NCBI GenBank assembly: GCA_958009085.1
Contig: OY253684.1
Span: 496,001 to 560,000 of the forward strand
Direction of reading: 5' to 3'
Source of the DNA: Protoeuglena noctilucae
Lineage: Eukaryota
Length of the DNA: 64,000 bases
Shown one piece after another: positions 1 through 64,000 of this stretch. A model generated the notes under the pieces. That model saw nothing but the letters and a program-made list of their open reading frames with translations. It was not told the DNA's origin and made no database searches. Positions within the stretch are counted from its first letter, which is position 1; the number at the start of each line of letters is the position of its first letter. The position numbers and the translations under genes are program-made.

Positions 1-3000
1 CGGCGCGCTTCGTGCCCGGGCTGGACCACAAGGCGCTCGTCCTGACGCTGCGGCGGCGGGCAGACAGGGCCGCGGGGCGCAACCCGCTGCGGCAGGTCCG
101 GCCGCTCTGGGCGCCGGGGAGCCATGAGGCCGAGCGATTCCGGCGGGGCGTGTGGAGGGACTTACCGGCGGACGGGCCGGGGTGCACGTCGGTGCGAGTG
201 GCCAAGGTCATCCGGCACCGCGCGGAGGCGATCAACCTGGTGGTGCGGCGGCGGCGGGACGGGGAGCGGAGGCGTCTGGAGAAGCAACTGGGACGGGCGG
301 AGAGGAGGGCGCAGCGGACGAACGCGACGGAGGACTGGGACCGGATGCTAGACCTGCAGCGCCAGCTGACGGTGCTGGAGCAGCAGGAGGTCCAGTGGCA
401 GAGCGAGCGGGCGAAGCACTTTCTGCGGGTCTTCGGGGCCGTGCCGAGTCGGCGGATCACGGCCCATTTCAAGTGGCGGCGGCGGGCTGAGGGCGTCACG
501 GACGACCTCGCGCGGGACCTGCAGACCAATATGGCCCAGCTCTACGCCCCCGCCGCGCCCCCGGCCTCCGCGGACGGCCAACATGAGCGGGCGCGCGCCA
601 ACTTCCTGCGCAACCCGCGGTCGCCGCTGTCGGAGGAGGCGAGGGCCGCTCTCGAGGCAGACGTGACACGGGCGGAGGCGGCTGAGGCGATACAGGGTCT
701 ACGGGGCGACAGCTGCGGTGGCGCGGACGGCATCTCCCCGGCGCTGCTCAAGGCGTGCCAGGGCACCGGGACCGAGGCGGGCGTCGAGCGGGTGGTCGCC
801 TACTTCGTCAACAAGCTCCTCCGCGGCGAGGGGCACGACGGCCGCCTCGCGAACGCCGCCATCACGCTCATCCACAAGGGCGGCTCGCGGACGGACTGGC
901 GGCGGTACCGCCCCATCTCCCTACTGTCCGTCCTCTACAAGGCTTCGGCCAAGGTGCTGACGGCGCGGCTGCTGCGGGTGATGCCGCAGCTCGTGCACGA
1001 GGACCAGTTGGGTTTCGTCCCCGGGCGTGACATTGGGACGGCCATCTACTCGCTGCATCTGCTCGACGAGCTCATGCGCATCTGGCGGCAGTCTGCGTGG
1101 GCGGTGCTGGTGGACTTCGAACAGGCGTACGACACGGCCTTCCGGGGGTGGGCTGCGGACGCGATGGCGTGGGGAGGGCTCCCGCCGCGTTTTGTCAAGG
1201 CGGCGGTGGCGCTGCAGAGCGACAGCCGGGCGAGCCTGGTCCTCAACGGAGCGGCGGGGGAGCCGTTCCCGCTCAACCGGGGAGTCAAGCAGGGATGCCC
1301 CCTGAGCCCGCTCATCTTCGTGCTGGCGGTGGAGCCCCTCGCAGAGAGGCTGCGGGCGTGGGGCCAGGAGCCGGTGCAGCTGCCGGGCGGCCCGCGGTGC
1401 GACCGCGTGCTCGGCATCCGGACGACGGGCGGCAGGGCCGAGACGCTTCTGGCCTTCGCCGACGACTTCAACGTGCTGCTCCAACGGCTCGTGGGGCGCG
1501 ACAGGAACCAACTCGACCCGAGGCGGGAGCTGGCCGAGGTGCTGCGGGACTTCCACCGTGTGTCCGGGCTGAAGGCGAGCCAGACCAAGACGAAGCTCTA
1601 CCGACTGGGACGCATCAACAAGCGGCAGGAGGCCAAGGCCGCCGCGCAGGGCTGCCCGTGGGGGGTGGAGCCGGGGGGCGTGCGGCTGCTGGGGGCGCAG
1701 ACGAGAGAGCAGGCGGCGCTGGTGTGGCCCGGGCGGCTGGGGGAGGCCCTGCGCCGCGCGGACGCGGCGTCATCGCTGGGACTGCCGATCCGGGGTCGGG
1801 CGCGCGTCGCCAACGCCTACATCACCTCGCTCGCGGGGTACCACCTCGAGATGTCCCCCGCCGCCGACCACTCGTGCGTCGCTGACCTGCGGAGGGTCCA
1901 GGAGCGCTATGTCCTCAACGCACGATCGGCGGGGCAGGTGTGGTTCCGTGTGGGCCGCATCATGCTGACCGCCCCGCCGGAGGAGGGGGGGCTGGGCGCC
2001 CTCCCGCTGGACGCGCACACGGCGGCGCGGCGGCTCCGGCACCTGGCGCGCGCCCTCATCACGAAGCGCGTGGGCGCTCACGGCCAGTTGGGCGGTCTCG
2101 CTGGCATCCTCACGGCGTGCCTGGAGGGGCTCGGGGCAGGCCGGCTGGGCCTGCTGCCCTTCTCACTGCCCGAGACGGACGGTTGCCACGTGGCGCAGTT
2201 GATCGAGTCCCGCCGCCTGCAGGGCAAGCTGCCGGCGCTCGAGAGCTTCTGCGACGCCATCAAGGGCCTCGGGTCCCTGCGCGCGACCCTCGGGCCCGCG
2301 CACGCGCCGCCACCTCTGGCACCCACGACGGACGAGGTCGCCCGGCAGCGCTGGACCGGCCTGGCGGCGGAGGGCCGGCTGACGCTCAACTTCGACGGGG
2401 GCTCGCGGGGCAACGGCTCCGACACGTCCACGGCTGGCGCGGGGGCGGTGCTGGCGGCCGGGGAAGGCGAGGGGGTGGAGACGCTGGAGCTCGCGGGCCC
2501 CGCCGTGTGCGGGGCCTCCAACAACCAGGCCGAGTTCGCCGCGCTTTTGGGAGGGCTACGCGCGGCAGTCGAGCTCGGCGCCACCAAGCTCCGCGTCCGG
2601 GGGGACTCCCTCCTCGTCATCCGCGCCATGGACCCGCGGGACTGCTCGGTGCTGCGGCACCCGGCGCTGGTGCCGCTGTGGACCGAGGCGCAGAGGCTCG
2701 CGGCGGGCCTCGACATCACTTGGGAGCACGTGCCACGGGAGCAGAACGCCCTGGCGGACCGCCTGTCCAACGTGGCCATGGACGGGCATGGCTGGCGGGG
2801 GGCGCGCGTGGGCGGCGGGGGCCTGGCGGGCACGGACGGCTCGCCTTTCGCCTCTTCTACGGACTTCTTCACCCCCGTCACTGGGACTACAAAGGGGGAT
2901 CTACTCTGCGCGTCGCTTCTCACCCCGGGGGTCCTCTGTGCCGCCGGCGGGGGGGCTCCGGGCGCGGGGGTGGCAGGCCTGGGGGCGCCGGCGATGGAGG

Positions 3001-4346
3001 GGGCAGCTGGCCCTCTCCACAACGACATGGGACAGGACCAAGACGATTCGGCCTCGTCGCTCCACAGCTTCGCGACGGGCGCCCATGGGAGGGCTGGTGG
3101 GGCGTGGGTGCACGACGGCGCGCCGGGCGACGACAATACGGATGATGGGATCGACGAGGGGGGTGCTGGGCGGCCGGCGGGGGGCGGCCGGCCCCTCCTC
3201 CTGCACCCGGTGGGGAGGGCGATGGCGTTACGGGGGTTCGGAACTGTGGGGCATTATCTCTGCATGCGGGACCCGGCGCGGCGATGGGACACGTGGGTCT
3301 CCTGGGCGGTCGCGCTGGGCTATGATCGGCTGCCGGGGGTGGATCGGAGGGGCCTCGGCTGGGTGGTTGGGGCTTTTATGCGGGACCTGGGCCTCCTTGG
3401 GCCGGGCAACGAGTATGCCCGGCCAGACGTGGAGGGGCAATGGGACCCGTGGGACGGGCTGGCGCTCACGGAGGGTTTCATGGAGCGCCTGCGACTTGCC
3501 TCCCCGGGCGGCGGGGAGGCCAACGACTTCTACCGGCCCATGACGGCCACCGCGCCGGGCTGGGCACTGGACCCCGGCGTCGCCTCCAAGGCGGCGCTGG
3601 ACCTGGCCTCCTACACGGTGCGGGAGGCGGCGAGGACGACGTGTGACAGGGCGGCGATCCGGCAGCGGCTGGAGCGCAAGGCGGAGGGCTGGGCGGCGGC
3701 GCTGGGGGAGGGGCACAGCGTCACGGGAGAGGGCTTGAGGCGCACGCTGGTGGCGCTGAACGGGCTGCCGCTGTCGGACGCCCTGCACGAGCGGCTGTGG
3801 ATGACGCTGGCGGACGGGTGGGCTACGCAGGACAGGATGTACTGGGCGGAGCGGGACGAGTGCCCGCTGCTGACGGAGGAGGGGGAGGCGTGCATGGGAA
3901 AGGACAGCGCGGCCCACGCGTTCTGGGAGTGCTCGCGCGCGCGGGAGGTGTGGCGCGTGGCGAGGGGAATCGTGGCGTGGGCGGGGGGGGCGCAGGGGGC
4001 GCCCCTCCGCCCGTCGGCCCTCTTCCTGCTGCGCGTGCCGGAGGGCGCGCGGTTGGGGCCGCTCACGTGGACGGTCGTGGCGGGGGCGGCCGTGCAGGTC
4101 ATCTGGCGCAGGCGGCAGCAGCTGACGAAGGACGCGGGGGCGGACGCGTCCCCGGCACAGCTGTTCGCGCAGATGACGCGCATCATGGCCGAGGAGCTCG
4201 TCGCTCTGGCGGCGTACCGGGGCGGGCGGGCCCTCGTGCGCTGCACGCACCCTGACGACGCCCTCTTACACCCAAGGGACCCGGCGAGGTCCACCTTCAC
4301 CTACACTGCGCCCACATGGGCAGCCGTCGAGCCGCTACTCCCCTGA
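1..4346 (+). CDS. Non-LTR retrotransposon ORF2 (L1/Tx1-like): APE C-terminus, reverse transcriptase, RNase H, CCHC zinc finger; 5' end lies outside the window
   Basis: Uninterrupted, intronless ORF of over 1440 aa. LDHKAL resembles the last APE motif (SDH). RT motifs: GADGI, YRPISLLSVLYK, VDFEQAYD, RGVKQGCPLSPLIF, AFADD (~700-1700). RNase H: LNFDGGSRGN, NNQAEFAAL, RGDSLLVI, HVPREQNALADRL (~2380-2785). zf-RVT-like ECP...C...HAFWEC...VW (~3860-3955). Confidence 0.95.
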   Translation, partial: ARFVPGLDHKALVLTLRRRADRAAGRNPLRQVRPLWAPGSHEAERFRRGVWRDLPADGPGCTSVRVAKVIRHRAEAINLVVRRRRDGERRRLEKQLGRAERRAQRTNATEDWDRMLDLQRQLTVLEQQEVQWQSERAKHFLRVFGAVPSRRITAHFKWRRRAEGVTDDLARDLQTNMAQLYAPAAPPASADGQHERARANFLRNPRSPLSEEARAALEADVTRAEAAEAIQGLRGDSCGGADGISPALLKACQGTGTEAGVERVVAYFVNKLLRGEGHDGRLANAAITLIHKGGSRTDWRRYRPISLLSVLYKASAKVLTARLLRVMPQLVHEDQLGFVPGRDIGTAIYSLHLLDELMRIWRQSAWAVLVDFEQAYDTAFRGWAADAMAWGGLPPRFVKAAVALQSDSRASLVLNGAAGEPFPLNRGVKQGCPLSPLIFVLAVEPLAERLRAWGQEPVQLPGGPRCDRVLGIRTTGGRAETLLAFADDFNVLLQRLVGRDRNQLDPRRELAEVLRDFHRVSGLKASQTKTKLYRLGRINKRQEAKAAAQGCPWGVEPGGVRLLGAQTREQAALVWPGRLGEALRRADAASSLGLPIRGRARVANAYITSLAGYHLEMSPAADHSCVADLRRVQERYVLNARSAGQVWFRVGRIMLTAPPEEGGLGALPLDAHTAARRLRHLARALITKRVGAHGQLGGLAGILTACLEGLGAGRLGLLPFSLPETDGCHVAQLIESRRLQGKLPALESFCDAIKGLGSLRATLGPAHAPPPLAPTTDEVARQRWTGLAAEGRLTLNFDGGSRGNGSDTSTAGAGAVLAAGEGEGVETLELAGPAVCGASNNQAEFAALLGGLRAAVELGATKLRVRGDSLLVIRAMDPRDCSVLRHPALVPLWTEAQRLAAGLDITWEHVPREQNALADRLSNVAMDGHGWRGARVGGGGLAGTDGSPFASSTDFFTPVTGTTKGDLLCASLLTPGVLCAAGGGAPGAGVAGLGAPAMEGAAGPLHNDMGQDQDDSASSLHSFATGAHGRAGGAWVHDGAPGDDNTDDGIDEGGAGRPAGGGRPLLLHPVGRAMALRGFGTVGHYLCMRDPARRWDTWVSWAVALGYDRLPGVDRRGLGWVVGAFMRDLGLLGPGNEYARPDVEGQWDPWDGLALTEGFMERLRLASPGGGEANDFYRPMTATAPGWALDPGVASKAALDLASYTVREAARTTCDRAAIRQRLERKAEGWAAALGEGHSVTGEGLRRTLVALNGLPLSDALHERLWMTLADGWATQDRMYWAERDECPLLTEEGEACMGKDSAAHAFWECSRAREVWRVARGIVAWAGGAQGAPLRPSALFLLRVPEGARLGPLTWTVVAGAAVQVIWRRRQQLTKDAGADASPAQLFAQMTRIMAEELVALAAYRGGRALVRCTHPDDALLHPRDPARSTFTYTAPTWAAVEPLLP

Positions 4347-4389
4347 GGGGCCTCTTCATTCGCAGCACGCCATCACCCCACGACATTCG

Positions 4390-4454
4390 GGCCGGGGCGC
4401 CGGCGCCGGACGGGTGGCCTTCGGGCTGCTCGTTCCGGCGTCGGCGCCCCGGCC
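4390..4454 (+). ncRNA. ~30-bp hairpin capped by a C(UUCG)G tetraloop in the LINE 3' UTR
   Basis: ggccggggcgccggcgccgga-cgggtggcc TTCG ggctgctcg-t-tccggcgtcggcgccccggcc: fully paired with four G-U pairs and one bulge; loop at 4420-4423. Confidence 0.8.
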
Positions 4455-4541
4455 AGCTGGGGCGTCCACGGCCACACTGAGCATCTACGGAAGAGCCCGT
4501 CTGCCGGCTAAAACAAGCTCCCCTGCACCCAGGATGATATG

Positions 4542-5862
4542 GGCTGGAGTACCGCACGGCGGCGCCACCGGCGACCCCCTGGGCTGCCTGGCCGGAGCCG
4601 GAGCCTGAGAGGGGCCGCGGGCGGGGGGTCCACGCGATGCGCGCGCAGCCGCAGGGGCGTGGGGCGCGCTGAAGGGCGGGCGCCTCACGGGGAGGGTGCC
4701 GGCGCTCGGGACACCAAGGGCTTCTGCGCACCCACGCTCCATCCCTCGCATGCCTAGCAGGTTATCGGACGCACACTCGACAGCTTTACCCACACGCCTG
4801 CTCCACACCTGCCCCGCAGCCGGCCATGCCACCCCACCCCAATCCGCATTACTCCCACATCCACCCGACCGCATTGCTCCCACCAGGTCCCTAAGCCAGC
4901 CCACTGCCTTCCTATGACGCACACTTTTCACCCCCCACATCACACTGCACACGCACCCTGCCCCAGCAGCACTCACCCGCATGCCACACCTCCCCGTCCA
5001 TGCCCGCAGCTAACAGGTAGATGCCTCTTCCAACCAGACCACACACACCGTCTAACTCTCTGCACGCACCCTCGTCACTCATCTCACGATCTCGCCGCTC
5101 AGCACCACTCTTGCCCACTCACCGCGCATCACCACTGACATACACACGTTCACCTCTCAACCCCCTCTCCTCTTCCACATGGACCCCCACATAAACCACC
5201 TTCCTGCTCAGCGCGCATCATCTCCCACCCCTCCTCCTGCCAGCCCCACGCCACACCCTTCTTACGGACCACGCCCCCCCACACATCTCACCTCACACGC
5301 CCAACCAGACTCGCCCTTTCCGCAAGCCCTCCTGCCCCACGCACTCCCCCCCTAGCTGCACAGGTAAGGCTCAGCACCCTCTCCTCACAGCTAATGCCCA
5401 CGTGAGCACTCGCACCCCTCAGCGCATCACTCCCCACGCACCAAGCACCACACACCGATCCAGCACAGCGTCTGCACCTCCTGACCTCCCCCAATCACGC
5501 ACAGACCTCCTCGCATCCTCCCACGACCACCGTCTTTGCCAGCCGCAGGTCAGGACCACACCGACACTCATCCTCCGTCACGCACACCGTCACCTCTCCC
5601 CGACCGCAGACCTGGACGGACGCGCACACGCACCCTTGCCTCACCCCTAGCCCTTTGCAGCCATGCCTCGCAGGCCCTTGGTGTCCCACAGCCGCCAGCG
5701 CTCACCCGTGGGGCGTCTGCTCCGTCGCCGTTGCGGCGCGCCCCGCACACCCACGGTACTGCGCGTGGCGCGTGGCCTCCCCGCCCGTGGTCCTTCAGGG
5801 GCTCTGGCGCTGGTCGGGCGGGTCCGCGCGGGGGTCGCCAGCGCGTCGCCTGTGCTCCAGCC
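4542..5862 (+). repeat. Long imperfect inverted repeat (arms ~4542-4723 and ~5672-5862) around a ~950-nt G-poor, C/A-rich spacer
   Basis: gggacaccaagggc (4708-4721) is the exact reverse complement of gcccttggtgtccc (5674-5687). Pairing continues outward to ggctggagtac/gtgctccagcc, and most substitutions are G-U compatible on the + strand. Confidence 0.85.
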
Positions 5863-6380
5863 AACGTGAGAGACCAGCCCCGCTGGGGGGGGCTGGCAAA
5901 GGGTGCGACGGGGGACAAACGTCGGGGCAGAGCTGGCAGCAACGGGTCGAGGGGCTCAGGCAGTGGCAGAGAGACGTGGCGCCCGTGGGGTGGAACGCCG
6001 GGGATGTCGTGGGAACACCCGGCAGTGGCGCAGAACGGACCAGGCGCCACAGGATCAGAGAGCGGCGTGGCTGCGACGAGGCGGGGAGAGTGGGGGCGCA
6101 AGCGGGCCGGAGGGCCTGTCTTTGGGAGTCTGCTGAGGAGGCCCTGCAGGAGAGCAACGGATGGCGAGGGGTGCTGGCGCCCGGCATGGTGGCGCTGGCG
6201 GGGGCGACCCCTCGCACGACACACAGCGGGGCAGCGGGCTTTTGGGGGCGGGCGCGATGGCAGCGCGGCAAGAGCGAGCGGCGGCGGCGAGAGTAACACA
6301 AGGGGCAACGAGTGGTGTCGGTGGGCATGGGCTGGGCGACACAGGGGTGTCAGGTGTTTGGGGGGGCGACGGGGGCGCGA

Positions 6381-6720
6381 GGCAGGCCACGGTTATCAGG
6401 GCGCGCGGGTGCGCGTGAGCGGGGGGCAGGCCTCGGTTATCAGGGCGCGCGGGTGCGCGGAGCGGGAGGTGGGCCAAGGTTGTCAGCGTTAAAGGGCCAG
6501 GGTCGCCACAGCGTCGGTTGAAGGTCGTCAGCGCATTTGGCCAAGGTCGTCAAAACGATACTCCAAGGTCGTCAGCGTGATAGGCCAAGGTCGTCAGCGT
6601 GATGGGCCAAGGTCGTCAGCGTGATGGGCCAAGGTCGTCTGGGCGTGTGGGGGCGAGGAGATGAGGGACGGGCCAAGGCCGACGGGCGCGGGAGAGGACG
6701 GGCCAAGGGCCAAGGTTGAC
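6381..6720. repeat. Tandem array: two ~44-bp units, then ~22-bp units GGCCAAGGTCGTCAGCGTGATG with degenerate flanks
   Basis: Near-perfect 22-mers at ~6563-6639. Related core GGCC(A/T)(A/C)GGT(C/T)(G/A)TCAG at 6385, 6429, 6472 and 6539; GGCCAAGG remnants run to ~6716. Confidence 0.9.
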
Positions 6721-7072
6721 GTGCGGGAGCGAGGAGCGGGGTCGCGTCGTGGGTCTCTGGGCACACGGCCGAGTGGGTCGTGCCGGCGCACGCACCCGGA
6801 GCGGGGCGGTCTGGGGCGGTCCACATGAGAGGCAGCCGGCCCTCAGGGGCGCAGCGTGGGCGAGCGGGGCGCCCAGGGGCAACACTGCGCCCCCCAAGGA
6901 ACGCCGTCTGCGTTCGGACCGCCCCCACCGCCCTCGCGTCCGGGCCAGCGTTGCCGGGTGGGCGAGCCAGCCGGGCCGCCTGAGGAGGATGGGAGGAGGG
7001 TAGGGAGCGGGGGATGTCATGATTGGCCGCACATAAGCTACACATATCGTCATTAGCCTCGGCCTCACCTTT

Positions 7073-7077
7073 TGTAA
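7073..7077 (+). promoter_or_regulatory. Candidate chlorophyte polyadenylation signal TGTAA
   Basis: TGTAA inside the only AT-richer patch (7015-7080) of the retroelement block; ATTGG (reverse CCAAT) at 7022 means a promoter reading is also possible. Confidence 0.35.
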
Positions 7078-7084
7078 TAGACGC

Positions 7085-7338
7085 CCGGGGGTCTCCACGG
7101 AGGGCCCCCGCGGCTGCATCGTCCCACTCTGGGACGGCGATTCTGCCTTCGGGCGCAGCGAGGGGGCTAGGGGTGCAAGAACCCGGGGTGGGCGACCCCT
7201 TTGCCTTAGGGTGGGGCGACCTAGCGGGGGCGGGCCACGTGCCAAATGCACTGCAACGATGGAAACCCCGGGGTGTCAGCTGCCCCGGGGGACGGCACTT
7301 CTGCCGCAAGGCGTGGCTCTGAGAGTCATAGCACCCCT
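7085..7338 (+). ncRNA. Putative compact multi-hairpin structured RNA module of unknown family
   Basis: Stems gggggtctcc/gagggccccc, cgtccca/tgggacg, gcc-TTCG-ggc (7145-7154), gcc-GCAA-ggc (7303-7312), cccgggg/ccccggg, gtgcc/ggcac, ccacg/cgtgg, closed by aggggtgc (7169-7176)/gcacccct (7331-7338). Confidence 0.5.
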
Positions 7339-7396
7339 CGACTGTTGAATCGCTCATCATCATCCGCCCCCACCGCCCAGCGACTGACGCAGTGAC

Positions 7397-7875
7397 AGAT
7401 GCAGGACGCAGGGCCGGACACATCCCCAGCGCAGCTGCTTAAGTCATCTGCAGATGACACGCGCTTTGGCCGAGGACCTCGTCGCCCTGGCCGCGCACCG
7501 GGGCGGGCGGGCCTTGCATGCTGCACGCGCCCTGACGTCGCCCCGCTACGCCCGACAGACCCGGCCAGGTCCACCCTCACCTGCACTGCGCCCTCATGGG
7601 TCGCCGTCGAGCCCCTGCTCCCCTGAGTGGGCCCCAACACGCACAGCACCCCACCACCTCACGACACATGGGCTGGGACACCGGCGTCCGAGCGGCGGGT
7701 ACTTTCTGGGCTGATGGGTTGATGGGACACCGGCGTCCCTACCCTGTCCCTGTTGCGCGGCCGCAGCTTCGCTAAGCCTCTACCGGCCGAGCCCGGCTGC
7801 TGGCAAGCAAGCTTCGCCACACCCAGGATCACTGGAGCTTCAGCAGCACCACTGCTACGGCAACGCCATCGGGGC
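7397..7875 (+). pseudogene. Decayed, 5'-truncated copy of the LINE ORF2 C-terminus and proximal 3' UTR
   Basis: DAGPDTSPAQL / MTRALAEDLVALAAHRGGRAL / DPARSTLTCTAPSWVAVEPLLP* matches the ORF2 end (DAGADASPAQL...DPARSTFTYTAPTWAAVEPLLP*) with frameshifts. DNA similarity continues (7790-7870 vs 4493-4580). Confidence 0.9.
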
Positions 7876-8241
7876 GACTAGGTGGTGATGTGGCGAATGG
7901 TGGTCGAGAGGAGTAGAGCATTGAAGCAATCAGCGGCAGCCTAGCCGCTTATTGTATTGCATAAGCCTAGCTGAGCAAGAACACACTTGTCACATCGACC
8001 TCTGCGCTACTTGATCATCCTATGCTGACTCAAGCGTCGCCCCGATCGTCGGACTCGGGCTACACCGCAGCCTCGCCCTCCTCCTCCTTGCCCTTGGCCG
8101 ACGGGAGCGCGGCGTCCCGACCCCAGCTGCAGGGGTAGAGGGGGTGGAGCGGTGACCACAAGCGGCTCGGTATGTACGATAGAGCTACGCGTGCAGGCCA
8201 CTCGCGAATGGCTGCAACTGGGCCCCCCTGAGTCGCGCGGC

Positions 8242-9411
8242 TCACCACACGGTCTCGGTCAGGCGCAGACCGGGAATCTTGTCGTACGCCAGGCCCAGGA
8301 CCGTGGCGACGAAGAAGCCGGCCCCGACCGCGTTCCCCAGCGTGGCGGGGATGAGGGACTTGACGATGAACTGCGACACGGTCACGTCGTGCGCCCCCGC
8401 CGCCATGCCCATAGGCACCAGGAACATGTTCGCCACCGAGTGGTCGAACCCCTGCGAGACCAGCCGGGGGAGGGACGGGCGTGAGGGCATGCGGGGCAGC
8501 AGGTGGCGGAGCGACGACCGACAGACGCCGGGTGCCGCACGCACGTGCGCATGCCCCACATGTCAGAGCTGCGCGTGCCTGCCCATCACCGACGCTGCGT
8601 GCGGCCGGCGACGGCGCGCCACTCACCATGGCCACGAAGGCGCCGACCGGGAAGAGCACCGCGAAGAACTTGCCGATGAAGGTGGCGGATGACGTCGCGA
8701 GCACGATGGCCATGCACACCAGCCAGTTACACAGGACGCCCCGGCAGAAAACCACGCCGAACGGCTGCGAGACCTTGACGTGGGCCACGGCCATGGCGCC
8801 GGGGTTGTGGTCGTGCGTCCGGGCGGCGTAGACGAGGCCGACGAGCAGGAGGGAGCCGGCGAGGTTGCTGACCCAGGCCATGAAGGAGGCGCGTACCCAG
8901 TCCTGCGGGGGCGCGGGGGCGTGTGCGGTGTGTGGGTGATGGAGCGTCGCAGTGTGGCAACTGGGCGGGGGGCAGCTGTGACAGCGGAACGCCGCCCTCT
9001 GCCTCCCACCCAGGCGGCCCGGCCCAGGCCACTCACGAAGAAGCTGATCCTGCGCGCCAGGAAGGCGGCAAAGCAGCTGCCGACCGTGCCCGTGTACAGG
9101 TCGGCGCCCGTGATGACGACCATCAGGAGCCCGAAGGGAAGGCCGATGAACCCGAACACGAACTTCTGTAGCCCAACGTTGCTGGCCTTCACGCCGGGCA
9201 TGTTGCCCCCCACCGTGTCCGCCAGCAGCGCTCCGAAGGCGATGTAGCAGCCCGCCATGAAGCCCAGGACGATGGCCGGCATCCACGAGGCACGGCCCCG
9301 CTTGACGCCCTGCTCCACGTAGCTGTCGAAAATCTCGGGAGGTGAGATGAGGTCGCCCAGAATGGGCCCGGGGCCGCTGGAAGCCTTTGCCGGGGAGATG
9401 CCGATCGCGTT
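8242..9411 (-). CDS. NAR1: Formate/nitrite transporter (FNT) family, NAR1-like; spliced, first exon not resolved
   Basis: GFMAGCYIAFG, LPFGLLMVVITGADLYTG, WVSNLAGS, RGVLCNWLVCMA, GFDHSVANMF, PATLGNAVG. Exons ~9411-9037, 8902-8627 and 8451-8242 with GT-AG introns. Confidence 0.92.
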
Positions 9412-10181
9412 CTGCGGCGGAAACCGATTTATTTACGTTTCACTCCGGATGCCAGGTCGGGGGGCTGGCTGGGGGCCCAGATCTGGGACCTGGCCCCCAG
9501 GGGTCACGTGGGTCCCTGCAGGGCGACCCACGTGGACCGTCCCTTCCTCGCGAGGGTCCCGGCCGAACGCCATTTTGGGAGCCGTATCGTATCGTAAACC
9601 ATGATGAAAATCGCGCTCGGCGCCGCGCCGGGAGCCGCGCTGCGATCGGGATCGGAGTCACGCCGGGAGAGCCACGCGCGGTATCGGGCCTACGTCGCAG
9701 GTGCGGGCGGGCGGGGGGCTTCGGTCGATCTGGGGCACAGGCGGGAGTACGCATCGACGTGCCACGCGACCCCTCATGGCTTGAGAAGTGCAAGTGTCAG
9801 TGGTGCAGGTGCCAGTGGTGCGTCAGAGGACCCGGGGCTTGATAGCATGGATCGCGCAAGAGCACTCAAATCAACCACCACTTTCCTGGTCCCTCGCGTC
9901 GCTCCTTTTCGGTGACCATGTCGACGCGCAGCCCCATGTCCGCCCGAAAGAGCGCCCAGGTGAGGCGCGTCAGGGGTCAGCAGCTATCTCGTCGAACGCG
10001 CAAAGGTCGGGGAGTTAGACAGGGGTCTCCGCCGCGGCTCTCCGCGATCGGCGGGGTCTGTGTGCCCGCATGCTGACAATGAGCGGGCCTGGCGCACACA
10101 GGAGCTTTACACCCTGTTTGATCGTGTCGTTGCGAAGACAAGCGTTTAAAACACGCTCGGGGATTGCCTGCATTGCCACGG

Positions 10182-11875
10182 ATGCAGTCCCGGGCGCCCA
10201 GGGTTCAAAGTTATGTCGCCTCCTTCGCCACCCCGCAGGGCGGCCTTAGCGCCGTTAGCGGCTACTACGACTCCTCCGCGATCACCCCACCGTGCACCCC
10301 GCCATCGGCGCGCAAGACCCCTCGCCACTCGCGATCGCCCCTCTCCCCATTCGTCAATGTCATGGCCGCCAAGGAGAACGAGAGCAACACCCCCGCCCGG
10401 GCGGGCAAGGCGCCGGACGTGGACCGCGCCGCCCGCAAATATGTCGGACGGCTCCAGCGGCAGCTCGCCTCCGCCCTCGAGGTGCGACGTGCCTGCGCAC
10501 CTGTCGCTCGACACCGGGTGGCATCCTGCCGTCATGCAATCGCGTCCCCCGTCTCGCGCGCAGGAGATGGCGCGCGGAATGGAGGCAGGGATGGAGAGCG
10601 AGCGCGCGCACCTCGCCCTCATCCAGCGGCAGGTGGACGCCCAGGCCACGCGCCTGCACCGGACCGCCGAGGCTCTCCAATCTCGCATGGAGGAGCAGGT
10701 GCGTGAGAACGGGCGGTACTCTTGGACGTGTTCAGCCCTTGTTGCCTGTTACACCGGGTCACGCTCTCGCTTGGGCGCCATGCGTCACAGTCGCCTAGGC
10801 CTGACAATCGTCTCCCGGTGTTTTAACCCGAGCCTCGTCGGCTGTCGCAGGGCCAGGCGCTTGCGGACGCGATGGAGATGCTCCGCGCGGCCACGGCCAT
10901 GCTGCAGTCCGCCATGACAGAGGCCCAGGGCAAGCGGGACCAGCAGGCTGCCAACACATGGTCCCACCGCATCCGGTGAGACGCATGTGCCGAGCTGCGG
11001 CACCCAACGAGGCCCCACGCCCTTCGCTGGCCACGTCGCACACCGTGGTGCCCCTCCCCACCCCCCGCAGTGCGGCCCTTGCGTTCGCCCACCCCGCACG
11101 CATCTTTGCCTCCTGCGCCCCGTCCCGGCGCAACCAGGGTGCCTACGAGCCCCACCACGACGACCCGGCTCCCCAGCCGACGCCCTCGCGCCTCTCCGGC
11201 CTCTTCCCGCCGCCCCTCACGGCCATGGCCCACCTGCCCTCGGCCAACGCCTCCCCCGCCGTCGAGCTCAGCGCCAGCCGCTCCTCGGGCTCCCGCGCAC
11301 CCCTCCCCACGCCCGCGGACGGCGTCGCGTCCGCCGCCGCCTCGCATGTCGCCCCGCTCTTCTCCCGCGCTGGCGCCGCGCACCTCCGCCGTGCCATGGC
11401 CGACCTCTGGGATGCCGCCTCCACGCCCCAGGCCGCCGCACCCGACTCCTCGGATGAGTCCGCGCCCCTCACGTCCCCGCCCACCTTCGCGGGGCAGGTG
11501 CCTGACGCTCCCGGCGACGAGGCGCAGGGCCCGAGCCACGCGAGGGCCGAGGGGCAGCTCATGGGGCTCTACGTGGGGCTCGAGGAGAGCCCCCTCGACC
11601 TGCACCGGAATCTCGGCGGGCCGGGCGAGGGCGATGCGGCAGAAGAGGCCGGGGAGCGTGGCGGGGAGCCAGCGACACCGACGGGCGGTGCGTCGGGGGC
11701 GGAGGAGGGCGCCGGCCAGGGCTGGGAGAAGCCCCCCGCGGGGATCGTGTCGGCGCGGCTGGCGGAGCTGACGCAGCAGGGCGCCCTGACGCCGGTGGCG
11801 CCGGCCCCCGGCGGGTACGTGTCGGACGGTGGGCGCACGCACATCATCGCCCGGCCTGCCACTCGCGCCCGGTGA
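10182..11875 (+). CDS. Hypothetical protein (N-terminal coiled coil, low-complexity C-terminus); spliced
   Basis: In-frame exon chain ...LASALE|EMARGME...MEEQ|GQALADAMEML... with GT-AG junctions; no family recognised. Confidence 0.55.
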
Positions 11876-12339
11876 GGGGGCGCGAGACCTGTGATGTGAC
11901 TGCAAGTCTCTTTGGACGTCAGAGTACGTCGCGTGACCCCCCGCCGCCTGGTGTGGATAGCTTGCTTGCAAACTCGTTCGTCTTGAAGAAGGGCGCACGC
12001 ATGCTAGCTAGGGCGAGAGGGAAACGGGGGCGGCAAAGGGCAGCGGAGCACCTGGGATGCGCTATGGAGAAAAAGGGCGCGGACCAGGAATGGGCGGGTG
12101 CTGTGGCGACAACCACACGAGACACTTGTGCACGCCAAGCACGCACCACGCCGAGGTCAAGCTCACATGGGGCAACCCCTACCAGACATGGGGAAACAGC
12201 GCAAAACGCCGCCCGCCCGTCGCCGCGGAAAGGGGCCGGCGCGCAGCCGCAGATCCTAGGAGACAGCGCACGCCGCAATGTCCGCGCGCGCGTCGTGGCG
12301 CGAGGGCCGGCCCGACCCGCGCCGGTCGCGACGCGTCGC

Positions 12340-15300
12340 TCACTTCTTCGCGCCGTTGTTGGCTGGCGACTTGAGGGCTGGCGTGGCTTGCTTGACCTTG
12401 TTGCCCTTCCCCTGAGGCTGCCCCTGGTTCTCCCCCCTGGGACCACGCGAGAGGAGAGGCTCAGCCATGTGCCCCGTGCACGGTACGCGAGAGGCGCGGC
12501 ACAGCTCAGTCAGAGAGCGCGAGCAGCTGCTGTATGAGCGCAACCACCTCACTTGATCCCCTGCAGCTGCGCCTGGCTGGCGATGAGCTCCTGCTTGAGC
12601 TGCCGCACTTGCTGCTGCAGCCGCTTGACCTCGGAGGCCTCCTTGTCCAGGCTCGTGGTGGCCTGAGTCAGGGACTGGTTCAGGCGCTCCACCTTGAACC
12701 GCTCCTCCTCCATGTCCCGCTGCAGCCGCTCGGCACGCTCCTCCGCCGCCGTGACCTGCGACGAACCGAGTAAGCCGCGGTGTGCTCCGTGCCCCGCATC
12801 GCCCCCGTTCCCGTCAATATATACATGTTACATTCCCTCGCTCTCACCTTCTCCTGGGTCTCCAGCTCGATCTCCTCGACCATCTTGACCGCCTCGGTCC
12901 GCGCCTCCAGCGCATGCTTCTTGGCCTGGCTCAGCTGCTCCCGCGCCTCCGCCAGCTCCTCCTCCAGTCGCTTCTCCGCCTCGCTCTCCACCTCCACCGC
13001 GCGCGACCGCAGAGAATCCACCTCGCGGCGCAGCGTCGCCGCGTCGCTCGCCACCGTCTCGAGCTCGGTAATCTGCAAACGCGGACGCAGTTGCACGTCG
13101 TAAACACCGCATCGTGACGCAAATGCACACACAGCATCATGGTAAACATAAGCCTGGTCGCAGTTCTGATCTCTTGCTAATCCTCTGCCCCCTCGCACCC
13201 CACCCACACCCCTCCTCCCTCGCCTTGTTCTTCAGCTCCTGGAGCTGCCGCATCGTGACGCTCTTCTCCAGCTCCATCGCGTCCACCCGCTCCGTCAGCT
13301 CCCTCTCGCGCGCCCGCAGGGCCTTGACGTCCGCGGCCGACGCCGCCCGCGCCCGCTCAATGGCCACGCGGGACGCACGCTCGTTCTCGATCGTCTGCTC
13401 CAGGGCCAGCGCCTGGTCCTGCAGACGCTGCTCCGACTGCTCGGCCAGCTTCAGGCGCTCCTGCAAGATGTGCAGCTTGCGCTCCGTCTCGGCACGGTCC
13501 ACCTCCGCACCCCGCAGGCGCGACGCCAGCTGCGTGCTCTCCGCCCGCGCCCGCTCCAGGCTCGCCGACAACTCCGAGGCCTCCTTGCGGGCCTGGTCCC
13601 GGGCAGCCTCGGCGCTGCGGGCACGGGGCAGCGTGGGAAGCGAATGAGTGACCACACGAGAGGGTGGATGAGCGATGAAATCAGCAAAGCGATGACATGA
13701 TGCGAGACTTGCGGCTTGCGCGCGCGGGTTCGCCCCATGAAGCGGCCCCAAGCGTCGGCACCCTCAGCACCTGCCCCACCCCCACCGCGACCCGCACTCA
13801 CGTGGAGATGCTCTCCTTGAGTGCGTTGCGCGTGATGCGGTTCTCCTTCTGCGAGAGCTCGATGTGCGCCTCCAGCTCGGCCACCGCCGCCTCCACCTGC
13901 ATCAGCTCCGCCTTGTGTGCGGCCTCCAGCTCCACCGTGGCCGTGTTGAAGCGCTCCTCGGCCTCGGCCAGCTCCCGCACGCGCCGCTCCTCCGCCTCGG
14001 CGAGCTTAGCCTCCTGGTCCGCAAGCAGCTGCGTCTGCATCTCCTCCAGCGCGTCCACCGACGCCGCCTGCGCCACACACGACACGCAAGGCAGGTGGCA
14101 CGCGAGATGCACAGGACAGGACGCCGTCGTCCCTTCCAAGCAGTCGAGAGTGCCACGGCCGGAAGCAGTGCCACAGCAGGAGCGCGAGTTTGTGCGTCAG
14201 CCTGCCTGCCTTGCGCTGAACAAGCGCCCCGCACGGTCCCGCCCGTGCGCCGCCCTCACCTCCTGCTCCTCCAAGCGTTTTTCCCACTCGGCGGCCATCT
14301 CCGCGTGCGTCTGCGTGTCGTTGACCGCCCGCGTCTCCAAGTCCCGGACCCGGGCCTGCGCTGCCCCCAGCTGCGCCGCGAGCGACTCGAGCTCCGCCTC
14401 CCGAGCCAGCAACCTCTCCCGCAGCTCCTCGATCTCGAACTTGAGGTCGCGCTGCACCGAAAGCAGGTCCCGCGCGTCCTGAATCGCAGCGGACCGGGCC
14501 TTCTCGAGCGTGTCGCTCTTGGTCTGCTCCTCAGACAGGCTCGTCGACAGCGACTGCGACCGCTCCTCCAGCTTCGCGACCTGGTCGCTGCGGGCGGGAG
14601 TGGAGGCGGACGAATTACTGCGAACCATGCCAGGCGCGCGGGCGGCGACGCGCACCGCGAGCGGCGCCTCACGTCAGCTCGCCGATCCGCCACAGGCACT
14701 GGTCGAGGGACGCCGCCAGGGCGAACGCGCGCTCTTCCTTCCGCGCCACGACATTCTGCAGGTTTGCACTGCGCCTCCAGATCTCGAGGCGCGCCTCCTC
14801 CGCGTCCCGGCGGCTCGCGGTCAGCGCCTTGTCCAGGTCCGTGACGCGTCGCGCGAGCCCCGCCTTCTCCGCCGACAGCAGCTGCTGCATCTCGTCCCTC
14901 TCGAGCCGAACATTCCCCAGCTGATGTTCCGCCGAATCCGCGCGCGACGACGCGCGGCGCAGCGCGTGTTCCAGTCCGTCAGCCTGCGGTCACCGTCGGC
15001 CCGCAGAGCGTCGCGAGGGCGCCAAAACGACGAGCTACGATGCCCGGCGCGACCGATGCATTGAGAAAACGACACGGAAAGCCCTGCGAGCCCCCCGAAG
15101 CGGCCCGCCACGCCGGGGTCGAGTCAGAGTGGCCGTCGTCGACGCCCGCCCATACTGGGGCGCCCCGGCGCCGCGCGGTCGATCCGGGCCGCACGCAGCT
15201 CACCTCCCTCTGCGAGAACAAGGAGAGAAATCGTAAGGCGTCGTTGCAAGCGGTCTACGGCCCAGCGCCGCGCTCGCCGCGCACAAACATGCCCCGTCGC

Positions 15301-15926
15301 CCCAACGTTATCCTCCGAGGCCGGCGGAGGCACCCCCGTGGGTATGTCGGGCGTGCGGGCTTCGCGGATGCTAATGATGCGTGGTGCGGTGGTCGCGGAG
15401 CGCCGGGACTCGCCTGCAGCTCGCTGATGCGGCCGTTCAGCCTTGTGAGCTGCGCCGCCAGGCTGGCCGACACCACGCCCAGCAGGATCGCGAACGGCGT
15501 CGCGTTGTCGGGTATGTCGGCTGGGCCAAGGAGCTTGGACTCGGCGAGCGGCAGGGCGACGTCCGGCGCGGGCTTGGTGAAGGTCTCGGCCCGCACCACC
15601 ACCGGCTCGGGCCGCGCTGGGGCAGGGGCCGCGGGCGCGTCGGCATTCAGGGCCGGTCGGTCGTCAGCCTTCGCCAGTGGGCTCCATGCCAGCGCGAGTG
15701 AGACCGCAACGAGGCTAACGGCGCCGAGCAGGTCCCGTTGAGAGATCCCCCGGGCCACGCGAAGGCTCCCATGGCCCTCATCCGCCGCGGCGGCCGGCGT
15801 CGGCACGCGGGAGGGCCCGCGGGCGAGTCGGAAAAGGCGCCATGGGCAAGGCGCTGCCGGGCCCGTCCCGCCCCGCGCGGGGAGCGGGCGAGCCCGGAGT
15901 GCCGGGCTCGGGGCACCCACGTACAT
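12340..15926 (-). CDS. Plastid/thylakoid-targeted long coiled-coil protein, MFP1-like architecture
   Basis: Transit-like N-terminus, QRDLL + hydrophobic stretch + AKA cleavage motif, second hydrophobic helix (PFAILLGVVSASLAA), long E/A/R/L heptads over about 7 exons, basic tail (GKGNKVK...NGAKK*). The junction ELQ|ADGLEH is in frame. Confidence 0.7.
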
Positions 15927-16369
15927 CGCGTTTCGACGTACTTGCGCTCCGAGAGACCAGCGCGATCGCGGGAGCTGAAATGTCCTGCGCCGATACGGCG
16001 GAATCGGCCTCGGGACCGCGCGGGGGCCGTTGTCACGGCGTGCCCCCCCGAGTCGGGCCGTGGTCAGGCCCCTGACCACGCGGAACGCCCTCCCCGCGCC
16101 CGTCGGCAGGCCGGCGCGACATCTCGCGATCAATTCGGGGGGAAGGCGGGGTCGCGTGACCGCGGAGACGACGCGGCTCGCTTTTCGGACTTCGAGGCGC
16201 GCAAGATCGAAATTGGCCGGGCGTCCTGCCGCGGGAATCGCTTGAAGTAGATAGTGCTATCTACGGCCGCGCGCTCGGGCGCCGGCGGGGCGCCGATGGG
16301 GATTGTGGTCGCCTGCGGGGAGCCTTGAGGGCCGCTCGGGACGGCACCCGGGGTCGGGGCGACGGCGGC

Positions 16370-19300
16370 CATGGCCTCCGCTGCTGGGCCCCCCTGGAGC
16401 CAGATCGTGTCCAGGCTGTTCGTGTACCAGACGCCCAGCAAGCTCTACCTCGTCGGGTGTGCCGAGGACAAGAAGACGTGGAGAATCCTGAAGGTGGACC
16501 GGCTGGAGCCGAGGACCCTGAACGTGGATGACGACGGAGGAGTGACGTACACGAAGGAGGAGGCCAATGCGGTGCTCAGCCTGGTGCGGACGGGCCTTTG
16601 CAGCGGGGCCCCTGCGCTCGCCTGCCATGCCGCGCGTCGCCTTCCCTGGCGGCTTTCGATGATCCCAATGCGTTCCTCGGCTCATGTTGGCCTGTCACGC
16701 TCCGAATTTGCAGGTGCACGACGCGCACATCCGGCACGGCGGCCTCCAGTTGGTTTGCAAGGGATATACGATTCTGGGCGCGATCAACTTCCTTCAGGGC
16801 TACTACCTTTTGGTCGTGACAAGGAAGAGGCAACGTGCTGTGCTGCAGGTGCGGCGGGGCCACGGATCGGGGATGAAGTCGTCGTGACCTACTGCACGCA
16901 CTTGGACGCTCACGGCCGGCCTCTCCCGTGGAATTTCAGCGCAGTCTCTGATCGCTACGTCGATATTGTTACTCCCGTGCTCCCGATGAAACTGCCAGGC
17001 CAAACCGTTCGGGATCTGCGCTGCCTGACGAGCCGGCGCCCGATCCCACGCAGGGACACCCGATCTACGAGATGCAGGGCACCGAATGCGTCCCCATCAC
17101 GCACCCAGGTCTCCAGGTGACGTTGTTACAGGTTGCTGCGCAACCGGCTTTGCAAAACCCGCCTGCGTCCGCATCTTCTTGCCCACCGGTCCCTGCTCCC
17201 AGAGCCAGTACCATCCGTCCTCTTTCCCCGACGAGCGCGTCTACCGGCGCATGCTGCTTGCAAGGTGTGGGCTGGCATTGACGTCGGAAGGCCAGCTGCG
17301 CGCTTGTTGGGGGTTGGCAGGGCCCACACCTCCCCACCATCAAGCAATCCCGCTCTGGTTTGTTGCCGTCCGCAGCATCGACTGGACGAAGCAGTTCTAC
17401 TTCAGTTACGGGTACATCCTTCCGTTCGCCGTGCAAAGGAACCTCAAGGCAAGGGTTGACGCTGCTGCAGCGCGATGCCCAGCCGCCGGTAGCGCTCAAT
17501 GCTGCAGCTGACTTTTGCAATGGACTCGACGAGGAGCTGGTTGCCGGAGATGACCGCAACGCCGACCGTGCCCTCCCAACGCAACGTGGCCTGCTGACTG
17601 CGCCCGGCCCCGTGCTTGCATCCTTGCAGGGTCAGGAGGCCCAGGAGGCCTTTGAGAGCCGCTTCGTGTGGAACAGCCACCTGACCAAGGCCCTGCGGCA
17701 GGTCCCGGGCACCAGCGTCTGGATCGTCCCGGTCATCCACGGCTCGGGTGCGCCCGCGCATCCCACAAGCCTCGGCCTCTTGCGTGTGTGCGTGCCCCCT
17801 CTGCAAAGCGTGCTTTGCATGGGATGCGAGGACCGATAGTTGCACACACCCGCCGCCCCCCGCAGTCGAGCAGAAGAGCATGTCGATTTACGGGAGGGAC
17901 GTCACGGTGACGCTGCTGGGCCGACGCAGCCGGCTGTTCGCGGGCACGCGTTACCTCAAGCGCGGCGTGAACGGAGACGGCAACTGTGCCAACGACGTGG
18001 AGGTCGAGCAGATCGTCGACGTGGGGCGGACCATCGCGGGGCACGCGGGGAAGGTCGCAGCTCACGTCCAGGCCAGGTGTGTTCGAAAGGTCACTCTTCA
18101 TCTGCCGCCCCGCGCGCACGCCGACCTCGGCTTGCCAACTTCGGCGCACCGCCTTTGCGACAGCTGAGCCCGCGTGCGGCCCCTCGTGCTTCCCGTGCTG
18201 AACGAAGGCGTCGATGCGCCCGCAGGGCCAGCGTGCCTCTCTACTGGACCCAGGACAGCTATCTGCCCCGTGCCAACATCTCCCTGCAAAGCTGCGACCC
18301 TCTCTTCGTCGCCACCGAACGGTGAGGAGGGCACCACGCGCATGACAATGACACCGTCTCCCACATGCACCGTGCGCATCACACAGCGCTACTAAGCACC
18401 CCTCCTTGCTTCAATCGCTCGTCATCACCATCATCATTGCTGCGCACTATCCAGCAAACTCATGTTAGGTTGTTGCGCACGCACCCACCTCGCCCTGGCG
18501 CCATGCGCAGGCACTTCGCGGACCTCCGGCGCCGCTACGGCGCACCTGTGGTGGTGCTGGACCTGGTGAAGCAGCGCGCCAACGAGCGCGTGCCCCGAGA
18601 GTCGCTCCTGGGTGACGAGTACGCCAGGGCCGTCGCGGTCGTCAACGGGGCGATGCCAGAGAGCGAGCGGGTCCGCAACGTGCGCTATGACTTCTCGCAC
18701 CAGGCCAAGGCGAGGTGTTGCATGTATGGACGCAGCCTCTTGTCAGTCTGCAAGATGACACCCCTACCGTACCCCCGCCAGGCATTGCCATCTCTCACGA
18801 GACGAACGCCACCTCGTGCGACCCGTCTGGCCTGCAGGTGATGGGTCCGTCTTCGGTGCTGAAGGACCTCCTGGATGTCGCCAGGAAGGCCACATCGGAC
18901 CTGGGCTGCTTCGTGGCGTTCCTGGTGCGAGGGTCCGAGGGGCCGGGGGTGCCGCGCAAGCTGGCGACGTACACGGTGCACCAACAGCAGAGCGGGGTCT
19001 TGAGGTGAGCGGGCTGGCGTTGCTTTGCGGCTGGATGGCCGGGTGGGGGATAGAGAGCACAAAGCATCTTGAAAGGCTGCTTCCTGCGACGACAGGCGCT
19101 TTGGGGAGGGGAGGGGTTGTGTGACGGAGCGATCGCCACCTTGTGATGTGGCGCACTGGCATGACAAGTCCAGGGTTTTGTGGCCCTCGCAGGACCAACT
19201 GCGTGGACTGCATCGACCGCAGCAACATCGCGCAGTTCGTCGTGGGTTTGGCCGTCCTGGGCCGCCAGCTGCATGCCACGGGTGTCACGGAGACGCCCCT

Positions 19301-21930
19301 CCTGGGCCTGGAGAAGGGTGAGCTTACGCGCTATGGAAAACAGGGCGGCAAGCCGCCCTTTGCCACCCTCTGCTGTCCCGCAGACGTGGCGGTGATGCTG
19401 ATGTCGCTGCCCCATGCGTGTCTTTTTGCCGTCCCGCAGACGTCGCGGTGACGCTCACGTCGCTGTACAAGGACATGGGGGACCAGCTGGCCCAGCAGTA
19501 CGGCGGCAGTGAGGCGCACGCGGGGGTGCTCGACCAGCACTCGGGGGGTTCGTCCGCGTCCGCACAGGCGAGGCGCCTTTTGATTCCGCAGTGCCCCATC
19601 CCACGGCCCCTTCTCTCCCCATGCTGCTCCGCACTACATGCCCTTCAGAACATCGCCTCCACTCTCCCACCAATCATGCCCCGCACTACATGTCTCGCCA
19701 AACAACGCCTCTACTCTCCCCATCGTGCTCCGCAGTACATGTCCCTCCTGACATGGCATCCACCCTCCTGTTCGCAGTACATGTCGCTGATGACGTCGTT
19801 GCGCCGCGCGTACAGCAACAACATGCTCGACCCTGAGAAGCAAGACGCGCTCAACCTGGTGCTGGGGCACTACCGGCCGCAGCTGGGCAAGCCCGCGATA
19901 TGGGACATCGACCAGCGGTACTTGCAAGTCGGCGCCAGTCTGGCGGTGCCAGGAAGGGCGCCCGAGGCGCTCCCGGCCGTGCAGGAGGTGGACATGCATG
20001 GCCCAGCCGCAGAGGGCGTGGGCGGGAACGGCGGGGAGTGCGGAGGGGCTGCGGGTGCCGACGCGGTTGCGGAGGGCAGCGTGCCGAGCTCCGGCCGGGC
20101 GTCCCCGGCACTGCCCAGCATGGACATCTCGCAGACATCGGCGATACTGGATACGTCTATGGTGGAGAGCGTGGAAGGCGGTGGGGTGGAGGCGGATGTG
20201 GACGCGTGGCTGAGGGTGCGGGGCGCAGATGCCGATGAGGGCTGCGGAAAGGCAGGGGCGGGTCCAGGGGGATGGGACGGTGCTGGCGGGGGGCGAGTGA
20301 CGGCGGTGGGGGCGGAGCGGCCCTGGCTGCCTGCCGAGGCGGAGGAGGAGGGGGCGGAGGAGGCGCTCCCGAGCATCCCGACACTGCGGGACGGGCTGAT
20401 CTCCCTCAGCGACGTGCAGGACGCGACAGACGTGGCGTGGGTGGCGCTGGGGGCGGTGGGCGACTCGCGCGACGGGGCTGCGGTGGCGGGGGGGGGTCCG
20501 GTGGGGCTGCCGAGGGGGCGGCGGGTCAGCCTCACCCCGCGGCTATCAGGCACATCCAGCGCCCCCCCGAGGTGACTTGACTCGCTGGCAATGGTGTGTA
20601 TCCTGGTCGTTATGCACACACGCTGCCCCAATGTCGCCCACTGCCAGTTTCCAGGCATCTGTCAAATTATTGCCAGCCATTTGTCAGAACACCGACCGTG
20701 GGCTCGCTGCTACGACTGTCGACGCTGTGGTCGATGTGCCGTCTACTGATCTCGGTCAGCCCAACTGCGGTGATTGCAGCAACCACGGCGGTCGCAGGGC
20801 CACGGCCAGCGGAGGCGGCGGCGGCTCCCGGACCCCGCCCCTCGACCTGTCGGGGCGTGCGTCGAGCGCAGACAGCCTGTGCATGCCGCCACGGCACCGG
20901 CCACCGCAGCACTCGCCCTGGAGGAAGCCGGAGCTCCCGAAACTCGGTGCGCGGCCGTGTGCATCGCGGCAGTCGGTTCGGTGGGCTGTGCGGCAGACGG
21001 TTCGCTCGCCCTTTCTGTGACCCTGAGTGGCGTGGACTCACACGGCCTCTTGCACTTGACCTGTCCTTACCCTAGTGCCTCTCGCTCGCCTCACCTGCGT
21101 TCGCCTCATCTGTACTACTCGCAGACATATCGCTCATCTCCCGGAGCTCTGCCGGTGACAGCAGCGCCCTCCCCGAGACGCCTTCCTCCAAGGGCCTGCT
21201 TCGATCGGTGGGGGCTCGACTGAGGGGCATCTGGAACAAACTGCCCTTCACGCCACGCAGCTCCAATGTGTCACGGTGAGTGCGTGGAAGGAGCTGCCCT
21301 TCACGCAGTGACTGCGACCCTTACGCGCCGGTTCCCAAGCTTGGGTGCCAGTTGCTGGTAGAACACCAACACGACGTGATGACCGTGCATGCACTTGTCA
21401 TCTTTCAAACGTTGGCAACCCTTTAATGTCGCCTCACTCACGGTTGCTACCTCCTGACAAACACGCACCTGTGCACCTGTCTCTGTCACCGCAGGCTTTC
21501 CACGAGCACCCAGGACCTCTCGAGCGAGCCCAGCGCCCCGGGGAAGCCCCTGGGCTTCGACCGCTCCGCCAGCGACAGCGCGGGGACCAAGGCCGGGTCC
21601 AGCCTGGCCGTGATTGAACGACTGCTGCGGCACGCGTCGGGGAGTCCCGTGGCACCCGCCAGCGTGTCCGGATTCAGCACGCCCTCCCGACTGGAGCTGG
21701 TGAGAGCGGCCTTGCTGTGCCCGCTGCTGAGGGCGGCCTGGCTGTGCCACCCAGCATGTGTGTCTAGCTTCCGCACGCCCCCCCTCTCACTGGAGCTAGC
21801 TGGTGAGAGCTCCCTCACAGCGCCCGCCTGTTTTCTGTTTCCTGCGCAGGCGCAAGACGACCCTGGCGTCAGCCGTGCGTTTCAGGAGCTGAGCAAGGGC
21901 CTGGCGGAGAGCATGCAGATCGGCGCGTGA
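16370..21930 (+). CDS. FIG4: SAC-domain phosphoinositide phosphatase (FIG4/plant SAC1-5 type); multi-exon, C-terminal exons uncertain
   Basis: [60 protein letters not shown], catalytic [37 protein letters not shown]. Confidence 0.93.
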
Positions 21931-22588
21931 TGGTCTGACCAACGCGGCACTGCCAACTTTGCGCCCAGACTTGCGACGTTTCCGCCAAAGCAGCGCAGTG
22001 CTCTGCGCCTGTCGCATGCTTTCGCCCACTGCCCCATGCAACCCCTTGCCACTCGCCACCATGACCAATGTGCGGTGCACACACGCCCATGTCTCATTCC
22101 AGGAACTCACTCGCGTGTGCACATGCCTCATGCATGCTTGCTTAGAGCAGATGTTTATGTGAGAGATTACCCAATGTGATGCTGGGGTGGCGGCGCTATG
22201 GATCGAGCGCGCCCGAGCCTGGGAGCACCCCCGGCGCGCCCCTGGTGTCAGAGTGCCCGTTTCATGCTTCATTTCCCTCATCCGAGTATTCCTAGCATTG
22301 CCGATGATCCCGACGCCTCGCACTGGGTGTGCCAGGGCGCTTGCCCACAGCCATGCTTGGCAATGACGGTCGCGGCCGATGCCCCAGGACGCCGTCGTCT
22401 GGCGCGAGGTGCCAGAGGGCTGCCAATAATTTAAGACGCGATGTGAGAGCTCTCGTCAGTCCTTCAAGCCGACCACAGCGGCACGCCCCAATGCACGCAC
22501 GCCCGTGCGCAAGCCGCAGCAGCGAACACGGGCAGACATCGCTCGCTTGCAATGGTCGACGTGCCGCACAGAGTCTCTTGCGGCATCG

Positions 22589-24854
22589 TCACGCGAGTCG
22601 GGCTCTCTGGATGCCACTCCGGCTCCGCTGCTGCTTGGCCCCGACGCCCGCGCTCGACACGCAGTGCTGTGCCAGAAATCCGCTCGACGCCCGATCACTC
22701 CGCAAGATCTGATACACGACTCCCAGGGAGCCGACCAGGAGCTCGTCCACTTGCTCCATGGCATCCTTCGAGGGTACAGGCGAGAGGACAAGGCAGTGAT
22801 ATGGTGCAGGGAACCTCATTGGCAGCACCAACACCATGACACATGGGCGCCAAGGTCACGATCTGCCGAGGCTGGCGCAGGTGCGAAACAGGTTCATGCA
22901 ACGCGCGCCCGTGCGACGGCCCATCATCTCACCGGGTCGACGTCGGTGAGGAGCTGCACCATGCCGCGCGCGGGGTCGACCGAGCGCACGAACGCGCACC
23001 CGAGGCATCTGCCGTTGGTTGCGGCCAGGCCGACGATCTGCCCGGGGAGCGCCGCGGGCGACACGACGGCACCCGTCGCGCACGAGCGCACGCGCAGGGC
23101 GCCGATGGCCGCCTCGAGCGGGGGCGTGGTCTCGATCGCCGTCGCCAGGGACCGCCACAGGTCGTCGTCCGCCATTGCCAGCAAGTCCAGCCCCGTGGCG
23201 CGGCAGAGGAGCGCCGCCGTGCTCTTGTCGCGGTCCTTCTCCGCTCGCGCCCCGGATGAGGAAGACACCACCGCGCTGGGGGCTGTCAGCACCGCCGGGG
23301 GCATGGCACGGCCATCTGCAAACGACAAGGACACGTCACAGCCATGGATCCTTCACTTTACCATAGTGCTGCACCCGTCGATGAGCTACCACGACGGAAG
23401 TCGCACTCTTCGGCGGCTGGTAGCTTGCGGCTGCTCGCGGTGCCACCCTGCCGCCATGCCAGGGCCCTCACCGATCACGCCTGCCACGTCCTCAGGCGTC
23501 AGTTGCTTCGACGCGCCCGTCTGCTGCATGACGACGACGTGGGAGGGCCCGGCCAGATCCAAGATCTGCAACCAACCGAGAGCCAGACCGGGATGACATC
23601 AATGTGGGAGAAAGTGGCAATGCGCCGCCTGCATACACGCGAACGGTCGGACATGTCACCTCCAGCAGCAGGTCCAGTCCCGTGCCCCTGGTCCACCCGT
23701 GCGTGTTGACGACGACGGGGGCGTTCGGGAACGCAGCTGCGGCGTCGGCGAGCAAGGCCTGCACCGCCCTCAGGTACCCAACAGGGTCGCCTTGCGGGGA
23801 CGTGTCGCCCAGATACCGCACCACCCAGGGCTTCAGGTCCGGCCGGGCCGCCTGCTGCATCCACGGCGGACCGAAGACGGGGCCGGAGACGAGGGTGGCC
23901 GCCACGGTGCCGGGCGGGCTGAACTCCCCTTGGCCCATATCGGTGTCCAAATACACGACGGCGCCCGCCCGTGCCAGGAGGGCGTTGGCGATGAGGCGCG
24001 ACATGGTGGACTTGCCCGTGGACTTGGCGCCCACGATGCAGACGCGGGGAGGCGGCTCGCCCGCACCCGCCCCGCACACCTCCTTGGCGATGGTCTGCCA
24101 CGAGGGGGGCACCACGACACCCACCGCCTGAGCGGCTGTTGGGAGCCAAGCGCTGCGGACGCGGGCAGAGCAAGGCGCGGCGGAACTGCAGCAGATGGCG
24201 ACGGCGGGGCGAGGTGCGGAGCGAGCCGTGCGCGGCGCGGGAGCGCTCACCGGCCACTGCGGTCTCGCGGGGACACCCGAAGCCGGGCCGGGCCGCGTCC
24301 CGGCGCAGCCGTAACCTCAACATGCGAACCCTTCGGATCTGCAGTCACCAGCACGTTTGCTCCGGCCCCTGCGCGAAATCCGAGCGCCAAAAGCTCCCCG
24401 TCCGTCACGGCCACGTCGCAGGCCCCCGTGATGCACACGCTGCGTCCTTCGGTCAGCTGCGGGCGTCAAGAGCAAGTGAAGCATGAGGAGTGATAGCTTG
24501 CATGACCGGGGTGCTTTTAGAGAATCCAGGACGCTGCGCACGGTTGCAGACCTGCACGGTGAAGCCGCCGTCCCGCCCCACGTCGCAGGCGTCGGGGGAG
24601 GCGGTCTCCTGGGCCGCCTGACCACCGACGTCGACCGGCCTCTTGCGCTTCTTCTCCTTGCCCATCGCGGGCCAGCCGTCTCGCAGCGCGGTGGGCGCCC
24701 TTTGGATGCTGCAGCACAAGGGCGATTTTGCGCCACCGCGAGTCAGTGCAGCGGCGATGTCGGCATCCGTGTACTCTCTCTGGCATGCCGTGGCCCGAGC
24801 GGTGCCGCTTGTGCCTGTCACCCCCGCCTCCGCGGCCCCAGAGTCGGCGCCCAT
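22589..24854 (-). CDS. NOL9: Polynucleotide 5'-hydroxyl kinase NOL9/Grc3 (Clp1 family); spliced
   Basis: P-loop IVGAKSTGKST, YLDTDMGQGEFSPPG, VVNTHGW, C-terminal CLGCAFVRSVD and basic tail QQRSRSGIQRARLA*. Confidence 0.9.
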
Positions 24855-25427
24855 GTCAGTCTGTCAGTGGTTCACGCGCTCTCTCGCCGGGCATAGTGGC
24901 AGCGGCTCCCCTCTGTGCCATGAGATTGCGTGAACGCGACTGGGGGAGGATAGAGGCCTGGAGCTGGAGTACGGGCCCCCGGGAGTCCCTGTCGCTTGGT
25001 CTCCAGAGCAAACCGCGGGTTTGCGCCCGTAAGGTGAGGCGGCCATTGTCCGCATTTTTCGTTTCATCGCAAGAGCTTACTCCCGACCCACCGACCAGCC
25101 TCGATCGTGCTCGCCCGGGCCCGGAGCGAACCTCTGCGACGTTCCCGCGGCCATCCCGAGCCGCCGGTGCACAGACCAGCGTGATTTTTCTTCTCTTACA
25201 CGCCACCGCGCCTGGGCCGCGCCTGGGCCGCGCCTGTCCGGGGCCCGCCTAGCAAAGTGGAGTTTGCCCTTCTCTCAGAGGAGGATCCAACGGGCGCTGC
25301 AATGACGTGCTGGTTTTCTTCATCCGCAGCTTGCCGCCGGGCGGGCAGGCGGTGCGGGGTTGACGGTGTAGGGTCCGGTGCGTGACGGCGCTTCTCAGCG
25401 CGAGGGGGGAAGCGGGGGGCCGACAAG

Positions 25428-28400
25428 ATGGCGCGGAAGGGAAAGCAAGCTGATGCTGAGAAGGTGCGGTTCGGGCACGCTCGCGGAGCGCCGGATCCAC
25501 GCCGGCCGGGGCCCCCGCATGCTCGGCAATGTTGGCAGTTGACCGACGGTAGCCAGGCCCCGCGGCGAACACGCGAGGCTTCAGTGCCGTCAGCTACAGC
25601 GCTATGAGGTCAACCGCTGCCGTGGCTGCCGGTTAGCCCCGCAGGTTTGCTCGTGTCCCTAACGCATTTCAGGCCCCGCATCGGCGCCCACCTTTGCCGC
25701 TCCCGTGCCCCGCGCCCGCAGTATCTCGAGTCGCGGGCATCCGTCCGCCAGCGAGAGCGCGAAACGGTGGCGAAGATCTATCGCCGGCGGTCCTTCGCGC
25801 GGATCAAGCGCGAGGCGGATGCTCGGAGGTTGCAGGCGACGGTCCTGGGCAACGAGAGGGTGGACACGGAGGCGCAGCGCAAGGTCATGATGCAGACGGG
25901 GCAGGTCACTGAGGCCGCACGGGCGCGGTCTCAGCGCATGCTCAACCACCTCACCAAGTCGCGCAAGGGCATGGGAGGGGAGGGCCCAGAGATCGATCCC
26001 GAGGTGCCTGGCCGCGCCCGCTTGGAGGTCCCGCCGGTGCTCGCAACCCTCCCACAGCGCGGGAGCTGGTTCGTCTCACGCCCCGCCATGCTGTGTCCGC
26101 ACGCGCAGTCCGGGAAGGTCATCCTGCCGCCCGGCAAGCCCAGCCTGGAGCTGGCGGAGATTTTTCGCCGAGCGGCGCATCCGACGGAGATGATCAACGA
26201 CTGGTTCGAGTACGTGCACCCCCTGGCGCCCCTGGCCAAGATCGGGCAGGCGCGTGGCATGCCTCGCGGCGTTGCACCTGCCCTCCCCTGCCCTGCGTAT
26301 CTCCGAGCCCGGCTTTGGTACCGTGACCATGTTTCTCGGCTTCTCGCCGCAGGTGTTGGGACCCGGGATGGAGCTGTACTTCCGCACGCTGCGCATGCTG
26401 GGCATGGTGCTGGTGCTGGCCTTCTTCCTGGCCTACTGCTGGATCTACGTGGCCAACTACGGCATCTTTTACGACAAGGACGGCAGCCCGTTCGCGCTGA
26501 ACCGCCCGGTCTTCTTCCGCACGGCGGGCGGCGTGGGGACCAAGGTCACGGGCATCGAGCTGAACGGCGCCTCGCTGGCGGCCGTGCCGGTGCAGTCGAA
26601 CGCAACGATCCAGGAGGCGATGAACTCGTTCATCAAGTACGACATCAAAGGGACGGCCACCAACTACGTCAAGCAGGGGACCTTCCTGTACTTCATCGAG
26701 GGCATGTCTTTGCTGATTGGCCTCATCGTGTACATCTTCATCCAGGTCACGCGGCTGCGGGCCACCCGCATCGTGCGGCGCGTCGACGAGGACACGATCG
26801 AGGTGTCGGACTACACGGTGAGCGACGCAGCGGCGGGGCGGGGCGTGACTGGGTGACGCGGTGCTGGCGCAGCGGCTGAGGAGCCCCGCGGCCCGCTCGG
26901 TGCAGGTGTATGTCCGGAACATGCCGAAGCAGAACGTGAGCGCGGGGGAGGTGGCTGAGTGGTTCACGGACCGCTTCGGCAAGGTGGCCGAGGTGCAGCT
27001 GGCGTCGGACGACCAGAAGCTCTTTGACAGGGTGAGGACGTCCAGACTCCTGTTTGACTTTATGACTCGCGAGACACGAAACGCTGTACTCCCTCCTGCT
27101 CTTGGCTGCAAGCGATCCGTGGCCCTGGCTGGCGCCACGCTTGCTGGGCCGCGCCCTTTCGTGCAAGCAGCGGTCGTAAGCCCCGAGCCGTGTCCTCTCC
27201 CTGCAGCTGTTCAAGCGGTCAGAGCTGATGATGGAGCTGAAGCGCGCCCGCGAGCGCGTCAAGATCAACATGGGCACCCGCAAGACGGTGCGCGCCATCA
27301 AGGCCAAGGTGGAGAAGCTCGACGTGAAGCTGCAGCGGCTGCAGAAGCGCGCGCACTACTCCATCGTCGGCGCCTTCGTCACGTTCAACGCCGAGGAGTC
27401 CAAGAACAAGTGCCTGGCGCTCCTGTCGCCCGACTGGTTGAACATGATGTGGCGGCCCCACAAGTACCGCTTCAACGGCGCACGCGTCTACGCCAACCAG
27501 GCCGAGCCCCCAACCAACATCAACTACCGCAACCTGCAGGCGAGCAGCGCCGCGCCTCTTTGCAGCAGGGCCGACGCTTGCCCCCGGAACGTGCCGTGCG
27601 ACGTACCCTGCAACGTGCTGCGCGTGTCAGCAGGCCCCCGCGAGAGCGCCCGCGTTCCCCTGGACTCCCCCGCAGTTCGGCGAGGTGCGCCAGTTCTTCC
27701 GCCGCGCCTTCTCGTTCGCGATGTCGGTGATCGTGCTGGTGGTGTCCTTCCTTATCATCTCCGAGATCCGGTACCGCGTCCGCGTGCTGTCCTCGACCCT
27801 CGTGTGGGACAAGGACCTCTTGTCGTCCTACGCCGCGGTCCTGCCCAGCGCTATCGACGCGGCCACGTCGTCTCCGTACAACGAGCTCCGCTACGACGCC
27901 ATCCCGACGTGCGAGGACGCCTTCAACGACGCCACGTCCACCGTCCTCGACGACACGTACAACGGCAACTCCCTGTCCACTTACTACAAGTGAGTGCGGC
28001 GTGGGGGTGGTGGTCGGGTCCCGGTGGTAAACCAGGGCACGTGCAGGGCGGGTGCAGTTGCGGTGGTTTGCGGCCACGAAGGCACGGAGGCGACCCGCTG
28101 TGCCCTGTTGCGACGAGTGGGACCCAGCGACGGGCCCATGTACCACAAAGCGACCCCGCCCCTCGTGCCGCCCCCCTCAGGTCGGTGTCGTTCAGCTACG
28201 GCGCCCCGCTGACGGTGCAGCTGACCACGGAGGCGGCCACTGACGACACGTTCACCAAGAACGGCGACAACTACGTGGTGGTCCAGGCTCTGATCGACTC
28301 GTACAGCCAGGCCAGCGACACGAGCCTCTCGCCCGACCAGCAAGGCACCTACGCCTACCAGGTGCGACGGCGCGGCGAGGATTGCTGTGTGTCAAGGACG

Positions 28401-30981
28401 ATGGCCGTTGCATTCCAACTGCCTCCCTTGCGCCGCTCCCGTCCCTGCCCTAGCAACACGCCCGTTCGCTTGGCCCACGCGCCCGTCCCATTCACGAGTC
28501 CTTGACAAGGCTGCCCCCGCAGAGCATGGCCTTCGGGTGCTACTGCACGGGTCTGTGGGCGAGATTTGAGCAGACCAACCGCGTGGACAAAACCATCCTC
28601 GACGCGATCACTACCGACTGCAGCACGTTCGCCGGCGTCAACGCGCAGCTCAAGGACCTCGCCACCGCCGCTTCCTTCGTCACAACGATTTTCAACTTCA
28701 TCATCCAGGCCATCGGCCAGCTCCTGGCGCGCTTCGAGGGACACCACACCGGTGAGGGGCGCTGCTTTTTGAGGGGCGCCGCTTGGCAAGGGAGGCACGC
28801 TTGGCCCCGTATCCGCTTGCATGAGATGACGGCCCATGGCAGAACGGCACACGACTGTGGTGCTGTAAGGGAACACAGGGCGCCGGGCTCACTGGCATGC
28901 TGGCACCCGCTCGCGTGCTTGCACCAGACCCGCCCCCCCTTGCACCCGGCTCCCCTCGTACCCTCCGCAGTGACCAATGTAATGGCTAGCCAGATCGTCA
29001 AGCAGGCCATCCTGCAGTGGATCAACACGGGTTTCATCCAGCTCATCGCCAGCGCGCGCTTCCGCGCCGGTTCGAGCGTCACCCGCGGCCGCTTCGGCGC
29101 CGGCTTCTACGAGGATTTCACTCAGGCGTGGTACAGCGACGTGGGAGACCAGCTCCTGCGCACGGTGCTGATCGCCGCCTTCGCGCCCCTCGCCATGCGG
29201 TTCCTCACGTTCGTCCTCTCCAAGTGGTCGCGCAAGAAGGCTGTCAAGAAGGCCATCATCCAGGAGGACCTCAACAAGGGCATCGTGGGACCCCCGGTGA
29301 GGGGACAGCCTGGGCAGCCAAGCGGGCAGCATTTCCCCGCATTGCCACACACCCCGCCTCATCGTCACCCACTTGCCTGATCCCGTACGCCCCCCTCGCT
29401 TCCCCTGGTAGGAATGCAACCCTTACGCGTGGTTCACAAAACGTTCCCTCTCTCCCTGGTCCCAGTTCGACGTGGCCAAGGAGAACGCCGACCTTCTCAT
29501 GATCATGCTGACAGTGATGATGTACGCGGGCGGCCTGCCGCTCATGTTCATCATCCTGGCCTTCAAGTGCCTCATCCAGTACTACGTCGACCGCGCCATG
29601 GTGCTGCGCGTGTGCCGCACGCCGCCCCGCCTCAACGACCGCATCACGCACACCGTCCTCTCCGTCTTCACCTTCGCCCTCTTCCTGTACGTCATCATGA
29701 CGGCATGGATGCTCAGCTTCTTCGTCACCCCGGACGTCAGCCAGGTGAGCCATCCCGGTCATGTTTGCTGTTAGTGATGTGGCACTATATGAGCCCTGCA
29801 CCTCACATCTACCATGACAGGTGTCAGTGACACAAGCCCACGCTCTCTGAACCCAAAGCTGGCCGGGTGCCCCCTGCCACTCCGCCGGGCGTCGGCTCTT
29901 ACCCTTCACCCCCCACACGCCCGGTCTTGCTTCCAGATCGCCGACAAGAGGTTCAACAGCAACCTGAGCCGGTACACGACGACGATCGACAAGAGCGGGA
30001 CGCCCAACCTGACGAACGACGGCAACTACAACGCGGCGCGCGTGCTGCAGACCAACGCCTTCTTCCTTTTCCTCTCCGCCGTCCTCATGGTCGCCTACTT
30101 CGTGGTCTGGAAGCGCGTCCTCTACCCCATCGTCATCGTGTTCGTCGTGCGGGGCGTCCTGGGCGGCCTGCTCCGCACCTTCACCGCGTGCTGCCGCGGC
30201 CGCGCGAGGTGGAAGAAGGGGGAGCAGATGGACTTCTACGAGGCCTACCGCACCGGGAGGCTCCAGGGCACCCCCACGTACGCCATCATCGACCAGCCCG
30301 AGTTCAAGGCGCATTTCGAGGTGAGGCAGCGTGGGGCACACGTGGAGATGAGGCACACGTGGAGGTGAGGCAGTGTGGAAGGGATGCAGTGAAACAGTGT
30401 GGGGTGTCTTGTGAGGTGAAGAGCTGACTTGACACAACCCAGGGGGCAGCATGATGGGCACCGTGCGACCTTGCCAAAGCGCAGCAGTCTCTGCATAAGC
30501 GCGTTCACCTGCGCCATGCTGGGTCGACATGTGGCATGCATCACTCCTCTCACGTCCCGCTCGTGTATGGCGCTCCCCGCAGCTCGACGTGGCGCTGCAC
30601 GAGCCCGACGACGACCTCCCCGACAGCGAGGGCGCCACGGACAAGGTCGTGGTGCGTGCCCTGACGGAGCGCAAGCGGCGGGGCAAGAAGAAGAAGGACG
30701 ACGATGACGACGACGACGGCGAGGAGACGGCCTCGCAGCCGCCGGTGAGGCTGCGGAACCGTGGGAGACACATTATCATGTTCGAATGATGCAGACAGTG
30801 CCGTGTTGGAGACGCCGACTTGTCAAGTGAGCGACGGGGCGGCTGGCATGGTGACCGACTGACTGTATTGTCTCTGGTTTCCGCACAGGCTGAGGAGGAC
30901 AAGGACGAGGAGGCGACTGAGGAGGGCAACATGTCCACGGCAGCCGGCAACGCGCTGAGCTTCCTGCCCAAGCTGTGGTGA
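25428..30981 (+). CDS. Multi-pass membrane protein of the OSCA/TMEM63-TMC superfamily; multi-exon
   Basis: GPGMELYFRTLR, SDYTV|VYVRNMP, FGKVAEV, GAFVTFN, AEPPTNINYRNL, FEGHHT, YYVDRAMVLRVCRTPP; many hydrophobic helices; acidic C-terminal tail. Confidence 0.8.
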
Positions 30982-31527
30982 ACGCCCTCACCGCGCCACC
31001 GACCTCGCAAGTGTGATGAGCCAACATGGTTCCATCGGCGTCCTGCGCGTGCGCCCAGCCCTCGGCCGGCGGGGCTGCCGTGGACGCGTTACATGGCCCA
31101 AGCTACGTGTTACGTGCTTTGACAGGATTGCACAGTGTCCCGTGTCATCCCTACCCTCGTCTAATGCCATCTGAGCTGCTCGCCGCCTTTGTGCCTGAGA
31201 ACTTATTTTTTCTGACTGCTTTCCATGACACGTTCCCTGTGCTTGACTGGTTGCCGCTCGGCATGGCCAGCATCGGTCATACCAGGCGGCGCCACAGGTC
31301 GCAAGGGCACGCAGCGCTCTGACATGGCAGATCCCATTCATTCAACTCGCACAGGATCCGTTTGAAAACCACCACATCACGGCAAGACACACGGTCTTTT
31401 CCATACCTTGCGGGCATGGAAAATGAGATAGCATGCATGGAAATGAGCAAAAAATGCAAGCTGAAGTCCTGATCTGTACTACTGTCTGCAACTGGAACAG
31501 GCGTCGCTGAAAAGGGAAAAAGCACGA

Positions 31528-32517
31528 TTAGCCGTTCACGAGCTTCTTCAGGTCGTCGTACTGCTTCCGGACCGTCGTCGTGATGCGATTGATGGCCGCT
31601 GCGGCACAAAAGAGCGGGGACACTCCCTTGGCACGCTGTGGAAGCCCTGCCATGTTCACCATCACTCGTGTCTTTTCCATCTCACGTCCTGAGCCTCCCG
31701 AGAGCCTCACCTGTCATCTAAGCCCTCATGTCCAAGCCCGCAACCTGAGCCCCAAGCGCTGGCCCCTCACCCATGATCTTAGCCTTCTCGTCAGCGTCCA
31801 CCACCCTCGGCCCCCACCGTGCCAGAAACTTGTCAGGGTGCCAGCGAAGGGTGAGGACGCGATGGGCGGTCTTGCCCGCCGCATCGCCCTGCGCCCCAAG
31901 CATCTGCATCATGCCTGACATCACGTCCTTCGATGGTGGCCAGGGGATGTCGTTATACGCCACGCTTGGCGGGTTGGCCTGCGGCAGGCCAGCAAGGGGG
32001 TGGCAGTGGGCGCGGGAAGCACACCGCAAGAGGGCGCCGTGTGCCATTGGACGGCCAAGCACGTCCGTCACGTCAACGTGGTGCCTAGCTCTACCGCTCC
32101 ATCAGTGCCAGTTGCATAGGCGCGTGGCACCTGCTCAAAGAAGCGCCAGGCGAGCTCGTGCCGCTCCCAGGGCGAGCCGTCCGGGATCAAGAACGCAGCC
32201 TCGCGGTCCGCCTTACAGGGCCCCGCGGCCTCCGCTGCCTGCTCAATGAGAATCGTTCCGGGTTTTGGACTCTTTGCGGCCTCAGCAATGCGATGCGCAG
32301 TTCACGGTCGTCGGCAATCCTCACCAGCTCTCGCCGGTGCTGGTCCATCATCTTGGCCCGTAGACGCGCGCGGATCTCGATGCGCTCCTGCATCGCCGCC
32401 TCCGTCGCGCGGTCCTCCGAATCGCGAATCACGGACTGAGATCTCTGGAGCGCTGCAGATCAAAGCGCAGTGAAATGCTCGCCGCTCGGTGCAGTCAAGG
32501 CGACGCCGCGATCCCAT
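31528..32517 (-). CDS. Small protein with an NFKBIL1-type C-terminal J-like domain; spliced
   Basis: WERHELAWRFFEQ|ANPPSVAYNDIPWPP...LRWHPDKFLARWG...|AAINRITTTVRKQYDDL. Confidence 0.65.
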
Positions 32518-33219
32518 CGTGACACGACATCCAACAGTCAACGCGCGAGCTCGCGCGGCAACGCACCCGGCTTGTTAGGCCCGCTGGTGCTCTCCTGTCC
32601 CGGTCTCCGCACGTGACCCTGCTCCCCCTCCTGCGCCCGCGACGTGGCAAGGCGTTCGCCATGTCAGCAGCCGCGCACAAATGCGATCTGACACTGGGAC
32701 TGAGCTGCGGTGCCGTGCCACCGCGCGCACCTCGGGCAGTTGCGCTCTTGACTGGACATCCGAGCTCCACGGCATGCCAGGCATCTGCAGGAATCACGAC
32801 AATGGCTTGCAGCGCAGTCGAGTCACAGCTCATAGACTAGTGCCAGACCCTATGCATCGCGGCCTCACCGCCGACGGGGTAGCCGCGGGGCTGCGCCCAT
32901 GCACCCGCGCAAACTCCTCGGCGCGCCATCCTCCGATGAGGCGGCCCTTAGAAGACGACATGGACTACTCCCTGCGCATGAAGCGCGTGTGTGGGCGCCA
33001 AAGAGGTGACCATTGGCGGTCGGCTGCCTCCGCCATCGGCATTCAACTCAAACTTGTGCTGCAGCTGACAGCGTCCCCGTTTCGAAGCAGCTGGCCGGGC
33101 TTTGGACCATCCGAACGCCCTTCCTTGGCGCTCATTCCATGATAGTCGCCCGCGGTTCGTGAGAACACGATTGCTGCGCGCGCCGTTCGGCAGCCGAGGC
33201 GAACAGGCTTTCGCGAGCC

Positions 33220-36200
33220 ATGGAGCGGGGGGGGGAGGCCTCCACGTCCGGCGGACATGGAGGAGGGGGCGACGGAACCGTTGCAATGGCGGGGAAGCAG
33301 AGGAAGGGCAAGCCAGGTCCGCGACGCCGCGACGCGCCCCTGGCCTCCGCCGGCCACGTCGCGCGCCCCTCGCGCCGATTCGCGCGTTCTTTTACAGAAA
33401 CTGTGGCTTGCCTCGCTCCTGCAGGGACATTTGAGGCGATGGGGCTCTCCGCACCGGTACTTAAGGCCATCAAGCGCAAGGGCTTCCAGGTGCGGCTGCC
33501 CGACCGTTCCTGGCGCGCCCCCGCCGATAGGGCGCACCTCGTGGCGTCCACTCCACGCACACGGCTCCTGTACTCATCCGCCGCGTGCTCGTTCCGCCGC
33601 AGCTCCCTACTCCCATTCAACGCAAGAGCATCCCCGTCATTCTGCAAGGGCTCGATGTGGTGGGCATGGCGCGCACGGGGTCGGGCAAGACGGCCGCGTT
33701 TGTCGTTCCCATGATTGAGCGGCTGAAGACGCACTCGCAGCGGGCTGGGTGCCGTGCCATCATCCTCGCGCCGACGCGCGAGCTCGCGCTGCAGACGTAC
33801 AAGGTCTGCAAGGAGCTCTCCCGCTACACAGGTGCGCCGAACTGAACGTATACCAGCAGCAAGTTATTGCTATTTGTTTGTTAAAACTGCGGGTGCGTCT
33901 GTTTCCGCTCGCGCTCCTCGCCCGCGGTGGCAACAGTCCACGCCACGCCCTTCCCCGCAGACCTCCGCTGCGCCTGCCTTGTGGGCGGGGATTCGATGGA
34001 CGCGCAGTTCGAGCAACTGGCGTCCAACCCGGACGTGATCGTAGCCACGCCAGGCCGCCTCATGCACCACCTGCGCGAGGCGAGCAGCGGATGCCGCACC
34101 GGCCAGGCTTGCCGTTCGCTATCCGCCCAGGGCCCTCCTCACGAGCTTTCGTCTTCTTTTGGCGCGCAGGTGGACGGGTTCGATCTCCGGGTCGTCGAGT
34201 ACTGCGTCTTTGACGAGGCGGACCGCCTTTTCGAGATGGGCTTTGCCGACCAACTCAAAGAAATCCTCTCGAAGCTCCCGGAGTCCCGACAGACCCTGTT
34301 GTTCTCCGCGACGATGCCTCAAGCCCTCGCGGAGTTTGCGCGCGCCGGCATCCGCGAGCCGGAGCTGGTGCGCCTTGATGCCGACACCCGCGTGTCGCCG
34401 GACCTCTCTCTGGCCTTCTTCACGGTGCGCCCCGAGGACAAGCCCGCCGCCCTCCTGCACCTCATCAAGGAGGCGAGTCAACACGGCAGTGCGGCTGCAC
34501 TCCTGCTGTGACTCATTGCTCTCACCGACTATCAGCGAACAAGCCAACAAGCACCCCCTTGCCCTGCTCCCCGTTCAGGTGCTTCCCCGCAGCCACGGCG
34601 AGGTGCGCCACCAGTCGACGCTGGTGTTTGTGTCCACCAAGCACCACGTGGAGTTCCTGCACACGCTCCTGGAGGCAGACGGCATCCAAGCGGCGTGCGT
34701 GTACGGGTCCATGGACCAGGTGAGGCATGGACGGGGTGTGCATGAATCTACAGTGCAACACTAGCACTGTGGATCCAACGAGCGGTAAGATGAGGTGTAG
34801 GTGGTTGCAACATGCTCACCCTACCCCAACACGCCCCCCTGTCTCTCTCTCTCTCTCTCCTCAGACGGCCCGCAAGATCAGCGTGGCCAAGTTCCGTGCC
34901 GGCAAGGTCCCCCTGATGATCGTGACAGACGTGGCGGCGCGTGGGATCGACATCCCCCTCCTCGACAACGTCATCAACTACGACTTCCCATCCAAGCCGA
35001 AGCTGTTCGTGCACCGGTGAGGCTGTATATGTATGGATGGCCTGCGTGTGTTGGTATTGTGTGTGCCCATGCATGGATGGCCTGCTTGCATTGGTGAGGG
35101 AACGAGGGACATGGCGAGGGTTCAGTCTCTGCAGGCAAACGCACTCGCCCTCTACCCCGCCCGATCCCTTCAACCCCACCCACACGCCACCCTCCCCTCA
35201 CCCTCCCTCGCAGCGCCGGCCGTGCTGGTCGCGCCGGCCGCACCGGCACTGCCTTCTCGCTCCTCACCAGGGACGAGCTCCCTTACCTATTGGACCTCCA
35301 CACCTTCCTCAACCTCCCCGTCGCCCCCGCACCCGTCGTGCCCGACCCCAGCCAAGTCGCCGACCCCAATGGCTGCCTCCGCACTGTGGAGTCCACCGAT
35401 CCATCGCTCTTTGGCTCCGTGCCACAAGTGAGCCGCCAGAGACCAGCGACCACCGGGGATCTCGTGTCAGAGTTACCGTCATTGGTCTTGTCTCAGAGAG
35501 ACTAGAGTTGGAGTTGTTTACTGGCACCCAGGCACACCCCCACCCCGCACCGTCGCACCCACCGCCCCTCACCCCACACACGCCCTGCCCCTTTGAACCC
35601 CAGGTCCTCCTGGACGCGTCAATTGAGCGTGTGAAGGAGCTCTGCAGCGCCAGCAAGTCCGCCGTCACGCTGCTCACCATGCAGAGGCCCCTGGCCAATG
35701 CGACCAAGCTCTACCGTAAGACGCGGCCCAGCGCGTCCAGGGAAGCCGTGGCGCGGGCCAAAGAGCTGGGACCCGAGGGGGCGCACCCGTTTCTGGCGCG
35801 GCACCTGCCTGAGTCAGGGAGGATTAACCTGGGGGCCGAGGTGGAGCTCCAGGTGAGGGGTGGGGTGGGGTGCGGTTGGCGTGCGGTTGGGTGGGGTGGT
35901 TGGTAAGGAGTGCAGGGGGTGGTTGATTAGGTGGTGATTGATAAGCGGTGATTGACCGTGCTTTCTCCGCCCAAGCGCTATCTGACCCATGAAACGCCAG
36001 TGCCGGTTCGCCCCCGCAGTCCATCGCACAGAAGATCAGGGACTTCCGCCCGTCCGCGACGGTCTTTGAGGCCCAGGTGGCCCCGGGGCGTCGCGCGGAG
36101 GGGTCTCAGCCGGCCAGCCTCCCCCTGCCGGGCGCGTCGGGGGGCGCGGTGTCAGAGATGATGCGTAAGAAACGCATACAGCACGACAGGGTCGTCGGGG

Positions 36201-37798
36201 AGGCGCGGGAGAGGAAGGCGAACCGAGAGGCGGCGGCAGTGGCGGCGGCGGAGGTGACTAATTGACTGAACAGGACCAAGGGCACGCAGCTTAGACTTGG
36301 GGTCTGTTGCTCGTACCACCACCACCCTGCACCCGTGCTGCGCTCGCAGGTTTCCGCCCGTGGCCGCCGCAAATTCGCCGACGAGTTCCCCGACGAAGCC
36401 TCCAGCGACGGTGACGATTCTGACGAAGGGAACGGGCAGGGCGAGGGCACGGGTCTGGGTTTCGGTTTGAATCCTGGGTCGGGGGGTCGCTTCCAGGATG
36501 CAGAGTTCTTCATCCCCTACCAGCCGGGGAACGGCAAGGCTGAGGAGCACTACAGGTGAGGGGGAGTGGTGGGGTGGGGGGCGTGAGAGGGTGAGAGTAG
36601 CAGTGGGGGTGGCTGGGAGGGTGCGGGTGTGGGAGAGGGTGGTCATGATCACTGTTACTGCTATCACTGCTATCATAGCTGCTGATATGAAATTTTTTTC
36701 GATTGGCAATGAAAACACATTATCATGTCACCCTCACCGGCCGCAGTCTCCACGACAGCCACGGGGCGGTGGATGACGCCGTGATGGACCTGGTGGGGGA
36801 GGACGCGGAGGGCATGCGCAAGGCCCGCAGCGACTATTTCTGGGACAAGAAGCGTCGGCGGTACGTGAAGCTGCAGAAGGCCGAGTCGGTGACGGCGAGC
36901 GGCAAGCGCGTCATCAAGAACGAGGCGGGGCGGCTGGTGAAGGTCAAGGGAGGTGGCACGGGTGAGGGTGGGCGCGTGCATGCGGTGGCTGGTGAAGGTC
37001 AAGTGGGGCGGCAGGGGTGAGGGTGGTTGCATGCTCGCAGTGGCTGGGGTGCGTAGTACACTAGCGTGGCCAGGGTGACCGAGATCCAACGTGCAACCGA
37101 TCGACCAAGATCCAACGTGTAACCGATACTGCCCCCTGGCTCTCAGGTCGCTACAAGGATTGGGTGAAGCGGACGCATCAAAAGGTGGCGTCGTCGGGAT
37201 CGAATGAGGACGCGGGGGCGGGGGCGCTGGCACGATCCGTGGGGACGGCGGCGGGGGTGCGCCAGAAGTTTGGGCGGGAGAGGGGGCCGGGTGCGAAGGC
37301 GGCGCGCAGTGCGGGCGGGGATGGCTTCGGGAAGGGCCACGTGCCGAGGGACGAGCTCAAGACTCCAGATCAGGTGCGGGGGTGGTGATGGTGGTGTGAG
37401 TGGTGTGTGTGGCTGTAAGTGGTGGTGGACCAAGGGGTGGTGGTGGTGTGAGTGTTGAGGGCGGAGGTGCGTGCAGTTGCAGTGCTGGGGACATTGACCA
37501 ATTCGATCCTCTCATGCATCGCCCGACATATGCACTCATTGCCTCTCTCTGTACTCATGCATCGCCCCGCACACCATGCATTCCCCAGGTCCGCAAGGAG
37601 CGCGCCATCAAGGCCAAGCGGCAGGGCCACGAGGCCAAAGTGCATGCGCAAAAGGCGGCAAGGGGCAAGGTGGTGGGCAAGCCGGGGCAGAGGGTCAAGG
37701 GCGGCGGGCTCAAGCCGCGGGGTGGGGTGGTCAAGAAGGGTAGGGGTGGTAAGGGCGGCAAGCCCCGCGTGGGACAGAAAGGGCGGGGTAAGAAGTGA
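33220..37798 (+). CDS. DDX54: DEAD-box RNA helicase DDX54/Dbp10; multi-exon; a further 5' exon near 32936 is possible
   Basis: [59 protein letters not shown]10CT-like [11 protein letters not shown] and ELKTPDQ. Confidence 0.95.
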
Positions 37799-37818
37799 GC
37801 GGTGTTGGTTTGTGGGTT

Positions 37819-37823
37819 TGTAA
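37819..37823 (+). terminator. Candidate TGTAA polyadenylation signal of DDX54
   Basis: TGTAA 20 nt after the stop codon; this is the known chlorophyte poly(A) signal. Confidence 0.45.
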
Positions 37824-38031
37824 CTTTGTGTCTTTGCAATTTGGAGCTAGCTCGTGGCAGATGAGCAGCTTTTCTAAAAGCATTTGTCATAGTAGTCGAG
37901 CTTTGCTACTTGCGCCGCTCTGGTTCATCCTGTCGACAAATTCAAAGTTTGTGCCCGAGCCCCGTCATCAGATACACACCCGTTCCAGTCCATCCAGCCC
38001 AAGTCAGCCCGCCCAGCCCCCACGGTCACCG

Positions 38032-39965
38032 TCAGCGCGCAGCCCTTTGCAGAGGGCTCAAAGGCGCACGCTGCCGGCCAGGAGTGACACCCGGGGCAAA
38101 CCGAACCGTCTTCTTCCCAGCCCTGGCGCCCGGCCCATCCCCACCCGCACCCTCCCCGGCGAGGGGGCTCGGCAATGCGCCCGCCCTGCAAGGACCGACA
38201 CCTTATGAGGCGTGAGGAGGGCGTGTGACCGACCTCTCAACACCCTGAGCCTGCCCTGTTTCACAGACATCCCCGTCGACATTGCTCCCTCTCTGGTCAC
38301 CTCAGTGTTTCTGGCGGCCTGTTCTCCGCCTCCTGGGCGCCCCCCGCGAACTCTGGCAGGGCGATGACGCGCTTGACGTACTCGCCCACGTGCGTCAGAA
38401 ACACCCCGTAGAAGTCCTTCAGGCTTCCCCGCCTCGTCACCCGCACCTGCGTCCCGGCGTCCACCTCCAGGCTCAGCTCCACCTGCGTGCACGGCCGCAT
38501 GCCATGGGGTGACCCACGTCCCACAAACTGACTTCAGGCAATGTGAACCGACACACCTGACCACTCATGCGCTCCCAGCAGGCAGACAGCACCAGACATT
38601 GTGCACACTTCAGCAACCAGGCTAGTCTAAGCTCATGCACAAGCTCTGAAGCCAGCCGCGTCACTTGCTTGCTCGGACCTGTGAGTCGGGCCCCACCAGG
38701 GCGGTGACTTGAGCGGCGGCCTCTGCCACCTGCCGCAAGTGGATGGGCGCCGACAAGGAACCGCGCATGCCTCGGGCGGCTGCGTAGATCACGCACACCG
38801 CCACGGGCCACACGCCCCTCCCGTGGAACAGATGCGAGTGCTCGTGGGCGACCTCCTGACTCAGGCTGCCGGCCAGGCGCAGGAAACGCGCTGCCGAGTC
38901 CGCTGCCTCCTCCATCACCTGGGGGACAGCATGCACTCGCAGCACGGTTGTGTCTGTTCGCGCCACATACTCACAGAGGGCAGAGGCCAAATGGCGTAAC
39001 GCTGGGACCCGTGAGGTAGGTCTCCACGACGTGGGGGCATGGTGCACGCAAGGCTGGTTACATTCATGTAATTCGCGACCGCCTGTCTTACCAGGCGAGT
39101 GCCCAAGGCAGCCACGGCGTCGTTTAGCGCTTGGGCCATGTCACGGTGTGCGGCGGCGATGAGGCGGCAGTCCCCTTGGGCCAGGCACGCGCCGCCGCCC
39201 TGCAGAATAGCTGTGAAAGTGTCGGCGCCGTTGCACCAGAGGAAGTGCTCCGTGATGAGGCTCTTGAGGGTGGCAACGGTGCTCTTGACGACGGGCGGGG
39301 CTCCGAGCGCGCCGCCGGAGAGGAGCTCGTCCAGAACGTAGGCCGCGAAGAGCACGGCGAGCGGATAGCTGCTCGCGATGGACGCGTGCGTGAGGTCTCC
39401 GTCCTCCTGGGCGCCCTCCAGCAGCATGCGGGACAGCGTTGCGGGCGTCTCCAGGACCGCAGCGGACGTGAGGCAGCAGGCTTCGACGAAGCTGAGCGGG
39501 AAGAGACCTTCATCGCGCTCTCCTGCAGGACGTGGGTGGTGGAGCAGGCCGTCGGCGGTGGAGGGCAGGGGCGGACAGGTTCACACTGAGCAGCCCTCAC
39601 CGGCGGCGTACGGGACGCTTTCCTCCAACAAGACCTCAGTCATCGCCTTAAGAGCCCCTTTTGCTGATGGGCTCGCGGTGTTGCCCGACCGCTCGATCAG
39701 CGCGTCCAGCGTTTGGTCCTGCAGCAGGCGTCGGCGATGTGACCCGTGATGCGGGCGCGGAGGGAGTATCGTGCAGCCTATGCCGCACCATGTGACTCGC
39801 CATCGAGTTAAGGACTCTTGCAGTGTACGCGGGCCGCCCACGACGCCCCGCTTCGCGGCCTTTGAGGGCCGAGTAGAGCGCGTCCCGCGGCACCCGTTCG
39901 TGGCTCGCCGTGAACTCGCTGAGCCAACATGCAAGTTCATTTTCGTCGCAATTGGAGTCTCGCAT
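38032..39965 (-). CDS. Divergent retinoblastoma-like pocket protein (A and B boxes plus short C-terminal tail); start uncertain
   Basis: A-box-like LACWLSEF...VPRDAL, LFPLSFVEACCLT, TLKSLITEHFLWCNG. B-box-like SHLFHGRGVWPVAVCVIYAAAR and GSLKDFYGVFL. Tail with SP/TP sites and KKTVRF. Confidence 0.65.
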
Positions 39966-40262
39966 GGTCGAGCAGCTGCGAGAGCCCCTCAAGTGAGAGG
40001 ACCCGAGTTGGACCTGGGATGCAGGCACCAAGCACGACTCCAGGCTCGGTGACGTGTACGTGGCAGCAAAAGGATGACCTCAGCGCGTCGACAGCCGCAG
40101 TGATAGCAGCGATGAAAAGGACGTGCACACTGCAGTCAGGCGCGCAAGCGACATTTTGGCGCAGGTGCGGCCGCCTCCCGATCACAACGGGCTGCCCGCG
40201 TATGCTCTTGCCGGTCCAGCTCCTCTGATCCATCGCGCCCTTCAGCTGCCGGCGCGCGCAGC

Positions 40263-41638
40263 ATGGGGCCGCGGATCTGCTTCACCGACCTCGATGGCAC
40301 GCTCGCTCACCTCGAGGGCGAGGTGCATGAACTCGGGACGGTCAGATATGGGGCAGGGGACCAGAGCAGGTGAGGCATGGGAAAGGACCGGGCGAAGTCA
40401 CTCGGTCTGCTTGCGTCGCTGCATATGACGCGAAGCGAGATGAATGCGCACCGCAGACCGTTCGTGCGGGAAGTGGAGTTCACGGACAAGGAGACAGGTA
40501 CCAAGCATCGGCTCATCCGCCTCCTCCCGACGCCCAGGCGAGCCTCGGTTGGGATGCGCCTTGTCCACCGCGCTCCAAGGACGGCAGAGCCGGATTCTAT
40601 GACCCGAAAGTACATCATTCGTACTTTCGCTATCCCTAGGGCTGAGCGCGGACCTGCCCCTTCGCCGAACACGCGCGGGCCTCAGGCATGTGGCTGGCCG
40701 TGCGCACAGGGGCACGGTGAGCTATGTCTCGGTCAAGACGCTCGAGCGACTGGAGCGGTTGAGGGCCTCGGGCGTCGTGCTGGTCCTGGTCACAGCGGCG
40801 AGGCTCGGCACGCTCGCCGCGCGGCTCCATGGGCTGCCAGTGGCCGACGCGTACCTCATCGAGAGTGGGGGCCGCATCCTGCACTTCGACACGGAGGGTT
40901 CGCCGCCGCTGGGTGCCGCCCCGCTGCGGGAGGACATGGAGTGGCGCGCGCGGTTCGAGAGGCACGCCGGGCTGCACTTCGAGGAGCAGACGCCACCCGC
41001 CGAGCGCTCGGGGCTCGTCTGGGACTGCTACCGCAGGCTGGCCGGCCGGCCCGGGGTGACTATCGACGCGGGTTACACGACCACGTTCCGGGTGAAGGGC
41101 GCCCCGGAGGATCTGGAGCGCATCGCTGCGGAGGTCGCGAGCGTGGGTGGTGAGGAGGACGCGCTGCAGTGCTTCTACAACCTGGGCATGCTGGACGTCA
41201 TGCCGCGAGGGAGCGGCAAGGTCAACGCGGCGCGGTACGTCATGGAGCGGCTCGGGGCACGCCCGGAGGACTGCGTGATGCTTTGCGACGACCAGAACGA
41301 CTTGCAGCTGGCCGAGTACGTCGGGCGCGCGTTCGTGCCCACCATCGCACACCCTGCGGTCGAAGCCGCCGCGCGCGCTCGACCGGACCATTATCTTTTA
41401 GCCCGGGTGAGTCTCCTTGACCATGCGCTGCGTCGTTGTTGCCTTTCAGGGTTGTCACCTCACTGGTGGCACTGCCCGTAGATGGGCCTGAAGCTGCCTG
41501 GGAGACAGCCCGCCTGACCTGCCCCCGCAGGACATTAAAGACGCGGCATGGAACCCCTCCGGACGCGTGCGGGGCACTATGGCCACGGACTTGGTTCTGG
41601 CAGAGGTCCTGCGCCACTTCGGCGTGTCAGAAACATAG
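40263..41638 (+). CDS. HAD-superfamily hydrolase, subfamily IIB (Cof/sucrose-phosphatase-like); spliced
   Basis: Motif I FTDLDGTL, motif II LVTAAR, IESGG, LDVMPRGSGKVNAA, motif IV CDDQNDL. Confidence 0.88.
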
Positions 41639-42160
41639 GGAAGGACCTGACGTCGTCCGCGTCACCCCACGCGTTCCTCTACCCATCGCTGCTGTTCCTA
41701 CACAATGGCACGCGCAGTTGACAAGAGTCACGAGCGCCGTCGTCGGACGGCGCAAACTTGAAGTGGCCCTGCCGTCTGCCAGATAGCTGTTGCTTGTCTG
41801 TACAACATGAGCTGGGTTGCTGATAAGGCATTCAACGTTTACTGGTGCCCGGCAGATGCTAGAGCACTCGAGCGCCACATCCGACAAACCAGACGTGGCG
41901 CGAGGGAAGTGAGGGGTGGCGCGGGAGTGGCAAGAGGGGGCGTGCGCAAAGGACCTACGCGTGCAACGGTGAGAAGGTGGGGGTACCAGCACAGAACCTG
42001 CTATAGCGAAGGCAGGCATGCCCAGCCGCCCAAGCCGGTCAGGCGGCATGGGATGGGCCGGACGCTCTCTATGTAGCTGGGGTGGGGGACAGGGCGAGCC
42101 AAAGCCTTTGGACTTGCGTTCTCGAGCTCCCTCGGTGTGGCCTGTCATGAGCCAGTGAGG

Positions 42161-45100
42161 TTACGCAGTTTCGCTCTCTGCCAAGGTGCGGGGGGGTATC
42201 TGGGGGACGGCCGGGACGACCGTGGCGGCCACCCCCGGCTCCGCCCTCTCGGGCATGTCCGCCAGGAGCGGGTACGCCCTGGCCGTGAGGACGCCAAGGT
42301 AGTGGAGGAGCTGGATGCGGTGGCCAGGCTCGAACGACACCCCGCGCAGGCTCTCGAGCATGGCGGACGCCCCCTTGGGCGACGCAGCCTGCCCGGCGTC
42401 CTGCCCGGTGTCCGACAGGGCCCTCGGCCGCGGGCCGCCCTGCAGCATGACGTGGAGCGCCCCCGCCGCCTGCACGTAGCGCATGGCTGCCTCGCGCGTA
42501 TCGCCCATCAGCTCCGCCACCGCCCCGGCCCGGCCCGCCTGGATGGCCGTCGTGTAGAGCGCCTGGGGATGCGGTGGTGGCCAGCGGAGTCATGTCACAT
42601 ACGGCTGGACTGGTAGCGCACGATCCATGCCTATCACGTGATGTGACTGGCCGCCCCAGCCTCGCCCATCCTCGCCTGCGCTGCGTCCGGCAGTGTCTCT
42701 GGCTCGGGAATGCCCTCCGCTTGCACGCGGAGACGGACTGCGTCCACCGACTGCACCACGGCCTGCATGCCGCCACGCAGCACGGGCTCCACCAGAGCCG
42801 CCTCCTTGCAGACCTCCGAGTCCTGGACACAGGGACGCAGATGGTGGAAATCGAACGTATTCCCACGCAGGCAGGGCAGCGAGGCACAAGAAGCGGATCT
42901 GTTGCCGACAAGTACTCCTATGCTGACTGTCAGCGGCACATGCTCGGCATCGTCGCAAAGAGTGCACATGTGGCGATGCGCATGCTTTGTCCCGCGTCGC
43001 AAGGGCACTTGCCTGGACGCCGGCAACGCCCCGGAGGATGTTCTGCGCAAACACGTGACCCTCCTCCAAGATCGACAGGCAGAGGAGCATGAGGGACTGC
43101 AGTGAGGGAGTGGAGACGGCATCCTCAGCGTGGCCGGCCAGCCCCGATGGGCCGCATAAGATAATTCATCAGCAGCACAGCCTGGTTGGCATTGATGTAA
43201 GGTATGATAATGCAAAAGGCGAACCACTATGAATAAACCACCCACCAGGGCGTCGAACCACTGCCCCTGCGCCGCCACGTCCCGCGCGCACTCCCACACC
43301 GCCCCAGCCGAGCACTGGTGGTTGTGGAGCCGGGCAGCCGGGTGCGCGTGCTCCAGCCCCTCCTCCACGGCGATGGGCAGCTGAAGTAACGTGGAGGGCT
43401 CGGACAGGTGCCCGGGCAGGCCATCGAGCATCACCCGGCGCATACGGCCCACGCCGTGGTCCTGCGCCGCGACCGACTCCGCGGCCTGCCCTGACTCAGG
43501 GGCCTCCGGGCCGCGGTCGACGGGCAGCCCGTCCACGATGACGTAGCCCCCGCCCAGCAGGCCGCCCTCGCTGGCCCCGAGGGAGTCCCCCGGCTGCCGC
43601 TGCCGCGCGCCCTCGTCGACGCGGCGCGACAGCCTCTCGCGGTGGTCCCGGATGTCCTGCTGGCTCGGCCGCACGTGGGTGGCCTCGCGGGAGAGCTTGG
43701 TGCAGTCGAGCTGCCTGGCCACGTCTCTTATCTCCGCCTGAAGCACCGAGTCCGTGAGGGCCTCCCCCGACGCCCCTTCCATGAAAGTGCCCGAGGACGC
43801 GTCGTCGCCGCTCTGGGACCCGGAGCTGAGAAAGGGGTGCCCGAAGAACTCCGCCCAAGACAGTCGGTCCTGGGGCCGCCTCCGCAGCAGGCGAAGGATG
43901 AGGTCCTGGCACATGGGGCTGAGTCGGGTCGCAGCGCGCTCCGGGATGCGCACGGGCGCCTTCTCAATGTTCTGGAGCAGGTGCACGGGGTTCTGGCCCG
44001 TAAAGGGAGGCCGCCCGCACACCATCTCGAACAGGATTGTGCCCACGCTCCACAGGTCGGCGCTGGCGTCGTAACGCTGGAAGCGCTGCGGGTAGGGGTG
44101 AGAGGCAAACGCACATGGAGCTGACTGGATAGTCAACGACCCGCATAATGCTTCTCGACCGACTCGCGCGTCGCGACAGCCTCCCACCGCCGCGCCGCAA
44201 GTGGACATCCCACGGTCATACGGCGCGCAACTGCATTTCACGCGTTGCTAATCCATCGTGTGCGATCGCGGCGTCGCCTCACCAGGATCTCTGGTGCCAT
44301 GTACAGTGGCGACCCACACAGCGTGTTGGCCATGGCCTGGCTCTGCAGCTCCCGGACGAAGCCGAAATCAGCAATCTGCAAACGCGGCAATCCAAAGCGT
44401 GCTCTGCGCCTCGCTGCACACGCGCTCGCCCCTGCGTGGCCTGACACTCGACACCCCGACCGCAAGCGCTCGTCTCGCCGCATCCAGCAGCAGGCGCCGG
44501 GGCTTCTGGCCTCACCTTGAGCTGCAGCTGGTCATGCTTGGACGCCAGCAGCAGGTTCTGCGGCTTGAGGTCACGATGGATGAGGTCGGCCTCCCGGAGG
44601 GCGCGGAGGCCGGCCGCCAGCTGCTGGAAGAAGTACAGGGCCTCCTTCTCCGGGAGAGGCCCGCGCGTGCGGATGAGCTGACTCAGGTCCCCCGCCGAGC
44701 AGAACTCGAGGATGAGGAAGAGGCGGTCCTGGCGACGACAGAGGTCCAGGAGCGCCACCACGTTCGGGTGGCGGATGCGCTTCAGGACCGACACCTCGGA
44801 CTCCAGGCTCTGGAAGCGGGGCAAAGCAACAGGACGCCATGGGCTATCGCTGTGACATGGCGGGGCGGTCGCGCGGCTGGGGAGTGTGGAAAAGATGCCA
44901 GCATGGTGCTCCAGCTCACCTGCCGTAACTTGGCGTCGAGTCGGCCCAGCGGAATCTCCTTTACTGCGGCTTCCTGCCCCGTCGCGAGGTTGCGGGCGTA
45001 CCACACGACGCTGAAGGACCCAATGCCGATCTGCTGGCCCAGCTCCCAGTCCCCCACCATCCGGGTGCTTCCTGCGCGTCGGCGGGGAGCCAGGGCAATG

Positions 45101-45230
45101 GTGACGAGGCGCGTCGCCACGGACGAGGCCATGCAGGCGGCCAGGCGGCCCGCAGGCGCCAATTGCAGCACGCACCTGAAGCGCCATGGGCGCCCTGCTG
45201 CCGCTCGATCGTCTCCTGCTCGACCGACAT
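42161..45230 (-). CDS. ATG1: Autophagy-related Ser/Thr kinase ATG1/ULK; multi-exon
   Basis: [58 protein letters not shown]-terminal MIT-like [13 protein letters not shown]...GAVAELMG. Confidence 0.93.
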
Positions 45231-46035
45231 CCGCGACCCGTTGCCAGGAGTACAGACGCACGGGAAGCGCGCCGTCCGCGACCCCACCGACCGCCCGGCC
45301 CCGGCAATTGGCCCCCGTGACCGGGGCCACCCTTTTGAAGGCCGGCGCGGGAAATTGGCCTGCGTCGAGGACCCAGTGGATGGAGATTCGGACATACAAT
45401 GCGGCCATATCAAAGCGGGGGCTCGGGGAGCGGCCGACAGTCCCCCGTCGACACGATGATGCACCCGGGGGAACTTGCCACCCGCAGGCCGCCGCGACGC
45501 GTCGAGCGAGAAAAGCGCGCGCCTCGTGGCAGATTTGCTCGTACAGAGCACAGGGTTGGCGCTTTTGTCAAGGCCCGAGCGCGGTGGGAGTCGGTGCCCA
45601 TGGCGCGATGGTGCGCGGGAGCCACGACGGCCTCTGCCGCGCGACCATGGCCGCGCAGGGCTAGAGACGCGCGCACCTGACCGGAACGGCTTCGTCGAGG
45701 CCAAAAAGTCTCGCCTTGGCAACGACAGGCCCCCCTCGGGGCGCTCGCTTCGTCTTCTCGGTTTTGTTCGACCGGCCGGTGCCAAACTCTCGTTCCGACG
45801 CAATGGCTGCCGACGAGGGGTGCTGTTGCTCCTGCAGAAGGCCCCGCGCAAACTTGATTTTGTGAATGTCGTTTCTGGCGTACGACAGACGAGCCGCAGA
45901 ACGGCGCAGATGCCGGCATTTGTCCTTTATATCAGTTAAAGGGTTAGGCCGACTTCATTGTTTGCTGTCCACCCCGCGTGCCCGAGCCTGTCTCGTCGTC
46001 CCCGCGGCTTCGGACGCAGTTGGGGCCGGGAGGCG

Positions 46036-48176
46036 GCGCGGTGGCGCTCGAAGAGATGTCGGGGGTGGAGGACGTGGCGTCGGGCAGGCCACCGCCCACT
46101 CCCCCCCAGCCAATTCGGGGCGCGGACTCGCGGCCGGGCGGGACGCCGAGCGCGAGCCCGTCAGTCTCTGGAACTTCCGCAGGCGAGCAATGTGGTGGCA
46201 CTGAAAGCGCTGGCTCCACGGCGGAAGAGGGATTTTCCGCGTCGCGCCCATGGGCATGCGCAGTAGGCTCTCTCCCAAATTTGTCGCCCTGATCGCGTCA
46301 GCCGGCCCGCCCGATCCCTCAAAGGACACATTGCCGTTTTTCCGTGCCTCGCAGGCCCTCCGGGACGGCCGCCCAGCTTAAAATCTCAGCGCCGGTCCTC
46401 CGCTTCGCAAATGGTGAGCTTGCAGTTCATGGATTTACCGCGCCCCGCCGTTTTCGGTCTGGCAGCCTGCAAGCAGCGAAGGGGAGCGGACCCAGGAGCG
46501 GGCCCGGGTCCCTCCGCAGATGGGCGACGCGATGCTCGTGCGTGGACACTCGGACCCCCTTGCGCCCACGTACATCGCCAAGCGGATGGACGAGCTGACC
46601 CGTCCGAAGTCTCAGGTGACCATGGAATCGAATGCAATGCTCGCTGGCTCTACAGGGCTCGATCTCGCACGCCAGGGTGCCGCCTCACTCACCAGGATTC
46701 GCACGCCAGGGTGCCGCCTCACTCTCACCACACTGTTGCCTTCTGCAGCAGGGCACTGGGACGCCCCCCCGCGGCCATTCGAAGAATACGTCCGTCGGCG
46801 ACGAGTCCGCGGCGTGGGCCGGCGTGGCGACGCGATCGGGCCCCGCCTCCGAGTCGACGAGGTCGTCCGCGCAAGCGAGCGACGTGAGCGCGGGCCTGGA
46901 GCCGGCGCGCGGCCCCCGAAGCAGCAGCGCGGACGGCGACGCGCCGCTGGACATCCGGAGCGTGGGGAGCGAGGAGAGCGACGCTGGGAATGGTTTGTCG
47001 GATGACGCCGTCCCCGCCGCCCACGTCCCCCTCGTGTTCAATGGACCGGCGGGACCGGGGCATGCCGCGGGCGGTACCGGCCTCGCGGCCGCGCGAATGT
47101 TTGTGGTGGACGCGGTGGTGCAGTCACGCGCGGGGCACCGCTCCATGGTCAGCCTGGTGGGGTCCATCCTCGAGACGGACCACGTCGCCTTGCCGGGACT
47201 CGCGCTGGAGGAGGCGTGCGCCCCGGCCGCGCCCGTGGAGGGCCGCTACGCCGAGAACGTGGACCGCGGGTTTCCCGACGCCTCGACGAGTGGCCCTGGC
47301 TCGGCTGCGGGGGCGGCGCGCGTTCGCGTGGTGCGGGGCGGGGTGCGCCTGACGGTGCGCTATGAGCCGCCGAGCCCCAAGTTCCGGCAGAAGAACCCAG
47401 GGATGGTTTCCTTCCGCGTGGCTGTGTCAGAGCAGCCCGCCCAGGAGTCAGAGTCCTCCGAGTCAACTGCCTTCCTGGTGCGTGCTACAGAGACACGCTT
47501 GCGCATGTGCTGCTTCAGGTGTCAGGTGTGTGAGGGGGCTGTTGACGGTCGCGCAGGCGCCCATCGCCACGCGCTGTGCGTGTGAGCCTCCCGCACTCAG
47601 CTGGGGGTAGCGATGCGTTTTGAGAAATGGCATCTCGCGCATATGGCCGTCCTTTCTCACTTTGTGTCGCAGTACTCGATGCGAGGGATGAGCGGGACGG
47701 CATGGCACGACCCGGACCTGAGAGTGCTGGTGTGGGACCGGCTGGCGCTGTTGTTCCGGGACAGGAAGAGCGAGGACGTGTTCGTGAAGATTGTGGGGAA
47801 CACCGTTGCCATTAAGCAGATGGGCGGTGGTGCCGAGGTGGGGGCCATTCGCAACTCTGATTCAGGCGATGCACACTGGGACGCTTGTCTGTCGGATTCA
47901 ATTCCCGCGCATGTGTCTGCTTCGCAGTGGGCCCGCGTGGCGCGTTTGGCACCCAAGGCTGCGATCTGTGGGCCCTCGTGGGTGGCGGAGGACCCAGGGG
48001 ACGGCGGCTGGGTCGGGGCGGTGTGCCGCGCGGTGTCAGACTGGCGTTTCATGGGCGCCGTCGTGACCGTGGGGGCGTTTGTCGCCGTCACTGCGCTGGA
48101 CCGGCGCAGCGGCCGCGGCGCGCTGTCCGGCGTGCGACGGTGGGCCGCGTCCTTTGTCCAAGCGCTCACGGGATGA
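46036..48176 (+). CDS. Hypothetical protein with a C-terminal hydrophobic helix (tail-anchored candidate); spliced
   Basis: In-frame exon chain ...RPKSQ|GTGTPP...STAFL|YSMRGM..., ending WRFMGAVVTVGAFVAVTALDRR...; no family recognised. Confidence 0.6.
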
Positions 48177-48326
48177 CGCACATAGCATATAGGAAGTTGT
48201 CACTAGTTATATCTCTGCTCTCATTGACTCTAACTGGCTCATCTCCGCCCACTATCATTCAGTTGTGCAACAGATGAAGAGAGGTAGAGCTAGACTGGGC
48301 TCAGCATATTGCATGGCCAAGAAGGC

Positions 48327-50867
48327 CTAATCTTCCTCCTCCTCTGCCTCTCCCTCTTCCAGTCCCTCCATGCGAGTGACGATGTCTTCCGGATCCAAAT
48401 GCAGCTCCAGCTTGACGTTGATCGTGGCCAGGACCTCTTCGTTGTGACGCGGGTCTTCCAGAGCCATTCGGACGCCTGCAAGCGCACATGTGGCTGTTTA
48501 CAACACCGTGAAAACGACCAGGACATGGACAGTCTCTGGCTGTTGAGCTGTCGGGATGCGATGGGCCTCCCATGGTGAGGCATGTGGTGGGTGCAAGGGG
48601 TGCAAGCTTGCAACCATGAGCGGCGCACTGCGTGCCGTCACCTCGGTCGTCAAAGAGCCTGGGATAGGGTTTGAGATGCACCGTACTGACGCTCTCAAGC
48701 GCCCCACCCGCCCCCGCGTCCAGCAGCTGCACAAACGCGCACCGGGTGTCACCCAGCACCCTGGGGTCCCACGTCTCCTTCGGCAGCGGCTCGAGCGGCT
48801 CTGGCTCCGGCACCTGCGCGGGACGGCGACGCTTGCTCTCCAGTCCATCCGACCGACGCCCCTCACCACCGCCAGTGAGTAGTGCATCGCCAAGCGCAAA
48901 CAGTGTCATAGGGACAGGAACAATGCCCGCGCACCGTGACAGCTCAGCGACAAACGGCACACGGCCTCACCTCGACAGGAGCACCCTTGCCAGTCGCAGC
49001 AGGCGGCGGTGCGGGGACCTCCGGGGGCGGTGGGGCCTCCCGCCACTGCTCCCAGAGACGCACGCGCACTCCGGTCCTGACGACATCTCGCAGCGTCACT
49101 CCTATTGGCACCACCGCCTCCCAGTGGGCCTCCCCAGCCTCCCCCTCCCCGTCTGCCCCGGCCGCGTCTGCTGGCAACGTCGCCCCTGGGACTGGCACCG
49201 TCAGCCTCCTGGTGACGAGCAGGCTCTGCGGCCCTTCCAAGATGTTATGCACGTCGACCCACAAGTCGCAGGAAGCGGCGCCGCGGGGGGCACGCGACGC
49301 GAAGTCGGGGACCGGGCGCAGCTTGTAACAAGACAGGCGCACCCCCATCTGGGGGGACCTCGAGTCCCCTTGGGGCTGCGGGGACGAGGCGGGTGGGCAT
49401 GCGGGTGGAACCGACACATGGAGGGACGTCACAAAACATGTACGGGCAGTCTGGGTCGTTTGCCTGACCATGGCAGTGGGCAGCATATGCAAAGTGGCTG
49501 GCCCCGTGCCGCTCACGCACCCCGAGAGAGGACAGGATTCGATCCAGCGACGATCCTGCGGCAGACTTGCCCTTAGGCTTGATGCTGAGGCGCTTGCCGG
49601 CGGGGAAGGCGGAGGGCGTGCTGCGCATGGCACGGGGCCCGAGGGTCACGGCGCCTGGGCCGCGCTGGGCCTGCATTGGGGGAGGCAGGATTAGAGCGAG
49701 TCGGGTATCAGATGCCGCCAGCGGTCGACGTTGCCAGAATGCGTCGGTCCCATGCTCTTTCTAAGGGGAACATGGAAACCATTCACCTCGACCTCGAAGC
49801 CGTCGAGTAGCAGGAGGCGCGGGAGCGTTTTGACGGTGGCGTTGCGGTAGTCCAGGTGAAGCGACAGGGGGTTGCCCCGCAGCGACAGCATCACCAGGCT
49901 GGGGAGGGTCGCGAGCGTGGCCAGCGTCCCGTGCAGGTCGCAGAGGTCGTTGTGGCTGAGGTCGAGGGACATGATGCTGCGAGGGGAGATCCGAGGAATG
50001 TAACTGCACATGGGCCAGCATGATGGTGCCAACGGTGTGTGCCAGGGAGCAAGTTGACCGCTGGGCACGGGAAGTACCAATACTGGTGGCATCCAGCCAT
50101 GCGCATGTAGCTTTGCCACCGTTCCCGCACCTGTGCTTGCCGAACCAGGGCCCGACCTCGAGGGTCTTAATGCGGTTGAAGCCGAGGCCAGCGTGCATGA
50201 GTTGCGTGCACTTGAAGACGGGAGTGGGGTCCGAGATTAAGTTCGCTCCCAGGCAGAGGTGCTTCAGCGCCGGCATGGCCAGCAGGCCCACGGGAGCATG
50301 CGTCAGCGCATTCCCCACTGCGTGGATGGCAGGAAGTAAGTGAGGACGCCGGTTGCAAGTCTCTGTTGTGCTCTGAAACGCGAGGCTCAGAGGCTGCGAG
50401 GGCGGCGAGCGGTAACCGAGAGAGACGCGCTCGAGGGATTCGGGCCCCACGTCGGTCGTCGGCACGTCTCGGATGCTGTTGTTGTTGAGGGACAGCTCCG
50501 TCAGGTGCGTCAGGGCCAAGAGACCATTCGGCCAGTGGTCCAGCTCCGTGTCGTCCAGACTCAGCGCAGGTATCTTGAACTGCGGGCGCGAAAGGACGGA
50601 ATCCCGGTGTGCCATTGCGATGGAGGCACCGCAGCGCATCTACCGGGGGCCGCTGTGCACCTTCTCGCACTCCTCAAATGACGTGCACCTCTCTTCCTCG
50701 TCATCTTTCTGCAGGTTGCTTTTCCGGGGCGTCTGCGAGCGCGAGCGGGGTCGAACAGAGTGCGCATGCATGTGTCCCAATCCGATGCGCGCACACGAGT
50801 CATTCGATGTGCAACTCACCAGCTTGTGCGAGACGGCATTTGACCGAGTCGACCGCAGGCGCTGCAT
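48327..50867 (-). CDS. Leucine-rich repeat protein, LRRC43-like; multi-exon
   Basis: LTELSLNNNSI, LKHLCLGANLI, LMHAGLGFNRI, SLDLSHNDL, LSLRGNPL plus LRRcap YRNATVKTLPRLLLLDG. Confidence 0.8.
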
Positions 50868-51841
50868 GGCAGCGCGGCGATCTCAACTAAGCGCATTCAG
50901 TGCGATGGACCCCGGGAGGGAAGCGAGGGGCGTACAAGGCGAATGGGGCGGCGTTTCTACGTGTGCCAGCTGGAGTGAGTGCACATGACTTAGAAGCACG
51001 CTAGGCTCTGCGTCCGGTTGGCGAGACTGCGCACAGGGCTAAAAAAGCGCACTCAGGGCACTGGCAGGGTTTTCAGGCGCCTCGATGGGATATTCTGTGC
51101 TGGTCGGTCAGCAGTCCACTAGTACCGACGAGGGAGGGTGCGCGCTTTGGTCGGTTCCTTGTCGTGAGGTTGGGCTGCCCGCGACTGCACGCCCTCCTCG
51201 GCGCCCTTTGATGGGGACCTGCGCATGATGTCGATGCCCTGTGCCAAATCGCATGCGTGCGGGGCATCCGTCCCCGCGAGGCCCGTGAAGAGCAAGGCCG
51301 TGACGCTGGGGGGCCCAAACTCGACGCGCGTCCAGTTCGATGGCGCCCGGCGATTCTGGGCTAGCGAAAGGTGAATGTCGTGACGGCCTGCATCCGCCGC
51401 TGGGCACGAATATCTTCTCCTTGCCTTTATCAAGAGCATTGCGCGCCGACGCGTCAATGGCGAGGGCCTTGACGCTGGCGATGTCACGCGATAAGTTCAT
51501 GGCATGCCGTCGCACGAGGCAACGGCGGGGACGGGGCCTTGGGCACGCTGGCAGGGCGTGATATCTCTTCCGCACGCCTAGCGTTTGTTTTGGCGTGGGA
51601 ACGCTTTCCCAGAGCCTGCGCGTCGCAGCGACGCCAGATACACATCCCAAGTAGGACGCGCTGGTGCCCACCTTGCCTCGCAGGAGCGGCCGCGTCTGCC
51701 CGCACCGCGCGAGTGCCAAGCGCTCGTCCCGCGAGTACTGCGCCGCCAGTTCCGTCTCGCTAGACACCTCCACGAAGGGCACGGGAAGCGAGGTGCGGGG
51801 ACAGTAGCAAGCGACGGCAAGGGATGGGTCTCGCGGGCAGA

Positions 51842-54800
51842 ATGGGGCATCCCACATCCACGGCCGGCCCGTGCTGCCACTACCTCCCCGCCTCTCTCCT
51901 GCAGGCGCAACCCACCCGGATTACGGCGAGGAGCTCACCCGGATCGAGGGGCACGTCGAGCGCCCCTCCCGGGCCCGCCGTGGAGGAGTGCCTTGGGCGA
52001 CTCGCGTCCCTCCCCGCGACAGCCGTCCCGGCCGACGTGGTGGCCATCCTGCGCGACCTCGCCGCTGCCTGTGAGAGCGCCTCCATCACAGCTTTGTCGG
52101 GGACCGCGACCCGGGCCGCCGCGTCGGACGGCGCTGGGGCAGCGGCGACAGTTGCTCCAGCGGCCTCTGCGCCAGCCGCGACCTCCAATGGCGACAGCGA
52201 TCCGACCACTCATGCGTCGGTCTCCGACTGGACGCTTGAGTGGGACGCGGCCGAGTCGGATGCCACTCCCGAAGCCGAGGCACGCGCCGCTTCGCCGTCG
52301 CCCTCCCCAGACGCCGCCCGCGCCGCCGCCGCGCGCGCGGTGCGCAGTTGCGCAGACGGCAGCCCTCCCGGCGTCTCGTGGACGGCCTGGTCTTTGCCGG
52401 AAATCTCCGGCCTCCTCGCTGCGCTGGTTGGCATCGGGTACCAGGCCGGCCCGGAGCTCCGCGGCCTGATGGACCGGGCAACGTCGCTCGTCGCGGTCGC
52501 TGACGTCGACGAAGCCATCACGGCGCTCTACTGGCTTACGAAGCTGGAGATGGACGCGCAGGACTTGGCGCAGCGTGTGGCGGAGCAGATCCCCGACGTG
52601 GCGGCCCTGAGGTGAGGTTTCCGGACGCTTGATGATCGCCTGTCGTCGTCGCCGTCGCACCCCCGTCGACTGTCCTGTGAATGCCCGGTCCTCCTGGACT
52701 GGGATTCGTGCACCGACTCATTCACCGTGCCCCTTGCAGTCCCTCGGTCATGCACCGGCTCTTCTGGACCCTCGCTGCGCGCGGCGCGACGCTCCCGGCG
52801 GCGACGGAGGGAGCCGTGGTTGAGGCGGCGGTGGCGGCGGGAGAGGCTTTGGAAGGGGACGACCTGGCTGAGGTCCTCTGGGCACTGGGGCGGTACGCGT
52901 CGCCGGACCCCGAGGCTGCCGGGGCGCGGCTGGCGAGCTTGGAGGCCGTGGTGGCGCGGCGCCTGGACGGCATGGGCCCGGCGGCGCTGGCGATGGTGGC
53001 CCAGGCTTACGGGGCGGTGCGGCCAGTACCCGCTGCGGCGATGGGGCGCGTAGCGGCGCACGTGCGCGCGGGGCTGCCGGCCTTCGGGTTCGGCGACGTC
53101 CTTCGCGTGCTCTACGCCTTCCTGGCGGCGGGCATCACGGACGAGGCTCTGCTTCGCGACGTGGACGCCTGGCTGGAGGAGCGGATGGCGCGCATCCCGC
53201 CCCAGGGTCTCACGGCGGCGCTGTGGGCCTATGCGCGGATGGGGCACGCCCCGCGGCCGCTCCTGCAGGCGAGGGCCGCTGGCAGGCTGCAGCGGTATAG
53301 GCGGTGCAGCGATGCAGGGTGCAGCGAGGGGCGCAGCTGGGGTCTGGCTGGCTGCGCATGAGCGGGCAGGGATTCAGTGGCATCGATGTCACTTACTAGC
53401 AGATGTCATCATCATGCAACCACTATGCTTTTCGTGCCCCGTTCGCAGCTGGCGGCGGACATTGCGTGCAATCGCATGGGTGACTTCTCGCCTTCCCAGC
53501 TCTCGCGGCTCCTGTGGTGCTACGCCACGCTGCGCGTCTGCCATGTGGACCTCATGAAGGCAGGCGAGTGGCTGGAGTGTTATACACATCCGGTCTCACA
53601 GCACAATTAGCCAACTCACGGTTTAGGATCCACATGCCCTCACGCGCCATCCCATCCCATGCGATGAGGTGCCATCCCAAGATTAACGCTTTGCAAACCA
53701 GCCAGGACGCCTGATGCCTTTCATCGCCTCGCGCGCCCGCAGCGTGCGAGTCTGCCCAGGAGCGCATTGACACCCTGGACGCCAAGTCCCTGGCCAACAT
53801 TCTCTGGGCATGCGCGGCCCTGTCCTGGGAGCACAAGCCCATGTTGGCGGCGGCGGCGCGCCGGGCGGCGGCCCTGGCGGAAGAGATGGGCACCCAGGCC
53901 ATGTCCATCGCCATGTGGAGCTTCGCCAAGCTGAGGTTCTACCCGGAGGCGTTCGCGGCTGCCGCGGCCGACGCCGCATGCACGCGCCTGGGGGCATTCG
54001 AGCCACAGGTGGGTGGCTTGTGGGATCCTCGACAAAGCCATAGCGCGTCACTGGCATGCTGTGCGAGTACTATGCCAGTGTGCCTGGCCATGGTCATCCC
54101 ATGGCCCCGTTTCCCGATCTCCCTCCCATTGCGGCTGTACCACACAACACCCATAACCCCTGTCCTGTCTCTGGCTCCGTCGCAGGGCTTGAGCATGCTG
54201 CTGTGGGCCTACGCCACGCTGGGGCGTCACCCGGGCAAGCTGCTGTGGGCATCTGCGGCAGAGGTGGCGCGCCAGCTCCCGCAGATGGAGGCACAGCACG
54301 TGGCGAACGTGATGTGGGTGTACGCGACCCTGGGACACCAGCCGGGGAAGCTCATGCAGGAGGCGGGGGACGAGGCGGCGTCGCGCTTGTCGGAGATGAA
54401 ACCACAGGAGGTGAGCACAAGGCTCTCGCAACACACAGGGTCGTCGCTTACATAAGACAAGGTGAGGTGCGACGAGGTGAGGTGGGTTCTATGCATACAA
54501 GCCCCGAACCATGAGCTTGCTTTTGCGAGACGGATTGCAGCCCTCGTCAAGCGCTCGGCACCCACGCTCCGCCCTCCGTCGACACCACCCCGGCCGTGGC
54601 CCCCCAGGTGCTGATGGTGGCCTGGTCTTTCGCCAAGCTCAAGTACGTGCACAAGGGCCTTTTGGACGCCATCCGGGGAGACCTAGCCGTGCGGGCAGGG
54701 GCCTTCCCCGCCCCCGAGCTGACGGGCGTCATGTACGCGTTTGCGCGCCTCAAGCAGAGCATGCCCGCCAGCACCCTGCGGGTGTGCGCGGACGTCCTCA

Positions 54801-56486
54801 CGGTTTCCATCGCCGACCTGCCGCCCCACGAGGTGTCGGTCACGGTGTGGTCCATGGCTAAGATGGGCCACCTCCACGCGCCCCTGATGCAGGCGGCAGC
54901 GGAGACGGTCTATGCCAGGCGAGTGCCAGCGAGGGAGCCCGCAGTCAGCGGGGGCGTGCGAGTGCGGGTGCGTATACAGCAGTGCACATGTCGGCAGCAC
55001 GGATGGATCGTCGAAGTGCGCAACGGTCAGACTGTTTGACCCCTCTTGCTCCCGCAGGTGCCAGATCTTCAATCCCCGCCAGCTGACGATGCTGGCGTGG
55101 GCGTTCGCGGCGCTGCGGTACCACCCCGGCCGGACGCTGCAGGCGATGCAGTCGGTGGCGTGCCAGCGCCTCATCAACGCGAGGCCCTTCGAGGTCACCA
55201 CGCTTCTGTGGGCTTTCTCCTCTCTGGGGGAGGAGCCACTCGATCTCCTGGACGCCATCGCCTCCACGCCAGAGGTCCTGCAGGTGCAACGGATGGGATG
55301 CGACCACCAAATGTGGTTAGCTGCGTTGGGCTCCAGCGCCCTCGGTTGCATCACTCGGTTGAGTGTGTTGGGAACGGCTCCCAGCCTTCTGGATGCCCTC
55401 AGGAGTTCCAGTCGGACCTGCCGCCCAAGAACACGGTGGAGGGCCTCTGGGCGCTGGCTGCCGCAATGCAGTACGACCATCCTCTGTACCAAGTGCTCGC
55501 GCGACACGCGGGCCGCGTGCCGCCCAAGTTCGTCTTCCCCAACGAGGTGTGACTCTCTTCTCGCTGCAGCACTACACGAGCCCTTGCTGTTACCCGCCCA
55601 CGACACTGGCTCGCTCAACTGCGGCCTGCCCTGCCCTCACCTGCAGCTCCTGTCAGACCTGGCCCAGGTGTGCTCCTTGTCCACGTGGGAGTGTCCCACG
55701 GGCGAGCCGCCCTTCCCGTCCAAGCTCAAGCGCCTGTCTCTGTACTTGGCGACCAAGCAGGCGCAGGACGCGACGGAGAGCGAGGCGTCGATCAGCGAGG
55801 GCGGCATTGGCGACGTGGTGCAGGGCATTGCCAGGGTGTTGGAGCAGGCGAGGAGGGGCGGGTGGCGGGGTGTGAGGAGGGCAGGGGATCGAGAAAGGGA
55901 CGGGGAGGCCACGAGGGCGACCATACGGGCCGTTGTCTTACGACCCGACCTCTTGTCTTATCGATGCAGGTCGGGCTGAAGCACACGTGCTGGCCCGAGG
56001 TGCGCAAGACCCCTGCCCCCGTGCACGTGCTCATTGAGGGGCCGGGGGGGCAGCAGGTGGCGGTGGTGGTGGAGGATGAGGCGCGGGACTACACCCTGGG
56101 CCACGCGCAGCGCAGCGGGCGGGCGGCCGTGGCGCAGCGCGTGCTGTGGGGGGCGGGCATGGATGTCGTGCCTATCCGGTGAGTTCTGTCCCAGGCCGAC
56201 ACGTGCGGCAGCGCCGAGCAGGGCTGCGTTGCGTGGCAGTGCGGGAGTCAACGGCTGTCTTAAGCTACCCTGGGCATGTAATGCGTGGGTCTGCTGTGTG
56301 GATATCGCGCTGGGCTGCATGCAGCAGGCACCTGCCCTGGCCGTCCTCCGCAGGGCGTCCGAGTGGCGCAAGGTCGTGGCGTCTCAGGAGGACCCCAGGG
56401 ACTTGCTCTTAGGTCACTTGGAGGACACGGCCCAGGTCAAGGCAGCCGCCACGGCAGCGGGGCTGCAGGTCAACAAGCACAGCTGA
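51842..56486 (+). CDS. Octotricopeptide-repeat (OPR) protein with a C-terminal RAP-like domain; 5' exon uncertain
   Basis: ~38-aa repeats PQGLTAALWAYARMGH, PQGLSMLLWAYATLG, PRQLTMLAWAFAALRY; C-terminal VAVVVED...RVLWGAGMDVVPIR|ASEW. Confidence 0.85.
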
Positions 56487-57242
56487 CCGGGGTCGCTTTC
56501 AAGATGGGCTCGCTCTCGAGCCTAGCCGCGGCATCGTGCGTCGCGCTGCGTGCGAAGCCGTGGGTCGCGTTGCTGTTGTCATGGAGCCGCGGCATTGCGC
56601 TTTGGCCCAGGCGAAAACACGGGAAATTTCCACGAGAACTCGGATTATGCAGCATTCGTGAAACTCGACAGCATCGCCATCGAAATCGGTCCTAAGTCCT
56701 TTGCTGGGTACAAGAAGCGGACTTGGAGCGTCGCACAGCATGGGGTGGCCGCCACAAATGGCCATAGCGCTTGCCCAGGCCTACTCGGCACGGACAAGGG
56801 CACTTCTAACTGGACACCTGAGTGTCGGAGCTGCTGGTTACGTCACGCAAAGGCGCTAAATGGAAAGCGAGAGCGCCACACCGTCACTCACGGTGTGGCC
56901 GCTTCCTAGGTCCGGGCGTGGACTGTGGTACGCGGGACCGGCAAGATAGACAGGCACATCTGGGGCTAAAAAGGAGGTGACTAGTGCGCACCCTCGCGGG
57001 GCTCGGCGACGGAAGTGAGACCCGAGACGGTGCCTGCATGCGGTGGATGCTACACCACACTCCGACGAGCTAACGGAGTGGCGAGGCGCAAGGGCCGTGG
57101 GGGCCGCCTGGGGCGCCTGGAAACGGTAGGAACGGCAACAACTCCATGAATCGCCGCATCGACCATGCGCCAAATCGCACAGGGCCGACGGGAGGCATGG
57201 TGCTGGAGAGTCCGGGAGGCAATCGGTGGTCGGTACGAAGCC

Positions 57243-57885
57243 TCACACGTGCCAGCAGGAGAAGAGGCGTCTCAGTGTGGCGGGCCGAGCGAGCTGGGCC
57301 GCGTCCGAGATGACGGAGGTCGGGTCGGCGTGGAGGGGCAGGTCCGGGGCGGTGTCGCGAGTCGACGTGACCAGCTCGTGGCAGAAATGGCGCCGGCAGG
57401 GCGACGAGGCGTGCGGCAGGGTGTCCTCGGCTTCACGTGGCAGATTGTAGAAGAGCCCCCCGTCGTCTGGCTCACCACACGTGGCCGCGTCGTCCAGGGT
57501 CAGTTTGGCGCATGCGGCGTGGAGCTGGATCTCGTCCCAGGAGCGTGCGGCTGCGCAGGTTGAGTGTACAGACAGATCAGATGCTTGACCATCGCACGCG
57601 CTGCTCCATCGGTGCGATCGGCAAGGAGAAGCGCCAGGGTACCTGGCTTGTAGGTGCGTGAGGCCGCCCGCTGCGCAGGCTGGACGACCACGGTCATGGC
57701 CTTGTGGCAGCCAGTATCCACGGACCGCACGCGCGTGCGGCGTGACTCAGGGGCGTCAGCTGCGAGGGAGGGGGCAGACGGAGAGGGATGGCAGTGCACA
57801 GTGGCGGGGCAAGCTCGCAGACCTCGCAGCCACCGAGAAACGCATCCATTCTATCCGCCAATGCAGACGATTGACCGCTACGCAT
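57243..57885 (-). CDS. Possible small spliced hypothetical protein
   Basis: In-frame junction RTYKP|AARSWDEIQLHAACAKLTLDD... with GT-AG ends; no motif recognised. Confidence 0.3.
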
Positions 57886-58502
57886 GCTAAATCTTAAGCC
57901 CCCCCATTTTGAAGCACCTCGCATGTATCCAGGCCTGGCGACGACGCAAAAGCCGCTCTTTCATCACACGTAGTCCTTCGATGGTCTGGGGTAGCCGTTC
58001 CGGGCTCACTTGGGCGAGTTTCTCGTTTGACCTCGAACCACAGCGCGTCTGCGCATCCCCCACCGCGTCGCCCCATGCCAGGAGCATCGTATAAGGGAAG
58101 CGACGCCGTTGGGGGACGCGACTTGAGCGGCGAGGCGTTTTCTGGCATCTGCAGCACAATTCGCGTCGGCGTCGGATATGGCCGTTACGCGGCGTACCCG
58201 CTTACTCCGCGAAGATGTGGCGGGCTGCGAAGGAATTGCCGCCCGCAGCACCGCCGCATCGCCAGAGAGACCTCGCCTTCCATGGGCGGGGACGCAGGCC
58301 AGGGGAGCAGTCTGGGCCCTGAACCTGAAGCGAGCAGCAACCGCAAGCTCATGTCCAAGACATTCGGCAGGTGCTCACAGACTGCGGAGCGTACTCGCGC
58401 ACTGTGTAGGGCAGATGCTGCCTTGGTCGCACATCGCTTCATTCGCCGCCGAGTCTGCCGCCAGAGCCTCGAATATGCAGGGCGCTCGCTGACAGGAACG
58501 AT

Positions 58503-61500
58503 ATGGAGTCCCCGCCTGTGGACGCGGGGGCGCCCGCAGCCGGTGGGGGCGCGGGAGGGGGCCTCGCGTCAAGGCTGATGAAAAGCGCGCTCAGCCAGGC
58601 GCTTTCGGGGCGGCGGGAGTCCGAGAACAAGGCGCAGGAGGAGGCGACTCGGGCCAGACTCGCGGAGGTGAGGCCCGCCGGGCGGTGTTGCGCTGCTCCT
58701 CGTCCTGCGCGGCGTTTGCCGTTGAGAAGCGCTGCCACCGTCGCCCGCAGGAAGCGCTCCGGGGCGCCCAGAGCGAGCTAGAGCAGGTCCGGCAGGAGCT
58801 GGAGCGCACACGCGCTGAGCTGGCGACGACGCGCGCCGAGCTCAACGTGGTCCGCAACGACTCGCGCCATCAGCTGCGGCGGGCCGAGCAGAAGCGCGAG
58901 ATCGCCGAGCGCGTAGCTGCCAAGGAGCTCGGTGAGCGCGCCGGGGCCGCTGCCGCGCGCACGGGCACCCTGCGTGTGTTTGCAGCGCGGCACCGAGTGA
59001 CTGGCGAAGCACGCTCCCTCGTTTGGGGCGACGCCCGCCTTCTGAGCACAAGATGTTCGAGTCATATTCTCGTCTTGTCTTCGCAGAGAAGGCAAAGGCT
59101 GCGATATCGCGCACCCGTGCGGAGGCGGAGCGCGAGCTCATCCGGACCACGCAGGAGCACTTCCGGGAAATCGGGGGGCTGCAGCGGTCGCTCATTGCGG
59201 CGTCCGTCACCTCCGTCGCTAACCAGGCGAGCGCGCCGGGGAGGAGCCGCACCACTCTTGCCCTGCGTACAACTGCGCCTGTGCCGCTGCCACTCTCGGG
59301 GTTCGCCCGAGCATTGGTCGTCTCCACCTCCGCCTCAATTAACCACGCAGATAAGCGGACTGTCTCGCGAGGCCAGCTGCGCGTCGGTGGCGCCCTCCGC
59401 CCCCACCGCATCCAGTTCATGCGAGCCGTCCCGAGCGTCGTCCCACAGAGCCCCCAAAGCCGCCGGTGGGCTCAACCCCCAGGCCCCCGCTTGGGGTTTG
59501 CCCCGGCCCTCCGCCCCGACGGACCCACCCGCCCGGACCGACGCCCACCCGCCAACCGTCACTGGCCCTGCCCATGACTGGGGACCCACGGGCGCTTCCC
59601 CCGGCAAGCAGTTTGGTGAGCCGCGCTAAGAGCCTCGTCCGCGGCGCCGGTGCGTGACCGTTTCAACGCAGCGTCACCACCAGCTGCACCCGCCCTCGTG
59701 CAGACTCGCTCGCCCATGCGCCGCTGGGCAAGACGCCCCCGAGCGTGCTGAGCGCGTCGCTGAGGCTCTTGGAGCAGGCGGCCAAGGCGCAGGGGACTTC
59801 ACCGGGCGCAGATGCCGCTCGCCTGCACCCCGCCGCGTCTCATGCGGCAGCGCAGCCGGACGACTGTGCTTTGGACTTCCAAGGCACCACGTTTTCGAAT
59901 CCGCCGTCGCCGGACTCGACGCAGCTGTCGGGGCCTCCGTGGTCGCCAGCGCGGCAAGACACGGGGGCGGGTATCGCGGCGCATGGCATCGAGCGGCCTC
60001 AGTCGGTCCCGCCGGGCTTGCGGGGCAGCGTACGGGCAGGGATGGACGGGGGCCTGGGGCTCATTGGAAGGGACCGGACGTCCGCAGGTGAGACGTTTCA
60101 TGAATCCATCTCCCCTCGTTCTGTTCCCGTCTCGAGCGGGCGAGGGTTTTGCTGCTTGGTGCGCGTTGCATTGCTTTCCATTTTCCGCGCTGTGCAGGCG
60201 AGGTGGACGCTACGCAGGCCTCCAGTTCTGTTACCGCGTTGAGGGCCAAGTACTGCTTGGACGACTTCGATATCTTATGCGTCCTGGGGCAGGGCGCGTT
60301 TGGGAAGGTTTTCCAGGTGCGCGGAGGGACTGGGGTGGGCAACACCGTCGTCCTAATGTGCATAACCTACAGCGGAAGCGGCCCTTCTGCACGGTCTGTA
60401 CGGTCAGGGCTGGCTTGGCACGGTCTGCATGGTGGTAAGCGGGGCGTTGTGATAGGCTGCCACTGCGCGTGCGCTTGCAGGTCCGACGCAAGGACGACGG
60501 CAAGGTGTTTGCGATGAAAGTGATGCGGAAGGACCACATCATCGAGCGCGACCATGCCGAGTACATCCGAACGGAGAAGGCCATCATGACGCGCGTCGTG
60601 CACCCATACATCGTCACCCTCAAGGTGACACTGTGATGCATGCACCCAGACATCCTCTCCACCCACTTGCGCATGCTCGGGTCTTCATCTGTGCTTGAAG
60701 CTTTCTCCTGTCCTTGCCGCTCACGCCAGCTGCGCTCTCTTGTTCTCGCCGCTCACGCCGGCTGTGCCCCCGCGTCCCTCGACCTGCAGGGTTCCTTCCA
60801 GACCGACCACAAGCTGTACCTGATCCTCGATTTCGTCAACGGCGGCCATCTGTTCTTCCAGCTTCGCAAGCAAGGGACGTTCTCAGAGGACCTCTGCCGG
60901 CTTTACGCGGCAGAGCTCGTCCTCGCCCTCGCCCACCTCCATTCCATGGACATCGGTGAGGGGCCTGAATGGTGTTGGCTGACGGAGGCACTCTTTGTAT
61001 GTCATTCGGACAGTCAGCGATGTGCAAGCCCCGCATCGCCGATGCGTCTCTCGTGATCCCCGCAGTCCATCGGGACCTGAAGCCTGAGAACGTTTTGCTG
61101 GACAACGAGGGGCACATCCGCGTGACCGACTTTGGCCTGGCCAAGCCCATCAAGGCGAGCGGGAGACCGGTGCTGGCGGTGCTGTCGTGTCGCGAAGGGC
61201 TCTTAAGACGCACACTTGTGACTCGACCAATGCAAATGGCTCACACCTGGACTGTTAGCACCAAGCACCACGCCTGCCTGTGCTGCGCAGACGGGGCAGA
61301 GGAGCAACTCGCTCATTGGTACTATGGAGTATATGGCACCGGAGATCCTCAAAGCCTCAGGGCACGGCAAGGAGGTCGACTGGTGGTCTCTGGGTGTCCT
61401 GGTCTTTGAGATGCTCACTGGGCTGCCCCCGGTGAGTGCCAAGGTTGGGACAGCCGGGCGTGTGGCGTGATGTCGCGGCCTGGCGAGTCACTCGTCACCA

Positions 61501-62333
61501 ACGGGGGTCTGCCGAGCGACACCGGGTCTGCATGTTCCACAGCACGTGCGACACCGGGTCTGCATGTTCCACAGCACGTTCCCGCGGGTGCCGTTCGTTT
61601 AATGAGTCTCAAACCCTGGCCCCCCCTGTGCCCCGGTGCTCTTGCAGTTTCAGGCGTCGGCGAACGAGGCGCTCAAGAAGAAGGTCCTGACGCAGAAGGT
61701 CAAGATGCCCGCCTTCATCAGCAAGGATGCGCGCAGTCTTCTCACGGGGCTGCTCACCCGGGACCCGGACAAGCGGCTGGGCTTCGGCCCCAGCGGTGCC
61801 AAGGTGACAACCGTCATGCGAGCTGCGAGTCAACCATGCACAGGGCGACAGTGTGACTGGCCTGTGTACGTTGTGGGCGGGCCGACGCGCATGCTGAGGA
61901 TGGCCCGGAGCCCTTGGTATCTCTCATCTGTCACGGTTCGCCTTCGCCTTGTCTGCAGGAAATCATGGCCCATCCGTTCTTTAAAGGCGTCAATTGGAAC
62001 GCGCTCCTCGCGAGGCAGATTCCGAGTCCCTTCACGCCGCAGATCGCAAACAGCCTCAGGTGAAGCATCACAACACTACGCGCCGAGGCCAAGTGCTGCC
62101 TGCCCACACCCTCCCACCTCGTCGCCCTCGTCACCCCGCCCGCGCCTCGCCCCCGCAGCGTCGAGAACTTCAGCCAGGAATTCACGTCCCTGCCACCCCA
62201 AGACTCCCCAGGCACCACACCCACGGACAACAAGCCGACGCTGGGCAAAGAGGACCCGTTCCTAGGGTTCAGCTACACGGCGCCGGCCTTCCTCGACACA
62301 GTTGCGTCGGTGGAGGCTGCGCGCGGTCCCTGA
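58503..62333 (+). CDS. S6K: Ribosomal protein S6 kinase (AGC family) with a long coiled-coil/low-complexity N-terminal extension
   Basis: [64 protein letters not shown], hydrophobic motif FLGFSY. Upstream exons join in frame. Confidence 0.9.
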
Positions 62334-63036
62334 CCCGCCCAGCGCCCGCGAGATCCGACTTCTCCCCCTCACGCCCCGTTGCCTCGTCGTGTACTGTCGC
62401 CAGTGTGTCGCCAGCGTGCCAGAGCCTCCGGCACCTCTTCCGGCTTCGGCTGCGGACTCTTCACTTTACTTGCATCCCTTTCCTGTTGGCCACCCCTGGC
62501 TCCATTGCAGACTCGTCCAACCTCGAGCAAAAGCCTTGCTTGCTCGTCTGTCTTCGTTGAACTCGCGCCCCTGGATTGCGCTTCATACAGCAGGGCGTCA
62601 TAAGAACCTCGCGCTGCGTGAGCCGCTTGAGCCGAAGAGGCCCGGTCGCGGAAAGAGGGAGGTGCGAACCGCCGCTGCTCTGGGATGGCGGGAGACGCCG
62701 GGGGACGCATTCACACCCTCTGCTTCCGCCTCTTTCTGATTGATCCTTATTGTATGCGCCATTGGATGCCTTGATCCGGCCCTTTCCTCGTCTCCCGTCG
62801 CTGTCCCGATCACTTTTTCGCCAGCAGTGCTTGGACCCAGCGCCCCGCGCGCCACAGGCCTCCTGCGGTGCAGGACGGACGCGTCAATGATTGAGTTAGT
62901 TCTGTTTCGATGGACGAGGGCCGGCATCGACGCAGAACGCGACAACGCGCTGCGTTTTCCGGTTCCCGGCGTACACACTCTGCTCTGGCCGTCCGCTCGA
63001 CGCCCGGCCTCGCTTTTTCCCACCGCAGGGGCAGAG

Positions 63037-63822
63037 ATGGCGAGGCATCTTGCGTCCATCTACGCCACGGAGAAGGACCGCGTGAACTGCCCCTTCTACC
63101 TCAAGATCGGCGCCTGCCGGCACGGGGACCGCTGCTCCCGCCTCCACACGCGGCCGGCCATCTCCCAGACCATCTTGGTGTCCAACATGTACCAGAACCC
63201 GGTGTTGACACAGGTAGGCGGCGTGGGACGCGGCACTCCGCGGCGCCCGCGCTTTCCCAACCGAAGGGAGCCGCTTGGCTTGCCCACCCACTCCATCACG
63301 CCCCGCTCCGCTTCCCTGCCTGCAGCCTATCGGAGAGGACGGTTTGCCTATGCCCATCGACCCCCAGAAGAAGCTGGACGACTTTGAGGACTTCTTCGAG
63401 GACGTCTTTGCGGAGATGGCCAAGTTCGGGGAGGTGGAGGAGATGCAGGTGGTGGACAACCTCAACGATCACCTCGTCGGAAACGTATACGTTAAATACA
63501 AACGAGAGGAGGACGCGGCCAAGGCGTTGCAGGGGCTCACAGGTGCGCTGCGGGCTGTGCAGGGTACTGCTGGCCACCTGCAGCCCCTCTCGTGACTTGC
63601 TTTGGCCGGTGACGTGTGATATGCAAGACAACGCTTCCCTTTTCGCAGGGCGCTTCTACTGGGGCCGGGCGCTGCAGGTGGAGTTCTCTCCCGTCCTCGA
63701 CTTCCGCCAAGCCACCTGCCGCCAATACGAGGAGCAGGTCTGCAACTACGGGGGCCACTGCAACTACCTGCACATGATGCCGATGACCCGCGAGCTCGCC
63801 AAGCGGACGTACGGGCGGCAGA
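63037..63822 (+). CDS. U2AF1: Splicing factor U2AF small subunit (U2AF35); probably continues past the window
   Basis: [53 protein letters not shown], second finger [19 protein letters not shown]. Confidence 0.97.
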
Positions 63823-64000
63823 GGTGAGCGGGCTGCGTCGAAGCGTCTGCCGAAACCGTTGATGCGCCTCGGATATACCGGTAGGGCCTGTGCAGTGCCC
63901 GGCGGACTGATGGGGCGCTAGATCCGAAGACGGCGGGTATCGGCACCGCGGGGCCTCCAACCTTGCGCGTGCCATAAAGCCGCCGCGATATGCCACGCGG

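What the first reader, a model, noticed from the sequence alone, without database searches (positions are those of the whole stretch)
4347..6250. LINE 3' region folds into a giant strand-specific RNA: G-U-rich ~180-bp stem closing a ~950-nt G-poor loop
Seen: 4542-4723 is the reverse complement of 5672-5862, with patchier pairing of ~4350-4540 to ~5897-6055. Most differences between the arms fall in one direction (reverse-complemented left arm C vs right arm T, A vs G; e.g. cccgtgAggcgCcCgcCc vs cccgtgGggcgTcTgcTc, cccgcccgCggCccCtc vs cccgcccgTggTccTtc). These are G-U pairs in the + strand transcript and A-C mismatches in the - strand. Side hairpins sit at 4390-4454, 5872-5896, 6111-6145 and 6164-6214. 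Inference: neutral decay of two tail-to-tail copies should not give this asymmetry, so the duplex appears selected at the RNA level. This would be an RT/RNase H ORF with a large cis-encoded structured RNA displaying an unpaired C/A loop. I do not recognise this architecture in L1-clade elements. This is the best candidate for a new system in the window.
Basis: partly seen in the sequence, partly recalled or inferred. Interest (0 to 1): 0.9.

Follow-up and report, generated by a model that had tools for sequence, protein, structure and literature searches.

The report
Decayed inverted repeat beside a LINE
Just downstream of a retrotransposon gene lies a real but worn 190-base inverted repeat around a 940-base G-poor spacer; it looks like a separate piece of repeat DNA, not a new RNA device of the retrotransposon.

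Summary
The core observation holds. 4542-4728 is the imperfect reverse complement of 5669-5862: 177 aligned columns, 144 Watson-Crick, 16 G-U, 4 A-C, 13 other, 27 unaligned bases. It encloses a spacer with 14% G. In silico only the + strand forms the giant stem.

The outer "patchy pairing" is not above shuffles. Only one side hairpin (4390-4454) is strong.

The G-U excess is modest: p=0.012 against 1:1, but 0.06-0.09 once the regional G excess of the + strand is allowed for.

The module does not behave as part of the LINE:
- Homology with a second LINE fragment in the window stops at 4535, 7 nt from the left arm.
- Another repeat unit begins at about 5856, 6 nt from the end of the right arm.
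- In one run the depth steps up at the inner edge of the left arm.

Every other sequence I could reach looks like the same locus in other strains, about 98% identical. Covariation across independent copies was therefore untestable. RNA-library contigs cover the region, but none links it to ORF2.

Best reading (0.45): a discrete foldback or inverted-duplication module of DNA-level origin. If transcribed it would give a long hairpin RNA. Interest is low to moderate.

The parts
3..4346 (+). LINE ORF2, open from the window edge (1447 codons): reverse transcriptase plus an RNase H-like domain
   Evidence: Pfam RVT_1 at residues 299-534 (E 1.8e-23) and RVT_3 at 804-924 (E 4.8e-12). Translation. Distant relatives carry an exo/endonuclease domain plus RT, as L1-type elements do.
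4347..4541 (+). Short LINE 3' UTR, shared with the second LINE fragment; ends in a short GAT repeat
   Evidence: 4129-4535 aligns with 7403-7829 at 72.6%. There is no significant similarity beyond that point. One RNA-library contig carries an extra GAT behind 4532 (table 4).
4390..4454 (+). Strong 30-bp hairpin with a UUCG loop in the LINE 3' UTR
   Evidence: -71.5 kcal/mol (z -8.8) as + RNA, against -56.3 (z -6.6) as - RNA. 4 G-U pairs, 0 A-C.
4542..4728 (+). Left arm of the inverted repeat (80% GC)
   Evidence: The window copy lacks 7 nt behind 4671 that contigs of X1, X2 and X13 carry (table 4).
4729..5668 (+). Spacer ('loop'): 940 nt, C/A-rich, 14% G, GC skew -0.56
   Evidence: 353 of 940 nt are paired in the + MFE and 646 of 940 in the - MFE.
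5669..5862 (+). [quoted passage not shown]
5856..7365 (+). Separate repeat unit ('E'), G-rich, with 44-nt (6362-6486) and 22-nt (6470-6639) tandem arrays. Not part of the inverted repeat, but it sets its right-hand boundary.
   Evidence: P0039 joins a stretch like 7246-7365 directly to a stretch like 5856-6293. P0031 joins an unrelated AT-rich flank to ~5922 onwards. Tandem arrays. X1 depth is 1381-5523 at 6526-6828, against 138 on ORF2.
7378..7829 (+). Second, 5'-truncated LINE fragment of a diverged subfamily (last ~75 codons plus 3' UTR), without the inverted repeat
   Evidence: tblastn: residues 1372-1447 match 7378-7623 at 49%. blastn, alignment.

Best explanation
4542-5862 is a discrete 1.3-kb foldback module: two ~190-bp arms in inverted orientation around a 940-bp spacer whose base skew is the reverse of everything around it. 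It sits between the true 3' end of a LINE (about 4541) and the 5' end of another repeat unit (about 5856).

Inferred: it arose at the DNA level, by an inverted duplication, by a small inversion with duplicated breakpoints, or by insertion of a foldback-type element. It is now a fixed, low-copy feature of this locus.

Shown: it is not a conserved part of the LINE 3' UTR that the two LINE fragments in the window share.

Shown in silico only: if transcription from the LINE or from elsewhere runs through it on the + strand, the arms pair into a ~160-180-bp G-U-containing stem and the G-poor spacer stays largely unpaired.

Inferred: such an RNA would be a long hairpin, the kind of substrate that RNA-silencing machinery can process. 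The G-U excess comes mostly from the general G excess of the + strand in this region, plus chance.
For: The boundaries of the module coincide with boundaries of other repeats on both sides.
- Left: LINE-to-LINE homology ends at 4535/7829. Nothing beyond it is above shuffles. There is GAT-repeat length variation at 4532.
- Right: repeat unit E starts at ~5856 in a second context (P0039) and at ~5922 in a third (P0031).

Other points.
- Pairing does not extend outside 4542/5862.
- There is no reversed ORF2 to the right of the right arm.
- The spacer skew (-0.56) is opposite to the ORF2 four-fold sites (+0.26) and to the right flank (+0.26 to +0.33). The 4-mer spectrum of its reverse complement correlates at r=0.77 with G-rich sense-strand non-coding blocks of a + strand gene elsewhere in the window.
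- X1 depth: 138 over ORF2 and the left arm in one unbranched contig up to 4743, then 228-511 over the spacer and right arm.
- Only one locus is in evidence. The X2 contig spanning 4457-6357 has 32 differences. P0032 shares 5 of those variants. Against 1.84 billion representatives only 3 protein clusters were found.
- Skew-adjusted P for the G-U excess is 0.06-0.09.
Against: - No target-site duplication flanks the module. The best candidate, 8 of 10, is what the 11,664 boundary and length combinations scanned would give by chance. An insertion is therefore not shown.
- The depth step in X1 lies at the inner edge of the left arm (between about 4714 and 4744), not at 4542. A single discrete module does not predict this.
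- The G-U excess is nominally significant against 1:1 (p=0.012; 20:4 with the hairpin, p=0.0015 two-sided). It is not explained by CpG decay: non-CpG sites give 7:0.
- Differences between the window and the laid runs show no excess of C<->T over G<->A (18:18 in X2). That weakens a purely mutational explanation.
- Depth rises towards the right in X1 (138 to 5523), which also fits a LINE with a long 3' UTR and many 5'-truncated copies.
- Contigs of an RNA library cover both arms and the spacer.
Confidence: 0.45

Rival explanations
1. Tail-to-tail LINE ends. The left arm is the family-specific 3' tail of this LINE, so the element ends at about 4728-4743. The right arm is an older copy of the same tail, 5'-truncated to ~190 nt and inserted in the opposite orientation 940 bp away. 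The stem is then a by-product of two insertions.
For: In X1 the left arm shares depth (138) and one unbranched contig with ORF2. Depth rises to 268 within ~30 nt of the inner edge of the left arm. Both arms end inwards on the same short motif before they diverge (read directly). The region is a nest of repeats: a second LINE fragment and unit E.
Against: The truncation point of the reversed copy (5862) would have to coincide by chance with two things: the point where the two LINE subfamilies stop being alike (4535-4542), and the start of unit E (5856). The second LINE fragment has no such tail. No other copy of the arm occurs in the 64 kb, or at 85% identity or more in X1 over 4506-4707. Strand-symmetric neutral decay predicts G-U = A-C, and 16:4 is observed.
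Confidence: 0.2
2. The arms and the spacer belong to a long 3' UTR of the LINE (to 5855 or beyond), and the stem is kept by selection on the + strand RNA. It would serve, for example, as a recognition or stability element, or as a device that displays an unpaired C/A-rich loop.
For: - G-U 16 against A-C 4 (p=0.012), and 4:0 in the UTR hairpin.
- The + strand arm duplex is 50 kcal/mol more stable than the - strand duplex.
- + strand z is -7.0, against -1.5 for the - strand.
- CpG decay is excluded.
- The 7-nt stretch missing from the window but present in X1, X2 and X13 lengthens the pairing (read).
- One of the three substitutions seen in the arms turns G-C into G-U.
- Depth rises 3'-wards in X1, and 'before'-type loose ends lie at 4351 and 5617, as 5'-truncated copies would give.
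- P0039 could be an empty X|E site into which LINE plus module went as a single unit.
Against: - LINE-to-LINE homology stops 7 nt before the arm.
- Unit E occurs without the right arm in 2 other contexts.
- The skew-adjusted P is only 0.06-0.09.
- The stem is worn: 81% Watson-Crick, 13 non-wobble mismatches, 27 indel positions.
- ORF2 and the spacer have about equal depth in the metagenome run X2 (6.2 against 7.35). The LINE is therefore about single-copy there, and nothing shows a family of active copies on which such selection could act.
- In another assembly the ORF2 prediction is frameshifted (P0003).
- No contig of the RNA library bridges ORF2 and the arms.
- The spacer's skew is opposite to that of the LINE's own neutral sites.
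Confidence: 0.15
3. A non-autonomous DNA transposon with long terminal inverted repeats (~190 bp), inserted at the junction between the LINE and unit E.
For: Both outer ends of the repeat coincide with repeat boundaries. There is no coding capacity: Pfam finds nothing in 5 ORFs that overlap the module. The pairing ends sharply at 4542 and 5862.
Against: No target-site duplication. No other copy with both arms, in the window or in the searches that could be run. Arms at 81% are far more worn than the strain-to-strain divergence of ~2%. The depth step lies at the inner, not the outer, edge of the left arm.
Confidence: 0.1

Closest known systems
Long inverted repeats that give hairpin RNAs and siRNAs (as catalogued in LIRBase, PMC8728187; passages read)
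   Same: Two arms in inverted orientation around a loop. Predicted to fold into a long hairpin when transcribed. Often built from or lying next to transposable elements.
   Different: The arms are 187 and 194 nt, below the database's 400-nt filter. The indel share is 13%, above its 10% limit. The spacer is five times the arm length. No small-RNA data were available, so processing is untested.
3' stem-loops of 'stringent' LINEs recognised by their own reverse transcriptase, such as eel UnaL2 and zebrafish L2 (PMC1636434, PMC4176376; search listing and abstract openings only)
   Same: A + strand RNA structure downstream of ORF2 with wobble pairs. The 30-bp hairpin at 4390-4454 fits this kind well.
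   Different: Those are short hairpins in the conserved 3' tail, shared by all copies and by partner SINEs. The giant stem lies outside the sequence that the two LINE fragments share, spans 1.3 kb, and was not found in any independent copy.
Foldback elements and inversions flanked by inverted duplications (recalled; no call)
   Same: Long, imperfect inverted termini around a non-coding middle. The inner segment is compositionally reversed relative to its flanks.
   Different: No target-site duplication, no family of copies, and no non-inverted allele was seen.

Membership tests
LINE (non-LTR retrotransposon), for the ORF | Reverse transcriptase domain of the non-LTR type, with accessory domains | tested here: met
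   RVT_1 E 1.8e-23 and RVT_3 (RNase H-like) E 4.8e-12. Distant relatives carry the exo/endonuclease domain PF03372. The endonuclease region of this copy lies outside the window.
Part of the LINE's own 3' UTR, for the inverted repeat | Present in other copies or subfamilies of the element, contiguous with ORF2 | tested here: not met
   The second fragment shares 4129-4535 only. No further independent copy could be fetched. The contigs that do span the junction look like the same locus in other strains.
Part of the LINE's own 3' UTR, for the inverted repeat | Co-transcribed with ORF2 on the + strand | tested here: inconclusive
   Contigs of RNA-library run X4 cover 3900-4376, 4447-4671, 4696-4841, 4812-5551 and 5615-6272. 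None bridges ORF2 to the arms. Contigs carry no strand, and DNA carry-over is not excluded.
Structured RNA under selection | Compensatory substitutions across independent or diverged sequences | not testable with these tools
   Only ~98%-identical strain variants were available. 3 substitutions were seen in the arms, none compensatory.
Structured RNA under selection | Excess of G-U over A-C mismatches beyond what strand composition gives | tested here: inconclusive
   16:4, p=0.012 against 0.5, and P=0.06-0.09 against 0.61-0.63. Fisher test against the X2 background of 18:18 gives p=0.045.
Long inverted repeat in the LIRBase sense | Both arms longer than 400 nt | tested here: not met
   Arms are 187 and 194 nt. 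Criterion.
Long inverted repeat in the LIRBase sense | At least 80% matches and at most 10% indels between the arms | tested here: not met
   144 of 177 aligned columns match (81%, met). 27 of 204 positions are indels (13%, not met).
TIR DNA transposon or foldback element | Target-site duplication flanking the inverted termini | tested here: not met
   Scan of 36 x 36 boundary pairs and lengths 4-12: the best is 8 of 10, at boundaries displaced from the repeat ends.
TIR DNA transposon or foldback element | Several copies bounded by the same termini | tested here: inconclusive
   None in the 64-kb window. No genome is held for this window. Depth in X1 suggests extra copies of the spacer and right arm, but not of the left arm.
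Known RNA families (Rfam) or tRNA-derived SINE | Match to a curated model or a tRNA-like head | tested here: not met
   Rfam on 4000-7600 gives only two chance-level matches (E 0.9-0.99, far below gathering scores). ARAGORN finds nothing.

The most novel reading that the evidence does not exclude
The 1.3-kb module is a functional + strand RNA element tied to this LINE: a ~180-bp wobble-rich stem, kept by selection, that closes and displays a ~940-nt G-poor, largely unpaired C/A-rich loop. It could work as a protein-binding platform, a stabiliser of the element's RNA, or a controlled source of hairpin-derived small RNAs. No L1-type element is known to me to carry such an architecture. That statement rests on recall and on three literature searches that were not aimed at excluding it.
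Probability: 0.12. Interest if true: 0.7.

Novelty: new member of a known kind. Interest (0 to 1): 0.3.

Why it matters
If the stem were truly maintained at the RNA level, this would be an unusually large cis-RNA structure attached to a non-LTR retrotransposon in a marine microbial eukaryote. It would also be a natural case of a long hairpin with a deliberately unstructured loop.

As the evidence stands, it is mainly a worked example of a caution. A strand-biased G-U excess in an inverted repeat has to be judged against the local strand composition, and against the boundaries of neighbouring repeats, before it is read as selection.

The locus is still a reasonable candidate for a hairpin-RNA or small-RNA source, should small-RNA data for this organism become available.

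Tried and rejected
- **Whole genome:** none is held for this window.
- **More copies from metagenome contigs:** an exact 24-mer from the right arm found 0 stretches. The C-terminal half of ORF2 gave 39 pattern hits, none confirmed.
- **More copies from viral contigs:** ORF2 gave none confirmed; a 30-mer from the left arm-spacer junction gave 0.
- **Earlier notes of this scan:** nothing by place or by sequence.
- **Protein-database route, using spurious ORFs over the right arm:**
  - 2 clusters in the word-indexed search and 3 in the full HMMER scan of 1.84 billion representatives. Together they have 8 members.
  - All are the same locus, or unit E in two other contexts. They were useful for boundaries, not for covariation.
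- **Naming the organism through a formate/nitrite-transporter-like ORF:** no hit at E<=1e-10. Low-complexity words probably swamped the candidates.
- **Reversed LINE copy to the right of the right arm:** tblastn with ORF2 finds none. Rejected.
- **CpG decay as the cause of the G-U bias:** rejected. CpG o/e is 0.85-1.0, and non-CpG sites give 7:0.
- **Splicing of the spacer**, which holds several GT-AG-like motifs: no joint in the RNA-library contigs (table 5). Not supported.
- **Parts without cover in read laying:** X13 has no cover at 3900-4101, 5011-5313 and 5819-5919. X4 has gaps at 4376-4447, 4671-4696 and 5551-5615. No conclusion is drawn from these holes.
- **Bacterial promoter and terminator scan:** irrelevant for a eukaryote, and empty.
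- **Whole-sequence shuffles for the 1.4-kb fold:** the tool gives none above 1000 nt. I replaced them with 14 segment-wise shuffles.

Full report
**Context.** The window is a GC-rich (62-77%) eukaryotic sequence. No genome is held for it.
- Sixteen public runs from seven studies hold the stretch or part of it. They include marine metagenomes, four marine metatranscriptome runs and runs of three coded organisms.
- An open frame runs from the window's first bases to the stop at 4344-4346. It encodes a reverse transcriptase (RVT_1, E 1.8e-23) and an RNase H-like domain (RVT_3, E 4.8e-12).
- Distant relatives carry the endonuclease-RT architecture of L1-type LINEs.
- Calling it a LINE is therefore sound. 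The 5' part of the element lies outside the window.

**The observation.** A local alignment pairs 4542-4728 with 5669-5862.
- It has 177 columns: 144 Watson-Crick, 16 G-U, 4 A-C and 13 other. 27 bases are unaligned.
- It is the only inverted self-match in the 64 kb at E<=1e-5.
- The spacer is 49% C and 14% G.
- The claimed outer pairing (~4350-4540 with ~5897-6055) is not above chance: score 17, against 13.6 +/- 1.7 and a maximum of 21 in 200 dinucleotide shuffles.
- Of the four side hairpins, only 4390-4454 is strong. It has 30 bp and a UUCG loop, at -71.5 kcal/mol and z -8.8. The others have z -2.6, -0.8 and -2.2.

**Strand specificity.**
- The arm duplex is -321.9 kcal/mol as + RNA and -271.1 as - RNA.
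- Folding 4347-6250, the + strand MFE holds 158 arm-to-arm pairs (24 of them G-U) and leaves 587 of the 940 spacer bases unpaired. The - strand MFE holds no arm-to-arm pairs, because the G/U-rich complement of the spacer pairs with everything. The 1.4-kb folds show the same picture.
- Against 14 shuffles that keep each of the three segments' dinucleotides, z is -7.0 for the + strand and -1.5 for the - strand.
Much of it follows from base composition alone.

**The G-U bias.** Sixteen G-U against four A-C gives p=0.012 against 1:1. Adding the hairpin (4:0) gives 20:4.
- CpG decay does not explain it. CpG observed/expected is 0.85-1.0 across the region, and sites outside CpG context give 7:0.
- The + strand is G-rich here at sites that are not paired. 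ORF2 four-fold sites are G543, C318, T48, A46, and 5863-7020 has a skew of +0.26 to +0.33.
- A strand that tends to hold G rather than A, or equivalently loses C, will turn Watson-Crick pairs into G-U more often than into A-C. With a null of 0.61-0.63, P(>=16 of 20) is 0.06-0.09.
- Against this rival, differences between the window and the laid runs show no excess of pyrimidine over purine transitions (18:18 in X2; Fisher p=0.045 against the arms).
- The bias is therefore real, modest and unresolved.

**Boundaries.** Three independent lines say the module is a unit apart from the LINE.
- *A second LINE fragment.* A 5'-truncated fragment of a diverged subfamily lies at 7378-7829. It matches 4129-4535 at 72.6%. 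What follows it is not similar to the left arm: score 10, against 8-11 in shuffles. Homology therefore ends 7 nt before the arm, at a short GAT repeat whose length varies in one contig.
- *Another repeat on the right.*
  - Proteins predicted from other assemblies show that the G-rich sequence to the right is a repeat of its own.
  - P0039 joins a stretch like 7246-7365 directly to a stretch like 5856-6293.
  - P0031 joins an unrelated AT-rich flank to ~5922 onwards and runs to ~6830.
  - That unit therefore starts 6 nt inside the end of the right arm.
- *Depth in run X1.* One unbranched contig of depth 138 runs from ORF2 through the left arm to 4743. Beyond that there are several variant contigs with a summed depth of 186-268, then 228-511 over the spacer and right arm.

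No target-site duplication flanks the module, and no reversed ORF2 lies beyond the right arm.

**How many copies.**
- A metagenome contig (X2) spans 4457-6357 with 32 substitutions.
- P0032, P0037 and others, from contigs of 74 kb to 1.07 Mb, cover the same stretch. P0032 shares 5 of the variants seen in the laid runs.
- X13 contigs of a second coded organism are 97-98% identical over the spacer and right arm. One of them spans the junction of left arm and spacer.
- In X2, ORF2 and the spacer have about equal depth (6.2 and 7.35).
- All of this fits one orthologous locus seen in several strains, not a family of transposed copies. X1's higher depths to the right (up to 5523 at 6728-6828) concern unit E above all.
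- In X1, X2 and X13 the left arm carries 7 nt that the window lacks, and these improve the pairing. So the window's copy is slightly more worn than the others.

**RNA.** Contigs of one metatranscriptome run cover ORF2, both arms and the spacer in pieces, at depths of 4-13. They show no splice joint, and no contig links ORF2 to the arms. Contigs carry no strand, and DNA carry-over cannot be excluded.

**What it most likely is.** A discrete foldback module of DNA-level origin, wedged between the LINE's 3' end and unit E.
- The reversed skew of the spacer fits an inverted segment or an insert whose own sense strand is the window's - strand. It is C-rich where the LINE's neutral sites and both flanks are G-rich.
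- The reverse complement of the spacer resembles the G-rich sense-strand non-coding blocks beside a DBP10CT-encoding exon on the + strand at 36.8 kb.
- The depth step at the inner edge of the left arm is the main fact that my preferred reading does not explain. It favours the tail-to-tail rival.

**Comparison with known kinds.**
- The hairpin at 4390-4454 is an ordinary LINE 3' UTR stem-loop of the kind studied in UnaL2 and zebrafish L2 (search listing and abstract openings only).
- The large repeat resembles the long inverted repeats that give hairpin RNAs. It fails LIRBase's filters on arm length (187/194 against >400 nt) and on indels (13% against <=10%) (passages read).
- Rfam and tRNA scans find nothing.

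**Verdict.** The feature is real. The RNA-selection claim is not established, and membership in the LINE is doubtful. What is left is a modest, low-copy inverted repeat in a nest of repeats.

Noticed in passing
window 5856-7365: A ~1.5-kb G-rich repeat unit with internal 44-nt (6362-6486) and 22-nt (6470-6639) tandem arrays. It occurs in at least three contexts: after the right arm here, after a 7246-7365-like stretch in P0039's contig (possibly head-to-tail units), and after an AT-rich flank in P0031's contig. In X1 its 3' part reaches depth 5523, against 138 on ORF2. Other strains differ in the number of 22-nt and 44-nt units.
   Followed up: partly
window 7378-7829: A second, 5'-truncated LINE fragment (last ~75 codons plus 3' UTR). 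It is 72.6% identical to 4129-4535 and is followed by unique sequence and a - strand gene. No target-site duplication was found.
   Followed up: partly
window 4387-4440: One X1 contig skips 54 nt inside the strong hairpin, with 4 nt of microhomology. This could be a real deletion allele, or a polymerase or reverse-transcriptase jump across the hairpin (table 5).
   Followed up: no
window 36400-37900: A + strand gene with a DBP10CT-domain exon (36787-36945, E 5e-09). It is interrupted by blocks that are 46-51% G and 10-19% C on the sense strand. Non-coding sense strands in this genome seem strongly G-rich, which bears on any strand-bias argument.
   Followed up: partly
window 3-4346 (compare P0003): The ORF2 prediction from another assembly (1.0-Mb contig) is identical up to about residue 790 and then runs in another frame. 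This could be a frameshifted copy in that strain, or an assembly or gene-model effect.
   Followed up: no
window 8063-9439 (- strand): An open frame with a formate/nitrite transporter domain (PF01226, E 8.6e-21). A protein kinase domain lies in 42637-44247 (-). Both are ordinary host genes next to the repeat nest.
   Followed up: no
window 4671: The window's left arm lacks 7 nt that contigs of X1, X2 and X13 carry. With them the two arms align better (table 4).
   Followed up: partly
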